A program made the translations under genes and the position numbers. This document shows positions 1 through 64,000 of a stretch of 64,000 nucleotides of DNA, piece after piece. The stretch is from NCBI RefSeq assembly GCF_963921235.1, contig NC_086108.1:27282001-27346000 (forward strand), given 5' to 3'. The DNA comes from Mobula hypostoma (lineage: Eukaryota). The notes under the pieces were generated by a model, which searched no databases, was not told the origin of the DNA, and worked only from the letters and a program-made list of their open reading frames with translations. How positions within the stretch are numbered: the first letter of the stretch is position 1; every line of letters begins with the position of its first letter.

Positions 1-69
1 AAAAACAAAGATCACTTGGCAAAATTGCAAGGATTAATTATCATGTTCCTTTTGTTTTTCTCAGAATAA

Positions 70-589
70 ACGTAAGAATTATCTTCTTGCTGTGTGGTCA
101 TGCAAGCTTTAGCTGGAGGGCTGTTGTTCTAATTATTAATCAATGATCCCATTTTATTGCAGATGATTTTGAATCAAACCCCAGGACTCAGATCATTAAT
201 TCTCCATGTGCAGCTCAGTCCTTCTAACCTGATTGAGTCTTCTTCTGTATCATTCCTGGAGGCTTCATTTGTTGCCATTTTGCTAAGCTAATAGCAAAAT
301 CATTTATTTTTCTGTTTTCTGTCAGAAGAATGTGCAGTTCAGTCTGAGTGAAATGTTACCTTCCTTTTATCAGTTACACCTCCTCAACCTTTACACTCAG
401 AGTTTCAGGAAATCTACAGAGATACAAGGTAGTCTTTTATGACTTAACAACTCAGCTATTTTAATTTTGTCTTTCACAACACTTGAAGAAAATGCAAGGA
501 GGTGGCGGCTCTTTCATCTTCAAAGAGCTGGAATTGGCACAGTAGACCATGTGACTTTGCTGGTTGTCCTACGGCCAGGATGAAGGCCT
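70..589 (-). pseudogene. Exon: ZP-C, unit 3
   Basis: ctcacag|AG; EAFILAVGQPAKSHGLLCQFQLFEDERAATSL (IHP-like FxLFxD) then decayed ZP-C-like text; 3' end approximate. Confidence 0.6.
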
Positions 590-619
590 CTGTGAGGGTC
601 TCACATTTTTTTAGAGTGT

Positions 620-845
620 AGTTAGAGGGTCATTGAGGGAAGCAACATGGAAAAGAGCTTTCAGCCCACAATGTCCCCATGGACCATCAGCACCTATTTG
701 CATGGATCTAATTTTTTATGCTCCCCTCATTCTCATCATATTCCCCTGGATTCTGCAACTCACCCAGGTACTTGGAGCAATTTACAGTGGCAAATTAATC
801 TACCCACCTGCCCATCTTTGGGAAATGGAAGAAATCCTGAGTATC
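620..845 (-). mobile_element. Degraded SINE fragment
   Basis: Shares core sequence with SINE remnants at about 12400-13015 and 51170-51437. Confidence 0.45.
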
Positions 846-847
846 TA

Positions 848-1392
848 AAATCCTCACTATTTCTTATAAATGCACCATAGAAAGCATTCTTCTAGGGTGC
901 ATCACAACCTGGTATGGACGTTGTCCTGTCCAAGACCAGAAGAAGCTGCAGAAGATCGTGAACATGGTACAGCACATCACACAAACCAATCTTCCGTCCT
1001 TGGACTCACTTTACACCGCATGCTGTTGGAACAGTGCTGCCAGGATCAAGGACACCACCCACCCAGCCAACACACTTTTCGTCCCTCTTCCCTCCGGGAG
1101 AAGGCTCAGGAGCTTGAAGACTCGTACGGCCAGATTTGGGAACAGCTTCTTTCCAACTGTGATAAGACTGCTGAACGGATCCTGACCCGGATTTGCGCTG
1201 TACCCTACAAATATCCGGACCTGCCTCTCGGTTTTTTGCACTGCCTTACTTTCCCTTTTCTATTTTCTACTTATGATTTATAATTTAAACTTTTACTATC
1301 TGCTATCAATTTGTACTCCAGGGAGCGCGAAGCACAGTATCAAATAATGCTGAGATGATTGTACGCTCTAGTATCAATTGTCTGGCGACAAT
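848..1392 (+). mobile_element. Rex/Babar-type LINE 3' fragment
   Basis: C-terminal motif DTTHPANTLFVPLPSGRRLRSLKTRTARFGNSFFP plus 3'UTR; same family as 54225-54960. Confidence 0.85.
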
Positions 1393-1939
1393 TATCAATT
1401 GTTTGTCTAGAGGAATGTACAAACACCACACTGACAGCATACAAGGTCAGAATGAACCTGGATCTTTCACACTGTAAGGCAATAGCTCTACCAGCTGTGC
1501 TACTGTTCTGCTCTTATGCCAATTACATTAGATCCTATTACCCCTTTCGTCTAGCACTTTTAATTCTGATACACCTTGGGCTGCCTGCACTCAGCTCCCA
1601 TCAGAAGCACTTGGTATGCTGTGTTCCTAATTTTATTGAGGTTTCTAACATGTCTACTGACCCCATCACTTAGATTTGGAAGAGAAGTTGAAAGACAGGG
1701 AATGCCATGATCCTATTAATATTTGAAATTGATGAGTAGGAAGTGAACAGATAATCCATCAATCCCAGATCACATCATAGCACTGGACCAAGAACATCAA
1801 GACCAACTCCATCTGCAACCCCCTGCCATGGAACATATGTGAGGGGTGAGAAAAGCAAAGCACAAACACATCATCAATTTGAGAAAAAAAATGCACCAGA
1901 ACATTACTCCAATACCTTACATTTGTTAAGTCATGTCAA

Positions 1940-2520
1940 GCTTTCTGTCATGTGTACAAGTTCAGGTGCAATGAAAAAAAACAGTTTGCAGCAGCATCAT
2001 AGGCATGTATGTGCAAACAACACACAGCGTATGCATTAATAAATGTACACAACTTGTACAAGATAGTGAAGAAAAGAACAGACTACAACAAGACCTTGGT
2101 ATAATAAAAGCCAATGGTAGTCCCAGAGGTGGTCCACATTGTTCCATTAGTGAAGTATGGTTAGGATTGTACAAGTTCCTTAAAGAACCTGATGGTTGTA
2201 GAAAAGTAGCCATTCCTGAACCTGGTGGTGTTGGACTTAAGTCTCCTATGTGTCTTGCAATAAGAGGGCATGACCTGAATAGTTGGCATCCTTGATGATA
2301 GATACCACCTTACTGAGGAAGTGCCTTCTGTAGATGCTGTCAATGGTGGGAAGGGCTGTGCCCATGATGGACCAGGCTGTATCCACTATTCTCTGCAACT
2401 TCTTGCCTTGCAATTGTTGGACCATGTCATGGAGCGAGCAGTCAGAATATTTTTAACAGTGACCTGCAGAAGATTGTTAGAGTATTTGGTGACATGCCAA
2501 ATCTCCTGAAGCTTGTGAAA
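1940..2520 (-). mobile_element. Old Rex/Babar-type LINE 3' remnant
   Basis: RRLKSNTTRFRNGYFSTTIRF motif on the minus strand. Confidence 0.6.
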
Positions 2521-4415
2521 ATGGTGACATGTTGGCTACATGAATAGGATTCCAAAGCTCTGGTTAAATGTTCCCACAATACGATCGCACCACATTTCAG
2601 GGGATTTAACCTGTTAATTAATTAATCTGGAAACAAAAGGATAGCAGAAACAGTGATTTTGAAGACTGCATTGTAAAAGCTCTTTTGGTTCATTCATGAT
2701 TATCGCATGGGAAATCCATTGTGTTGATTTGGATTACAACGTGTAACTTCAGGTCAGACACAATCCTGTTTACTTTTAACTGTGGCCTGTAAAACCATTC
2801 AGTTCAAGAGTCGTTAGGGAAAACTACAAATACTGAGCCAGTGACAGCTAAATGTAACTGATAGAAACCAGTCAATGATATCAAATAAACTTTGCTTGGG
2901 AACTCAATTCGTTGACTTCAAGGGAATGAATTTTGGAGCAGAGTACAACATGCTAATATAGTGCGTTCAGTGCTATTCACTGGGGATGGATTTCAAGGTG
3001 CGTGACTGCTTTAGAGTAGAATATGCTTAAGAGCAAATGAGATTTACATTGCAGAAGAAGCTCAAAAGAGCCATCATTCCTTTACTCAATCTTTGATAAC
3101 ATTATCAACAATCTTGTGTTCTCTCCATTACCCTTTATATTCCTTTGAATCATACAACCACAGACAATTTACAAAGCAGAAAGGAGTAATATGTCTCTTG
3201 TGTATGTGTCATTTGAAAGAGAGTTATCTACAGTGGCTAATCCTATGCTCCAGTATTTGCTTGATGGCCCTGTACATTATGGGACATACTTCATGTTGAA
3301 GTATGAGGAGATCTCTCTCTCTCCAGTCCTTTAAGGAAGTAAGTGACACATCCCTCTTCACACGTATCCCAGACCTACTGGGTATCTTCAGCATTTCTGA
3401 CTGATTTGTTTTGGTGATGATTGTTGAAGCATTGGAGCCTCATGGGAAGGATGTGTGAGGATAGACATGTCCATACTGAAGATGATTGCTTGTGGGGAAA
3501 GTGGGGGAGAGGTAACAGAGAAATCGGATGCAAATGGTCAAGTGTCGACCCAGGACGGTGTCCAATCCCTGAATTGGCGACTCATTTTGCTGCAAAGACA
3601 TGCAGTAAATCTTTGATAATTCAAAGTATATTTATAAAATAATTATAATATGCCAGATTATAATCTGACTGTTGGAAGTAATTTCTATTAAAATCACAAC
3701 ACATTTTTAATTGCTTATTTTGGTGCGGGCAGTCTTATAATAAATTTTCTAGTGAACAACTAGAGAGAGCACAGGAACTGTGGCCCACAGGAGTGGAATT
3801 GAAGCATTTTCTCCTGAGCCCAATGCTTGTCCTTTGGGGATCTCTGAAATGCCAGCAGATCATCAGAGTCTTACTGCCTTTGAATCTAATGGGGGCAGAG
3901 TACAATTGAGGTGATGATGGAGGAGTTGAAAAGGCTTAGTTCATGCATGCAAAGACTGTTTTTATTCCGCAATTTTCTATTTGATTTCTCGGCTAAGTAA
4001 TGATTAAAATTATCATATTGTTTCATGGGCAACATTATATATCTAATATGTCAACATAAAACCCATCAGTGAGTGGAGATTTTCAATTTACTTTCCTTTG
4101 TTGGATTTGCAAGGCAGCACAGTGCCTTCATACATTTGGACAACTGGTTGTGTTCAGATAATAATGATGTGATTCTTTTTTAAAATACTGCACAGACTTT
4201 TTCAGAAAGTTATTTTACATCCCACCATGCAGCTATGTGTGAAGAAATAAGAACAGAAGGTTTATCTGTTTAATTTTCATACTGTTTAATTGCTTTCAAC
4301 CTACCTTATACATATACAATCTCACACACACATATTTTAGATACATCCACTCCTTTGACCTTAGCCATACACCTTTGCACAAGGCTAGTATCCTGGAGGT
4401 GACAATTGAAGATAC

Positions 4416-4762
4416 CAACCATAACTAGCAGCTTGTTAGCAAGATACCTAACATTGTTAACAGTACTAAAATGTAAATGTCAATACATGAAACATCTAAG
4501 TGGTAGAAGGAGAGGATTATCTTGATTTGACTGGTCCAGAACAGGGACTAGATTAGGGTAAAGGAATCAGCTTTTGCAAACTACTTTAACTTCTTTGGTG
4601 CTGATGACTTCTGCATGGTACCACCAACAGCCCATTGCCAGTGTTTCACCATGGTATTCTGCAGTAAAACTGAGCTGCTCCTATAAAATGAAAACCCGTT
4701 CTTCACCGCTTACTCCACACAGAACATCAATTTGCTCTTCACCGGGTGATAATCGTAGCAAT
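4416..4762 (-). pseudogene. Exon: ZP-N second half, unit 3
   Basis: cttacctacag|A; one frame ending FLYPNLVPVLDQSNQDNPLLLPLRCFMY* (ZP-N YxNxL...C end); three stops; phase-1 donor gtatct matches next exon. Confidence 0.6.
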
Positions 4763-6876
4763 CTGTAGGTAAGCAGGCGACCTATGAGAAGTATATAAAA
4801 TTACGACAGGCATGGGCAGAACAGCAGTCAGTTTGTTTTGAAGGGTAGAGATGTCACTCAGTATATTACTAGAGTAAATACACCTGAGGCAACCAAGGTA
4901 ATGTTTAAAAGTAATGTGTGGGAAAGACCATTACTATAGAGTACAGGTGCCTGGAACAGGCTGCTAGGGTTTATATGGGAAGCAGATACAACAGTAACAT
5001 TTAAGAGGCTTTTAGCTATGCACATGAATATACTGGGAATTGAGGGGTATGATTCATGTACAGGCAGAAGGGATTTAGTTTAATTTGACATAGTGTTCAG
5101 TGCAGCCATTGTGGACAAAGGGCCTTTTCCCATGCTGTCTGCTCTACAGTATGTTGTACATTAAGCACATTATTGGCAACATGATCCCCAATAGGCCATG
5201 CACATGGAACTCTGTAAGTAACTTCTATATTAATCACATAGCTGGTGTGAGTAACTTGTCCACAAAACAGAACATAGAATCTCTTTTGCATTTGACATTT
5301 CACATTGTCTAGTGATTCTACACCAGGGTCTTCACTCTGTGCTTCTAAAGCAAAAAAAGAAGTAAATTTTCACATTTGGATAATACAACCATTGCTGGTA
5401 GAATATCAGGTGGTGACGAGAGGGTGTACACTAGTGAGATATGCCAACTAGTGGAGTAGTGTCACAGCAACAACCTGGCACTCAACGTCGTTATGACGAA
5501 AGAGCTGATTGTGGACTTCAGTAAGGGTAAGAAGAAGGAACACATGCCAATCCTCATAGAGGATCAGAGATGGAGAGCCTGAGCAGTTTCAAGTTCCTGG
5601 ATGTCAGATCTCTGAGGATCAAACCTGGTCCCAACAAATCAATGTAGTTAAAAAGAAGGCAAGAAACATATGTAGCCCCCTGGTAAGCCTTAGGCTCGCT
5701 CAACTCGCTTTCGTCTAGGGGGAGCAGCCTTCGGCCCTGCCAAACTGGGTAATCAGTTTGTGTGGATGCTGTGTGACGTACCCCACCCCGCCAAATAGCA
5801 TACAATATACCATATGCAATTAAATGATTACACTTTATCGATCTTACTGGAACTATGTCATTAATAGAGATAAAATATAAGGTGCCAAACTTATCAAAGT
5901 TCAACCACTTCGTGCACAACAGTTGGAGCTCAATTAACGGAGTCTTCTTTCCACCATTCGATCCCCTCCGACCTCTCGACCCGCCAACTGGGACCAACCA
6001 TGGTGGTCAACCAGACACTCCACACGAGTCAGTCTTCATCTCCTCTCCTCACCGAAGATCCTGGACCTCAGACTCCTGTTCAGGGTGGGTCCTGTCGCCC
6101 AGCTTACAGCATTGCGTCTCCTCACTCTGTCCCCATCTGCCTTCTGCCCAAAAACCCCGTGAAACAATAGCTCACAGACACGCGAGAAAGAATAACATCT
6201 GTCCCAATTGGTTCGTTCTCTCTCTTATCAATAATATAAACCAAACAAGCAGAGAGAGAGAGAACGCCTTACATCGAGGTGATTATTACAGAAAAGCCAT
6301 TTTAATTATAACATAACAAAGAAGCCATTTTGTTAGCCTTCACAGTAACATAAAAGAAGAAACCCCTTAGACTCTCCACCCACCAAATGTAGTCATGTCC
6401 TCATGACTTCTAAATAACTCGCAAACCAGTCCTGCAGACACAAAAACCCAATCCAGGTACACATGGTGACATTGCTCCCCAAACAGTAGACCTTACACCC
6501 AGTCCCAAGAGCGCTACATAGGCCAACCTATCTGGGAGTTTCCTAATCCTCCAAGACCTCCATACCCCCTCAACTAAACCCTTTAGGCTCGAACACTACT
6601 GGGGATACCACGGGTCTGCTTGCCAACTCCTCTCTCAATCTCTCACTCATGCCCCCACTGCATTTCGGAGCCCCCTGTCCCATGTCCGAGGCCCTGTTTC
6701 TTTTCCTTCAGGGTCCTGCTGTAACCCAGGCTGCCCACAGCTAGCCCTCCCTACTACACCTGACTCAGTGGGAGAAGGGCCAAAAGTCTCTTCCTCAATC
6801 ACGGGGAAGTTAGCGAAAGGCAGCATGTACCACACATCCCGCACATCATCCTCTGAAGCTATATTCTTCCTCATTC

Positions 6877-6998
6877 CCTCGATCAGTAGCTGCTGTTTGA
6901 TTTTCTCCAAACTGAAGCACTTAGGCTGGGCTGCTTCTGCAGCCTCTTCAGCTTCCTGCAGTCGAGACGTCAGCTTCTTCTCTGACTCCTCCAACTCT
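6877..6998 (-). other. Myosin heavy chain tail-like fragment inside the LTR element
   Basis: [40 protein letters not shown] resembles sarcomeric myosin [40 protein letters not shown] (recalled from memory). Confidence 0.8.
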
Positions 6999-7669
6999 CG
7001 CCCCAGACTCAGCAGTTCTGACCCATGCTTCATGTCCATCTCCATCTGGGATGCAATTACCCCACCAGCTTCTTCCAATCTTTTCTGGATCGATTTCTTG
7101 AGTTTCTGCTGATCCTTTCGAAGGCTGGTCATTGTTTCGCCTCTCTGGATTAATTCATCAGTAGGTGACCACAGTTTCGGATTGGAATTATGTTTCCCTA
7201 TCTCCACTTTGATCATCATGAACTCCAATTCTCCAATGGTTGTCTGGGACTCCGGCACTCACCTCACATCATCGTCCCCCAAGGCGAATCCAAACCCTAG
7301 GTGATCATCCACATACGCCAAAACTCCAAACACCTCCACATCCCCCATGGTCCTCCTCATGCCCCGCGGGAAGGTTGCAGGGGCTCTGGATATGCCTTGT
7401 GGCATCTTTACCGATTGGAAGAATCCTAGGGGACCTATAACGGCTGTCTTCTCCTTGTCGGCCTCACTCATCGGGATCTGGCAACATCCATTCCTCAGAT
7501 CCAGCACATTAAACCACGTCGCACCACACAAACAGACCATAGCGTCTTCGGTCCTCAGGACCGTATTCTGTTCAATGACAGTGCGCCTGTCCAGGGTCCT
7601 ATAATCCACAGACACGCTGCCTACATCTTCCACGGCTGCAGGGTCCACTCACCTCGACCTCTCTCTTAC

Positions 7670-7812
7670 CGACACTCACAACACGAAGGGTTGACGAAGG
7701 ATTCCGCCCCGAAACGTCGACCGATCTTTTCCACGGATGCTGCCCGACCTGCTGAGTTCCTCCAGCATGTTGTGAGTGTTGCTTTGACCCCAGCATCTGC
7801 AGATTATTTTGA
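7670..7812 (+). mobile_element. Penelope-like element end inside the Gypsy pol region
   Basis: tgacgaagg...cgaaacgtcgac...gatgctgcccgacctgctg...agcatctgcaga; same motif family as 36861 and 58337. Confidence 0.65.
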
Positions 7813-10667
7813 ATTTAGCTCTCTCACTGAGTTGTCTTCAGCAGTCAACTCCCCTCCCTCGTGGTATTTCGGAGCATCTACTAAGAGCGTCTCACCCTCA
7901 GATACTTCCCCCAGGCCGTACCACAATCAGCTCTCATTTAAATTCGGTACCGGCCCAACGCTGCTACACATGTCCTCACAAGCGGCTTGAAACACCGGGT
8001 GCATAGACAATGCCCCCATGAACTCCAGTGTCACTGACCAATAATCATCTTCTGGATAATCACTGGCACTGGTACACCAAATCTCCAGTGCCCTTAAGGT
8101 TGTCAAGGGTAAATGCTTCAGAAACCAGTTGTAAAACGAACTGTACAACAACTTGACCTGCGCCCTGGTGTCGAGGATGTCTTTAGCATAGCTTCCATCT
8201 ATCCGTAATGACACACGGGGGCGTGGTCCCTCTAAGCCTTCAGGAATAGGGTCTTTTCCTTTCAGAAATTCCTTGATACATTGCTGGGAACGTGCTCCCC
8301 CAGAGACCCCAAGCTGTTCCCCCACTGGGCCTCCACTAAGTTTCCTGATACCTTTCTGATCAGCTGAACAACTGAGGGAGGCGCTGATCCCCTTAAAACA
8401 TCCCCCTGGCACTGCAAGCAATTTAGCTGCCCTCCTAGCCAGAGAAGATACACTGAAAGCTTTTCCCAATCTCCTGACACAGGTATGGAAAGCCCCCCCA
8501 GGAGCTACATTTTACTTCCAGTCGAACCAGATGCATTTTCCCCCACTTTCAGATAACTGGCAGCTGTCACTACAGTTCTAACACCGTCAACAGCCCACCT
8601 TCTCAAACTTTCAACCAATCCCTATCGCTCTCCCTCAACCAAGCACTGAGAGATCCACTCCGCCCACGTCTCGTACGCCTCCGCCCCTTTAGGGGTGGAC
8701 AATATCCCAAAAGCCAGGCGGAGCCTGCCATAGCTGGAACATTTATTCGCAGATACTACCTCCGAATCAGACCACTCTTTCCTCTCTCTCTCAACAGTAT
8801 AGACAGCCCACGGTCCCGCCTCACCCAACACGCATGCAGTAATAACCAGCAATCCCACAGAAACACACATTACCAACCGCAATCCCACAGAGACACAGCA
8901 GCACTGATTTAAACAGGCCAATCACACAGCGCACCACTGAATCCAATTTCTGACACAGCCCCCAATGTAGCCCCTGGTAAGCCTCAGGCTCGCTCAACTC
9001 ACTTTCGTCTAGAGCGAGCAGCCTTCGGCCCTGTCAAACTGGGTAATCAAGTTTGTGTGGATGCTGTGTGATGTACTCCACCCCGCCAAATAACAGACAA
9101 TACACCATATGCGATTAAATGATTACACTTTATCGATCTTACTGGAACTATGTCATTAATAGAGATAAAATATAAAAGGAAAATAAAAGGTGCCAAACTT
9201 ATCAAAGTTCAACCACTTCATTAGGAGTTTTAAGAGAGTCTATAGATGTACTGTGGAAAGCATTCTGACAGGATGCATCACTGTCAGCCTGTCAGAATGC
9301 TCTCCAGTATGGGGAGAGAGGGCACTGCACAGGACCAAAAGAAGCTGCAGAGGGTTGTAAATCTAGTCAGCTCTATCTTGGGTACTAGCCTACAAAGTAC
9401 CCAGGACATCTTCAGGGAGCAGTGTCTCAGAAAGGCAGCATCCATTATTAAGGACCTCCAGCACCCAGGGCATGCCCTTTTCTCACTGCTACCATCAGGT
9501 AGGAGGTACAGAAGCCTGAAGGTACACACTCAGCGATTCAGGAACAGCTTCTTCCCCTCTACCATTCAATTCCTAAATGGACATTGAATCCTTGGACACT
9601 ATCTCCTTTTTTTAATATACAGTATTTCTGAGTTTTGCACGTTTTTTAATCTATTCAATATACGTATACTGTAATTGATTGATTGATTGATTGTTTTTTT
9701 TCGCTTCTACATTATGTATTGCATTGAACTGCTGCTGTTAAGTTAACAAATTGCATGTCACATGCCAGTGATAATAAACCTGATTCTGATTCTGATTCAT
9801 AAGCACCTTCTGCCCTATGAAGTTTATTCACTGTTTCATTGTAGGATATGCAAGAGTACGTAGCAAGATCTTACATTGTGATACAGTTTAGGTAGCATTG
9901 GATGAGGGGTGTTTCAAATGCACTTTGATACCTCACATGGTCTTTTTCAAACCTTGTCTTCCCTCCAGGTGCACCAGGATTTTTGTGAGCACCTGGAGGG
10001 AAGACAAGGTCACCTCTGACAGTGCTGCACATATGTTGCATGAGCTCAGATCATATACACAAGTGTTGGAGGGCATCATCTCAGCTAAGAATGTGGTACA
10101 GTGCTAAGAAAGGCTGGCACTGTAGAGGATTAATCAGGAGAAACATTCTGACAAACTGTCCACAACTTGGTCCAGATCAAACTATTAAACACTTTCCCTC
10201 ATTGTTCTCTTTGAGGAGTGCTGTAGGAAGACTACTAGAGGGTCCACTAAGAAGCCAGGCCGATTATTCATGCACTGTGGAGGCATGAAGTCTGAGACTA
10301 GCTGAGGAAATCCTATATTGAGCATTGTAGGAATCCTCAGAGTTGCAACAAGATTCTATCTGATTCTTCTATATTCAGGCTTCTAAATTCAATTTCTCTT
10401 CACACATTAAGCCTCCTGCGTCCTGAAACCACCATGGAACATCTTGAAAGCATTCCCTCTGTGGAAAGGATACTCTTTTTTAACAGGGTAGACCAAAAAT
10501 GTCTGAAATACTACAAATATGATCACACCAGAGCCCTATATAATTAAAATAAGACATCCTTACACCTGTAGGAAAAAGTTGCAATAAAAACCAACATACC
10601 ATTTACCTTCTGGACTCCTCTTCAATTGTGCTCTATTTCAGAATTCCTATGTGTGTTTGTAGATCAC

Positions 10668-10927
10668 ATTCCAAGCCCCTTTTCCATGGACAAGTAAACT
10701 AGACAGCTTGCTAGGGAAATGAAGACTGTGAGAGAAGAGACAGACATAAGTTGCTTCCATCTTAACCTACAGAGGTAACCAAAATGGTCAGCATCACGCA
10801 GAGTGGATGAGAAGACCAAGGGCTTATCCAACACTTGGACATCAACAGAAATCAAAGGGGGTTGTCAGCAACCAGAACACCAAGCTGTTCTCCCTCAGGA
10901 GTGTCAGTTATACCACACAGGCCCTCA
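10668..10927 (-). pseudogene. Exon: ZP-N first half, unit 3
   Basis: GC*QPPLISVDVQVLDKPLVFSSTLRDADHFGYLC...TVFISLASC; Cys spacing like ZP-N C1-C3; phase-2 end matches next exon. Confidence 0.55.
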
Positions 10928-11989
10928 CTGGTTAGTTTGCAACATTTTAAAGGGAAAGAACTTATGTTTTAAATCACAAGTACTGTTGGAGGGCAGTTTT
11001 AATTTGTTGGAATTAGACCCAGCAGTGATGAAGGATTAAGTCAGGATTTGATGGAATTCTTGTGGGTGGTGGTGATTCCGTAATTTGATGCCTTTTTCTT
11101 TCTCCATAGTCATAGTTATGGATTTGAGACGGGGAATTGGAGTGGCCCGACAAGTAACTGCTGTCGGTAGATGGTTTGCATTGTGTTCACATAGAGGAAA
11201 GAATGAATGATAATTTAGTTGATGGGGGCGGGGGGAAGGTCATGCAGGTTGGCGGTTTTGTTCTGGGTGGAGCAATTGTTTTTGAAATTGTACTTATCTA
11301 GTCTAGTAAAGAGTTTTCCACCTTGCCCTTGACTTATGCCTTAAAGCTGCTGAAAAGGCCTTGGGTGTCAGAGAGTGAGTCACCCGCCACAAAATGTCAG
11401 CTTCTGATCTACTATCGTAACCTGAGTATTTTGTACAACTGTTCTAGTCGGGTTTTTGATCAGTAAAAACCCCCAGGATATTGATAGTGGGTATGGCCAT
11501 TGAATGTCAACAATATGTGATATGACTGCTGTTGAAGATTATCATTGCCTGCCACTTTCATGGCCCGAATATTATTTATCACTTATCAGCCAATACTCCA
11601 TTGTTGCCTGGGCTTTGCTGCATGCAGATGTCAAAAGCTATCAAAAGCTAATTCTTGGTGTATGTAAAACTACAGGCCTACTTATGTGACTGCACCATAA
11701 GCAAGTGAGGTTTTGTATAAATAATAATGGATATTGCATGAATACTGATGAGGCACTGTATGAATAATAATAAGATTTTGTATGAATAATAATAAGTGAT
11801 TGTATGAATAATGATAGTCCCTATGTTCATTCAGTAATGTCGTAAAAGTTATTACCATGAATATAAATAATGTCACATATGTCATGCAAATATCATGATG
11901 GGAACAGAATGACAACTTCTAATCCCATAACTGTTCTCAAATATATTTTAATGCATTTTACATTTAGGGGCAAAACATAATAATCAGTC

Positions 11990-12285
11990 AGTAGATTATG
12001 CAATGGGGAGCATCAATCCCAGTTTTGGACCACAAACCTCTCTGTGAAATGAGCCTACAGCAGATGTATGACTTAAATGTGCACAAACTCTGAAGTAAGG
12101 AGGCAAGAAGGCAAGATGTGACCGAGGAAATAGTTGTGCTTAAAGCAGGTTCACTTCCATTTACTTGGTTTGAGTGCACACCATGCTTTTCCGCTCCTGT
12201 GCAGTCACAAACAGAAAACATACCAAAGTGGAAGAGGGGGGAGATGCTTGCCTGTGGTAGCTTTTTCCTCCCTCCCTTTGAAATT
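11990..12285 (-). pseudogene. Exon: EGF-like remnant(s), unit 3
   Basis: VCDCTGAEKHGVHSNQ resembles an EGF C-x-C...G-x-x-C end; possible donor at 12164; Cys-rich open frame continues. Confidence 0.4.
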
Positions 12286-12399
12286 CTGCTTGGTCACAAA
12301 TGATTGGTTCACCTCCATTAAGCTAACCTCCTCTTTCCAAATGATTAGGCTGGCTACTTGTAGCACCCTTTACATCTAATTATACTTCCTTCCGCAATC

Positions 12400-13015
12400 A
12401 TAGAGCTACCGAGTCACAGGGCCGTGAAATAATCCCTTAAGTCCACTGAATCCGCACCAACCATCAGACACACATTTACATTACTTTTGTATGGTCCAGT
12501 TTTGTTTTATCTGATATTGTCATAACTCAAAAACAGTTACTTTACCCAAACAGTAAGGCTGATCAACACTGGCACTCACAAGCCTATCCCTCCATAACCC
12601 CCACCAGCTCTACTTTTTCGCTTCCTGTCAGCCAAATTACGTACAGACACTCAAGTGCCTCATGTCACTTGTGTATATATGCAAGTGATCATTTATATTT
12701 ATATTTATTCTGTTTCTCTTTTATTATTGTGTTCTTTATCTTGGTGTTATTTTAGAGTTGCATCAGATCTGCAGTAACAATGATTTAATTCTCCTATACA
12801 CTTGTATACTGGAAATGACATTAAGCTATCGTGAGTCTTGAATATGGCGCATGAGGGGAAAATGGACCACTCAGATGTAACTGGAGCAACTGAAGCAAAC
12901 CCAGCAGACCACAAGGAGAATATGCAAACTCCACACAGACAGAACCGAAAGTTAGGATTCAGCCCAGTTCACAAGAACTGTACAACAGGAACTCAACTAG
13001 CAGCAACACCAGCTG
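12400..13015 (-). mobile_element. SINE remnant interrupted by a plus-strand LINE tail (about 12525-12843)
   Basis: SINE core caaactccacacagac; LINE end NSYFTQTVRLIN with gaaatgacattaa...tcttgaa tail. Confidence 0.5.
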
Positions 13016-13099
13016 TATAACTGAACAAGTGGTGTCTGGTAGTATGTTGACTGTTTTCTTATCCCGGCTTGAAAGTGGTTAGCAACTTCCGTTCTTCCT

Positions 13100-13878
13100 G
13101 TTTAAGACGGCACTGGTGAAGCACAGCGATGACTTGCTGGTAGCAAACTCAACGATTAACTACTTTATTACTCACACCTTTTCTGGTAAATAATCACTGC
13201 AAACTACGGCTCCTCTTTTGAAGTTGAGCTTTTGAATTGCGAGTACTAGCTGGCATTTTTGTGGTGTGAGCTGCAGTCTCGAAGGTGCAGGGTGGTGGCG
13301 GTGTGGTGTATATGGGCTGAATTGAGGTGATGGAGCCCAGGCCCAGGCCTGAGAGCAGGGGATGAGCCAGTGCTCGGCTGCTGCAGTGGAATTGGAGGTG
13401 ATTCGAAGTGGCAGTCCAAGGCAAAGCAGAGTCAAGGCAATGGGACCTGGGCCCGAGAGTAAAGAACAAATCGATGTTTGACCGATTTAAGCACTGGGCC
13501 AAATTGGAAAAGTCAGGGTGTCAGGGCCGGAGGCAAGAGACAGCTGGTGTTAATTTCTCTGCTCGGCAATGTTTACTCATATCTGAGCAGAACTGAGGTT
13601 GTGGACTGCAACTACCGGGCTTCTGGATCTTTCTAGATCAGCTGCGACTGGCTTCGTGGCTGTGAATTCCTTTTCGTAAGCTTCAGTTCTGAATGTTATT
13701 TGCTTACATTTATTGTTCGCAAAATTTGATTTTTTTCTGTACATTGGATATTTGATGGTCTTCTTTTCTAATGGGTTCTATTATTTTTTTGTTTTGTGAC
13801 TGCCTGTAAGGAGACAACTCTCAAGACTGTATATAGTACACATACCCTTTGATAATAAATGTACTTTGAACTTTGAAC
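13100..13878 (+). mobile_element. Non-coding LINE-tailed element
   Basis: Starts aagacggc; ends gataataaatgtactttgaactttgaac; no RT coding seen. Confidence 0.55.
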
Positions 13879-14134
13879 ATTCCTTCTTTATCTGTCCTTG
13901 ACAGCTAAAGACAGTTAACAAAAAAAGAACATACAATGATCAGATGCAGCTTTGAGATCAGCTCAAATAATTTGCCTGCTAAAATGATGGTCCTAGGCAT
14001 TTCACGTCTTCATAAATTGGTAATTAACACAGGCTAGGCCATCAGAATTCAGCCAACACTGATCACAATTCCAGGTAAACACTGCTCCTCACTTTAGAGG
14101 AGTGGTAATGAAATGATTGTACCATGCACAAGAC

Positions 14135-14795
14135 ATTTGTCACAGACTTTCACACATTTGTTCCATTTCTCTCACAGTAGGTTTTAAGCTGAACAGGCTT
14201 TTTAGGAGAATTATTACCAGGGGAAGCAGCAGATAGAGAGAGACATCCTTTCCTTTGATAACATTACCAGGAAAGAATAAACAATAGTGCTCTTCCTTTG
14301 GTTTGTTTGTAATCTTGGATCCTTTCAGGAGATAAAAGATTCCCTTTGTGAAAGTAGAATTTGAAATCTTCAATCCTGGTGCATGCAGAGTTTGTGTCAG
14401 GCGTTGTGAATCCAGGAACATCTCTAAACCCTTTACAGGTTCCATCTATGAACTGTGCTTCACATCTTCTGTTCAGGCTAACAAATTAACTCTGCAGAAA
14501 GACTTCATTCCTTAAAGGGAAGATCCTTTTGGTAATAACTGGCTGCTTTCTCAAAGAATGCCAGTGCTCCCCAATAAAAAAAAATCTATCTAAGGGTCAG
14601 AAAGATCATCTCTCATTTTAAAAGTGAATTACTTGGTTGAAAATCTAATTTTGAGTTCTGTCTTGTCTATTTGTTGAACTCTGGATAAATCACACCCAGA
14701 ATTTGGCTCTTTAACTGGAATCTCCTTTCATAAACCCACAACACTCTTTTTCAGGATGGTACTCTTGGCCAAAGGAATACATTCCTTTTAACCAC
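14135..14795 (-). pseudogene. Large exon: SEA-like domain and EGF start, unit 3
   Basis: ELKIRFSTK*FTFKMRDDLSDP*IDFF / WGALAFFEKAASYYQKDLPFKE (SEA DLsDPxS-like; frameshift in a T9 run)...KTYCERNGT; 3' end approximate. Confidence 0.5.
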
Positions 14796-15641
14796 CTTGA
14801 TTAAAATCATTACATTGATGGTAATATAAATTTAAAAAATGAAATATGAAATTATCGTTGCAATGAGATTCATGAAAACGGATTGCAGTTTAAAATAGAT
14901 CAAGTAGTCTTCCTTAAGACCAGAGTAAGGTTCTGAATGTTAGCAGTCTCAAAATTCCAATCACATTTATATTAAGATAAAACTTCAACAGCCAAGCACC
15001 AAATCTGTTTGTAACTTCCCAGTAATTAATATGATAAAGTGAGAAACCTCTTCCTTATGTGAATGATTGAGCTGTGACTGAATCCATGCTGCAAATTCTA
15101 CCATTTATCAACTTGTGGAAATGATGGCAAGAAAATCGTGCAGTTTATACATTTCATGACATCTATTTCCCCTAGCTTCATTATCGCCAAGTTATATAGC
15201 ACTCTTTGGCAGAAACAGCAAATGAGATGAGGGGAAGTATGTTCTTTGATCTCTGAAAATTATTAAGCAATGAAGCCCCAATGTTTGGGAACCACCTGCT
15301 TTGATATTCAGTTAACATTTACATGCTAGATCATAATTTTCAAAATCAGATCATTTCAGATGAATGAGGGCACAAAGAAGAATAACTTTTAATATCCTCA
15401 TTTCCTCAAATGAAAATCAAAAATCTGTAGCTGCTGGAAAACTGAAATAAGAATGGAAATGCTGGAAACACTCATCATGTGAGGCTCCATCTCCAGGAAG
15501 AAAGGTAGAATTAATGCATGAGTCAGATGAAGGGTATTCACATTGAAATATTAACTATGTTTCTCTTTCCACTCTGCCCAACAATATTGCAATATTTTTA
15601 ATTTTTATTCGTCATTCAAGCTTCAATGTTCAAGTGCTCAC

Positions 15642-15687
15642 TCTAGTATCGTCCAGACATGAGCTAGACAATCAGCAGTCAAAACGA
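15642..15687 (-). pseudogene. 46-nt exon completing a signal-peptide-like segment (FVLTADCLAHVWTIL)
   Basis: Strong acceptor ttcttttgcacttttttcag and donor gtgagc; phase 1 to phase 2 matches both neighbours. Confidence 0.55.
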
Positions 15688-16061
15688 CTGAAAAAAGTGC
15701 AAAAGAATCTACTTGAGGCTTGTGTGAAACTTTTTGCTTTTTCTCCACCTTCTCTCTATTTCCTACTGAAAGCATTAGATTTTTTTCTTGGCATTGAATT
15801 CAAAATGAGAGGAAGACTGAAGTATAGCTCAAACAATAAAATGTCAAAAGATGATAATCAGATCTTTAAAGTCAATGAAGCATTTTATTGCGAGTTTACT
15901 GTCAATCAAGGTTACAAAAAATAACGTCTTGTCAGCTCCAGCCTGAATGTCATTCAGGTCTTGCTAGGTACTGCACAGACATTTTGTGAACCACACAATT
16001 GGTGCTTGGCTTCCATAGTGGAATTGAAGGGCTAGTATTTGTACACTTATAGTACAGTTAC

Positions 16062-16196
16062 AGATGACTATCCATCATTCATTCCTGTCATGATTTCCCT
16101 CCTTCTCTTGCTCTCCATTTGCAGCAAAGCAGTATTTCCGCATAATAAAGAGATAATGTATAATGCAATGGATGGTGATGAAGCAAGAGTTCCTTT
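16062..16196 (-). pseudogene. Exon: TM segment, basic loop and start of a second hydrophobic segment
   Basis: cttacag|KGTLASSPSIALYIISLLCG / ILLCCKWRAR or ESKRRRE / WIVI|gtaact; needs frameshifts. Confidence 0.45.
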
Positions 16197-16596
16197 CTGT
16201 AAGCCCCAGGAATCAGGACCCCTGCCTCAGATTCACACTGTTGTACTTCACTAAACTACAGGTGACTAGGTGGTTTGCTTGCTGCAGGTGTGGAAGCTCT
16301 GACTAGAGGGAGGAGAGAGGAATCCACAAGATCATCACTGTCCCTCTGAAACAACCACAGGCCTCTGCGGCACATGGACAAGAGAGTCAAAAATGATTGT
16401 GTCGGAATCATGTGGATGTGTTTTGTATTAACCATTGTAGCTTTTTGCTGTTACAGTAATGGATTCCTATATGGATATGACTAGGAACAGGGTTTGTAAC
16501 AGACGACACAGGTACTAATGTGATCTGTGTACAGACAGTAAACTCATGCACCATGGGAAAATCCATTCTATACATGGGTTGCCTACTTCTCCTTAC

Positions 16597-17078
16597 CCAA
16601 GAAGAAGGAAATGAGCATCCATTTTGCTAGTGTACACAAGTTCCATAATCTCCTGAAAGCAGCGGAGGACACAAAGGAATTCGGAGACAGCTTGCACTTC
16701 TACATCATCGGCAGTTACCCAGGCTGTCCTTGGAGAATTACAGCCTCTGTACATAATGGTCCTCATTTGGATGTGTAGAAGGCCTGAGATCCATGGAGAT
16801 TCTTGGGAAGGCCCCTCCTGCCAAGTGCTATTCTTGCTTTCCTCCTTGTATGCATTCCACCAATATAATATGGTCTTGTTTGGCTTCTCCTCTTTCTTCC
16901 AATGTCCCAAAGGACTTGTCATCAAAGGTTCCATTCTACAGCAAGTATTGCCTTGTAGACACTAAACCCTTCACTTCTGTTGATGGTATCATTTTCTCAA
17001 ACACAAGAATCTCCTTCTCATCACCAATATACCTATCTCTCTCTTTCTGTTCCTGTGGTATTCAAAAGCTTCATTAAC
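16597..17078 (-). pseudogene. Exon(s): basic cleavage site, EHP-like segment and Cys-rich EGF-like remnant, unit 2
   Basis: tcacag|VNEAFEYHRNRKR / DRYIGDEKEILVFEKMI...SLGNCR*CRSASCLRIPLCPPLLSGDYGTCVH*...|gtaagg. Confidence 0.5.
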
Positions 17079-18054
17079 CTGTGATCTTTTGAATACCACA
17101 AGAATGGAAAGACAGAGTGTGTCAGGGTTGGGAGTTCCTTCCTGCTGCTAAGGTCAAGTTTTCAACACATAATTAGCATGCTGTATCAACAGGATATTAA
17201 CATGTTCTAGTTAAGCAAGGGTAGCTTCAAATTAGCATTGCAGTGGCTTACTAACTGTATTCTCTGCATGTTCCTGTTCCCATTCACAACACTCACGACA
17301 TTGCTTTGTTCAATATCCTGAGACAATGCTAAAAGTAATGTGTGTACAATTCCAAGCACACTACAAAATCTGGACAGCGGTTTCTAAATGAATCACCATG
17401 CAAAAGCACAAAAGGCATGAAGAGAGATGTTTAGGAGATCTACTTTTAGAATTTATTGTCAGGATATGGTATGAATTATCTGGTGCCAGAAGCCAAATAC
17501 ATTAGAGCTTTTCAAAAGGGAGTTTTTCAGAAATGGAAATAATTTAAGTTTCTTGGAGAAAGGAACTAAGTGACAAGATCTTTCAAAGAGATGACACAAA
17601 AGCAAAAGGCTGAAAAGACCTCCCACTCTGTGGGAATGTTCTTTGGTTGAAAGTGATTGTAGCAAATCCAGACTATTTCTATCATTCGTATCAATGCAGC
17701 ATAGTTGGTGTTTTTTTTATTATCTCAAACTTTTGAAGAATAGTAGTGACAGCCATTTATCAACATCCCACAAAGGCCTTGTTCGTAAGCTCTGAAGCTG
17801 TACAATGACTGTTACTGAGATATATATTGTGGAATATTTGTCAAAAGTACATGAAGACATTGAAACATACACTGACATATGTAGTTTGCAGCAAACTCCT
17901 TACAGACGGCAACTGGAATTGAACCGAGGTTGCTGGGACTGTAAAGCATTATGCTATCTACTATGCTACCGTGTTGCTCCAATTACCATGCAATAAAGAA
18001 TGTTCATAACTTGGTGGAATTATAATTAAATAGATATCAAGAATGAATGTTCAC

Positions 18055-18321
18055 TTTTTATGATCTAAAACTGTGATTGAACAGTGGAACACTTTCCATG
18101 AATTGTTCTGGTTCGTTGCCAACAATTCAAAAGCCAACTGTGGTGTTTGTCTATCACCAACGATATATGAATACACTGCAACAAAATTCCCATTGCTTTT
18201 AGACATGATACCAGAATATACTTGTTCACATAGAAGTCAAAACTGCGAGATTGAAGCAAAAGCCTTTTCTCTTCATTCAGCTATGAATAACCTCTTCAGA
18301 CTCATCAGGCTCTTTTGTCCC
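18055..18321 (-). pseudogene. Exon: ZP-C, unit 2
   Basis: One frame: GQKSLMSLKRLFIAE*REKAFASISQF*LLCEQ...VGDRQTPQLAFELLATNQNNSWKVFHCSITVLDHK; ZP-C HC motif; two stops. Confidence 0.65.
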
Positions 18322-18464
18322 CTATCAATAGTAACTTACGATTGAGAGCATTTTACTGTGCAATATGATCTGCATGGAGTGCATTCTGCTATCCTTCAGT
18401 CATTGAAAAAGGACCAGAGAAACAAGGTTGATAGTTAAATAAATAAATATGAGTTTATTTATTG

Positions 18465-19326
18465 TGTTACGTACCCCGTAACTGGGTTGCCAAACCAGCA
18501 GAAATGGATCACTCAGTTGGAGTCTGGATTACTAGATCTAAGAAAGTTTTATTAAAGAAACAAGCAACACAGTAATCGAAGGGATAATAAATGCAGCAGT
18601 TCAGCAATGATAAACACACGTGCACAGAATTAAGATAACAGGATCAATCAAGCTCTATCGTTGTCTAAGGGTAAATGACCAATTTCAAAGTGACACAAAG
18701 TCCAGTTCAATTTAGTTCAGTTCGCAGTAATCATTGCCATGGCGATGGACAACGTGGGGGGGGGAGAGAGAGAGAACGGGAGCGACTGATCATTCAGAGC
18801 GGCTTCCACTCACAGACTGGCGATATGGCTCATAAGCAGCTTTTGGGCGGGTCCTTTGTGATGTCACCAGGGGTCACCGACTGTGACCCCTCCTCCAGAT
18901 GCGGTCCATCCTCTGCAGTGAACCCGGCACCCAAGTGAGGATGGACACACACCGGGTTCCCGCTGATCGTACCTTTCCACCCTGTGCGTTTATGGCCCAG
19001 TACTTCCCACTGACTTGTGAGAGGCACACCGCTTCCAGGGTCTCGTTACCTCGGGTGTCGTGTGTGTCCTGCCTTAGCGAACCTGTCCCTTTTTATCCCC
19101 CTGCTGGGGTATTGCCTGTCCATCACTTCAAACAGTTCAGGGTTCAAAGGGGGAGCCGATCTTGACAATACCCAGACTGATGGCTCCTTCATTAACATCT
19201 CCAAATGCTGTTTCATTGTGTGCTTTATCTCTCCCTCCCCTGAGGGCAGGTGGCAGACCGACTGCTGATGCCACTGGTGCTATCCCAGGCCAGCAAACAT
19301 CTTAATTTATGTGTATTCTCGTCACA
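18465..19326 (-). mobile_element. Solo LTR
   Basis: TG...CA ends, 4-bp TSD ATTG; homologous to 45222 and 53224 copies. Confidence 0.92.
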
Positions 19327-19359
19327 ATTGACATGAAATACAGTATAAGAATGGTGTCA

Positions 19360-19985
19360 AAAGAGCTGTTGTGATGCATTTAGTGTGGTAGCGTAGTGAG
19401 TAGTGCTTGTCGCTCTTACTTTCAGCTTCCACCACTGGCTAGCAGTCTTCCGAAAAGGAGAGATGATTGTGTAAGTCTCTCCATCCCAGTACACAGCCTG
19501 TCCAACAGCAAGCCTCATGTAGTGTCTCCTTGCTGGCAACACACAGAAACTGAACTCCTTTTGGACTCAGGCTGAACTGCAGAGGGCAGGGAGGAGGTCT
19601 GGCCCCTGCACACGTAGCACGCAAGCCCACCAGTGTGTGGACGTGCCCTGGTGCTCATGAACCAGAACCCCAGCTATGGGTACATAGACCCACTGCCTTG
19701 TGGGCAGCCTTGGAAGAGCCGAAGGCCATGGGAATAAACCCAGACAGCAAATCTGGAGTGGAGCCCCTAAGGTGGCTGGATGTCATTGAACATCCTTCTG
19801 GCAGCTCTTGCAGCCAAGCTGGTGCCAAACGTATTGCTTCATAACTTTCCTTTGCATACACTGATGAGGCTGAGAGAGGGATCTTGACATCTGGTCATCT
19901 CAGGATCTCCATACGTTCCATCCAGGCTTGTGATAATGATCATCATCACCCCATTGTCCTTCGAGACAGACAGATGTCAACCAAC
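19360..19985 (+). mobile_element. RTE-like retroposon remnant
   Basis: Shares ggagtggagcccctaaggtgg...gcagccaagctg..gccaaa block with 34660-35070. Confidence 0.5.
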
Positions 19986-20589
19986 CAACAGTATAAGAAT
20001 GAATAAAATGTCATTCTTATTGGCAGTTATCAATTTCCAATCACTCCACATATCATGAAAACATTTTATTTCAGTTGGGTCTAATTTTCACATTACCACC
20101 ATGTCTGATGCAAAAGCAAGCCCATGATAAATCACCCTAACAAAGTTATAGTGTTTGGTACAGAAACATTCTCAGTCAGTCACGCATATTCTCATGTCAC
20201 AATTTCTACTGCAGGATGGTGAATCACGTTGCAGAGTTCTTAATCAACCAGCAGCAGCATGCTGGGCAGAATGGCCTCTTTCCTTATAAACATTTCTATG
20301 GTATTATGAAAAAAATGAATATCATACTGTATGTTTACATGTAGCTGTGGACAAATTTTAACCTCATCATACTTAACCCATATGTAAACTTGTGATATCA
20401 ACCTCTGCTCCAGAGTAGCTCAGTCTCAATAAAAGTGTTATTAACGAGGTTAATCATCATAAAAAGATATTTTGAATGCAAACAGTCTTAATGTATAAGT
20501 GCATGATTTACAGTGTGCTCTTTTTGCAAGTCATTACAAAAGATGACTAAATGCTATCACTTAACACTAGCAGAACTTAAATGTTAGTG

Positions 20590-21070
20590 AGATCACGTTT
20601 GGAGGAAACAATAAGGTATTGGTCTCCTTATTTTGAGGAATGATAATGGTTCATTGAAGTATTTTAGTGAAGGTTTCCTCTGGCAATACCTGGAATCAGT
20701 GGTTTGTCTTCTGAGGAAGCATTGGATAGACTGAGCTTGCATCCACTGAAATCTGGAAGAGTGAAAGGCGACTTGATTCAATCACATAAGATCCTGATAA
20801 GACTTTACGGGATGAATGTGGAAAGGATGTATCTTTTGTTGGAGAATCTAGAAATATGGGTCAATGACATGATTGAGCAGAACTAGCATGGATTTTTGAA
20901 GAGCTTATGCTAGAATTCTTCAAGGAGGTGACTATTGACTAGGTAAGGAAGAACCAGTTGCAATGAGGTACTTGGATTCTGAGGTGGCTATACTGTATTC
21001 AAGGTCACACGTTGGGGATTGGTCAAAGAGATCAGACCATAAGGAATCGGGGTAATACACAAGTATGGAT
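20590..21070 (+). mobile_element. Degraded CR1 RT fragments
   Basis: EEALDRLSLHPLKSGRVKGDLIQSHKIL and QHGF-like segments. Confidence 0.6.
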
Positions 21071-21775
21071 AGGAATCACTGTGTGTATCAGGGAAGGGTG
21101 GAGTTGCATGGACACTGTTTCAGGAGGCAGTCACTCCAATTGGATTAACTATTTCAAATTCGGTATGTAGTCAGGGACAAGAGAGTGTGAATGTGAGTGA
21201 GGTGAGAAGGAAGATCCAGTAGGTAGTGCTGGAAGAACCTTAGCCCTTGAACTTGTCCATCCAATCTAAGATTCTTGCTTCCTATGCGAATGGAAATGGG
21301 GGCTGTAGGAATGATGAACAACCGAAGGTGTGTTAATACAGACAATTCTCTGTTGCAACGATTAAGTCAAGTCAAGTCACTTTTTATTGTCATTTCGACC
21401 ATAACTGCTGGTACAGTACACAGTAAAAATGAGACAACATTTTTCAGGACCATGGTACTACATGAAAAATACAAAAACTACACTGAACTACGTAAAAAAA
21501 CAACTCAAAACTACACTAGACTACAGACCTACCCAGGACTGCATAAAGTGCACAAAACAGTGCAGGCATTACAATAAATAACAAACAAGACAATAGGCAC
21601 AGTAGAGGGCTGTAGGTTGGTGTCAGTCCAGGCTCTGGGTATTGAGGAGTCTGATGACTTGGGGGAAGAAACTGTTACATAGTCTGGTCGTGAGAGCCCA
21701 AATGCTTGAGTGCCTTTTGCCAGATGGCAGGAGGGAGAAGAGTTTGTATGAGGGGTGCGTGGGGTCCTTCATAAT

Positions 21776-24700
21776 TCACCATGTATATATGTTGTAACTC
21801 GGTTACCCGTCTGGACACACCCCTCTGCTGACTGCCCCTGTGGCTCCTCCCACAGAGTCCTGTATAAAGGTGTTTGCCTTGCCCCTCCCCCTCAGTCTGG
21901 GGGCAGACACTCACTGTGGAGGTCGTATTGTACAGCGAATAAAAGCCTATCAGTATTTTACCAAACCTCAGTCTTTTGGAGTAATTGAAGGTGCTTCAAT
22001 TTTATTCGCTGTACGTTTTAAAACATGGAACAGTCCCTGAGACCAGAAAAATTAGACCTCGATCCACAAATGCCTGAAGCTGGAAACGCTTTCGAACTCT
22101 GACTGGCCTGCTTTGAAGTGTATCTAGAGGAGATTAAAGTGACCGACCCCGTAGCGAAGCACAGAGTTCTACTCTCCAGGGTCAGTCCACGGGTCTATCC
22201 GCTGATCAGAGACCAGCCGAACTACGACGGCGCGATGAACGCACTCAAAAGACAATACCTGCGGCCGATAAACAGCGTCTATGCTTGGCATCGCTTAGCG
22301 ACACGGCAACAACGGTCCGGGGAATCAAGTGCTGAGTTTGTCCGGGCCCTAAAGACACTCGTGCGAGCCTGCAATTGCCAGGAGCTGACGGTGGCGCAGC
22401 ATGCAGAACTCCTAGTGAGAGACGCCTTCGTCACGGGGACCAGGTCAGTGTACGTGCGCCAGCGGCTGCTGGAAAAAGCCGATCTTACCCTAAGTTCGGC
22501 GATTGAGCTGGCTGATACGTTGGAGGCCGCTCTGCATAACTCCGAGGCTCTCCAGGCATGCGATCCCCCGATGGCCTCGTGGGCGCCGCAGACCCCGCAA
22601 CCCGCCGGCGAATCGACCTCGGCTGCAGCCAGTTGTGAGTCTGCGAAGTGCTACTTCTGTGGACTGGAGAAGCACGCCCGGAAACGCTGCGCGGCCCAAC
22701 AAGCTACCTGTTCCAGCTGCGGAAAGAAGGGCCACCGCCAAGGTCTGTAAGTCAAAACTGCGAGCGGGATCGAGCAGCGCCACGTGCGAGACGCGGGGGT
22801 TGCCAACTTCCCTGCACACTGCCACCATGTGCGAGACATGGGGGCCGCCATCTTCCCTGCACGCTGCCACCACGTGCGAGACATGGGGGCGGCCATCTTG
22901 GTCGGTGCCACCTCCCACTGCCTACGACCAACGGGTGCTCACGGGCCACCCCACCGTGCCGGACCAAGCCAGCGACCCCACCCTGGCTTCCATGACCCTC
23001 GACCAAAGCGCTCCCCATCAGCTCGCAAGGTCAATGATGGACATCCTGGTGAAGGGGCACAGGACAAGCTGCCTGTTTGACACAGGCAGCACGGAGAGTT
23101 TTATCCACCCGGACACGGTGCAGCATTGTGGACTCATGATACGGCCGGTAAGTCAGAGGGTCACCATGGCCTCCGGGTTGCATACAACAGACATCCGGTG
23201 GGGTTGTGTAGCGACGCTAGTGGTGCAGGGCACAGAATATCGGAACTTTAAGTTACTGGTCTTGCCTCAACTGTGTGCCCCTGTGCTGTTGGGGTTGGAC
23301 TTCCAGAGCCACCTGAAAAGTGTGACAATGAAGTATGATGGGCCCCTCCCACCAATTACTGTCATAATTCCCCTGTTTTGTAGAGATATGTCACGTACCC
23401 CGCTACTGACCACACACACACACCGACCCGCACATCCCACCCAACATCATGCCAACTGCCACACTACCAACACCACTTGCGGCCTCTCCACCCTCAGGAT
23501 CCCTCCCCCACCGCTGTTCGCCAACCTGACCCCCGACTGTAAACCTGTGGCAACTAAAAGCAGGAGGTACAGCGCGGGGGACAGAGCTTTCATTAAGTCG
23601 GAGGTGCAGCGGCTGCTCAGGGAGGGGGTCATTGAAGCAAGCACAAGTCCTTGGAGGGCGCAGGTGGTGGTTGTTCGGAACGGGGAGAAGAATAGGATGG
23701 TCGTGGACTGTAGCCAGACCATCAATAGGTTCACGCAGCTCGACGCGTACCCTCTACCCCGCATCGCGGATATGGTCAATCAGATAGCACAGTACAAGGT
23801 GTACTCGACCATAGACCTAAAATCCGCTTACCATCAGCTCCCCATCCACCGGGAGGACCGCCCTTACACTGCCTTCGAGGCGAACGGCAGGCTTTATCAA
23901 TTCCTGTGCGTCCCCTTTGGTGTCACGAATGGTGTATCTGTCTTCCAGAGGGCAATGGACCGGATGGTGGACCAGTGCCAACTGAAGGCCACGTTCCCAT
24001 ATCTGGATAACATCACCATCTGCGGTCACGACCAGGAGGATCACGACAACAACCTCCAAAAATTTCTCCAAGCGGCCAAATCTTTCAACCTCACCTATAA
24101 CAAGGACAAGTGTGTATTTGGGACCACCCGACTTGCTATCCTTGGGTGTGTCATGGAGAATGGAGTCATTGGCCCTGACCCCGACCGTATGTGCCTCCTG
24201 TTGGAACTCCTTCCCAACACACTCAGAGCCCTCAAAAGGTGCCTGGGCTTCTTTTCATATTACGCCCAATGGGTCTATAACTATGCAGACAAGGCCCGAC
24301 CCCTGGTCAAGTCCACCACATTCTCCCTCTCTGCCGAGGCCCACGCGGCCTTCAACCGCATAAAAGGGGACATTGCCAAAGCAGCAATGCATGCGGTGGA
24401 TGAGGCCATTCCCTTCCAAGTGGAGAGTGACGCCTCCGACTTTGCGCTGGCTGCTACCCTCAACCAGGCAGGAAGACCAGTGGCGTTCTACTCCCGTACC
24501 CTTCAAGGCCCTGAAATTCGGCACTCTGCGCTAGAGAAAGAGGCCCAGGCCATAGTGGAAGCTATAAGGCACTGGAGGCACTATCTTGCCGGCAAAAGGT
24601 TCACCCTGCTAACTGACCAGCGCTCAGTCGCATTCATGTTTAATAATCAGCAGCGGAGCAAAATCAAAAATGATAAAATTCTGAGGTGGAGAATCGAACT

Positions 24701-26240
24701 CTCCACCTACAACTATGACATCATGTACAGGCCTGGGAAGCTCAACGAGCCCTCCGATGCCCTATCCCGGGGAACATGCGCCAGCGCGCAGATCGACTGG
24801 CTATACACCCTACATGTAGACCTTTGCCACCCGGGAGTCACCCGGCTTTTCCACTTCGTGAAAGCCCAGAACCTGCCTTACTCCCTTGAGGAGATCAGGA
24901 TGATGACCAGGGACTGCCAAGTCTGCGCAGAGTGCAAACCGCACTTCTACCGACCCGAAAAGGCACCACTCATCAAGGCCACCCGCCCCTTTGAGTGACT
25001 GAGTGTTGACTTTAAGGGCCCCCTTCCCTCCACCGACTGCAATGTGTACTTTCTTAACATAATTGACGAGTACTCGCGGTTCCCCTTCGCCATCCCCTGC
25101 CCCGACACCACTACCACGTCAGTTATAAAAGCCCTGCGCAAGCTCTTCACTCTGTTCGGATACCCATGCTATATCCACAGTGACAGAGGGTCCTCGTTTA
25201 TGAGTGACGAGCTGCGCCAGTACCTACTGGCTAGGGGAATTGCAACCCAGTAGGACCACGAGCTATAATCCCCGGGGGAATGGACAGGTAGAGAAGGAGA
25301 ATACCACGGTGTGGAAAGCCACACTCTTAGCCCTCAGGTCAAAGGGACTGCTGGTCTCCCGCTGGCAGGAGGTCCTTCCCGAGGCACTCCACTCCATCCG
25401 CTCCCTGTTATGCACAGCCACCAATGCCACCCCTCATGAGCGGCTCTTTTCATTTCCCAGAAAGTCGACCACTGGGACCACCCTACCAACTTGGCTGACA
25501 TCCCTGGGGCCAGTGCTGCTCTGGAAACATGCGAGGAGCAATAAATACTCCCCGATGATCGTGAGGGTTCACTTACTTCATGCGAACCCCCAGTATGCCT
25601 ATGCAGTTTTACCTGATGGGCGGGAGGACACGGTCTCCATCCGCGACCTGGCGCCCGCAGGAGCTCCGGGCCCCTACCCTGAACACTCCGTAGTGACTAT
25701 TGACCCCGTACCCACCAATGTATGTACCTACGAGACACCGTGCACCCCAAACCCTATACAGACACCACACGACACTCCCATACCGGGCGCGACGCACACG
25801 CACGAGGGATTACCGACGCCTAACGTGCTGGTACCTGAAGTCAGGCCGGAGCCAGCACAACCGCCATCACCGGTGCAATCACCGCCAGTGCTACGTAGAT
25901 CACAGCGACGGACTCGACCGCCTGACAGACTTGACCTGTAAATATACTTCTTGTAAATATTGTCAGTCACTTCACCCCGCGGGACTCTTTTTTAAAAAAA
26001 GGAGGGGTGAATGTGGTAAACCATATATATATGTTGTAACTCGGTTACCTGTCTGGACACACCCCTCTGCTGACTGCCCCTGTGGCTCCTCCCACAGAGT
26101 CCTGTATAAAGGTGTTCGCCTTGCCCCTCCCCCTCAGTCCGGGGGCAGACAGTCACTGTGGAGGTCGTATTGTACAGAGAATAAAAGCCTTTCAGTATTT
26201 TACCAAACCTCAGTCTTTTGGAGTAATTGAAGGTGCTTCA
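21776..26240 (+). mobile_element. Near full-length Ty3/Gypsy LTR retrotransposon
   Basis: LTRs 21776-21998 and 26012-26240 (about 8 differences by eye); 5-bp TSD ATAAT; PPT 25994-26011; gag-PR-RT-RH-IN order. Confidence 0.97.
22025..25941 (+). pseudogene. Disrupted gag-pol polyprotein of the Gypsy element
   Basis: ATG 22025; stop near 22100; CSSCGKKGH/AKVC knuckle with frameshift near 22737; LFDTGS; YLDN; ESDAS; HPG..C..C; stop at 24996; VDFKGP, IDEYSR, HSDRG; frameshift near 25245. Confidence 0.93.
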
Positions 26241-28504
26241 ATAATGCTGTTTGCTTTACGGATGCAGCGTGTGGTGTATATGTCTCTAATGGTGGGAAGA
26301 GAGACCCCGATGATCTTCTCAGCTGACCTCACTATCCGTTGCAGGGTCTTGCAATCCGAGATGGTGCAATTTCCGAACCAGGCAGTGTTGCAGCTGCTCA
26401 GGATGCTCTCAGTACAACCTCTGTAGAATGTGGTGAGGATGGGGGGTGGGAGATGGACTTTCCTCAGCCTTCGCAGAAAGTAGAGACGCTGCTGGGCCTT
26501 CTTTGCTATGGAGCTGGTGTTGAGGGGCCAGGTGAGATTCTCCGCCAGGTGAACACCAAGAAATTTGGTGCTTTTAATGATCTCTACAGAGGAGTCATCG
26601 ATGTTCAGCGGAGAGTGGTCATTCTGTGTCCTCCTGAAGTCAACAACCATCTCTTTTGTTTTGTTCACATTCAGAGACAGGTTGTTAGCTCTGCACCAGT
26701 CCGTTAGCCCCTGCACCTGCTCTCTGTATGCTGATTCATCATTCTATCGTTCTTGCTGATGAGACCCACAACGGTCGTGTCATTGGCGAACTTGATGGTG
26801 TGGTTCAAGCTGTGTGTTGCAGCACAGTCGTGGGTCAGCAGAGTGAACAGCAGTGGACTGAGCACATAGCCCTGGGGGGCCCCCGTGCTCAGTGTGATGG
26901 TGTTGGAGACGCTGCTTCCAATCCGGACTGACTGGGGTCTCCCAGTCAGGAAGTCTAGGATCCAGTTGCAGAGGGAGTTGTTCAGGCCCAGTAGGCTCAG
27001 CTTTCCAATCAGTTTCTGAGGAATGATTGTGTTGAATGCTGAACTGAAGTCTATGAACAGCATTCGAACATACGTGTCTTTTTTGTCCAGGTGGTTTAGG
27101 GCCAGGTGGAGGGTGATGGCAATGGTGTCGTCTGTTGAACGGTTGGGATGGTATGCGAACTGCAGGGGGTCCAGTGAGGGGGGCAACAGGGTCTTGATGT
27201 GTCTCATGACGAGTCTCTCCCAAATGCTGTGTTGTTTAACTGGTGGACGCATTCAGGATAATTCACCTGACCTGCAATGGAAATTGGCAGGGAGGAAAAA
27301 GATCCAATTGGGTACCAATGATGTTGGATGGGAAAGGAAAGAGGGTCTGCTGAGGGAATTTGAGCAGCTAGGGACTAAATAATAACACAGAACCAAATAG
27401 GTAGTAATCTCTGAATTGTTACCTGAGTGATGTGCAAATTGGTCAGAGAGTTGGTTATATGATCAGAGAGTCAGAAGCATGGCTCAACGATTGGCAGAGA
27501 AGAAGTTGGTTTGAATTTGGGAAAGAGTTGTTCCAAAGGAATGAGCTCCACCTAAACAAAGTTGGGATCAGGTCCTAAAAATCACATAGCCAGGGCTGTG
27601 GATAGCGCTTTATATTAAATAGTTGGGGGAAGGGTGACATAACAGCTTGGAAAAGTATGGAAAGATTAGCAGGGTAAGAGAGGGCAGGAGATGTTACTGA
27701 AGTCTACAGAATAAAGAATAAGACAGGATGTTCAGAAAAACATGAATTAACTTCAGGCAACATGAGAAGAAGGGTGTTGAATACAGGACTGAAAAAGTTT
27801 TATTTGAATGCACTCACCATACAAAATAAAGTAGCTGCAGCTTATAGCACAGCTAGGAATTGACAGGTATGATATGTGGGCATCACAGAGTCATGGTTGA
27901 AAGAAGATCACAGCTGAGAGCTAAATATCTAAGGATACACATTCTATTGAAAAGACAGATATGTGGACAAAGGGAGTGGAGTAGGTTTGTTGGTAAAATA
28001 TGAAATAATGTCCTTAGAAAGAAGTTACGTAGGATCAGAGGAAATAGAATCCTTGTGGGTAGAGTTAAGAAACTGCAAGGGTAAAGACCCCCTGGTGGTA
28101 GTTATATACAGGCCACAGAATAGTGGCCAGGATGAAGGCTACAAATTCTAATGAGAGATAAAATAGGTCTATGAAAAAGGCAATGTTACAAAGGCCATGG
28201 GGGACTTCAGTATGCAAGCAGATTGGGAACATCAGGTTGGTACTGGAATCCAAGAGAATGTTTTGTAGAATGCCTACAAGATGTTTTTTTTAACAGCAGT
28301 TTGAGTTTGACCCCACTAGGGAAAAAGAAATTCTGTATTGGATGTTGTGCAATGAAACAGATTTGACTAGTGATCTTAAGGTAAAGGAGCTCTTAGGAGG
28401 CGGTGATCATAATGTCATAGAATTCACCCTGCAGTTTGAGAGGGAAAAGCTAAAATTAGATGTGGCAGCATCACAGATGAGTTAAGAATAACAAGAGGAT
28501 CAAG

Positions 28505-29245
28505 GGTTCAAAGGTTAATTCATTATCAAAGTATCCAACTCTGAAATTCTTCTTCTCTGGGTAGCCATGAAAACAAGAAAGAGAAGAAATGCAGCACAAT
28601 CATCCACCCCTAAGTACACTCTCCCTGCACAAAAAAATGGACCATGCACATCAACCCTTAAATACCTCCTCCAACACAAAAAAATAAACAAAATGGAACA
28701 GGCACATCAATCCCCAAATCCCTCTTCCTGCACAAAAATAATAAGAAAGATCAAGCAAAAAACACCAAATATAAAAAACTATAAGACTGAAAAAAAGTCT
28801 ATAATCACATCCAAAACACGTCAACCTGGGTAACAGATTTTTGGGCACAGCGGCAGATTCTCCCCTCTCTGGTAGCAGAGCAATCCCCAGTGTTCAAAAA
28901 GCAGGCAACAGGACTCACCTTACACATTTGCCTTGATGCTTCAATCTTCCTTGTCACTTTAATCAGTGGGCCAGGGAAGCTTCGATCAGTGCCCTGTCCC
29001 ACAGCCTTCCTGCCATAAGTTTGTACGCGCTGCCTTGGCCTCTCAGATTCCTCTCAGAGACTACAGAGTGTTGGAACACCCAAATGATCTCCAAGCAGCA
29101 AATCACAGGCTCCAACAGTTCCAGAAATCACATGCAGGATGAAAACCACATGCAAAAGACATAAAAGAAGTGAAATGTATAGTTTCATGATCTATCCAGA
29201 ATATGTTGACTGAGGGAGCGTTGTACTCAGGCACCATATTGATCA
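28505..29245 (-). mobile_element. Non-coding LINE-tailed element inserted in CR1
   Basis: Minus strand starts caatatggtgcc and ends gataatgaattaacctttgaacccttga; interrupts CR1 ORF2. Confidence 0.55.
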
Positions 29246-30206
29246 GAACTACAGAGGCATGACAGAGAAGCTGACCAAAGTTGGCTGAAACGGGATACTA
29301 TCGGGGATGATGGTAGTTTCTGAGAGTCATTTGGAAGATGTAGGGTAAGTTCATCCCAAAGAAGAAGCAGCATTCTAAAGGGAGGATGAGGCAATCGTGA
29401 TTGACAAAGGAAATCAAGGACAGCATAAATGCAAAAGAAAGGGCATGGGATTTAGAAAAATTAGCAGGAAGCTAGAGGATTAGGGACCTTTTGAAAAACA
29501 ACAGAAGGCAACTAAAAAAAAAACAAATTGGAAAGAAAAGATGAAATATTAAGATAAGCTAGCCAATAATATGAAAGGGGATGCCAGAACTATTTTTAGA
29601 TATATGAAGAAAGAAAGAGATTCAAAAGTAGACAACTAACTGCTGGAAAATAATGCTGGAGAGGCAGTAATGAAGAACAAAGAAATGATGGATAAACTGA
29701 CTTTTGCATTAACAGTTTACATCAGTCTTCACTGTGAAAGACATCAGCAATATGCAGAAATTTGAAAGAATCGGGGCGCAAAAATGGGGGTAGTCTCTAT
29801 TACTAAGGAGAAGATGCTTGGAAGTTGCGAGGTCTGAAGATGGATTAGGTACCTGGACCAGATGGATGGCACTCCGAGGCTCTGAAAGAAGTAGCTGATG
29901 AGATTGTGGAATGCATTAATAGTGATCTTATTAAGAATCACTAGATTTTAAAATAGTTGTGAAGGATTGAAAAACCTAACATTACTCCACTCTTTAAGAA
30001 GGAGAGAGGCAAAAGACAGGAAATTATAAGCCAGTTACCCTGATTTCAGTAGTTGGCATGATATTCGACCCTATTATTAAGGATGAGGATTTGGGGTACT
30101 TATAGGCACATGGTATAATAAGTCAAAGTCAGCATGGTTTCCTAAAGGGAAAATATTGTTTGACAAATCTGTTGGAATTCTTTAAGGAAATGATAGGCAG
30201 GATATA

Positions 30207-31751
30207 CAAGGGCCTACAAGAAGTATTCACTCCTGCCTGAAAGCTTTGATGTTTATTGTTTTATAACATTGAATCACAGAGGATTTAATTTGGCTTTTTT
30301 TTTACACTGAGCAACAGAAAAAGACTCTTTTGTGTTAAAGTGAAAACAGATCTCTACAAGGTGAACTAAATTAATTAGAAATCTAAACCACAAAATAATC
30401 GTTTGCGTAAGTATTCACCCTCTTCAAGTCAGTATTTGGTAGATGCACCTTTGGCAGCAATTACAGCCTTGAATCTGTGTGGACTCTATCAGCTTTGCAA
30501 ATCTGGATACAGCAACTTCTCCCCATTCTTTTCTAAATTACTCAAAGTTCATCAGATTGCATGGAGATTGTGAGTACACAGCCCTTTGCAAGTCCAGCCA
30601 CAAATTCTCAGTTGGACTGAGGTCCAGACTTTGACTTGGCCACTCCAGGACATTAACTTTGTTGTTTTTAAGCTTTTTCTGTGTAGCTTTGGTTTTAAGA
30701 TTGGGCTTATTGTCTTGCTGGAAAATAAATCTTCTCCCAAGTCTCAATTCTCTTGCAGACTGCATCATCAGAAATCCTCCAGGATTTCCTTGTTTCTCTG
30801 CATTCATTTTACCCTCTACCATTACAAGCCTTCCAGGGTCTTCTGCAATGAAGCATCCCCACAGCATGATGCAGCCACCACCATGCTTCATGGTAGGGAT
30901 GGTATGTTTTTCATGATGTGCGGTGTTTGGCTTACACCAAACTTACTGTTTAGTCGGATGTCCAAAAGGCTCAGTTTTGGTTTCATCAGGCCATAGAACC
31001 TTCTTCCAGCTGACTTCAGAGTCTCCCACATACCTTCTGGCAAATTCTAGCTGAGATTTCACGTGAGTTTTTTTCAACAGTGCCTTTCTCTTTGCCACTC
31101 TCCCATAAGCTGCAACTGGTAAAGCACCTGGGCAACAGTTGTATGTGCAGTTTCTCCCATCTCAGCTATTGAAGCTTGTAACTCCTTTGAAACTGTCATA
31201 GGTCTCTTGGTGGCCTCCCTTACTAGTCCCCTTCTTGCAAGGTCACTCAGTTTTTTGTGGATGGCCTGCTCTGGACAGATTTACGGCAGTGCCGTATTCT
31301 TTCCATTTATTGATGACTAACTTAACTGTACTCCAAATGATATTCAATGACTTGGAAACTTTCTTGTTTTCACCTCCTGACTTGTGCTTTTCAATAACCT
31401 TTTCACAGAGCTGCTTGGAGTGTTCTTTTGTCTTCATAGCATAGATTTGCCAGGACACTGACTCACCAGCAGTTGGACCTACCAGATTCTGGTGTCAATA
31501 CAATCAATTGAAACACTTGACTGCATACGTTGTTCTCCATTTAACTAACTATGTGACTTCTAAAACCAATTGGTTGCACCACTGATGATTTGGTGTGTCT
31601 TATTAAAGAGGAGGGTGAATACTTATGCAATCAATTATTTTGTGTTTTATACCTGGAATTAATTTAGATCACTTTGTAGAGATCTGTTTTCACTTTGACA
31701 CAAAAGAGCCTTTTCTGTTGATCAGTGTAAAAAAAAGCCAAATTAAATCTA
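30207..31751 (-). mobile_element. Tc1-like DNA transposon (IR/DR type) with decayed transposase
   Basis: TA site; long inverted repeats about 30207-30425 and 31612-31751 (outer part lost); MKTKEHSKQL, KHGGGCIMLWGCF, FQQDN, WPSQSLDLSPTENLW. Confidence 0.92.
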
Positions 31752-32835
31752 CTAGCCAGAGGGTAGTGAATCTGTGGAACTCATTGCTCCACCAGCTGTG
31801 GTGGCAAAGTCATTCAGTCAGAGATTGATAGGTTCTTGGTTAGTCAGGGCTTCAAAGGTTATGTGAAGTTGAGAGGGAAAATAAATCAGGAATGATTGAA
31901 TGGTGGAGCAGACTTGATGGACAAAATGGCCTAATTCTACTCTTATGTCTTACGGTCTGATGGAACTATTCGCTAGTTGGATACCACAGGAATTGGTGCT
32001 TGAATTCCAGGAATTCATGATCCATCAATAGACCCAAACAGTGCTTTTTACTGACAAAATGGACAATAGAACAAAAACAGCACCAATTGTCGAGTTAAGT
32101 ATGACAGCTTTGTCAGATGATAAAATTGTAACATAGCTTACAACTGCAACGCTAAACCTATTTCTGAATTCCTTAATTATTTTTCTAAATGATTGTAGTA
32201 TCTACTCAGCTGGTGTTTATGGAAGGCTTTAAGTAGGCTAACTCATTTCTAAAGGACAAGTTGACTAATACTTTCAATCAATGGCACCTGCAGAGTTTAA
32301 ACAACTGACCAATCTGTTACAGCCCAAGTTGTTGTTACTTATTGAAATTCCCTCATACTTGATTCTTGCACTGTACATAATGTCTTCATTTTTGCTTCAA
32401 GAGTGACTAGGAATGAAGTGCTTAAACCCTGAGGCATTTGGCTTTTACATGTATTTCCTTTCTGTATCCTCTGCTGGGTTTCATATCCTCATCTTCACAC
32501 CTTCTGCTCTTCAGGTAGTGATGTCATGATGTCATATCTAGTATTATGGTGGTGTGTTTGTATGCAGCACCTTCTACTGGGCCAACTAAAGGAGTTACTA
32601 TCATTTTTTAAACATTTTTTTTATGATCACAAGAACTTGCTGGACATTAATAACTTAAATTACTGTAAGTCTACCCCATGATATATGGAGTACAGGGAGA
32701 TGACACTGAAGTAGAAGTTTAAATGACAAGGTGAAAAAAAGTGTCAAATTTTTGTGAATTACTCCCACACACAACAGATGGAGCATTGTGGAAACTGACA
32801 ACTTTTCCAAAATGGTGTGAGGTGAATGTGGTTAC

Positions 32836-33172
32836 CTAACTGTATGATACAAAAACAACATTTAAGTCTCTCAAAATATTTAGGTTTTGATTTGCTAATG
32901 CAGATATAGAAGTATCTGTTGTGTCTTTTTCCTTGCTGTTAACAGTTGAACAGAGAAAAAACAATCAGTATCTGAGCCTGTTCTTTCATTTCTTCTCCTC
33001 TTTGGAGGTGTGTCCAGATTGAGGGTGACCTGCTTCAAGCCCATTCTATTTCCAACGTATTTTAATTTGAACCGATAAGGACAATGTAGGAGTAGCACAG
33101 TCTCCTGCATGTAGAACCAGTCTCTGTGCCCAATTGGCATGATGACAGGCTGGGAAAGGGAATAATACATTC
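32836..33172 (-). pseudogene. Exon: end of ZP-N, linker and start of ZP-C, unit 2
   Basis: ETVLLLHCPYRFKL (ZP-N C-x-Y end)...DCFFSVQLLTA (IHP-like)...MLFLYHTV AG|gtaacc; phase 2 matches the next exon. Confidence 0.55.
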
Positions 33173-33662
33173 CTGTCATGGTTACTGTCTTCATGATGAA
33201 ATTCAAGTTTCTAATTTTCTTCTTCATTTTATGTGGCTATGGGCCAGCGATTCCCATGAACTGGTGGGCCTGCTGCATATTTTCAAGGATGCTTTGAGAA
33301 CATCCTTGAATCATTTTCTCTTCACACCTAGTGATCTCTTGCGGTGACAGCACTTGCTTTGGGAACCTTGTAACAGACATGGGCTGCCTTTTGGATGTCA
33401 ATTACAAATGGTGATGTTGGTCTAGGTAAGGATTTACCGATATTAGTGTGCTTAATTTAATGACAAATTCGAAGAATTTTGTGGAACACAGCATTGATGC
33501 TACTTCACTGTGGCTTTTAGTTGCCTGGTGTAGTTGTCCATATCTCTGAAGTGCTGAGTTGCCACAGACACCAGAGATTTCAGATCCAAATCTTCACATT
33601 TTGTGCTCTTCAGGTGTCAAAGGTTGCGATATTAATCTGAAATGAAGCCATGATGTCATGTC

Positions 33663-34439
33663 CGGTAAGATTGTGGTGCACTCAGACACAACGGCTTCAC
33701 ATACGCCAACCAAAGATGTTATTGCCTTTTTTAAACACATTGTTCATGATTGCAAGACGTTGTTGGACATTATGAACATAAGTACTGCTGGTCTTTCCCA
33801 ACAACAACTTGCTTGTTAACAGAGAAACTGAAGGAGCTGGACGGTGTGGATCATGCTACTGTGTGAATCAGAGAGGCATCAGGGCAGTCGGTGTGTGAAG
33901 GTGATGTACAGTCTAGCAGCAAGTGATCATTTTAGCTGCTTTTATTGTGATTGTAAGACCCTGTTGGATGTTGTTAATGCGGAATCCTGCAAGTTCGATG
34001 CACTGATGCATTGGCGGAAGGTGAAGGAGCTGTGTGGCCTTTGTCATGGCAAGGACTAGGCCTCAAGCCGAGGTGTTAATGTTTACAGCCTCCCAGGAGA
34101 GAGGCATTTGAGTCAGTGCGCTCAACCAGAGTGTGGCACGGCATCCAAGCTTGAATTGGTGCTGCCCCCCAGTGTTTGCTCAGCAGAAGACAAGCCACAT
34201 TGTGTTCAACTGCAAATTGCTGCAACACTCATGGACACATAGGCTATTTTTCTCTGTGTGACCATATTTTACTGATATCTTGTATGTACTTTCTATCTTA
34301 TATGTGCTATGTCTACCTTGTACCGTGTATGACTGTTGGTACTGTGTTTTGTACCTTGGCCCTGGAGCAACGCTGTTTTGTTTGGCTGTCTTCATGGGTG
34401 TTCATGTATGGTTGAATGACAATTAAACTTGAACTTGAA
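33663..34439 (+). mobile_element. Non-coding LINE-tailed element
   Basis: Starts ggtaagattgtggtgc; ends gaatgacaattaaacttgaacttgaa. Confidence 0.5.
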
Positions 34440-34659
34440 TGATGGAAGTTTTCATCATCAGCTCAGATTGCATGACAGGGGCACAATTTCTTCCACAGTT
34501 TATTACATCTTCTCTTAGCTCCATTTTCTTTCATAATTTTGCTTAATAAAAATCCATCAAGCTTTGTTTTGAGATGTTAAAATCAATAAAACCATCAGAG
34601 CACTTTGTAGGACAAAATTCCCAAATTATTTTGAGTCATATAACATAAACAAAGGTAGT

Positions 34660-35070
34660 GGGGGTAGTGGTTCCATATGTCACTATTACAGGGTGTGACG
34701 ACCCTGCCTTACATGAGTCCCGGGCTCAGCTGGCTCTGGCTGACAGTACCCGGTATGGGCCCCTATCCAGGGTTACGGATCCCACTGCCTTGCCAGTATC
34801 TTTGGGAGAACAGAAGGCTTAGGAGTAAACCCTACACAAATCCGGAGTGGAGCCCCTAAGGTGGTTGGATGACGTATCACGTCACCTCCCGGCAGCTCCT
34901 GCAGCCAAGCTGATGCCAAATGTACTGCTTTGCATTCCTTTGGACCACATCCGTGAGGCCAAGAGGGGGATCTTGATGTCTGGGCAGCCCAGGATCTCCA
35001 TATTCATTGTCCAGGTCTGTGCCCTGGAACCAGGTGCATCCATTGTCTACTTAGACAGACGGAGCCACTA
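34660..35070 (+). mobile_element. RTE-like retroposon remnant
   Basis: Homologous to 19690-19980. Confidence 0.5.
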
Positions 35071-35392
35071 ATTAATTAATGATAACATAGACACAGACCA
35101 TTCAATACATAATGCCACTGAGCAAGGGCACCAATCCACATTAATCCGATTTTCCAGCATTTAGTCCATAGTGCAGGCCATTCACGTGGTCTAGAGACAC
35201 GAAACACTTACAATGGTTCTGCATTCATTACCACACTCCAGCACTGCATTTCAGGCACTCAGCATTCTCTGGGTGAAGAAGGTCCTCCTCAGATCTCTTA
35301 TTCTTGACCTTATTCATTATTTCTGTGTATAAATAATTTCTGTTATTGTTTCAGAAATTTTCTGAAACTCTCCTGCTTTGTTATAGACTCAC

Positions 35393-35665
35393 AGGTATTT
35401 GTATCTGTCTTTGGAAGATTTAAGTTGCAGTCTGGTCATTAAAAAGGAAAGACTCTTTGTGATATCAGTACTTTGTGCCACTGCTATTACCACTGGAAAC
35501 TTTCCTCTGGAGATTCTTGTTCACATTCCAGCCAAAGTGTGGAACGTCACCACACAATTTCCCAATATTTCATCAAGGTGTTCAACGTAACAATGGTTTC
35601 ATCAGATTTATAATGCAACAAAGTTTCCTCGCAATAAATAAATCAAAAATATCTTATCTTGATCT
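35393..35665 (-). pseudogene. Exon: ZP-N first half, unit 2
   Basis: ttccag|AG...|gtgagt; DKIFLIYLL...NHCYVEHLDEILGNCVVTFHTLAGM*T; several stops. Confidence 0.5.
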
Positions 35666-35874
35666 CTGGAACTTTAGATTATTAGTGATTTTGTGCTCCT
35701 ATCAATGCAGAAAATCGGCACACGAGTTGAGGCATCTTTAGACTTTTTAACTCGATGTGATACAATCTTGCTGAAGTCCATTTTCTTCCCAGTTTTTATT
35801 TAGCTGGTTATTAGGTCACCTCCTCAGCCTGTATTTGTTATGTGGCATATTTTGATAAATGGAGTAGCTTAACA

Positions 35875-36535
35875 ATTCAAAGTTCAAAGTAAACATATTA
35901 TCAACGTACAAGTATGTCACCATATCCAGTCCTGATATTTGTTTTCTTGCAGGCATTCACAGTAAATCCAAGAAACACAATAGAAAGACTGCACCCAACA
36001 GGACGGTCAAACAACCAATGTGCAAAAAACAACATATTGTGCAAATGCAAAAAGAAAGAAAAAAAATTGATAATAATAACTAACAAATAAATGTGCAATA
36101 TATATTAAGAACATGAGGTGAAGAGTTCTTAAAAGTGAGTCCATAGGTTGTGGGAACAGTTCAGTAATGAGGCAAGTATAGTTGAGTGAAGTTATCCCCT
36201 CTGGTTCAACAGCCTCATGGCTGAGGGGCAGTTACTATTTCTGAACCTGGTGTTATGGGTCCTGAAGCTCTTGTACCTTCTGGCAACAAAAAGAAGAGAG
36301 CATGGCCTGCATTGTAGGGTCCTCAATGATGGATGCTGCTTTCCTGTAACAGCACTCCGATTAGATGTGCTCCATTGTTGGGAGGGCTCTACCAGTGTTG
36401 GATTGGGCTGTATCCACTACTTTTTCTAGTCATTTCCATTCAAGGGCACTGGGGCTTCTATACGAGGCCATAATGCAGTCAGTCAATTGACACTCTACTG
36501 CAGATTTACAGAAGCTTGTCAATTTTTAGATAACT
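35875..36535 (-). mobile_element. Rex/Babar-type LINE 3' fragment
   Basis: (ttcaaag)n tail; decayed KAASIIEDP and RTHNTRFRNS motifs on the minus strand. Confidence 0.75.
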
Positions 36536-36860
36536 TGTTTCCTTTATGAGGCAAACACAGCCAAATGGGCTAACATCAATATACAGCAACACAAAAAGTG
36601 TTTAATATGCTCAGTGGGTCAAGCAGGATCTATGGGGGCATCTGGGGTCTCCTGTGTCTCCAATTAACTTAAATAGGCATCTTGTTTAGTATGAGTATAT
36701 GATTATTCATAGTTGGTCACGAGGAAATTGGGGAGACCTTCCTACTTTGGAAAACAAGGCAATTGGTGGAATAACCTAGGTGGATTTTAGAGGAAGGCAG
36801 AGGAAGAAAGAGATAGATTCTTGTCTATCTCTTATTATGTGCCAACACTTGTTGAGCTGC

Positions 36861-37052
36861 AAACATGAGGAAATCTGCAGATGCTGGAAATTCAAGCAAC
36901 ACACACAAAAAATGCTGGTAAATGCAACAGGCCAGGCAGCATCTACAGGAAGCGGTACAGTCGATATTTCGGGCCGAGTGGAAACGTCGACTGTACCTCT
37001 TCCTATAGATGCTGCCTGGCCTGCTGTGTTCACCAGCATTTTTTGTGTGCGT
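36861..37052. mobile_element. Inverted pair of Penelope-like ends (hairpin) with 12-bp TSD
   Basis: Arms about 36899-36970 and 36981-37053; flanked by ttgttgagctgc / ttgttgagcagc. Confidence 0.75.
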
Positions 37053-38033
37053 TTGTTGAGCAGCTTAAGTTTTAAGTTTCAAGCAGCCTGCTGCGGGCAC
37101 TTGCTCAAAGTAGATGCAACTGCAAAGTAATTTCTCTGTTGGAAGGCAAGAGTTCTGGTAGTTTTATTTAACTCACTGCAAGGTTCCAAATTAATCTCGG
37201 CATGAGATTGATATTGTTTTCTGTAGAGGAAAAGTTGGCATACACACAAACAAGTTTGAAAATTATTGTATTTCTTACTCTGGGTTTACTTGGTCTTTCT
37301 GAAATGAAATTTCATTAGAACCTAAGACATAGAAATAAAACTGTGTTTACACTCCATCTGGATTTGTTAGTTAACATTAAAAATTCTCCATTAAGCTTTA
37401 ATGAATCATTTATATGCAACGAACAAATGGAGATTGTCGGTTTTATCCCTTTGCCGATTTGATTAGTGGTAGTGAAATATTGAATGGAGGATCAGCCACT
37501 CACTGTTGCTGCATATATTTCAATGATTAGATATTTGTTCTCACCACAGAGTTAGCTTTGAGAACCTGAGCATTGAATCAGCTGCAGTGAGCAAAGGCAT
37601 AATGGTCAAGATGGTTTGAGGTCTTTCAAAATCAAGTTCAAAGTTGTTCAGTAAATATCATATGGGATACTTCCAACTGTTAGAAGCTCAGAAAGAATTC
37701 TTCATTTTTCCAGATCAATAAAGTCATTAGGATGCATTGAGCATTCATCCTAAATAATGGGCTCCATCTTGCTAACACTGAGCCTAAAATAGGGAAAAGC
37801 CTCCCACATGGGACATCCGCATCTGTGCCTATCCCGTCCAGATGCAGAAATCTAACTTGCTAGCTCTCTGCATGTTCATTTTGGCAAGGGAACCATCTGT
37901 TGTACATGAGTATATACTTGTAATAAAGACTAAATCATAAAATCAACTAATAATTGGCACGTATTGGAAACTTTGAAGTTAATAATCATTTTAATAAGGC
38001 ATTGCCTTTTGCGTCTTAAAACTCTGCTCTTAC

Positions 38034-38212
38034 GAAAACAGTAGGGTCTTAAATCTAGTGATGATTGAAAAAGGATATAGGGCTCCACTAACAGAAAATG
38101 ACAGTTTGATCCTTCAACAAGTCCTAAGCATCCACATTTCCCGGTGTGTGTAAGAAAGTCAGAGACATGGTCCCACTTAAATGACTGAACACTGTCCGCT
38201 GCCATCACTCTG
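38034..38212 (-). pseudogene. Exon: EGF-like domain and first Cys of ZP-N, unit 2
   Basis: CGCLGLVEGSNC fits the EGF C-x-C-x5-G-x2-C signature; ends LDLRPYCF|gtaaga. Confidence 0.65.
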
Positions 38213-39452
38213 CTGGGCAAAAGTCAGGATCCCTCCTGGTGTTCCAAGTGATGGGAAAAGGCTCAGGGGCAGTTGCTAGTTTGCTGAGAGTAGACACTCC
38301 CCCAACCACAGGCCAGACTTGGCTACATAAACCCAATAAAACAATATCCTGCCTTCAATGAAACAAGTTGTGATGCATCTTCAGAATGCACACAATCTTA
38401 AGACTCCGAGACAATCTTAAGATTCAACACAGTATTTAGGCTATACATGCTACAGTCACTGAAACCATGCTCACTCTAAAAAGGAAATATTGATCGAGGG
38501 AAAGGAAAACTCTCATCTCAAACCTCCACTCCCTTGCAACTACACCCACTCATGGAGAAGGCTTTGGGAATATACCCCAAGGAAAAATCTGGAGCTGAAG
38601 TCCCTACTTTAAATTCAATTCTGATTGGCAACTCCTGTGATGTTACTGGTGCCAAACTGTATTGGTCCCTGTCATTCTTTTGGATTTATCAGTTGCGTGG
38701 AGAGGGGGAGCCTACTGCATGGGCTTGCAGGCAGTGGGATGCAGCATTCATGGTCAACCCCAATCAATGGAGGTCCTCAGTATTGGAGATTCAGTGTCCA
38801 ATATGCTATGGTTCACTACACATGAATGGATGAAAAATGGAAGAGGTAAGGACAGAAATGTTACTTTGTTGGAAGACAGCAATGTCCATCACCGAGAATA
38901 GCTTGGTAACACAGATATTGGTCAGTTAGCTATAGCTTGAAGAACTTAGCTGCCAGATTATGGCAGGTGATGAGTGAAACTACATAAGAGATAAACCCTC
39001 TGATTGCCCTTATCCTCATCAATCTACCCATGACATTTAACACTTAAAAGTACGATTGACAGAGTTAAGCAATCACCCAAGCAAGGGAGATCAAAAGCTC
39101 TGCAGTGCTGCCATATCCATTCATGAATGATGGTGGACAATGGTGGAGGAAGCTTCAGGAATACCTCATGCAGGTCTCAGCAATTGCCCGATCAATCCTC
39201 TCTCAAACATAAGCAAAATGATAGAGACGGTCATTAACAGAGCTAGCAAACTGTACTTATCCATTTAGAATGTAGTTGCCCGATGGCCACTCTGGTTGCG
39301 ACCAGGACCACTCATCTCCAAACATGGAGCATGAAACTGAATTCCAGAGATTAGGTGAAAGTGACTACCCTTGTTATCAAGGTAGTTTATGACTGAGGCA
39401 TCCTCGTAAAACTGAAGCCAATGAAGATCAACAGGAAAACACTCCAATGGCT

Positions 39453-40517
39453 AGAAACATAGAAACATAGAAACATAGAAAATAGGTGCAGGAGTAGGCC
39501 ATTCGGCCCTTCGAGCCTGCACCGCCATTTATTATGATCATGGCTGATCATCCAACTCAGAACCCCGCCCCAGCCTTCCCTCCATACCCCCTGACCCCCG
39601 TAGCCACAAGGGCCATATCTAACTCCCTCGTAAATATAGCCAATGAACTGGCCTCAACAGTTTCCTATGGCAGAGAATTCCACAGATTCACCACTCTCTG
39701 TGTGAAGAAGTTTTTCCTAATCTCGGTCCTAAAAGGCTTCCCCTCTATCCTCAAACTGTGACCCCTCGTTCTGGACTTCCCCAACATCGGGAACAATCTT
39801 CCTGCATCTAGCCTGTCCAATCCCTTTAGGATCTTATACGTTTCAATCAGATCCCCCCTCAATCTTCTAAATTCCAACGAGTACAAGCCCAATTCATCCA
39901 GTCTTTCTTCATATGAAAGTCCTGCCATCCCAGGAATCAATCTGGTGAATCTTCTTTGTACTCCCTCTATGGCAAAGATGTCTTTCCTCAGATTAGGGGA
40001 CCAAAACTGCACACAATACTCCAGGTGTGGTCTCACCAAGGCCTTGTACAACTGCAGTAGTACCTCCCTGCTCCTGTACTCGAATCCTCTTGCTATAAAT
40101 GCCAGCATACCATTCGCCTTTTTCACCGCCTGCTGTACCTGCATGCCCACTTTCAATGACTGGTGTATAATGACACCCAGGTCTTGTTGCACCTCCCCTT
40201 TTCCTAATCGGCCACCATTCAGATAATAATCTGTTTTCCTATTTTTGCCACCAAAGTGGATAACTTCACATTTATCCACATTAAATTGCATCTGCCATGA
40301 ATTTGCCCACTCACCCAACCTATCCAAGTCACCCTGCATCCTCTCAGCATCCTCCTCACTGCTAACACTGCCGCCCAGCTTCGTGTCATCTGCAAACTTG
40401 GAGATGCTGCATTTAATTCCCTCATCCAAGTCATTAATATACATTGTAAACAACTGGGGTCCCAGCACTGAGCCTTGCGGTACCCCACTAGTCACCGCCT
40501 GCCATTCAGAAAAGGAA
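39453..40517 (-). mobile_element. Young 5'-truncated CR1 LINE inside an older LINE remnant (about 38400-40830)
   Basis: Open 276-aa frame GVPQGSVLGP, SKFADD, LVRPHLEYCVQFWSP, QRVVNLWNSLP; (ATGTTTCT)n tail. Confidence 0.95.
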
Positions 40518-42549
40518 AGCTAGATGCATACTTTACACTAAGGAAGTGCTAGTAATTGTTTGAGGTTAGAACATCCCAGCGTTCCTCAGGATAATACTCT
40601 AGACCTGAGCATCTTCAGTTGCATCATCGATCTTCTTCTGTCATGTAGTCAGAAAAGGGCATCTTAGATACATGGTATTCAGTTTTACTGATTGCTCTTA
40701 AAAAAATGAAATAGTCCGTGATTACTGGCAGCATGACCCAGGAAACAGGCAAACATGGGATGATGTAGGGAGTACTCTTTGCATCACAAAAATGCCAAGC
40801 AATGACTTTCTCCTGCAAAACAGCTTAAATACTAATATGGCATTAAATCACAAGTTTTCTTGTAAAAATGTGCATAATTTATGCTTATGTGTGTGTGAAT
40901 GCTGCATATCTGATGCTATGTGCCGGTGATTCGGCTGCAGGCATTTTTAATTGAACCGGTGCCTACGTACTTGCACATATGACAATAAACTCGACATTGG
41001 CTTTTGAGTTTGACAATGTTTCTTACCATCAACGTCCCAGGAGTTATCTCTGGTGTCCATATCTGGAAAAAGCAAAGCAAAATTTAAATCTTTTCAATGA
41101 CACATTTGACGGGGGGTTTACATCTGTCAAAAGAGAGTGTATTTGCTATTCAAGGACTGAACAACTGATTTATAGATAAATTCTGTGTTGAGAATAAATG
41201 TCTTTACAGCTGTGACATTTTGAAGAGAACACTGCAGTCTGTAATCTTACTCCACCAGATTTTCAGGAGGAGTGGCACAGAAATGGTTAAAATAATCAAC
41301 AATGGGTTTGACACCATGGCCCAAATGTTGTTTTGACAGTTTAGGTGTAACAACTTTCCTCCAGTAATTTGAAGCTAGGCTTAAATCAAAAACAGGAAAA
41401 GTAAAGGCCCCTAACAGCCCAAAGTAAAATAAATCCAAACTTACAATGCACTCCCTGAAGTGCTGGGTGAAATGTACAATGAGTAACTGTGATGGAAAAC
41501 TAAATAAATTGACAGGACAGAATGGTTAATATTCCAAGGGTCTTGTGCATAATGCTAGGATAGCAGAATATTTATGCCACTCAAAGTAGCCGCTTAGTCC
41601 ATCAATATTATGCTGGTTTCCAGTTGAGTAAATGCTTCATTTTCATTTCTTTCCTTATAACCTTATAATGGTGGAGTAGACTCATTGAGTGGAATGGCCT
41701 AATTCTGCTCCTATATCTTATGGTCTAGTCTTGCAAATGATTTTCCTTCTGTTCCCTATTGAAGGCACTAGCTGGTCTTGTTTCTATCAACCTTGCAGAG
41801 TGTAAATTCTAGATCATAATTGTACTCATTTTGTTTTCGCCCAAAACTTTAAATTCCTGGTCCTTATGCCATCTGGCACTGGGAACATTTCGCACATACT
41901 TATGTAGCTTAAACCAATCACGATCTTGCACACTTCCACTAAACCTCTGCAGGAGACCATTCTTGCCTAACATTATAACTGAAATGCTCATTAACTGGAA
42001 GTGCTCTAGTAAAGCTCTTCTGAACCCTTTCTGAAATCTGGCAAGCAGAGTTGGATGCAACATTCATCTAATCAGCAAAAGTAAAAAATCCTTTCAACAA
42101 TCAAGAAATTGGTGAAACAACAGAAGGAAACAAATTAGTGGTGAGAAACTGAAAGAACACTCCAAGCTAGTAGTTAGTGACAGGTAAAATTAGTTGAATG
42201 GAGTTTATCAAAGCAAGGCATATTCTGTTCTCCTAGGATAACATAGGTATTCTTAAAGGTGAAGCTGGTTATGACTATTGTTCATACTCAACTCACAGAG
42301 GGTGGATCATATTTAGTTGGCTGTGGAGGCTAGATTATTTAAAGAGAAAATAGATAAGCATTTGAATAATCAGGGAATTGAGAATGGTGAGGAACTGGCA
42401 CAGAAGGAAAGGGGACCAGGTGGATCAGCCTTTATCAAATTAATGAAGGGACAAGTGACCTAATCCTGCTCCTACTTTCTTGCATTCTTATGTAGTACAT
42501 AAACTTTAAATGTTGAAAAGCAATAAAAGGAAATGCAGTGGGTAGTAAA

Positions 42550-42730
42550 AATCAGAAACAAAACCCGAGCATCTTTGAAATGGTCAATGGGTCAGGTAGC
42601 ATCTGTGGAGAGAGAACAATGCTAACATTGTCTCAGAATTCTGACGAAGCTTATTCACCTGAAACATCAACATTGTTTCTCCCCCAGCAGAGTTGCCCAA
42701 CCTGCTGAATAACTGCTGCATTCTCTATTA
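42550..42730. repeat. Old palindromic Penelope-like remnant (similar one at about 15420-15600)
   Basis: Imperfect inverted arms around ctgacgaag...cctgaaacatc. Confidence 0.45.
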
Positions 42731-43079
42731 AAGTTTAGATATCCTTTCAACGGACAGCAAAGTGACATCCATTGCTAAAACTCTAATTATGACTGGCAGT
42801 TGCACAGACAATGACATTGTACTTCTTTAAGTGTAAATGGTTGAAAGGAAATTAAATGAAGTGGTTGTTGAACATGGCAGGACAGATAAAGAAAAAAATA
42901 TAGGGTTATTGGTAGAAGGCAATTCTAAATGGAGCTTTCTTCCCAGAATTGCTTTGGAGATTGGCCACTAAGTGAAAACTTCAAAAATTGGATTAATAGA
43001 TTCTGTGGAGTAAGGATGGGTTAATGCTGGGGCATCAAAGCTGGGAAATAGATTAAAGTATCAATCACTCTTATTTCAC

Positions 43080-43250
43080 TGAGTATTGAAATAACCGAAA
43101 TAGAGGAATCTGTCCCTGCATTCAGTACCTGAGTGGTTATTTCTGTAAGTAATCCTGGGAGGGCACATGCTCCCTGACACAGATTGACCTGCAGTGTGTC
43201 CACAATAACACTTCCCTCTTCACATCCAATCTTGTCGGACTGTATATTCA
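43080..43250 (-). pseudogene. Exon: SEA domain with GSVIV motif
   Basis: tttgccag|TG; (L)NIQSDKIGCEEGSVIVDTLQVNLC...; GSVIVD matches the SEA GSVVV signature. Donor either near 43128 or 43079. Confidence 0.65.
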
Positions 43251-43379
43251 CTGGCAAATGTCCATTGATACAAAAGCGTGATTGTTACAAATAAACTCAC
43301 GGAGCTGGGAGTTGTGACACAGTGTTTTCTTCCCATGTGGGAAGTGATTCAAGTGTTGCAGGTTACACGATAATGAGAA

Positions 43380-43680
43380 CAGCACAGTGGCACAGCATGT
43401 GGTAATGTCTCATGGCCCCAGTGACCCACAGCATGAACGTTCTCCATGAGCATATGGCTGCTCTTTATGTTCCCCCACATTACTAAAGAAATGGAGGTTG
43501 GTCGGGTAAACAGTTACTCTAAATTACCCTTTGCGTCAGTGGGTGGTAGGAGTATCAGGGGAAGTTAATGAGCATAATAGAAAGAATTAGTTATAGGAAA
43601 ATGTGGGGGAATGGAATTCATGGGAATCCTCTGAACGATGGCATAGGCTTGATATATTAAACGGCCTCCTTTTATATCAG
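43380..43680 (+). mobile_element. Degraded tRNA-derived SINE
   Basis: gcacagtggcacagc head and SINE core. Confidence 0.5.
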
Positions 43681-44504
43681 AAGGCAAAATGAGAAATAAT
43701 AGAAGTGGATAAAATGATTACAGGATGTTGCTATAATTTTTACTGGAGGGTTTTTTCATGAACCCCAGCTCATTCTCCAGCTATGAATCTTAAATAATAT
43801 CTACAGCCAGAGGGAGCAAATGGCAGGCAGCTATGTCTCTACCTAATTGATGGCTCAAATTTAATTATCAACTGAAAACTATTGTCGCTTTTCAGACCTA
43901 AACAAAAGGCAATAAGATTTTAAGTGGGTGTAAAATGAACAGAAGAAATCTCTCCAGTTCATCATACACCCTATCTAAAATACCTATAAATATTCTAGGT
44001 TGTAGCCAAGAAAAATCTGGTCTGACAAGCTACATTTTGATATAGTTACTGTAAGATCAGAAAACATGGGAAAATTTTATTTTTCTGCTAAGTCTTCAAA
44101 GCAACACTGAACTAAATGTCCAATGAGCCTTACTTTGCCAATGATGATTGAGGAATATTGGTCGAAACTCTCATTTAGTGCAATGAGAAGTTCCCTCCTG
44201 AGCTATCAAAAGTGGGCAATGGCACTTCAATTTGCATCATCCTGGATTCTGAGCTCAATGTGTAATTTATACATGTTTTTGTCTTTGCATTGTACTGTGC
44301 AGCCCTGACAAATTTCACATCCTATTCCCGTGATAATAAATCTGGTTCTGAAATTCCATCAGCTCTGCTTCAGTTGTGAACTTGGTTACATCGCAGTCCA
44401 TGCTCCACACCTCAGTTGATAGCATCCTTTCAGCTGACTCGGGTGGTTCCCAGTTAAGTTCTGACTATGGATACCTGAGGGTAAAATCTAGTCTAATACA
44501 TCAT

Positions 44505-45221
44505 AAGACCCTAAGACATAGGAGCAGAATTAAACCATTCGGCCCATTAAGCCTGCTCCAAATTCTATCATAGCTGATTTATTATCCCTCTCAACCCCAT
44601 TCTCCTGCCTTTTCCCCGTAACCTTGATGCCTTTATTAATCAATCTTTGCTTTAGATCTGACAATTAATTTAATAGATTCATCCCCTCTAACTCAAGAAA
44701 TTCCCCTTTGTCTCTGTTCTACAGTGACATCCTTCTATTCTGAGGCTGTGTCCTTTGGTTCGAGACTTTCCCCACTAGAGGAAACATCCTCACCACGTTT
44801 ACTTTATCTAGGCCTTTCAACATGCAAGAGGATTTAATGAGATTCCCCCTCATTCTTTTAAACCCCAGTGAGTACAGGCCTAGGTGCATCAAATGCTCCT
44901 CATAAGTTGGGGCGTCGCAGTAACGTAGCGGTTGGTGCGATGCCATTACAGCTTGGAGTTCAGGGTTCAAATCCTGCATTCTCTGTAGGATGTTTGTACA
45001 TCCTTTCAGTGAACAAAAGGGGTTAACCTCGACAGTCCAAAGACCGAATGATTAGTACCCTAATTGGTCATTGTACATTGTCCTGTAATTAAGGTAAGGT
45101 TAAATAGGTGGGTTGCCGGGCGGTGGTTGCTCATTCCACCGGAAGTGCCTGATTTGTGCTTTATCTCTAAATAAAAATAAATAAATTAACACTTTCATTC
45201 CCACAAACCTCCTCTGGACCC
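44505..45221 (-). mobile_element. CR1 3' fragment carrying a plus-strand tRNA-SINE (about 44908-45185)
   Basis: YEEHLMHLGLYSLGFKRMRGNLI; SINE A-box-like tagcggttgg, B-box ggttcaaatcc, A-rich tail. Confidence 0.75.
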
Positions 45222-46053
45222 TGTTACGTACCCCATAACTGGGTTGCCAAACCAGCAGAAATGGACCACTTAGTTGGAGTCTGGATTACTGGAACTAAGA
45301 AAGTTTTTATTAAAGAAATAAGCAACACAGTACTCTACTCAAAAGGATATAAATGCAACAGTTTAGCAATGAATAAACACACATGTACACAAAACTAGGA
45401 TAATCAGATCAATCAAGCTCTATCGCAGTCTAGGGGTAAAATGATCAGTCATCAAGTGACACAGAGTTCAGTTCTATTCAGTTCGCAGTAATTGCCGTCG
45501 TGTCGTTGGGGAGCGAGAGAGAGAGAACGAATGAATATGCAAATCGGTTTCCAAACAGACCTTCGACATTCCTCGCAGTTAGCTTTCGGGCAAGCCCTTT
45601 GTAATGTCTTCTGAGGTCACCGACTGTGACCCCTCCATTCCAGATACGATCGTTCTGCGGTGAACCCGGCACCCAGGCAAGGGCGGACACACACACCAGG
45701 TTCCCGTCCGACCGTATCTTTCCACCCTGTGTGTCTATGGCTGGTCCTCCGATCAGACCTCCAAAAACTCCCAGCAACTTATGGGGGCACACCACTTCCA
45801 GGGTCTCGTTACCTCGTGGTGTCGTGAGTCTGTTGCCTTAGCGAACCTGTCCCTTTTTATCCCCCTGCTGGGGTATCGCCTGTCCATCAAACTTCAAACA
45901 GTTCAGGGTTCAAAGCTACCGGTCTCTGACAATATTCGGAACCGTGTCTCCTTTCGGCAATCTCTCTCGTCTCTCTCTTATTAGCACCTTGCACGTTCCC
46001 CCCATTGTCCTCTTATCGGCATCAATCTTCTGATAACTGGTTCTTTTGTCACA
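45222..46053 (-). mobile_element. Solo LTR
   Basis: TG...CA, TSD ACCC. Confidence 0.92.
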
Positions 46054-47048
46054 ACCCTCTCAGAACATTACATTAGTGTACTACTTCAGTACATATCCAG
46101 TTTTGGATGTTGTGTTAAACTGAAACTCTTTGTCCTTTTAGATAAAGATCCCTTGGTACTATTTTGAAGAAGATTTGTAAAGCTATCCCAAGTGTCCTTG
46201 CCAATACTTTCCCATCAAACATCATGAACTAATGGATTCAGAAGATAAGATGCAGAAGCATGCTATGTGCAGCTTCACCACTCAGTGAGATGCTGATTGA
46301 CCACTGTGTCGGCGCAATGATGCCCACAGAATGTTTTGTACTGCTCAAGACTGCCAATGGTTTCATGCAAAATGAATTCACCTGAGAAGCATTTTGGGCA
46401 ATGCTTGCTATGTGAGATATGGTTGGTGGTTAGCATTATTGGTTCAGTGGCAAAGGCGACACAAACTGATGCAGATCAGATTAACATCTACTTTGTCCAT
46501 GGATGGGGACCTTGGTCAGGGATAAAACACAATGCATTGAGGGATTTAAGATAGGAGAGAGGCAGAAGATGGCCCAAGCTAATAGATTCAAAGTCTGACA
46601 TGCCTTTCAGGAGGAAGTAAGAAAGTATAATCTGGAAGGAATATGGCAGAATATAACAACTGGTGGGAGAACCTAGGATTCAGATGTAAGCAGAAGAGAT
46701 ATGAGAAAGGGCCAGTTAAATGAGTTATAGATAATAGAAGCTATCTTGCTGAAGCCTGGTTCTTATGATCAGAGCCCAATGAATAAATCCAGCCACTAAT
46801 TTCATTGCTTATTAATTGCAGAAAGGCATTTATTGATTTAATGCATTCAAATAGTAATTTATTTACTTAATTGCCAGAAGCTTAGTTATTTATGGAATTC
46901 TTTACTGCGTTATTTCATTAAGTCAATGTAACAGTGATTCATTGAAGGGATACAGTCAAGAGCACTGGTAATTTGATGCAAGATATGAGATTGAAACATT
47001 TTAAGATGGAACTCAGCAAGTGATTTACTCTAGGACATTCTGCATTTA

Positions 47049-47616
47049 CACTCAGTGGCCACTTTATTAAAAACTTCCTGTACCTAGTAAAAAGACCACT
47101 GAGTATATCTTCATGATCCTCTGCTGTTGTGGCCCATCCACTTCAGGGTTCGATGTGTTTGTGTTCAGGGATGCTTTTCTGCACACCACTGTTGTAAAGC
47201 ATGGCTATTTGAGTTCCTTTCACCTTCCTGTCAGCTTGAGATGAGTCTGGCCATTCTCCTTCAAGCTCTGTAATTAACAGGGCGACTTCGCCCACAGAAA
47301 TACCGTTCACTGGATGTCTTTTATTTCTCACACCATTCTCTGTAAACTCTAGAGAATATTATGCGTGACAATTCCAAGAGATCAACAGTTTCTGGGATAC
47401 TCAACCATCCCTTTAGGTATCAGCAATCATTCCACAGTCCAAGTCGCTTGGATCACAATCCCTCCCCATTCTGCTATTAGGTCTCAACAACAACTGAACT
47501 TCTTGACCATGTCTACATGTTTTTATGCATTGTGTTGCTGCCACATAATCAGCTGATTAGATATTTGCATTAACAAGCAGGTGTACCGGTGTACCTAATA
47601 AAGTGGTCTGTAAGTG
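47049..47616. mobile_element. Non-autonomous Tc1 derivative
   Basis: TA-cactcagtggccactttatta ... taataaagtggtctgtaagtg-TA terminal inverted repeats; remnant YNSGVQKSI. Confidence 0.8.
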
Positions 47617-47659
47617 TAGTAGAAAGTTAAAATAGAATGAATAGCCTTTACAAAGCTGA

Positions 47660-48052
47660 GGACAGAATTCTGGAACTCATAAACAAAGACCCCACCCACC
47701 ACAGACATTCTCTCTTCTCTCTTCTTCCATTCAGCAGAAGATACAATATCCTGAAAGCCTGTCTCACCAGGCTCAAGAACAGAATTTATCCCAGTGTTAT
47801 CAAATTCCTGAATGGGTCTCTTGTACGATAAGATGGACTCTTGAAATGTCTAATTCATTCAGATTATGTCCTTTATCATTTCCCTGCATTCCACTTTTTC
47901 AGAAGCTTTTTTCACTTCATTCTGCATTGTTATATGTATTCTACCTTATTCTACCTCAATGTGCAGTGTAATCTATATGAATTTGACTATATGAACAGTA
48001 TTCAAGGCAAGCTTTTCACTATATTTTGGTGCATGTGACAACAATAAACCAA
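47660..48052 (+). mobile_element. Rex/Babar-type LINE 3' fragment
   Basis: KDPTHHRHSLFSLLPFSRRY..TRLKNRIYPSVIKFLN. Confidence 0.75.
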
Positions 48053-48356
48053 TACTTTTGCAGAGCTTATTAGTTTTCAGTCAATGCATGAAAGATTGAT
48101 AAAGCAAGAGTTCAAGGAATGCGATAATCAAATAATTTTTATGTTGTTGAATTATCTTTTTGTCATATAGATATAGAAATAACCCAGTTACAAACTCTTA
48201 CCTTCTGCCATACCTTCAGATTCAGATTCAGATCAGATTAGTTCATTGCCATAAACACCAGGTTGCAATGAAATTCCATGCTGACATGAGTAAACTGTAC
48301 ACTTTGTGATAATATATAATTATATTACTAATAATAAGCAATGTCTGTGAACTTAC

Positions 48357-48417
48357 ATTGAGAAGCCAAAACATAAAGTGGATTAACAGCCTTTGTTCTG
48401 AAGGGCAATCTGTTGAC
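48357..48417 (-). pseudogene. 61-nt SEA-domain exon (VNRLPFRTKAVNPLYVLASQ)
   Basis: tttctcag|GTC...CAAT|gtaagt; phase 0 to phase 1, joins both flanking exons in frame. Confidence 0.6.
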
Positions 48418-49872
48418 CTGAGAAATCTTTTCTTCATTCTTTTCTGTCTCTTCTTGACAATTGTCTTTCTTATACACTGTTGTTTCGACATCTCATCTTG
48501 TGGTTGCTAACTCCCATAAATCGCCATTGATTTTTGTTACAATGCCCAGAGTTATGACCCTCCCTGTTCCCTGCTTGTTTTCCAGCAGGAGACATGTAAT
48601 TCGTGATTTGTTTCTGTTGTAGTGTCCAAAGCTGTGAATTTTATCCTCTTCACAGTTTTCCTTAAAGGCCAGCCAATAGGTAAAATATTACGGTTAACCT
48701 TCAACCTGGAATTCCTTAGCCTAGGAATCAAAGATTCAAGGATTTGGAGTCTACAGAGTCAAAAGCACTTGGAGTCAAAGATTCCAAGTGTCTAAAATAC
48801 TCCTCTCTGCTATGCCATACCAATAAATCCAGGTCAGAGGCTCAGATGTTGTAAATCAGGAAAAAGATATCAATGGAATTAAATGTGAGCACAACATATA
48901 GCTAATGCTCTCAACAACTAAAGACAAAAATCTCTTCCGCTTAACAGTCATCATGCTGAGGAACTGAAAAAAAAAACATCAATTTCTTTTTACAAATCCA
49001 AGATATTGCTCATGCTGAAATTCAAGTGGAAAATTCATTTACAGCCAGGGAATGGTTTCCCTCTCATTTCTACATTATACCAGAATCTCTTCTTGATCCG
49101 CTGCTGATATTCATCTACAAGCTTTTCTTTAGCAAGATTATTCAAAAGCACATGCTTTTCACATGTAGCCCAACAACACACTGCTTTACTTCACCAACAT
49201 CTCCACTGATATTTCCACTTTCTTTAAACTGTGGCCATACTTGTATCGAATGGGAGACAGTAACTATAATCTTCAGCCCTCATCATGAATCACATTTTCC
49301 AGTCACTGACTCCATTTATCTTTCTGATGACAATGAGAAAGAGAACTATTGTTTTGAACTTCAGTCTCACTTCGGAATCCATAAAAGCCTTAGCTCATCA
49401 GCTACTGAAATCCTTGTTCATGCCATGTATGACCATTGCTTTGGACTAATTCAACACACTTGAAGTTCCTGTTCCAGAAAATTTAAGATATTTAAAGCTT
49501 TAATGCTTATGCACTAACAAGCCTTGTTTAGCTGGAACTCTGTCCTGACTACTTTCAATTGGCTGCAAAATTTGTATCGCTTCAAGTTGTCAAACTCTAC
49601 TCGATCACAAGCCTCTTCTTTCATTTGTCTCCACATATCTCTACAATCTGCTCAAAACCTATAAATTCACGATGTTTTCAAGTGTCTCCTGTTCATCCCC
49701 AGGTTCAGTTGCTGCAGAACTGGTAGTTGTTCCTTCAATGGCTAAGGCCTTGAACCTTCTTGTACTTTTCTACATCCCCACTTCACCTTCCTTATTCATG
49801 GTTATTTCCTCCCTATTGAAAGGCAAATGGAATAGAAGTGAGGGGAAGCTTGCTTCGTCTACTCCCCTAGAG

Positions 49873-49951
49873 CAGGGTTTCCCAACCTAGCGTCCATGGA
49901 CACTTTGCTTCATGGTGTTCGTCCATGACATAAATAAGTTTGGTCCCCCTG
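49873..49951. mobile_element. hAT (Charlie-like) MITE
   Basis: caggg...ccctg ends; imperfect 8-bp TSD ccctagag / ttttagag. Confidence 0.6.
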
Positions 49952-50194
49952 TTTTAGAGTCGTAGAGCAATACAGTGAGTCTATGACTCAGTGACTCTAT
50001 TAATCAGGTCTCATTTGCTTCAAAGAGTTGTGAAGCTTTGGAAACTAAGAAGTAAATGTCAGATGCTGGAGATCTAAAATAAAATGTGCAGAGCAGTGAT
50101 ATCCAGATTCCACAACCTGTTGCCACATTGTGCATAGCTCAGTGTTGAAGAAAGTTGCATTTCTCGGCTCATAGCTATTGCCTGACCTATTCAC

Positions 50195-50434
50195 TATTTC
50201 ATGCATTTTATCGTTTATATCTTTCAAATATGTTGCATTCAGTAAGTGCCTGAGTTGCACTCCGGTCTTGAGTTGCAACTGACAAGAAAGAGCACAATGT
50301 GATGCACTTGAGTAATGTTCTCCCCCATTGTCCCATCACAGATCGAGGGAAAACAGTTCTGCTGGCTCTTTTTCTCCCCCGTGGATGCACTGCAGCTCCA
50401 CATCAAGCCCTGATGTATTAGTAATAAGCAAACC
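50195..50434 (-). pseudogene. Exon: signal-peptide-like segment plus start of SEA domain, unit 2
   Basis: RVCLLLIHQGLMWSCSA...ITQVHHIVLFLVSCNSRPE / LLNATYLKDINDKMHEI|gtgaat; one frameshift; phase-0 end matches next exon. Confidence 0.55.
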
Positions 50435-50589
50435 CTGTCCAAATAGTTTTATTGCAGTAATTTCAAAATATGTGAACCAAATATAAATGTGTGTTTTTAA
50501 ATAAAAAATTTAAAGAGTGATGAAATATTTATCACTTGCTTATATTTTCTTGCCTCCTCCATTTCTAGTTTGGACAACGTTCCAAGTTC

Positions 50590-52910
50590 AGATTTCAAAG
50601 TTCAAAGTAAATTTATCAACAAAGTACATATATGACATTTTGCATGCATTTACTAGGAAAAAATAAATACAGTAAAATTTATGAAATACTACACATAAAC
50701 AAAGACTGACAAAATTGTAAAATAAAATAAATACTGAGAACATGACTTGTATAGAGTTCAGAGGTTGTAGAATCAGTGCAGAGTAGTGATGAAAGGTGTT
50801 ATCCCCGCAAGTACAGGAGTCTGATGGCTGTAGGGTAATAACTGTTCATGAACTTGATGGCCTAGGACCTAAGGCTTCTGTAGCTCCTGTCCTATGATGG
50901 AAGTATAAAGAGAGCAAGGCCTGGGCGGTAGAGGCTTTGATAATGGATGTTGCTTTCTTGAGGCAGCGCTCCAAGTAAATGTACTCAATGGTGATGAGGA
51001 CTTTTCTTGTGATGGACTGGGCCATATCCATCACTTTCTGTAGCCTTTTCCAGGCCTAGTCTTTGGTGATTCCATACGAGGGCACGGTGCATCCCATTAG
51101 TATCCTCACCACTGTGTATCTAATGACATTTGTCAAAACTTTGGTCAAATGCAGAATCTACACAAACATGTCTTTTAGAGATACAGCATGTAACAGAGCG
51201 CTGTGGCACAATCAACTCCTTCCCCCCCACCCCCCAATTATACCCATGTAACCAAAGAACCTACTAACCCACTAATACATACCACTTTGGAATGTGGGAG
51301 AAAACTCGAGAACCCAAAGTAAACCCATATGGTCACAGGAAAAACGTACAAACTCCTTACAGACAGTTGCAGCAATTGAACCCGGGTCACTGGCACTGTG
51401 AAGCAGTGTACTAACCACTGTGCCACTCTGCCGTCCCATAACTTCTAAGATAATAGAAGTGCTGCTATGCCTTCTTTGTGATGAAACTTATGTGCTGGCC
51501 CCAGGAGAGATCCTCTCATATGCTAACTCCAAGAGATTTTAAGCAACTGACCCTCTTCACTTCCATTCCCCTAATCAGGACCGGCTCAAGGACCTTTGGC
51601 TTCTTCCTCCTGTAGCTGATAATCAGCTCTTTGATTTGGTTGACATTGAGTGACAGATTGTTGTGGCACCATTGAACCAGGCTTTCAATCTCCCTCCTGT
51701 ATGCTGATTCGCCATCACCTTTGATTTGGCCAATTAACAGTGGTGTAATCAACAAACTTAAATACTCTAAAACCATAAAATTTAGGAGCAGAATTAGGCA
51801 ATTTCACCCATTGAGTCTACTCTGCCATTTTATTATGGCTGATCCATTTTCCCTCTCAGCCCCAAATCTCCTGCCTTCTCCCCATATTCGTTCATGCCTG
51901 ACTATTCAAGAACCTATCAACCTCCACCTTAAATATACCCAATGACTTGGCCACCACAGCCACCTGTGGCAATGAATTCCACAAATTCACCACTCTCTGC
52001 TGAAAGTGGTGACTCTCTTCTCATTGCCCTCTATTCTGAGTCTGTGTCCTCTGGAGCTGTAATTAGCAAGACAATCATAAGTACCAAAAATGTAAAGCAG
52101 GGGGCTAAGCACACAGCCCTGTGGTGTACCTGTGTTAATGGTGAGTGTAGAGGAGATGTTATAGCTAATCCATACTGGCTGGTGTCTGCCAGTGAGGAAA
52201 TCAAGGGTCTAGTTGCACAGGAAGGAACAGAGGCCCCAATCTTGGAGCTTGTGGATGAGTTTTGAGGAGATAATAGTGTTGAATGCTGCATGGTAATCAA
52301 TGAAAAGCATTCTGATGTTTGCATCTTTACTGTCCAGGTGTTCCAGAACTGAGGGGATAGCCAGTGAAATGGCATCTGCCACTGACCTGTTGTATCAGTT
52401 AGCAAACTGGAGTGGATCCAAGTCAGTCCTCAGGCAGTTGGTATGCTTCATGACCAATCTCTCAGAGCACTTTATCACAGTGGATATACATAGGTGCTTC
52501 TGAATGACAGTCACTGAGACAAGTTACCATGTTCTTCTTGAGCACTGGTATGATTGAAGTATGCTTAAGCAGATGGTTGTTACTTTAGACTTCTGAAGTG
52601 AGAAGTTAAACATGTCAGTAAACACTCCAGCCAGTTGATTAATACAGCTCTTCAGTATTCAGCCAGGTAAACCGTTTGGGCCAGATGCTTTTCGTGGGTT
52701 CGCTGCCCTAAAGATGCTCTCATATCATGCTCAGAGACTGAAATCACGGGGTCATTGGGAGCTCTGGAGTTCGTGAAGGTGCCTTCTCATTTTGTTGGTC
52801 AAAGCGAGGACAAAAGGCATTAAGCTCTTCTGAGAGAGAAACCTTATTGTTATTTATTTATGTCACTAGGATTTGTTTTGTAAGAGGTGATGGCATTCAA
52901 GCCCTGCCAC
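50590..52910 (-). mobile_element. Decayed Rex/Babar LINE with nested SINE (about 51170-51437) and CR1 tail (about 51770-52055)
   Basis: WCHNNLSLNVNQIKELIISY, KKATSIIK and other RT remnants. Confidence 0.75.
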
Positions 52911-53223
52911 TGATTAGCCCCTGAACATGGCCCAAAACAGTGACTCAAAGTAATCCTGTAGCCATTCCTCCATCTCCCATGACTACTCCTGTGTTGTCCT
53001 TACCCGCTTAGTCTTTGCCAGATGATCAGATTTCATTCCACTACAGTCCAGCAGGCATTCCCAATCATAGTGCAACAGTGGTCACATGCGTTTGAACCCT
53101 TGGTGCTGCAGGTGGTATGTTGATGACAATTGAGCAGAGATTTCTTCAAACAAGCATGATTAGGATTCCCAGCAATTATGTGAAAGGTGTCGAGGTAGTC
53201 TGGTCCTTGTTCGCTTTTCGTGG

Positions 53224-54064
53224 TGTGACCAAGTTATCAGAAGATTGGTGCCAATAAGAGAGATAAGAGAGAGACAATGGGGAAGCATTCAAAATGCTAA
53301 TAAATAAGAGACGAGAGAGATTAACGAAAGGAGACACAGTTCCGAGTATTGTCAGAGACCGGTTGCTTTGAACCTGAACTGCTTGAAGTTTGATGGACAG
53401 GCGATACTCCAGCAGGAAGATAAAAGGAACAGGTTCGCTAAGGCAAGCAACACACCACGACACCACGAGATAACGAGACCCTGGAAAAGCGGTGTGCCCC
53501 CACAAGTTGGTGGTGTGTTTTGGAGATCTGATCGCGGGACCAACCATAGACGCACAGGGTGAGAAGGTACGATCGGTGGGAACCTGGTGTGTGTGTCCAC
53601 CCTTGCCTGGGTGCCGGGTTCACCGCAGAAGAACGATTGTATCCGGAACGGAGGGGTCACAGTCGGTGACCTCAGAAGACATTAAAAAGGGCTGGCGCCG
53701 ATAGCTAACTGCGAAGAGCAAAGGTTGGTCTGTTGAATCCGATTTGAATATCAGCATTTCGCTCTCTCTCTCTCCCCCCAACGGCACAACAGCGATTACT
53801 GCGAACTGAAACTGAACTGAACTCTGTGTCACTTGAGACTGATCATTTTACCCCTAGACTGCGATAGAGCTTGTTTGATCCTATTATCCTAGTTCTGTGT
53901 ACATGTGTGTTTTATCATTGCTAACCCGTTGCTTTTATATCCTCACATTTAGAGTATTGTGTTACTTGTTTCTTTAATAAAACTTCCTTAGTTCCAGTAA
54001 TCCAGACTCCAGCTAAGTGGTCCATTTCTGCTGGTTTGGCAACCCAGTTACTGTGTACGTAACA
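53224..54064 (+). mobile_element. Solo LTR (opposite orientation to the other two)
   Basis: TG...CA, TSD GTGG, AATAAA near 53976. Confidence 0.92.
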
Positions 54065-54224
54065 GTGGCACTCAGTTCATCAATTCAAGTGGTCATTGTG
54101 TTGCTATGTAAAGACAGTGATTGGGGTTCTCACAGGGAGAATGCAGAAATTCCACCAAATAATGGTTGAAGGGGAGTAACTGTTCTTCACCTGACAGTGG
54201 GTGTTTCAGGTTTTGTAACTTTAT

Positions 54225-54960
54225 ATTTTATACTTTATTGTCGCCAAACAATTGATACTAGAATGTGCAATCATCACAGCAATATTTGATTCTGCACTTC
54301 CCGCTCCCTGGATGACAAATCAATAGTAAATATTAAAAATTTAAATTATAAATCATAAATAGAAAACATAAAAATGGAAAGTAAGGTAGTACAAAAAAAC
54401 CAAGAGGCAGGTCCGGATATTTGGAGGGTACGGCCCAGATTTGGGTCAGGATCCATTCAGCACTCTTATCACAGTTGGAAAGAAGTTGTTCCCAAATCTG
54501 GCCGTTCGAGTCTTCAAGCTCCTGAGCCTTCTCCTGGAGGGAAGAGGGACGAAAAGTGTGTTGGCTGGATGGGTTGTGTCCTTGATTATCCCGGCAGCAC
54601 TACTCCGACAGCGTGCAGTGTAAAGTGAGTCCAAGGATGGAAGATTGGTTTGTGTGATGTGCTGCACCATGTTCACAATCTTCTGCAGCTTCTTCCAGTC
54701 TTGGACAGGACAACTTCCATACCAGGTTGTGATGCACCCTGGAAGAATACTTTCTACGGTGCATCTATAAAAATGAGTGAGGGTTTTAGGGGACAGCCAA
54801 ATTTCTTTAGTTTTCTCAGGAAGTAAAGGTGCTGGTGGGCCTTCTTGGCACTGAACTCTGCTTGGTTGGACCAAGTCAGGTCATTTGTGATATTGACCCC
54901 AAGGAATTTAAAGCTTTTGACCTGTTCCACTTGCGCACCACCGATGTAAATTGGGTCGTA
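54225..54960 (-). mobile_element. Rex/Babar-type LINE 3' fragment
   Basis: VKSFKFLGVNITNDLTW, FYRCTVESIL, DTTHPANTLF; same family as 848-1392. Confidence 0.88.
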
Positions 54961-55206
54961 CCTCCCATGCAATGATAGCTGTGAGAAAAATGCATGGCTT
55001 ATATTATAACCAATGGAGCACCATGTCATCTTTTCCCATAGCTTCAGACAGAGAGTACTACAACCTGTGAGTAAGTATGCAACAGATAGAACAATCTATA
55101 ACCTGGATCTCTTGTTAGGATGCTTGGAGTTGAAGAGGATCTCTATAATGTGACACTGACTCAGCGATCAGCATGGCATTGAGAAGGTGATTGCAAGCTT
55201 GTCTAT

Positions 55207-55590
55207 GAAGGTTCTCTGTCATCCAGGTCATTGTATATCAAGCAGTAGTAAATCAAGGCAACTGGACTTGCTGTGTTGTCCAGAATACATTTTGCCACTC
55301 ATCCGAGAGGCTTCTTCAGTGCTAATTCATGGTAGGTAGTTTTCCACCTTATAAGCTCTGTGAGTTGTTTAAAGGTATAGCAATCACATGAGGGTCATTA
55401 ACCCAGTGTGTCTCCACAACATTTCACACCTCCATTCATGCAAAGATAAGACTAAAGTCCCTCTCGTTACTTCTATGACTCTTAACGACCCACATATGAT
55501 TGCTGAAGAAGTCTCTTGGATAGGTGACAAAATGTCTTCTAGAGCACACAGCAAGTCCAGTTGCCTTGATTTACTATTGCTTGATATGAT
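55207..55590. mobile_element. Second Penelope-like family, inverted terminal arms
   Basis: Arms about 55235-55330 and 55496-55587; ctgaaga...gacaaaatgtc degenerate hammerhead-like core. Confidence 0.6.
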
Positions 55591-55844
55591 TGTAAGCTTG
55601 TGTCTAAGTGCTGCTGTTGAGCAATTTATCACCATCATTACTACATGCTATGTCTTATGATGTGGGCAAAATTTTCTACAGAAGTGGTTCATCATTGGGC
55701 CGCGTCTTTATAAGAAGATAACCCCAGCCATTATCAATACTCTTCAGTGATTGTCTGCTTGACATCAAGAGTTGCATAACCAGGACCAGCTGCTCATATG
55801 AGCATCCACATCCTGCTCCTACCTCTTCAGGCGATCCTACTGAG

Positions 55845-56075
55845 AGAGGAGAGCGAACGACAACTCAGACCATGAGAGGCCTGTGTCAGGCATCTTCATG
55901 CCTTTCAAAGCGCAGATTGGAAGTCTGTGTGGGGCGCCACTCCTCGCATAGACACTAGAGCGATGTGTGTTAAGTGCATTGCTCAAGGACACAAAAACAC
56001 TGCCACAGCTGAGGCTCGAACTAGCGACCTTCAGATCACTAGACAAACACCTTAACCACTTGGCCACGTGCCCAA
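55845..56075 (-). mobile_element. tRNA-derived SINE with 9-bp TSD, nested in an older repeat
   Basis: A box TGGCCAAGTGG, B box AGTTCGAGCC; TSD cctactgag. Confidence 0.85.
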
Positions 56076-57003
56076 CCTACTGAGGGACTACGAAGTAGGT
56101 GCCACACCTTGCCCAAGAATGACTTGCAGGCTAGGGGAGGGAGGGAGCACCTTACAACTCCTTCGGTAGAGATATATCTCCATCCCTCGAATCTAATAAA
56201 AACAGAGCTTGCATTTAAACTCCTGCTTCACCACCTCTCACTCCTTTTACAGAACATGAAATATTTGTAGTGTGGGAAAGTTAGCTGTGAAATTATACAC
56301 CACAGAACAGCAGTACGATAAATGACCAGTTAATCAGTTCTTTGGTGATGTTGATTGAGGGGGAAATGATTAGCCCAGAAGGGCAGGATGATATATACAG
56401 GTGTCATGTTTGTTTGCTGTAAATAGCATAACCCTGTCACAAACCCTACCAGGTGGATGCGACATAGCAGTAAGTATAGTTTATGACTTTTTTATTGGTG
56501 CAGGCAAGCAGGTTTCAATCTGCAGCTGAACATGAAATCTCCTCTCATCTAAATAGGCTTAGTAGAACTCTATTTTTAATGTGCCAGTTCATAGCTCAAC
56601 AAAATATACATTCCACTGTTATTAATCAGAATTCATTAGCAGATTGACCATCAAGCAAAATAGAGCAAAACACATGAAGAGTTTAGATTTATAGTTTCTT
56701 CTCTTATTCTTGTGAATGTAATTGCCAAGTGAACACAATGATTTAAAGCAGGTATGACTTATGTATTGACTTCTGCATTACTGGAGGTTATTTTATTGAA
56801 AAATGATTATATAAAGCTATTAATGGCTTGCTGCCATTGATAAATTTTCTGCTCCCATACCAATGTTTATGCATAATTCTGAAAATTCGTATCAGTAAAA
56901 GTCAAAATAAATGCCTAGAAGTAATCATCATTTTCACCCATTGAAATGATGGAAGAATCAAAACTGAATTCTACTAAGCCTATATATAAAGCAGAAAATA
57001 TAC

Positions 57004-57154
57004 CATAATGCTTTTTCAAGCAACCACACAGTATTGAATCAATGGCCACCTCTGCAATACTAATCACCAAGAACAATAATTCATGTTTACAGCTGGTCAG
57101 AAAGACCAGTATGAAAATCTCCAGTGCAGCCTGCACTGCTGCATTTGACTGCAT
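57004..57154 (-). pseudogene. Exon: probable transmembrane segment of unit 1
   Basis: Ends HELLFLVISIAEVAIDSILCGCLKKHY|gtatat (hydrophobic run then KK); T-rich acceptor. Confidence 0.45.
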
Positions 57155-57489
57155 CTCTTTTTAAAAAACAAAGCTAAAATGAGTTATCTCCAAAATGACC
57201 CCTGCACCAAAATAATGCATATGTTAGGATCCCCTCGTTTTGATCTCAGTCCTACATCTGGCCTAATTTTACAACCTGGGGGTTGGTTCCAGTTTACAGC
57301 CATGACCGACAGCTCTCCGTACTTCAACACTGTTTAGTGGGGAACATTCCAGAGGTTGTCTACCTCTGTGGAGAAAGCCACAATCAGGATATTGTTCCCT
57401 GATATTGTATGCTTCCTTTTACCTCATAAAATATTGTTTGTTGTCTATTTTCCAGTGTTTTTGAGTGAAATACACTGAAACATTTTTTT

Positions 57490-59480
57490 ACAACATAGAA
57501 CATTGAACATGGAATATAGAACACCAAAACACTGTATAAGCCCTTTAGTCCATGATGTTCTTTTGACCTTTTAACCTCTTCTAAGATCAACCTAACCCTT
57601 CCATCCTACATAGCCCATCGTTTTTCTATCACATATGTGATTATCTGAGAGTTTCTTAAATTTCCACTATGCATCTGCCTCCACCATCACCATTCCACAC
57701 TGCAGCAGGGTGTTCCACACACCCATCACTCTCTGTGTAAAAAAATTACCTGTAATACCTTCTCTACACTTTCTTCCAATAATCTTATAATTATACCCCC
57801 TCATATTAGCTATTTCTTCCTAGGGAAAAAGTCTCTAGATGTCCATTCAATCTATGCCTCTTATCATCTTGTACACCTACATCAAACCACCTCTCTTCCT
57901 TCTTCGCTCCAAAGAGTAAAACCCTAGCTTGCTCATCTTATCCTAAGACATGCTGTCTAATCCAGGCAATACCTGGTAAATCTCCTCTGCACCCTCTCTA
58001 AAGCTTCCACATCCTTCCTTTAATGAGGCGACTACCAATAAACACAATATTCCAAATATGGTCTAACATGGGTTTATGGATCTGCAGCATCACCCTGTGG
58101 CTTTTGAACTCAATCCCTGGCTAATGAAGGCCAACATACTTTATGCCTTCTTAAAAACACTGTTAACTTGCATGGCAACTTTGCGGGATCTAAGGATGTG
58201 GACCACAAGATCCCTCTGTTCGTCTGCACTGCTAAGTATCCTGCCACTAACCCTGTATTGTGCCTTCAGATTTGACCTTGCAGAGTGAAACACTTCACAC
58301 TTTTCTAGGTTGAATTTCTAAGCCTAGCACTGCAGCCTGTCAATGCTCCAATTGAATCTCTTACTAACTCTTCCTTCAGTTAGTCCTGATGAAGGGTCTC
58401 AGCCTGAAACGTCGACTGTACCTCTTCCTATAGATGCTGCCTGGCCTGCTGCGTTCACCAGCAACTTTGATGTGTGTTCCTTGTGGAACACTGCTGATCA
58501 CTGATCTCCAGGCAGAAGACATTCCATCTACAACCATCCTCTGCCTTTTCAATCAACACAGCCAAGTTTCCTTAGATCACATACCTCCTGACTTCCAGAA
58601 TGAGCCTACTATAGGGAATTTAACAAACACCTGACTAAAATCTGCATACACTACATCAACTGCTCTACCGCAATGTGCTTTGTCACATCTTCAAAGAAGT
58701 CAGTCAGGCTTGTGAGTGATAACTTGCCCCTTGCAAAATCATTCTGACTAACCCTACTCAGACTATGTTCCCCAAATGATCATAAATCCTGTCTTGAAGA
58801 ATCTTCTCCAATAATTTGCCCACCACTGAATTACAACTCACTGGTCTATAATTCCCCAGGATTTTCCCTACTCCTTTTCATGAACAAAAGAATAACAATG
58901 ACCATCCTCCAATCTTCTGGAGTTTCTCCTGTGGCCAGTGATCATCACCAAAAGTACAGCAATCTCTTCCCTCACTTACCATAGTCACCTGGGATATATC
59001 CCTTTAAGATCATGAGGGTTTATCTGTCCTAATGGTTTTCAAAACATCCTCTTTCAACCTGTTTTATGCTGTCCTCACAAACACCAATACTAAAGCAAAG
59101 TATTCATTAAGGACCTTCACTATTTTCTCCGACTCCAGGGACCTGTTTCCTCTTCTATCCCTAATTGTTTCAACCCATACTTTAGTTACCCTTCTGTTCT
59201 TCCAGTATACTAGAACACCTTGGGGTTTTCTTTAATCCTACTCACCAAGGCTTTCTCATGCCCCTCCCCTTTTCTAGCTCTCCTATGTCCATTCTTCAGC
59301 TCCTACCTGGCTACTTTGAGCCTTGTCTGATCTTTGCTTCCCGAATCTTATATCAGTTTCTTTCTTCCTCTTGGTTATATGTTCCACATTTCTCGTCACA
59401 TGGTCCTTCACTCTACTATCCTTTCCCAGTCTCAATGGGACAAACTTCTTGACAAACACCATGCATGTGCTCCCTATAAA
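57490..59480 (-). mobile_element. Decayed CR1 LINE ORF2
   Basis: (aacatag)n tail and CR1 RT remnants. Confidence 0.75.
58381..58418 (+). ncRNA. Minimal type I hammerhead ribozyme motif in a Penelope-like end (about 58337-58478)
   Basis: tagtc CTGATGA agg-gtctcag-cct GAAA cg TC gactg: full core, stem I, stem II and minimal palindromic stem III. Confidence 0.7.
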
Positions 59481-59481
59481 T

Positions 59482-60018
59482 AGAACATAGAACATAAATA
59501 TTTGCAGCACCTTACAGGCCCTTCAGCCCATAATGTTGTGCCGACCATATAAACTATTCTAGAGATTTCCTAGAATTTCCCTAGCGCATAGCCCTCTATT
59601 TTTCTAAGCTTTATGTACCTATCTAAGAGGCTCCTAAAAACTCTATTGTATCTGCTTCCACCACCACCATTGGCAGTGAATTCCACACACCCAGCACTCT
59701 CTGTGTGGAAAAACTTAATCCTAGCATCCCCTCGGTACCTATTTCCAAGCTCCTTAAAACTATGGCCCCTTATGTAAGCCATTTCAGCTCTGGCGAACAG
59801 CCTCTGGCTATCCACATGAACAATGCCCCTCATCATCTTATACACCTCTATCAGACCACCTCTCATCCTCCATTGCTCCAAGGAGGAAAGGCCAAGTACA
59901 CTCAACCTATTCTCATAAGGTACGCCCTCCAATCCAGGCAACATCCTTGTAAATCTCCTCTGCACTCTCCCTATAGTATCCACATCCTTCCTGTATTGAG
60001 GTGACCAGAACTGAGCAA
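59482..60018 (-). mobile_element. CR1 3' fragment
   Basis: QFWSPQYRKDV..VQRRFTRMLPGL. Confidence 0.85.
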
Positions 60019-60019
60019 T

Positions 60020-61122
60020 GTTCACTTTTCTGATGTACATTTCCCTGAGAACATCCACTCACAATTTATGCTATCATCATAATTCCCATTAGCATAGATA
60101 TACCACAAGGCTGTGTGCTTAACCCTTGCTCTATTCGTTTTATACTTATGACTGTGAGGCAAAGTGCAGCTCCAATGCCGTTATTTAAGTTTTCTGATGA
60201 CACCATTGTCGCTGGTTGACTCAAAGGTGGTGATGAATCAGCAGATAGAAGGCTGAGTGGGGCCACAACAACAACCTCTCACTCAATGTCAGCAAGATCA
60301 AGGAGCTGATTATTGACTTCAGGAGGAGGAAACCATTGGTCCATGAGTCTGTCCTCATGGGGATCAGTTGAGGAGATGTTTAGCAACTTTAAATTCCTTG
60401 GTGTTATCTTTTCAGTGGTTCTGTCCTGGGCCCAGCACTTACGTGTAATTATGAAAAAAGCACAGTAGCACCTTTACTTCCTCCGAGGTTTGTGAAGATT
60501 TGGCATGACATCTAGAACTTTGATCAACTTCTACAGACGTGCAGTGGAGAATATATTGACTGGTTGCATCACAGCCTGGTGTGGAAGCAGCAATTCCCTT
60601 GAACGGAAAATCCTACAAAATGTAGCGGATATGGCCCAGTCCATCATGCAAAAGCTCTCCCCACCATTGAACACATCTACATGAAACACTGTCGCAGGAA
60701 AGTAATATCCATCAGCAAGGATTCCCATCACCCAAGGCCATGTTCTCTTCTCATTGCTGCAATCAGGAAGATGGCCAAGGAGCCTCAGGACCCACACCAC
60801 CAGCTTCAGGAAAAATGTTGAACTCTTGGACCAAAGAGATAGCTTCACTCAACTTCATTCGCCCCATCACTGTACTTGAACTCACTTTCAAGGACTCATC
60901 ACCTCATGTTCTTGCTATTTATTGTTCATTTATTTACTTTTCTCATTTGTATTTGCATAGTCTGTTGTTTTTTGAACATTGGTCATTTTTTCCATCCTGT
61001 TTGGTGTGGTCTTTCATTGATTCTATAGAGTGTTTCTTGGATTTGTTGTGTGTGTCCGCAAGAAAACAGATCTCAGGGTTTTATATGGTGACGTGTAAAT
61101 TTACTTGAAACTTTGAACTTTG
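60020..61122 (+). mobile_element. Rex/Babar-type LINE 3' fragment
   Basis: IPQGCVL, FKFSDDT, NNLSLNV, FYRRAVENIL; (ctttgaa)n tail. Confidence 0.8.
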
Positions 61123-61760
61123 TTCTCAAGTTCCTGCCTCAGAGCATCATAATTACCCTTCCCAAATTACAATAAGTACTTTCCCTTATCGTCTTTTCTG
61201 GTCCCTGTGCAGGACTATGTTAAAGATAAGGGAGTTGTAGTTATTGTCTCTGAAACCGATAGATCTGATACCTATCCTGGTTCATTACCTAGCACCAGAT
61301 CCAGTATGGTGTCTCCTCTAGTTAACCTAGCTATATTGTGTCAGAAGTCCTTCCTGGGAACACTAAAAAAAGCCCCTTCCCGTATAAACCTTTTGTACTA
61401 AGGAGATGTCAATCAATATTAGAGATGTTGAGGTAACCCATGACAAGACAACAACCCTGTTATTTTTGCATCTTTCTAAAAGCTACCTACTGATCTGTTG
61501 CTCAGTATCCCTGTTGCTGTTGTGGGGACCTATAAAATTCTCTCAATAGAGTGATTGGTCTGTTCCTATTTCTGACTTCCACACACATTGGCTTAGTAGA
61601 CGATCCATCCATGATGTCCTCCCTCTCTGTAGTCACGATACTATCCCTGATAGTAATGCCACTCCCACATCTCCTTTTTTTCCCGTCTGTGTCTCTTTTG
61701 AAACAGCTAAACCTCAGAACATCCAGCAGCCATTCCTACCCTTGTGACTGCCAAGTCTCC

Positions 61761-62432
61761 ATTAGATTATATTAGATTATGAGGACACGCAGTCCTCCTT
61801 TATTGTCATTTAGTAATGCATGCATTAAGAAATGATACAATGTTCCTCCAGTATGATATCACAGAAACACAAGACAAAACAAGACTAAAAAACTGACAAA
61901 AACCACATAGTTATAACATATAGTTACAACAGTGCAAAGCAATACCGTAATTTGATAAAGAACAGACCATGGGCACGGTAAAAAAAAAGTCTCAAAGTCT
62001 CTCGAATGTCCCGTCATCTCACGCAGACAGTAGAAGGGAGAAACTCTTCCTGCCATGAACCTACAGCGCCGCAAACTTGTCGATGCCGCACCCTGGAAGC
62101 ACCTGACCACAGCCGACTCTTGAGTCAGTCCGAAAAAATTGAGCCTGCGACACCGAGCACTAAGCACCATCTCTGCCGAGCACTTCGACCCCAGCCCTGG
62201 CAACAGGCAATAGGCAAAGCCAAGGATTTGGGGCCTTCCCCCCCGGAGATTCTCGATCGCACAGTAGCAATGGCAGCGAAACAGGCATTTCAGAAGTTTC
62301 TCCGGATGTTTCTCCATGCTTCTCACGTCTGTCTCCATCAAATCAAGATTGTGCACGGTACCTACTTAACAAATACCGATATCTTTTCGGAGCAGCCATG
62401 CGCTCTGCGTCGCGCCGCCATCTTCTCCTCCC
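61761..62432 (-). mobile_element. Young non-coding LINE-tailed element inserted in a CR1 endonuclease remnant (about 61160-62480)
   Basis: Minus 5' end gaggagaagatggcggcgcgacgc, CpG-rich; 3' end ctaaatgacaataaa...ataatctaat repeats. Confidence 0.65.
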
Positions 62433-62956
62433 CTCCCCAAATTGCCACAATGCCATTATGGCCACAATGTCATATTTCCATGTACTGCCCCATGCTCTGA
62501 GTTCTTCACCCTTCTTTCTGATACTTCTGGCATTACAATAGACTCAGTTCAGCTATTTTTTAAAGAAAGTTCAAATATTACAGCAAACTTTCAGTTGGGA
62601 GTGTATTTGATGCTGCTAAGAGAGCACTACTCCCTCATCTGACCACAACGTCTTCATTTGACTATGTATGTGCCCACAAGCAGCATCTGTGAACTCTTTC
62701 TTCAATCAATTAGACAGTGGCTAATTGTTATCCCACCTTGGCTCTATTATTATCCTTTTGTACAAGATCTACCAATCTCAGTTCTGCAAATGTGATGGTA
62801 GTGGATTCACTGTCTGCAAAACTCAGAAGGAGATTTTAATTTCTGTCTGTTACAAGTATTTACGATACCCTTACTAGGGGGAGGTCATACTGCATTCCAG
62901 GACTAGCATACTTCTCTGTCCAGTCTCTGTGGCAAGGTCTAGCTGCCAATACTTAC

Positions 62957-63005
62957 TGTTAGAGTGATGGGTTCCTCCTCTCTGCCAAGGAGGAGATACT
63001 TCCAG
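62957..63005 (-). pseudogene. 49-nt exon, possible external hydrophobic patch (..EEEPITLT)
   Basis: ctttattag|CTG...ACA|gtaagt, strong donor; needs one frameshift. Confidence 0.45.
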
Positions 63006-63178
63006 CTAATAAAGTAATTTAAATACCATTTTTTAATGGTATATGTTTAAATTTTGACAAATAGCTCTTAGTATTTCTGTCAGTCTTCTTGTCATTCCTA
63101 ACAATCCTCAATGCTTTCTAGTATATATACTGCTTTGCTACGAGATGACATTATCTACATGTGTTGTTTTTCAGATAC

Positions 63179-63236
63179 CTTTCCTGGGATAAAGTAATTC
63201 ACACAGATGGTCTAAAAGCTTTTGGGGACTGTGTAC
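63179..63236 (-). pseudogene. 58-nt exon after ZP-C (VHSPQKLLDHLCELLYPRK)
   Basis: ctgtctag|GTA...AAAG|gtatct; phase 0 start matches previous exon; open frame with Cys and basic end. Confidence 0.5.
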
Positions 63237-63489
63237 CTAGACAGCCAAAATTAATGCTATGAGGTCTGACTCTCTGAGTACACTAATATTCAAACTATTG
63301 ATTGATCGGCTATACCTGTGATGTTTGATGTTCTAAGTGACAAAATCAGTCTGGTCTGAAAGCTTAGTTGAACTCAGTCACAGTGGTTCAATTAACTTCA
63401 CTAGTGATGCCTGTTTTGATGCAAGCCAATTGGCATACCGCAATATTTTACATTGATTAAATATGAGCCTATAAGACCTTATTGTTTAC

Positions 63490-63920
63490 TTGTTTACAAC
63501 ACGAAGCTGAGCAATGAATATTGGTTAGAAGTTTATCTTTGTCATAATGAACTCTGACCATTTGGAAAGGTCATGCTTCTGTGCTAGAAAGATGAGTTTG
63601 ATAATAATAAGACACTGGGGCCTTGGAGAGAGAATATCCAACACATAATCAATATGACCTCTACAACGTTTTGAGAGTAGAAGTTCTTCCTGCACTTGCA
63701 ACGAAATGCTTTCTTTCATTTGGAGTGTACATAAATATGTTGCTAAGGTCGTAAAAGGCATCATCATCATTGGGGCTGTATTAATTGCTGCTCGCAACAG
63801 GATTTCAACATTGGATAGTGGCCCTTGTCAATTTTCAGGAGATCACTTTTATTTTGGGTTCACAGGAAACAAATTTAACAGCATTGATTTTTATTTAGCA
63901 ATGTCAACTATATTTTAGAT
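63490..63920 (-). pseudogene. Exon: ZP-C domain, unit 1
   Basis: Reads SMLLNLFPVNP...GPLSNVEILLRAAINTAP / DDDAFYDLSNIFMYTP...A*PFQMVRVHYDKDKLLTNIHCSASCCKQ|gtaaac; resembles the ZP-C end (FxFxMFxF...xHCxVxxC). Has stops and a frameshift; 5' boundary approximate. Confidence 0.6.
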
Positions 63921-64000
63921 CTCACAAGGTTGCACTATAATTATTTTGAACAAATTTATTTTGTATTGTATCTTATCTCCTGGAGAATCAATTCCAATCT

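Follow-up and report, generated by a model that had tools for sequence, protein, structure and literature searches.

The window (the whole 64 kb stretch of DNA that was analysed) contains a decayed copy of an LTR retrotransposon on the minus strand, which extends from a truncated 5′ LTR (8966–9219) to a 702 bp 3′ LTR (5671–6372). The Ty3/Gypsy features comprise LTRs with TG...CA ends, a primer site, a polypurine tract and a short target duplication, the last of which was read in other copies. RNase H and integrase are both missing from the window copy. In the integrase-bearing relative L193, which is 70–74% identical to the window element, the pol order RT–RNase H–integrase was confirmed by Pfam, and the gag of a relative matches the Pfam family PNMA (E = 2e-28). 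Pfam searches of the gag remnant (8234–8921) and of the protease-region remnant (7930–8511) of the window copy gave no domain match. The stretch at 8950–8965 presumably resembles a tRNA-Pro primer site. The element is composed of the following features, numbered as in the window.

5671–6372, minus strand: 3′ LTR of about 702 bp, a direct repeat with 8966–9219; length from the LTR pairs of other copies.
6373–6386, minus strand: polypurine tract directly before the 3′ LTR, from the sequence.
6647–6649, minus strand: family-wide stop closing the pol-remnant frame, a stop in 36 of the 37 copies covering the site.
6650–6876, minus strand: C-terminal tail of Gypsy pol, with the last ~16 codons in a family-wide shifted register (from the alignment).
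6877–6997, minus strand: myosin piece 3, the end of host exon 14682903–14683096 and exon 14707345–14707477 (G000:C68); 87% over 121 nt, crossing a 24.2 kb intron.
6986–7081, minus strand: myosin piece 2, parts of host exons 14663723–14663809 and 14666491–14666736; 89% over 96 nt, crossing a 2.7 kb intron.
7071–7244, minus strand: myosin piece 1, the end of host exon 14524969–14525196, the whole of 14564082–14564186 and the start of 14583580–14583666; 85% over 174 nt.
7259–7648, minus strand: RT fragment to just past YVDD (Pfam RVT_1, E = 1.6e-9), sharing its register with the myosin frame.
7673–7830, no strand assigned: 158 bp insertion of another repeat, private to the window copy; missing in the aligned copies and matching many unrelated places.
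7930–8511, minus strand: pol protease-region remnant, an open reading frame resembling the protease-region frames of integrase-bearing relatives.
8234–8921, minus strand: gag remnant, in a register without a family-wide stop from 8921 to 8234.
8950–8965, minus strand: primer-binding-site-like stretch after the 5′ LTR, from its position and conservation among copies.
8966–9219, minus strand: 5′ LTR remnant, 90% identical to the 3′ LTR over 255 columns, with the outer ~450 bp gone.

The minus-strand frame 6647–7258 is open over 203 codons, as originally described, and lies one stop after the RT fragment in the identical register. The RT fragment stops shortly past YVDD, where RT had been said to break off, and the stop that ends the RT fragment (7259–7648) is missing from 15 of the 19 set-A copies. 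A resemblance to sarcomeric myosin had been proposed for about 40 residues; the myosin origin is borne out, whereas the extent is greater, as about 123 of the 203 codons (6877–7244) derive from a host MYH16-like gene in three ungapped pieces with DNA identities of 85–89%. A phmmer search of the PDB matched three separate stretches of the MYH7 rod (about residues 951–1003, 1133–1181 and 1385–1422) with a best E value of 7e-9 which, together with the identity to host exon DNA, takes the similarity beyond that of a generic coiled coil. Pfam detected no myosin family in the 203-residue frame, the pieces being too short. When compared with host MYH sequence, the segment 6877–6997 aligns at 87% over 121 nt to exons of the gene on C68. 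Pieces 1 and 2 overlap by an 11 nt microhomology and pieces 2 and 3 by a 12 nt near-match.

Piece 1 crosses host introns of 38.9 and 19.4 kb, and in all four host exon junctions are crossed without introns in the window copy (38.9, 19.4, 2.7 and 24.2 kb). At each of these junctions the 15 nt flanks match the exon at 11–15 of 15 positions, compared with 2–6 of 15 for the intron. Because four exon junctions are crossed intron-free, the sequence was likely captured from a spliced host mRNA. The intron proposed at ELEESK/KKL is present in the donor, with a length of 24,248 bp, and corresponds to the fourth junction; here, just five diagnostic bases of the upstream exon are available in the window copy, three of which match, and all five are present in nine of 11 longer variants. 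The fusion to the C-terminal tail of pol is likewise real, with the C-terminal 76 residues of the frame matching the post-integrase tail of the integrase-bearing L193 (52% over 42 residues, E = 1e-7); the DNA of the tail (6650–6876) is 73% identical to an integrase-bearing relative.

The donor was sought by locating the myosin genes of the genome and comparing their exon DNA with the captured pieces. It is a plus-strand gene at G000:C68:14.48–14.74 Mb (14,480,496–14,735,000; loci L068–L071, L078–L088, L098–L112 and L263–L282), consecutive exons of which match at 86–88% DNA identity. The fast-skeletal cluster, the C2 and C40 genes and the C36 MYH16 ortholog were rejected as donors, with identities of at most ~86% over short or 69–79% over longer stretches, compared with three consecutive exons at 86–88% at C68:14.6 Mb. 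In a tree of 206 rod positions the donor groups with MYH16 (support 100), and an extra rod intron is common to both. Its sister is a 915-residue tail-only Scleropages protein, P0010 (support 98), and this pair is sister to MYH16 proper (MYH16 is a subject of the review PMC6402096). The donor thus fails as a MYH16 ortholog, being a separate sister paralog with no motor exons found in the 218 kb upstream; the MYH16 ortholog sits on C36. The first recognizable donor exon starts at the head–rod boundary. Four myosin heads used as queries detected no motor exons in the 218 kb upstream, while giving 16–18 matches on the C36 MYH16 control, and a Pfam head search listed no myosin head upstream of the donor. 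The gene may therefore be an apparently motor-less MYH16 paralog, or may have a head that is more distant or unassembled. About 8 kb upstream of the first recognizable donor exon, the segment G000:C68:14,471,860–14,472,375 is 67–77% similar to the flanking (LTR-side) sequence of the long variants. Elsewhere in the genome, long uninterrupted Myosin_tail_1 matches with stops occur at L021–L025 and L032 (C18:48.7 Mb, C50:30.7 Mb, C184, C157, C21:138.7 Mb and C12:197 Mb); these are probably processed pseudogenes of other myosins, and their sequences do not match the captured pieces.

The window copy is one member of a large family. Database searches gave first-look candidates, which are not copy counts and were verified among the scored matches only: 1,506 for a 551 nt query (the best 40 were scored, all 40 being near full length and the 39 others being at 89–92%), 1,681 for a protease-region query (among 29 other loci examined, the frame is whole in 25, partial in one and missing from three) and 552 for a query with a host exon that is missing from the window copy. 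The last set represents longer variants, in which the myosin reaches about 1 kb; one of them, L122, holds pieces of ten host exons spanning about 180 kb of host DNA. The copies analysed are the best-scoring matches and not a random draw. Altogether, the chimeric family probably has more than 1,000 copies. Dispersed copies with identical junctions and 4 bp target duplications show that the element went on retrotransposing in non-autonomous form. Exact 4 bp duplications could be read in five of nine short-family copies and in L202 and L206, and the LTR-pair K2P distances of the nine short-family copies are 0.069–0.139. LTR pairs are kept in the copies (the 5′ LTR being truncated in the window copy) and there is no poly(A) at the myosin insert. 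Proteins containing the chimera are in the databases for Mobula hypostoma, M. birostris and Hypanus sabinus, and contigs from four further organisms bridge the myosin–tail joint, which places the host among the myliobatiform rays. Contigs of four sequencing runs, the RNA origin of which is a guess and which neither show nor refute transcription of the window copy, hold pieces of the chimera. Judged by sequence, the family is a non-autonomous Gypsy group that appears to be abundant in rays.

In the longest variants RNase H is still present, and the myosin begins right behind it, where 10/11 nt match the beginning of a host exon. Their 3′ capture end has a near-match similar to the microhomology at the 5′ end, and the myosin took the place of about 60 nt only. 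With four exon junctions crossed and microhomology at both capture ends, the proposal that host mRNA was captured by template switching stands. It had also been supposed that the myosin directly replaced RNase H and integrase, and this part is not supported: the longest variants keep RNase H, and their 3′ junction carries the joint left by a deletion in a myosin-free relative that lacks integrase. Of 30 loci retrieved with an RNase H piece, five have myosin and 25 do not; in seven of the latter the pol tail follows the post-RNase H segment directly, whereas the majority of the others continue into integrase. Since the 3′ junction of the myosin variants reproduces this integrase-less, myosin-free joint, which the integrase-bearing L192 does not have, integrase was lost before the myosin entered. 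The 5′ myosin joint of the window copy is a later deletion and not the original capture point. Loci L169, L171, L172, L179–L181 and L186 form an integrase-less, myosin-free non-autonomous family, which is the likely acceptor of the capture.

The following order of events would account for these structures. The first step would have been an in-frame deletion that took the integrase region out of an integrase-bearing element, giving the state seen in the relatives. RT would then have switched just after RNase H onto a myosin mRNA and returned ~60 nt further on, at the junctions observed. Helper elements may have mobilized the chimera in trans, as suggested by the target-site duplications and the missing integrase. 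Nested microhomology deletions, which are visible among the variants, would have stripped RNase H and most of the myosin to give the window subfamily. RNAs with early stops or frameshifts would have spread poorly, either because they decayed or because translation influenced packaging in cis, as the deficit of stops described below suggests. Each copy would have decayed neutrally once inserted, as is observed.

Of 19 copies selected through the myosin region, the 203-codon frame is open in three, and of 25 full copies selected through the protease region, it is open in two; after dropping seven loci found twice, the count is four of 37 other copies. In the myosin part, which was covered sufficiently in 38 of 42 copies, rare alleles comprise 186 nonsynonymous and 74 synonymous changes (pN/pS of 1.02), with 13 stops compared with 14.3 expected. 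The window copy is 14.8% diverged from the host and the other copies are 13.9% diverged on average. Because the frame is open in just four of the 37 others and rare mutations are neutral, its openness in the window copy is due to chance. Taken literally, the contrast between an open frame and a decayed gag and pol holds for this copy, but the gag and pol breaks are private to it and do not indicate selective keeping, against which the family gag and pol frames, equally free of family-wide stops, also speak. A dN/dS test of the chimeric frame, which had been suggested, gave no sign of purifying selection on amino acids (pN/pS of 1.02 for rare and 0.97 for shared changes).

The history of the propagating lineage was read from changes common to the family. 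No family-wide stop occurs in the gag register (8921–8234) or in the RT–myosin–tail register (7648–6650). Compared with nine longer variants, there are 147 common changes in 517 codons (104 nonsynonymous and 43 synonymous, pN/pS of 0.97), with no stops compared with 6.46 expected; five control frames have 28 stop gains compared with 27 expected, one antisense control being low (1 versus 4.6). A CpG-aware simulation of the stop deficit gave P = 0.0005, with P ≤ 0.02 in all nine settings (three outgroups and three thresholds). Among 128 polarizable differences, 88 are assigned to the short lineage and 35 to the long, and majority-stop codons are found in none of three outgroup sets. The myosin part alone has no stops compared with 1.4 expected, which is not significant, and the signal requires pooling of all frames. 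The length is divisible by three in all seven large myosin deletions common to the copies and in those gag and pol deletions that could be resolved. Deletion frames were scored against stop-free frames, decayed integrase-bearing copies being confounded as a reference by private indels, and three deletions were left uncertain where the reference is itself shifted. Because the microhomologies of this coding sequence tend to be in frame from the outset (54–78%, and 4/4 at ≥11 nt), the in-frame deletions are weaker evidence than they look. There is also a family-wide +1 shift near the end of the pol tail and a 2 nt deletion common to two long copies. Since amino-acid changes are neutral, yet stops number 0 compared with ~6.5 expected (28 versus 27 in the controls), the propagating lineage probably needed readable gag and pol frames and not a myosin protein. 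We infer selection for readable RNA, which may have acted by escape from decay or by cis-coupled packaging.

With a probability of about 0.75, we consider the window element to be a decayed non-autonomous Gypsy copy, the ancestor of which acquired spliced MYH16-like rod exons, likely by two template switches, and the spreading lineage of which was likely kept translatable, although not for a useful protein. That this LTR lineage was long selected for stop-free gag and pol frames whatever their amino acids, with the captured mRNA as in-frame filler, with only in-frame deletions spreading and with an apparently motor-less MYH16 paralog as the donor, seems to us fairly probable. It is unlikely that the same capture and spread took place with the myosin and the open frames as inert cargo, the lack of stops being luck along a few masters and the in-frame deletions reflecting microhomology bias. 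The pN/pS values near 1 everywhere, the in-frame bias of the microhomologies, the family-wide shift in the pol tail and the sufficiency of few masters for many copies all suit such a history, but it conflicts with the absence of stops from 147–166 common changes for three different outgroups (4–6.5 expected), with control frames that behave as expected and with the lack of any majority-stop codon in the three outgroup sets.

We give very little weight to an RT–myosin–tail fusion protein that serves the element, for example through a coiled coil aiding entry into virus-like particles, or to a co-opted chimeric gene at this locus. The window frame is open, the myosin pieces retain their native frame, some copies are modelled as genes by NCBI and pN/pS in the myosin part is 0.83 when polarized and 0.67 versus the host; however, neither ratio departs demonstrably from neutral (common versus rare, Fisher p = 0.17), and the variants delete different and even non-overlapping parts of the rod. 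The small number of other copies with an open frame (four of 37), the ordinary divergence of the window copy (14.8%, against a mean of 13.9%) and the private breaks that cut its frame off from the upstream frames also argue against such a function. Retrovirus-style capture, in which an element in a myosin intron gave read-through RNA that was spliced into the exon, with one recombination closing the 3′ end, would fit a 5′ capture point at the start of a host exon but is scarcely credible, as the element has no in-register splice donor there, the 10/11 nt microhomology accounts for the joint and the blast matches include no close family copy in that intron.

The preferred reading, template-switch capture followed by spread in a translatable state, has precedents. 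In the LTR-mediated retrocopies, or pseudo-LTR retrotransposons, of animals (Tan et al., 2016, PMC5131818), a partial intronless mRNA takes the place of some of the internal frames while both LTRs remain, short microsimilarity marks the two switch points, and retrotransposition then continues. The ray family has an intronless partial mRNA, both LTRs and a replaced part of the internal frames, shows microsimilarity at both switch points (the longest variants compared with the myosin-free relatives) and continued to retrotranspose after the capture. Every feature of this class that was tested is present in the ray chimera, and the mechanism of capture is already known (PMC5131818). In contrast to the cases described in the accessible part of that paper, which are young and occupy one or a few insertion sites, the ray family is old (LTR-pair K2P of 0.07–0.14), probably exceeds 1,000 copies and is common to several ray species with nested deletion subfamilies. 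Maize Bs1 and human HERV-K/FAM8A1, as cited in the same paper (PMC5131818), likewise have host mRNA inside an LTR element and differ in element class and host. The ray family is less usual in its scale and its frame keeping. Among vertebrate cases in which an LTR element captured an mRNA, its size and age are unusual, and the surviving intermediates are good enough to put the events in order.

The original study on mouse IAP 1-delta-1 is reportedly that of Saito et al. in 2008. This non-autonomous element has an in-frame deletion, and its gag–pol fusion is reported to act in cis and to aid retrotransposition (PMC6466679 and PMC10924933). As in IAP 1-delta-1 (PMC6466679), the propagating ray lineage is non-autonomous and kept an in-frame fusion. 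IAP 1-delta-1 is, unlike the ray family, an endogenous retrovirus without captured host exons, with an effect that was reportedly demonstrated experimentally, whereas the ray evidence is evolutionary, with drifting amino acids. By analogy, frame keeping in rays may work like the cis action of IAP 1-delta-1, without membership of that retroviral family. A stop deficit without amino-acid conservation makes the long-suspected need of defective retroelements for translation in cis testable from sequence and, if selection for stop-free frames is the correct explanation, translation-dependent propagation is recorded in more than 1,000 fossil copies. A literature search of listings and abstract openings, with most subscription papers and supplements outside its scope, found no description of the ray family or of a motor-less MYH16 paralog.

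Ray annotations contain false gene models for myosin and MYH16 that the family explains, and through the family a myosin-rod gene comes to light that is possibly without a motor. In the NCBI annotations of Mobula and Hypanus, copies (P0015–P0025) bear the names MYH16, myosin-7B-like or cardiac myosin. Element sequence is also included in two Hypanus models, SDHAF3 isoform X1 and TMEM192 isoform X1, through either annotation error or exonization. P0025 is a 729-residue Hypanus model in which a single frame runs through gag, protease, RT, an RNase H remnant, myosin and the tail; its deletions are a different set, and it may be an independent case bearing on frame keeping.

Elsewhere in the window, LINE-like fragments are located at 5400–5670, 9220–9590, 841–1185 and 39668–40519. 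The element appears to have been inserted inside one such fragment (5400–5670 and 9220–9590), with the outer 5′ LTR deleted later; we take the flanking fragments to belong to the LINE class. A second, GC-rich LTR-retrotransposon-like region on the plus strand (22103–25938) contains gag-like, 834-codon and integrase-like frames, as read by eye.

Follow-up and report, generated by a model that had tools for sequence, protein, structure and literature searches.

Self-priming of reverse transcription is tied, in the available portions of the papers concerned, to Tf1/sushi elements, Tcn1 and plant TAR (PMC3601003, PMC6317226, PMC6238403, PMC6934838, PMC11042837, PMC4600332, PMC2582038, PMC7175516, PMC5341516, PMC5371799, PMC2864245). 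The excerpted text on Tf1 gives its primer as the first 11 bases of its own RNA (PMC7175516). For Tcn1 (Gypsy) and TAR, Houba and Osr-1 (Copia), self-priming was predicted from an LTR complement of at least 10 bp located 0-5 nt after the 5' LTR; the portion of that paper available describes neither an overlap with a poly(A) signal nor fold-back insertions (PMC6317226).

Here we analyse a Ty3/Gypsy element within a 64,000-nt stretch of Mobula hypostoma DNA (the window). It has the Ty3/Gypsy domain order in common with Tf1 and Tf2 of Schizosaccharomyces pombe, Tj1 and the sushi chromoviruses. As far as the extracts on Tf1/sushi elements describe them, the likeness extends to the lack of a tRNA primer-binding site (PBS), a complement of the element's own LTR, an 11-nt paired core and signs of a plus-strand 3' end that bears the PBS (PMC7175516, PMC4600332, PMC11042837). 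Self-priming is deduced here by the same criterion as for Tcn1, TAR, Houba and Osr-1, which the available text assigns to plant lineages of other clades (PMC6317226). A full-text literature search, with Repbase Reports and most subscription journals outside its scope, returned no description of self-priming in the clade of this element in the portions retrieved.

The element and its arm-PBS helix

The element spans 21776-26240 on the + strand and is bounded by a 5-bp target duplication, ATAAT, that is intact despite the damaged 5' LTR start in the window copy (Table 1). The pol order PR-RT-RNase H-IN places it in Ty3/Gypsy (Metaviridae), as do the TG...CA LTRs (229 bp at full length, the left end being damaged in the window copy), the polypurine tract (PPT) and the 5-bp duplication. 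The best relative of its RT among solved structures is Ty3 RT. In the window copy the frame is interrupted by two stops, one early in gag and one at 24996-24998, and by two frameshifts, near 22740 and near 25230. Its closest protein relatives are encoded in Mobula (94%) and Hypanus (86%), relatives at about 60% occur in cnidarians, a damselfly and a nematode, and no relative was present among the viral contigs searched. The normal LTR-PBS junction occurs 443 times exactly in the genome, indicating a large, very abundant family; a second, more distant gag query (P0032) returned mostly the same family.

The element sits inside another high-copy repeat (window 21700-21775 and from 26246), and the empty site of that repeat is seen in related runs. 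The window also contains direct repeats 3.3 kb apart around GC-rich ORFs (5677-5880 and 8971-9175), probably another mobile element, and two related stretches starting with TGTTA (18465-19125 and 45222-45889) that are probably solo LTRs of another family. A tRNA-Gly called by ARAGORN inside pol (24680-24770) was taken as spurious.

Table 1. Features of the Ty3/Gypsy element and its borders (positions are those of the window)
Feature	Position	Strand	Remarks
Left target-site duplication ATAAT	21771..21775	+	Identical to 26241-26245; empty site present as loose ends in related runs
5' LTR	21776..21998	+	Ends in CA; first ~9 bases lost or altered relative to the TGTGG start of other copies
TATA box TATAAA (predicted)	21863..21868	+	31 nt before the Inr A
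Inr-like TCAGTC	21892..21897	+	Predicted start A21894; also the loop of a 5-bp GC hairpin (RNA folding)
LTR arm, putative self-primer	21930..21944	+	AATAAA at 21938-21943; 11-nt core from A21934
RCC(T)A boundary after the arm	21945..21949	+	Conserved across families; candidate cleavage site 21944/21945
55-nt loop: rest of R, U5, terminal CA, spacer A	21945..21999	+	Predicted inner stem; putative template of minus-strand strong-stop DNA
PBS position	22000..22014	+	Exact arm complement, no TGG
gag-pol	22025..25941	+	Two zinc knuckles, PR, RT, RNase H, IN; no chromodomain match
Polypurine tract with AA spacer	25994..26011	+	
3' LTR	26012..26240	+	229 bp; 97% identical to 5' LTR; arm copy 26172-26186, one change
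Right target-site duplication ATAAT	26241..26245	+	

The original prediction described an element without a tRNA-type PBS whose LTR contains a perfect 15-nt complement of the PBS position, including AATAAA. Both statements hold. The LTR segment GTACAGCGAATAAAA, here called the arm, recurs as its exact reverse complement, which begins one base (A21999) past the LTR-terminal CA (21997-21998), and TGG is absent after the 5' LTR. The pattern matches three sites in the window: both arms and, with one mismatch, the copy in the 3' LTR; 100 shuffles give an expectation of 0.00. When 21885-22030 is folded as RNA, the arm-PBS helix forms and z is -3.2; 13 of its 15 pairs have a probability of at least 0.98, and the two A-U pairs closest to the loop reach 0.42 and 0.70. 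A search of 21700-22200 against Rfam gave no match.

Covariation and placement of the clade

Scans of metagenome and MAG contigs yielded 88 loci of the clade. Of 41 loci entered into a first pairing test, two lacked sufficient length; an LTR-PBS complement is present in 33 of the other 39. Among the six misses, L168 does have a 16-nt complement when the true start of gag is used, and L247 is a rotated contig starting within gag. No complement was found in L215 and L216, nor in L174 and L179, which have only 92 and 118 nt upstream. At least five further loci (L177, L204, L207, L225 and L252) carry one. Some clade elements (L245-L252; P0051, P0137) occur on bacterial MAG contigs and under bacterial NCBI names, likely reflecting host contamination.

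We compared 20 families, comprising 18 non-redundant loci that were chosen because they show the repeat, the window element and one sister subfamily. Pairing is seen in 19-20 of the 20 families at each of positions 1-11, in 12 at position 16 and in 4-8 beyond. Watson-Crick pairing over nt 1-11 amounts to 98.6% when arm and PBS come from the same family and 64.5% when they come from different families; for nt 12-15 the values are 81% and 41%. None of 20,000 permutations reaches the within-family pairing in either segment. The PBS-position 11-mers are distinct in all 20 families and TGG is absent from the first 8 nt after CA in every one (0/20), so no single tRNA can serve them.

The register is fixed across families: a single base separates the LTR-terminal CA from the complement, and RCC follows the arm (R in 19/20, C in 19/20, C in 18/20). 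The 10th base from the arm end is G in 19 of the families and the 11th is A in 14, often in an Inr-like TTAGT context. The loop measures 36-87 nt in the 20 families, and in the clade the partner ends 24-87 nt ahead of the PBS. In L210, L225 and L207 the arm does not end in AAA, yet it is complementary to the PBS position; the register is kept where the AAA changes (L207).

Sister subfamilies in the same genome (five aligned loci) have changed both sides of 4 of the 15 pairs, with 98.7% of cells still pairing, compared with 33-53% in slid controls. Within the main family, arm and PBS changed concordantly in the same copy in 3 of 80 cases, where 1.04 would be expected (p = 0.076, not significant), and most arm or PBS changes there look like later decay. 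The covariation that the original prediction proposed to test is therefore found across families and between sister subfamilies, but not as significant same-copy concordance within the main family. We conclude that the arm-PBS pairing is genuine and extends through the clade.

An RT-RNase H tree of 49 rows (aligned pieces shorter than 150 residues were dropped, which removed L214; L251, L303 and L304 had no aligned piece) unites the window element and its relatives in one group of 37 rows with support 100/99 on a long branch. It is separate from six Mag-like elements (found with P0040) and from six SH3_Tf2-bearing ones, all of the same genome and acting as stand-ins for named references. With three groups, the tree gives neither the root nor the sister relation. 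The RT phylogeny thus places the element in a group separate from both the sushi-type and the Mag-type stand-ins.

Other features agree with this placement to different degrees. Six proteins (five relatives and the IN tail of the window element) have no Pfam match to a chromodomain or SH3_Tf2-1 at E 0.05. The element has the PBS complementary to its own LTR that marks Tf1/sushi elements; it lacks their chromodomain or SH3_Tf2-1, and its RT falls outside the chromovirus clade as represented by the stand-ins. The element likely works like Tf1, but on these grounds it falls outside the Tf1/sushi group. In its clade the arm typically terminates in TAAA ahead of RCC and is perhaps internal to the RNA, unlike in Tf1/sushi elements, and the partner-PBS gap is 24-87 nt versus about 175 nt in the sushi-type L306 and L307. 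Read on the minus strand, these two (L306:2104 and L307:2082) show a second self-priming signature in the genome: 10-11 nt at the PBS are complementary to a partner in the element itself, the end of which lies about 175 nt upstream of the LTR end.

With the Mag lineage (SURL/C-clade) the element shares compactness, a gag with two zinc knuckles and faint gag similarity (P0040, 28%). The Mag-like elements of the same genome, used as stand-ins, have a TGG PBS, an RT about 29% identical and a separate branch; the element has neither the tRNA PBS nor the RT grouping of that lineage. In Mag-like loci L291-L302 and L311-L316 a T run lies between the CA of the LTR and the TGG of the PBS. Cigr-1 of Ciona intestinalis is an element of about 4.2 kb with LTRs of about 245 bp, one ORF and a SURL-like gag. 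The size of the elements in our clade fits that of Cigr-1, which, compared by description only, is a candidate name for them. The small Cigr-1 clade is listed for molluscs and one tunicate, and its PBS is not mentioned in the available portion of that text (PMC6238403).

Fold-back insertions

The genome contains insertions in which the PBS runs into an inverted LTR instead of gag, giving the structure LTR, PBS, inverted LTR. These fold-backs first surfaced through a loose pattern, about 216 of whose 558 matches are background according to a control. Two exact patterns find 32 and 14 fold-back junctions and a relaxed pattern finds 67; the 32 exact junctions compare with the 443 normal ones. The LTR start is reached in 63 of the 76 loci examined, and 9 of these 63 continue past the PPT, in most cases into internal sequence in inverted orientation. 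Where the LTR start is present at both ends without a PPT (34 loci), the insertion is flanked by a perfect 5-bp duplication in 26 cases, by one with a single mismatch in five and by none in three. Fold-backs stop at the LTR boundary and not in flanking DNA, and hence would have been made before integration and inserted by integrase. One locus, L128, is a TRIM-like mini element whose two LTRs enclose about 330 nt of internal ends and whose right end carries a fold-back extension.

It could be argued that the arms pair by chance, that the junctions are assembly artefacts or that the loop was inverted at the DNA level between the arms. Short inverted repeats are common and these arms are AT-rich. 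The shuffling expectation, the 443 exact normal junctions and the family-specific covariation contradict chance and artefact. A DNA flip of the loop would yield the reciprocal junction, which occurs nowhere in the genome even with one mismatch allowed, and fold-backs end at the LTR start with target duplications. We regard this explanation as refuted.

The fold-backs suggest that a plus-strand end lay free in the PBS prior to integration, as a copied self-primer would lead one to expect. Their simplest source is a plus strand that ends in PBS sequence and primes on an arm, although a template switch by the plus strand on its way across the PBS could also produce them, irrespective of how synthesis was first primed. 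The PPT lies on the left in three fold-back loci, which implies that the right end of the cDNA was extended, as would be the case with the PBS tail that Tf1 cDNA keeps according to extracts of PMC11042837. Ty3 particles, in the portion of text available, accumulate displaced plus-strand strong stops that bear a primer copy (PMC5371799). The palindrome halves differ at a shared transversion in 15 of 29 loci; several of these sites adjoin indels and L137 was mis-cut in the comparison. The left/right difference hints at two templates, to which we give little weight.

The probable primer, its position and the poly(A) signal

Self-priming, as proposed in the original prediction, is supported by covariation at both levels, by the absence of TGG from all 20 families and by fold-backs with target duplications. 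We consider it probable that the LTR arm of the element primes its reverse transcription in place of a tRNA. Where this primer lies in the RNA is less clear-cut. The TATA box that the original prediction placed near 21863 is present, and the start at A21894 was predicted before the interior fold-back stops were seen. The TATA-Inr spacing is the same within 2 nt in three sister subfamilies, where the box reads AATAAA. Five of 13 interior fold-back stops fall within -4 to +1 of A21894 (binomial p = 1.3e-4 to 1.6e-3, depending on the range assumed); another five lie 15-26 nt downstream, near the shortest detectable length, and three lie near the LTR start. The Inr coincides with a hairpin loop, so nicking or breakage there is a rival reading of the stops at 21894. 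In L220 and L245 an Inr-like site 40-50 nt before the arm end is followed by a GCCGCCATG motif, which we take to be YY1-like; it would fit a leader there too.

These data lean slightly towards the further claim of the original prediction that the partner lies inside the transcript, so that the primer may be internal to the RNA rather than its first bases. Within self-priming we slightly and tentatively favour an internal 5' arm behind a leader of about 36 nt. RNA starting near 21894 would fold its arm onto the PBS. Cleavage would follow at the junction of the arm with the conserved RCC, the RNase H of the element being the probable enzyme, as in Tf1. The new RNA 3' end would prime a minus-strand strong stop of about 55 nt, which would jump via the roughly 20 nt of R between the arm and the poly(A) site. 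Plus-strand strong-stop DNA would then copy the primer and end in PBS sequence. Such an end matches the arm of any LTR and would sometimes prime there, which is the likely origin of the palindromic LTR-PBS-inverted-LTR insertions. If fully copied, a 51-nt primer would leave a flap, calling for a Ty3-like recycling route or trimming.

Two other geometries would equally make the arm the primer. Transcription could start at or just before the arm, so that the first 11-16 bases of the RNA prime as in Tf1. The near-perfect pairing spans exactly 11 nt and then decays, and other families conserve an AG at a distance of 11 nt from the arm end, which would fit a Tf1-like 11-nt primer. The pairing that persists over nt 12-15 does not favour such a start, and the window family has no TATA about 30 nt before the arm; its TATA/Inr pair and the five clustered stops lie further upstream. 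We consider this geometry unlikely for the element, if the more credible of the two. The arm copy in the 3' LTR could instead prime, with the RNA 3' end cut after the arm and paired with the PBS in a circle, R being 21894 to 21944. This would provide a long R for the first jump, account for the leader ahead of the arm and accommodate the nine fold-backs that continue through the PPT. Such run-through products are equally explained if a PBS end primes on another RNA or cDNA molecule. The hairpin at the 5' end, local and with a loop of 55 nt, is predicted to form first, and RNase H would tend to destroy a 3' primer after the jump. A 3' LTR primer is therefore quite improbable.

The hairpin might also be a regulatory RNA that masks the poly(A) signal in the 5' LTR or controls packaging or translation, with something else acting as the primer. 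Masking of a poly(A) signal by a hairpin is established in HIV-1. In the window element AATAAA is inside the helix in the 5' LTR context, and five of its six bases are unpaired in the folded 3' LTR. Hiding of the signal only in the 5' LTR, as originally predicted, is therefore plausible on structural grounds in this family, as modelled by folding. Across the clade it fares less well: AATAAA or ATTAAA stands at the arm end in only 10 of the 20 families, so masking is not the conserved purpose of the helix, and two of the ten families without a canonical hexamer there have one unmasked in the loop. A pattern search at distances of up to 30 nt from the arm found no poly(A)-tailed retrocopies. The complement always begins one base past the CA of the LTR, which masking does not require; nor does masking predict plus-strand ends in the PBS, and no other primer site was found. 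A purely regulatory hairpin is accordingly unlikely, and poly(A) masking is at most a second use of the helix.

A wider scenario is possible, and we offer it tentatively. A large, animal-wide Gypsy clade outside the chromoviruses may have gained self-priming on its own, with an internal R segment as the primer. In rays this would be the poly(A)-signal segment about 36 nt behind the cap, one sequence ending transcription in the 3' LTR and priming in the 5' LTR, and dozens of palindromic insertions made by integrase would record both the primer and the transcription start.

This clade will receive poor scores from LTR finders for which a tRNA PBS is mandatory. The fold-back insertions preserve intermediates of reverse transcription in the genome, where they can be studied even if no element is live. 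An internal primer, if true, would need a different route for release and second strand transfer. Self-priming in Gypsy is tied to Tf1 and its chromovirus kin in the available portions of the cited papers, and the same signature in a separate, widespread animal clade means either a second origin or a much older trait.
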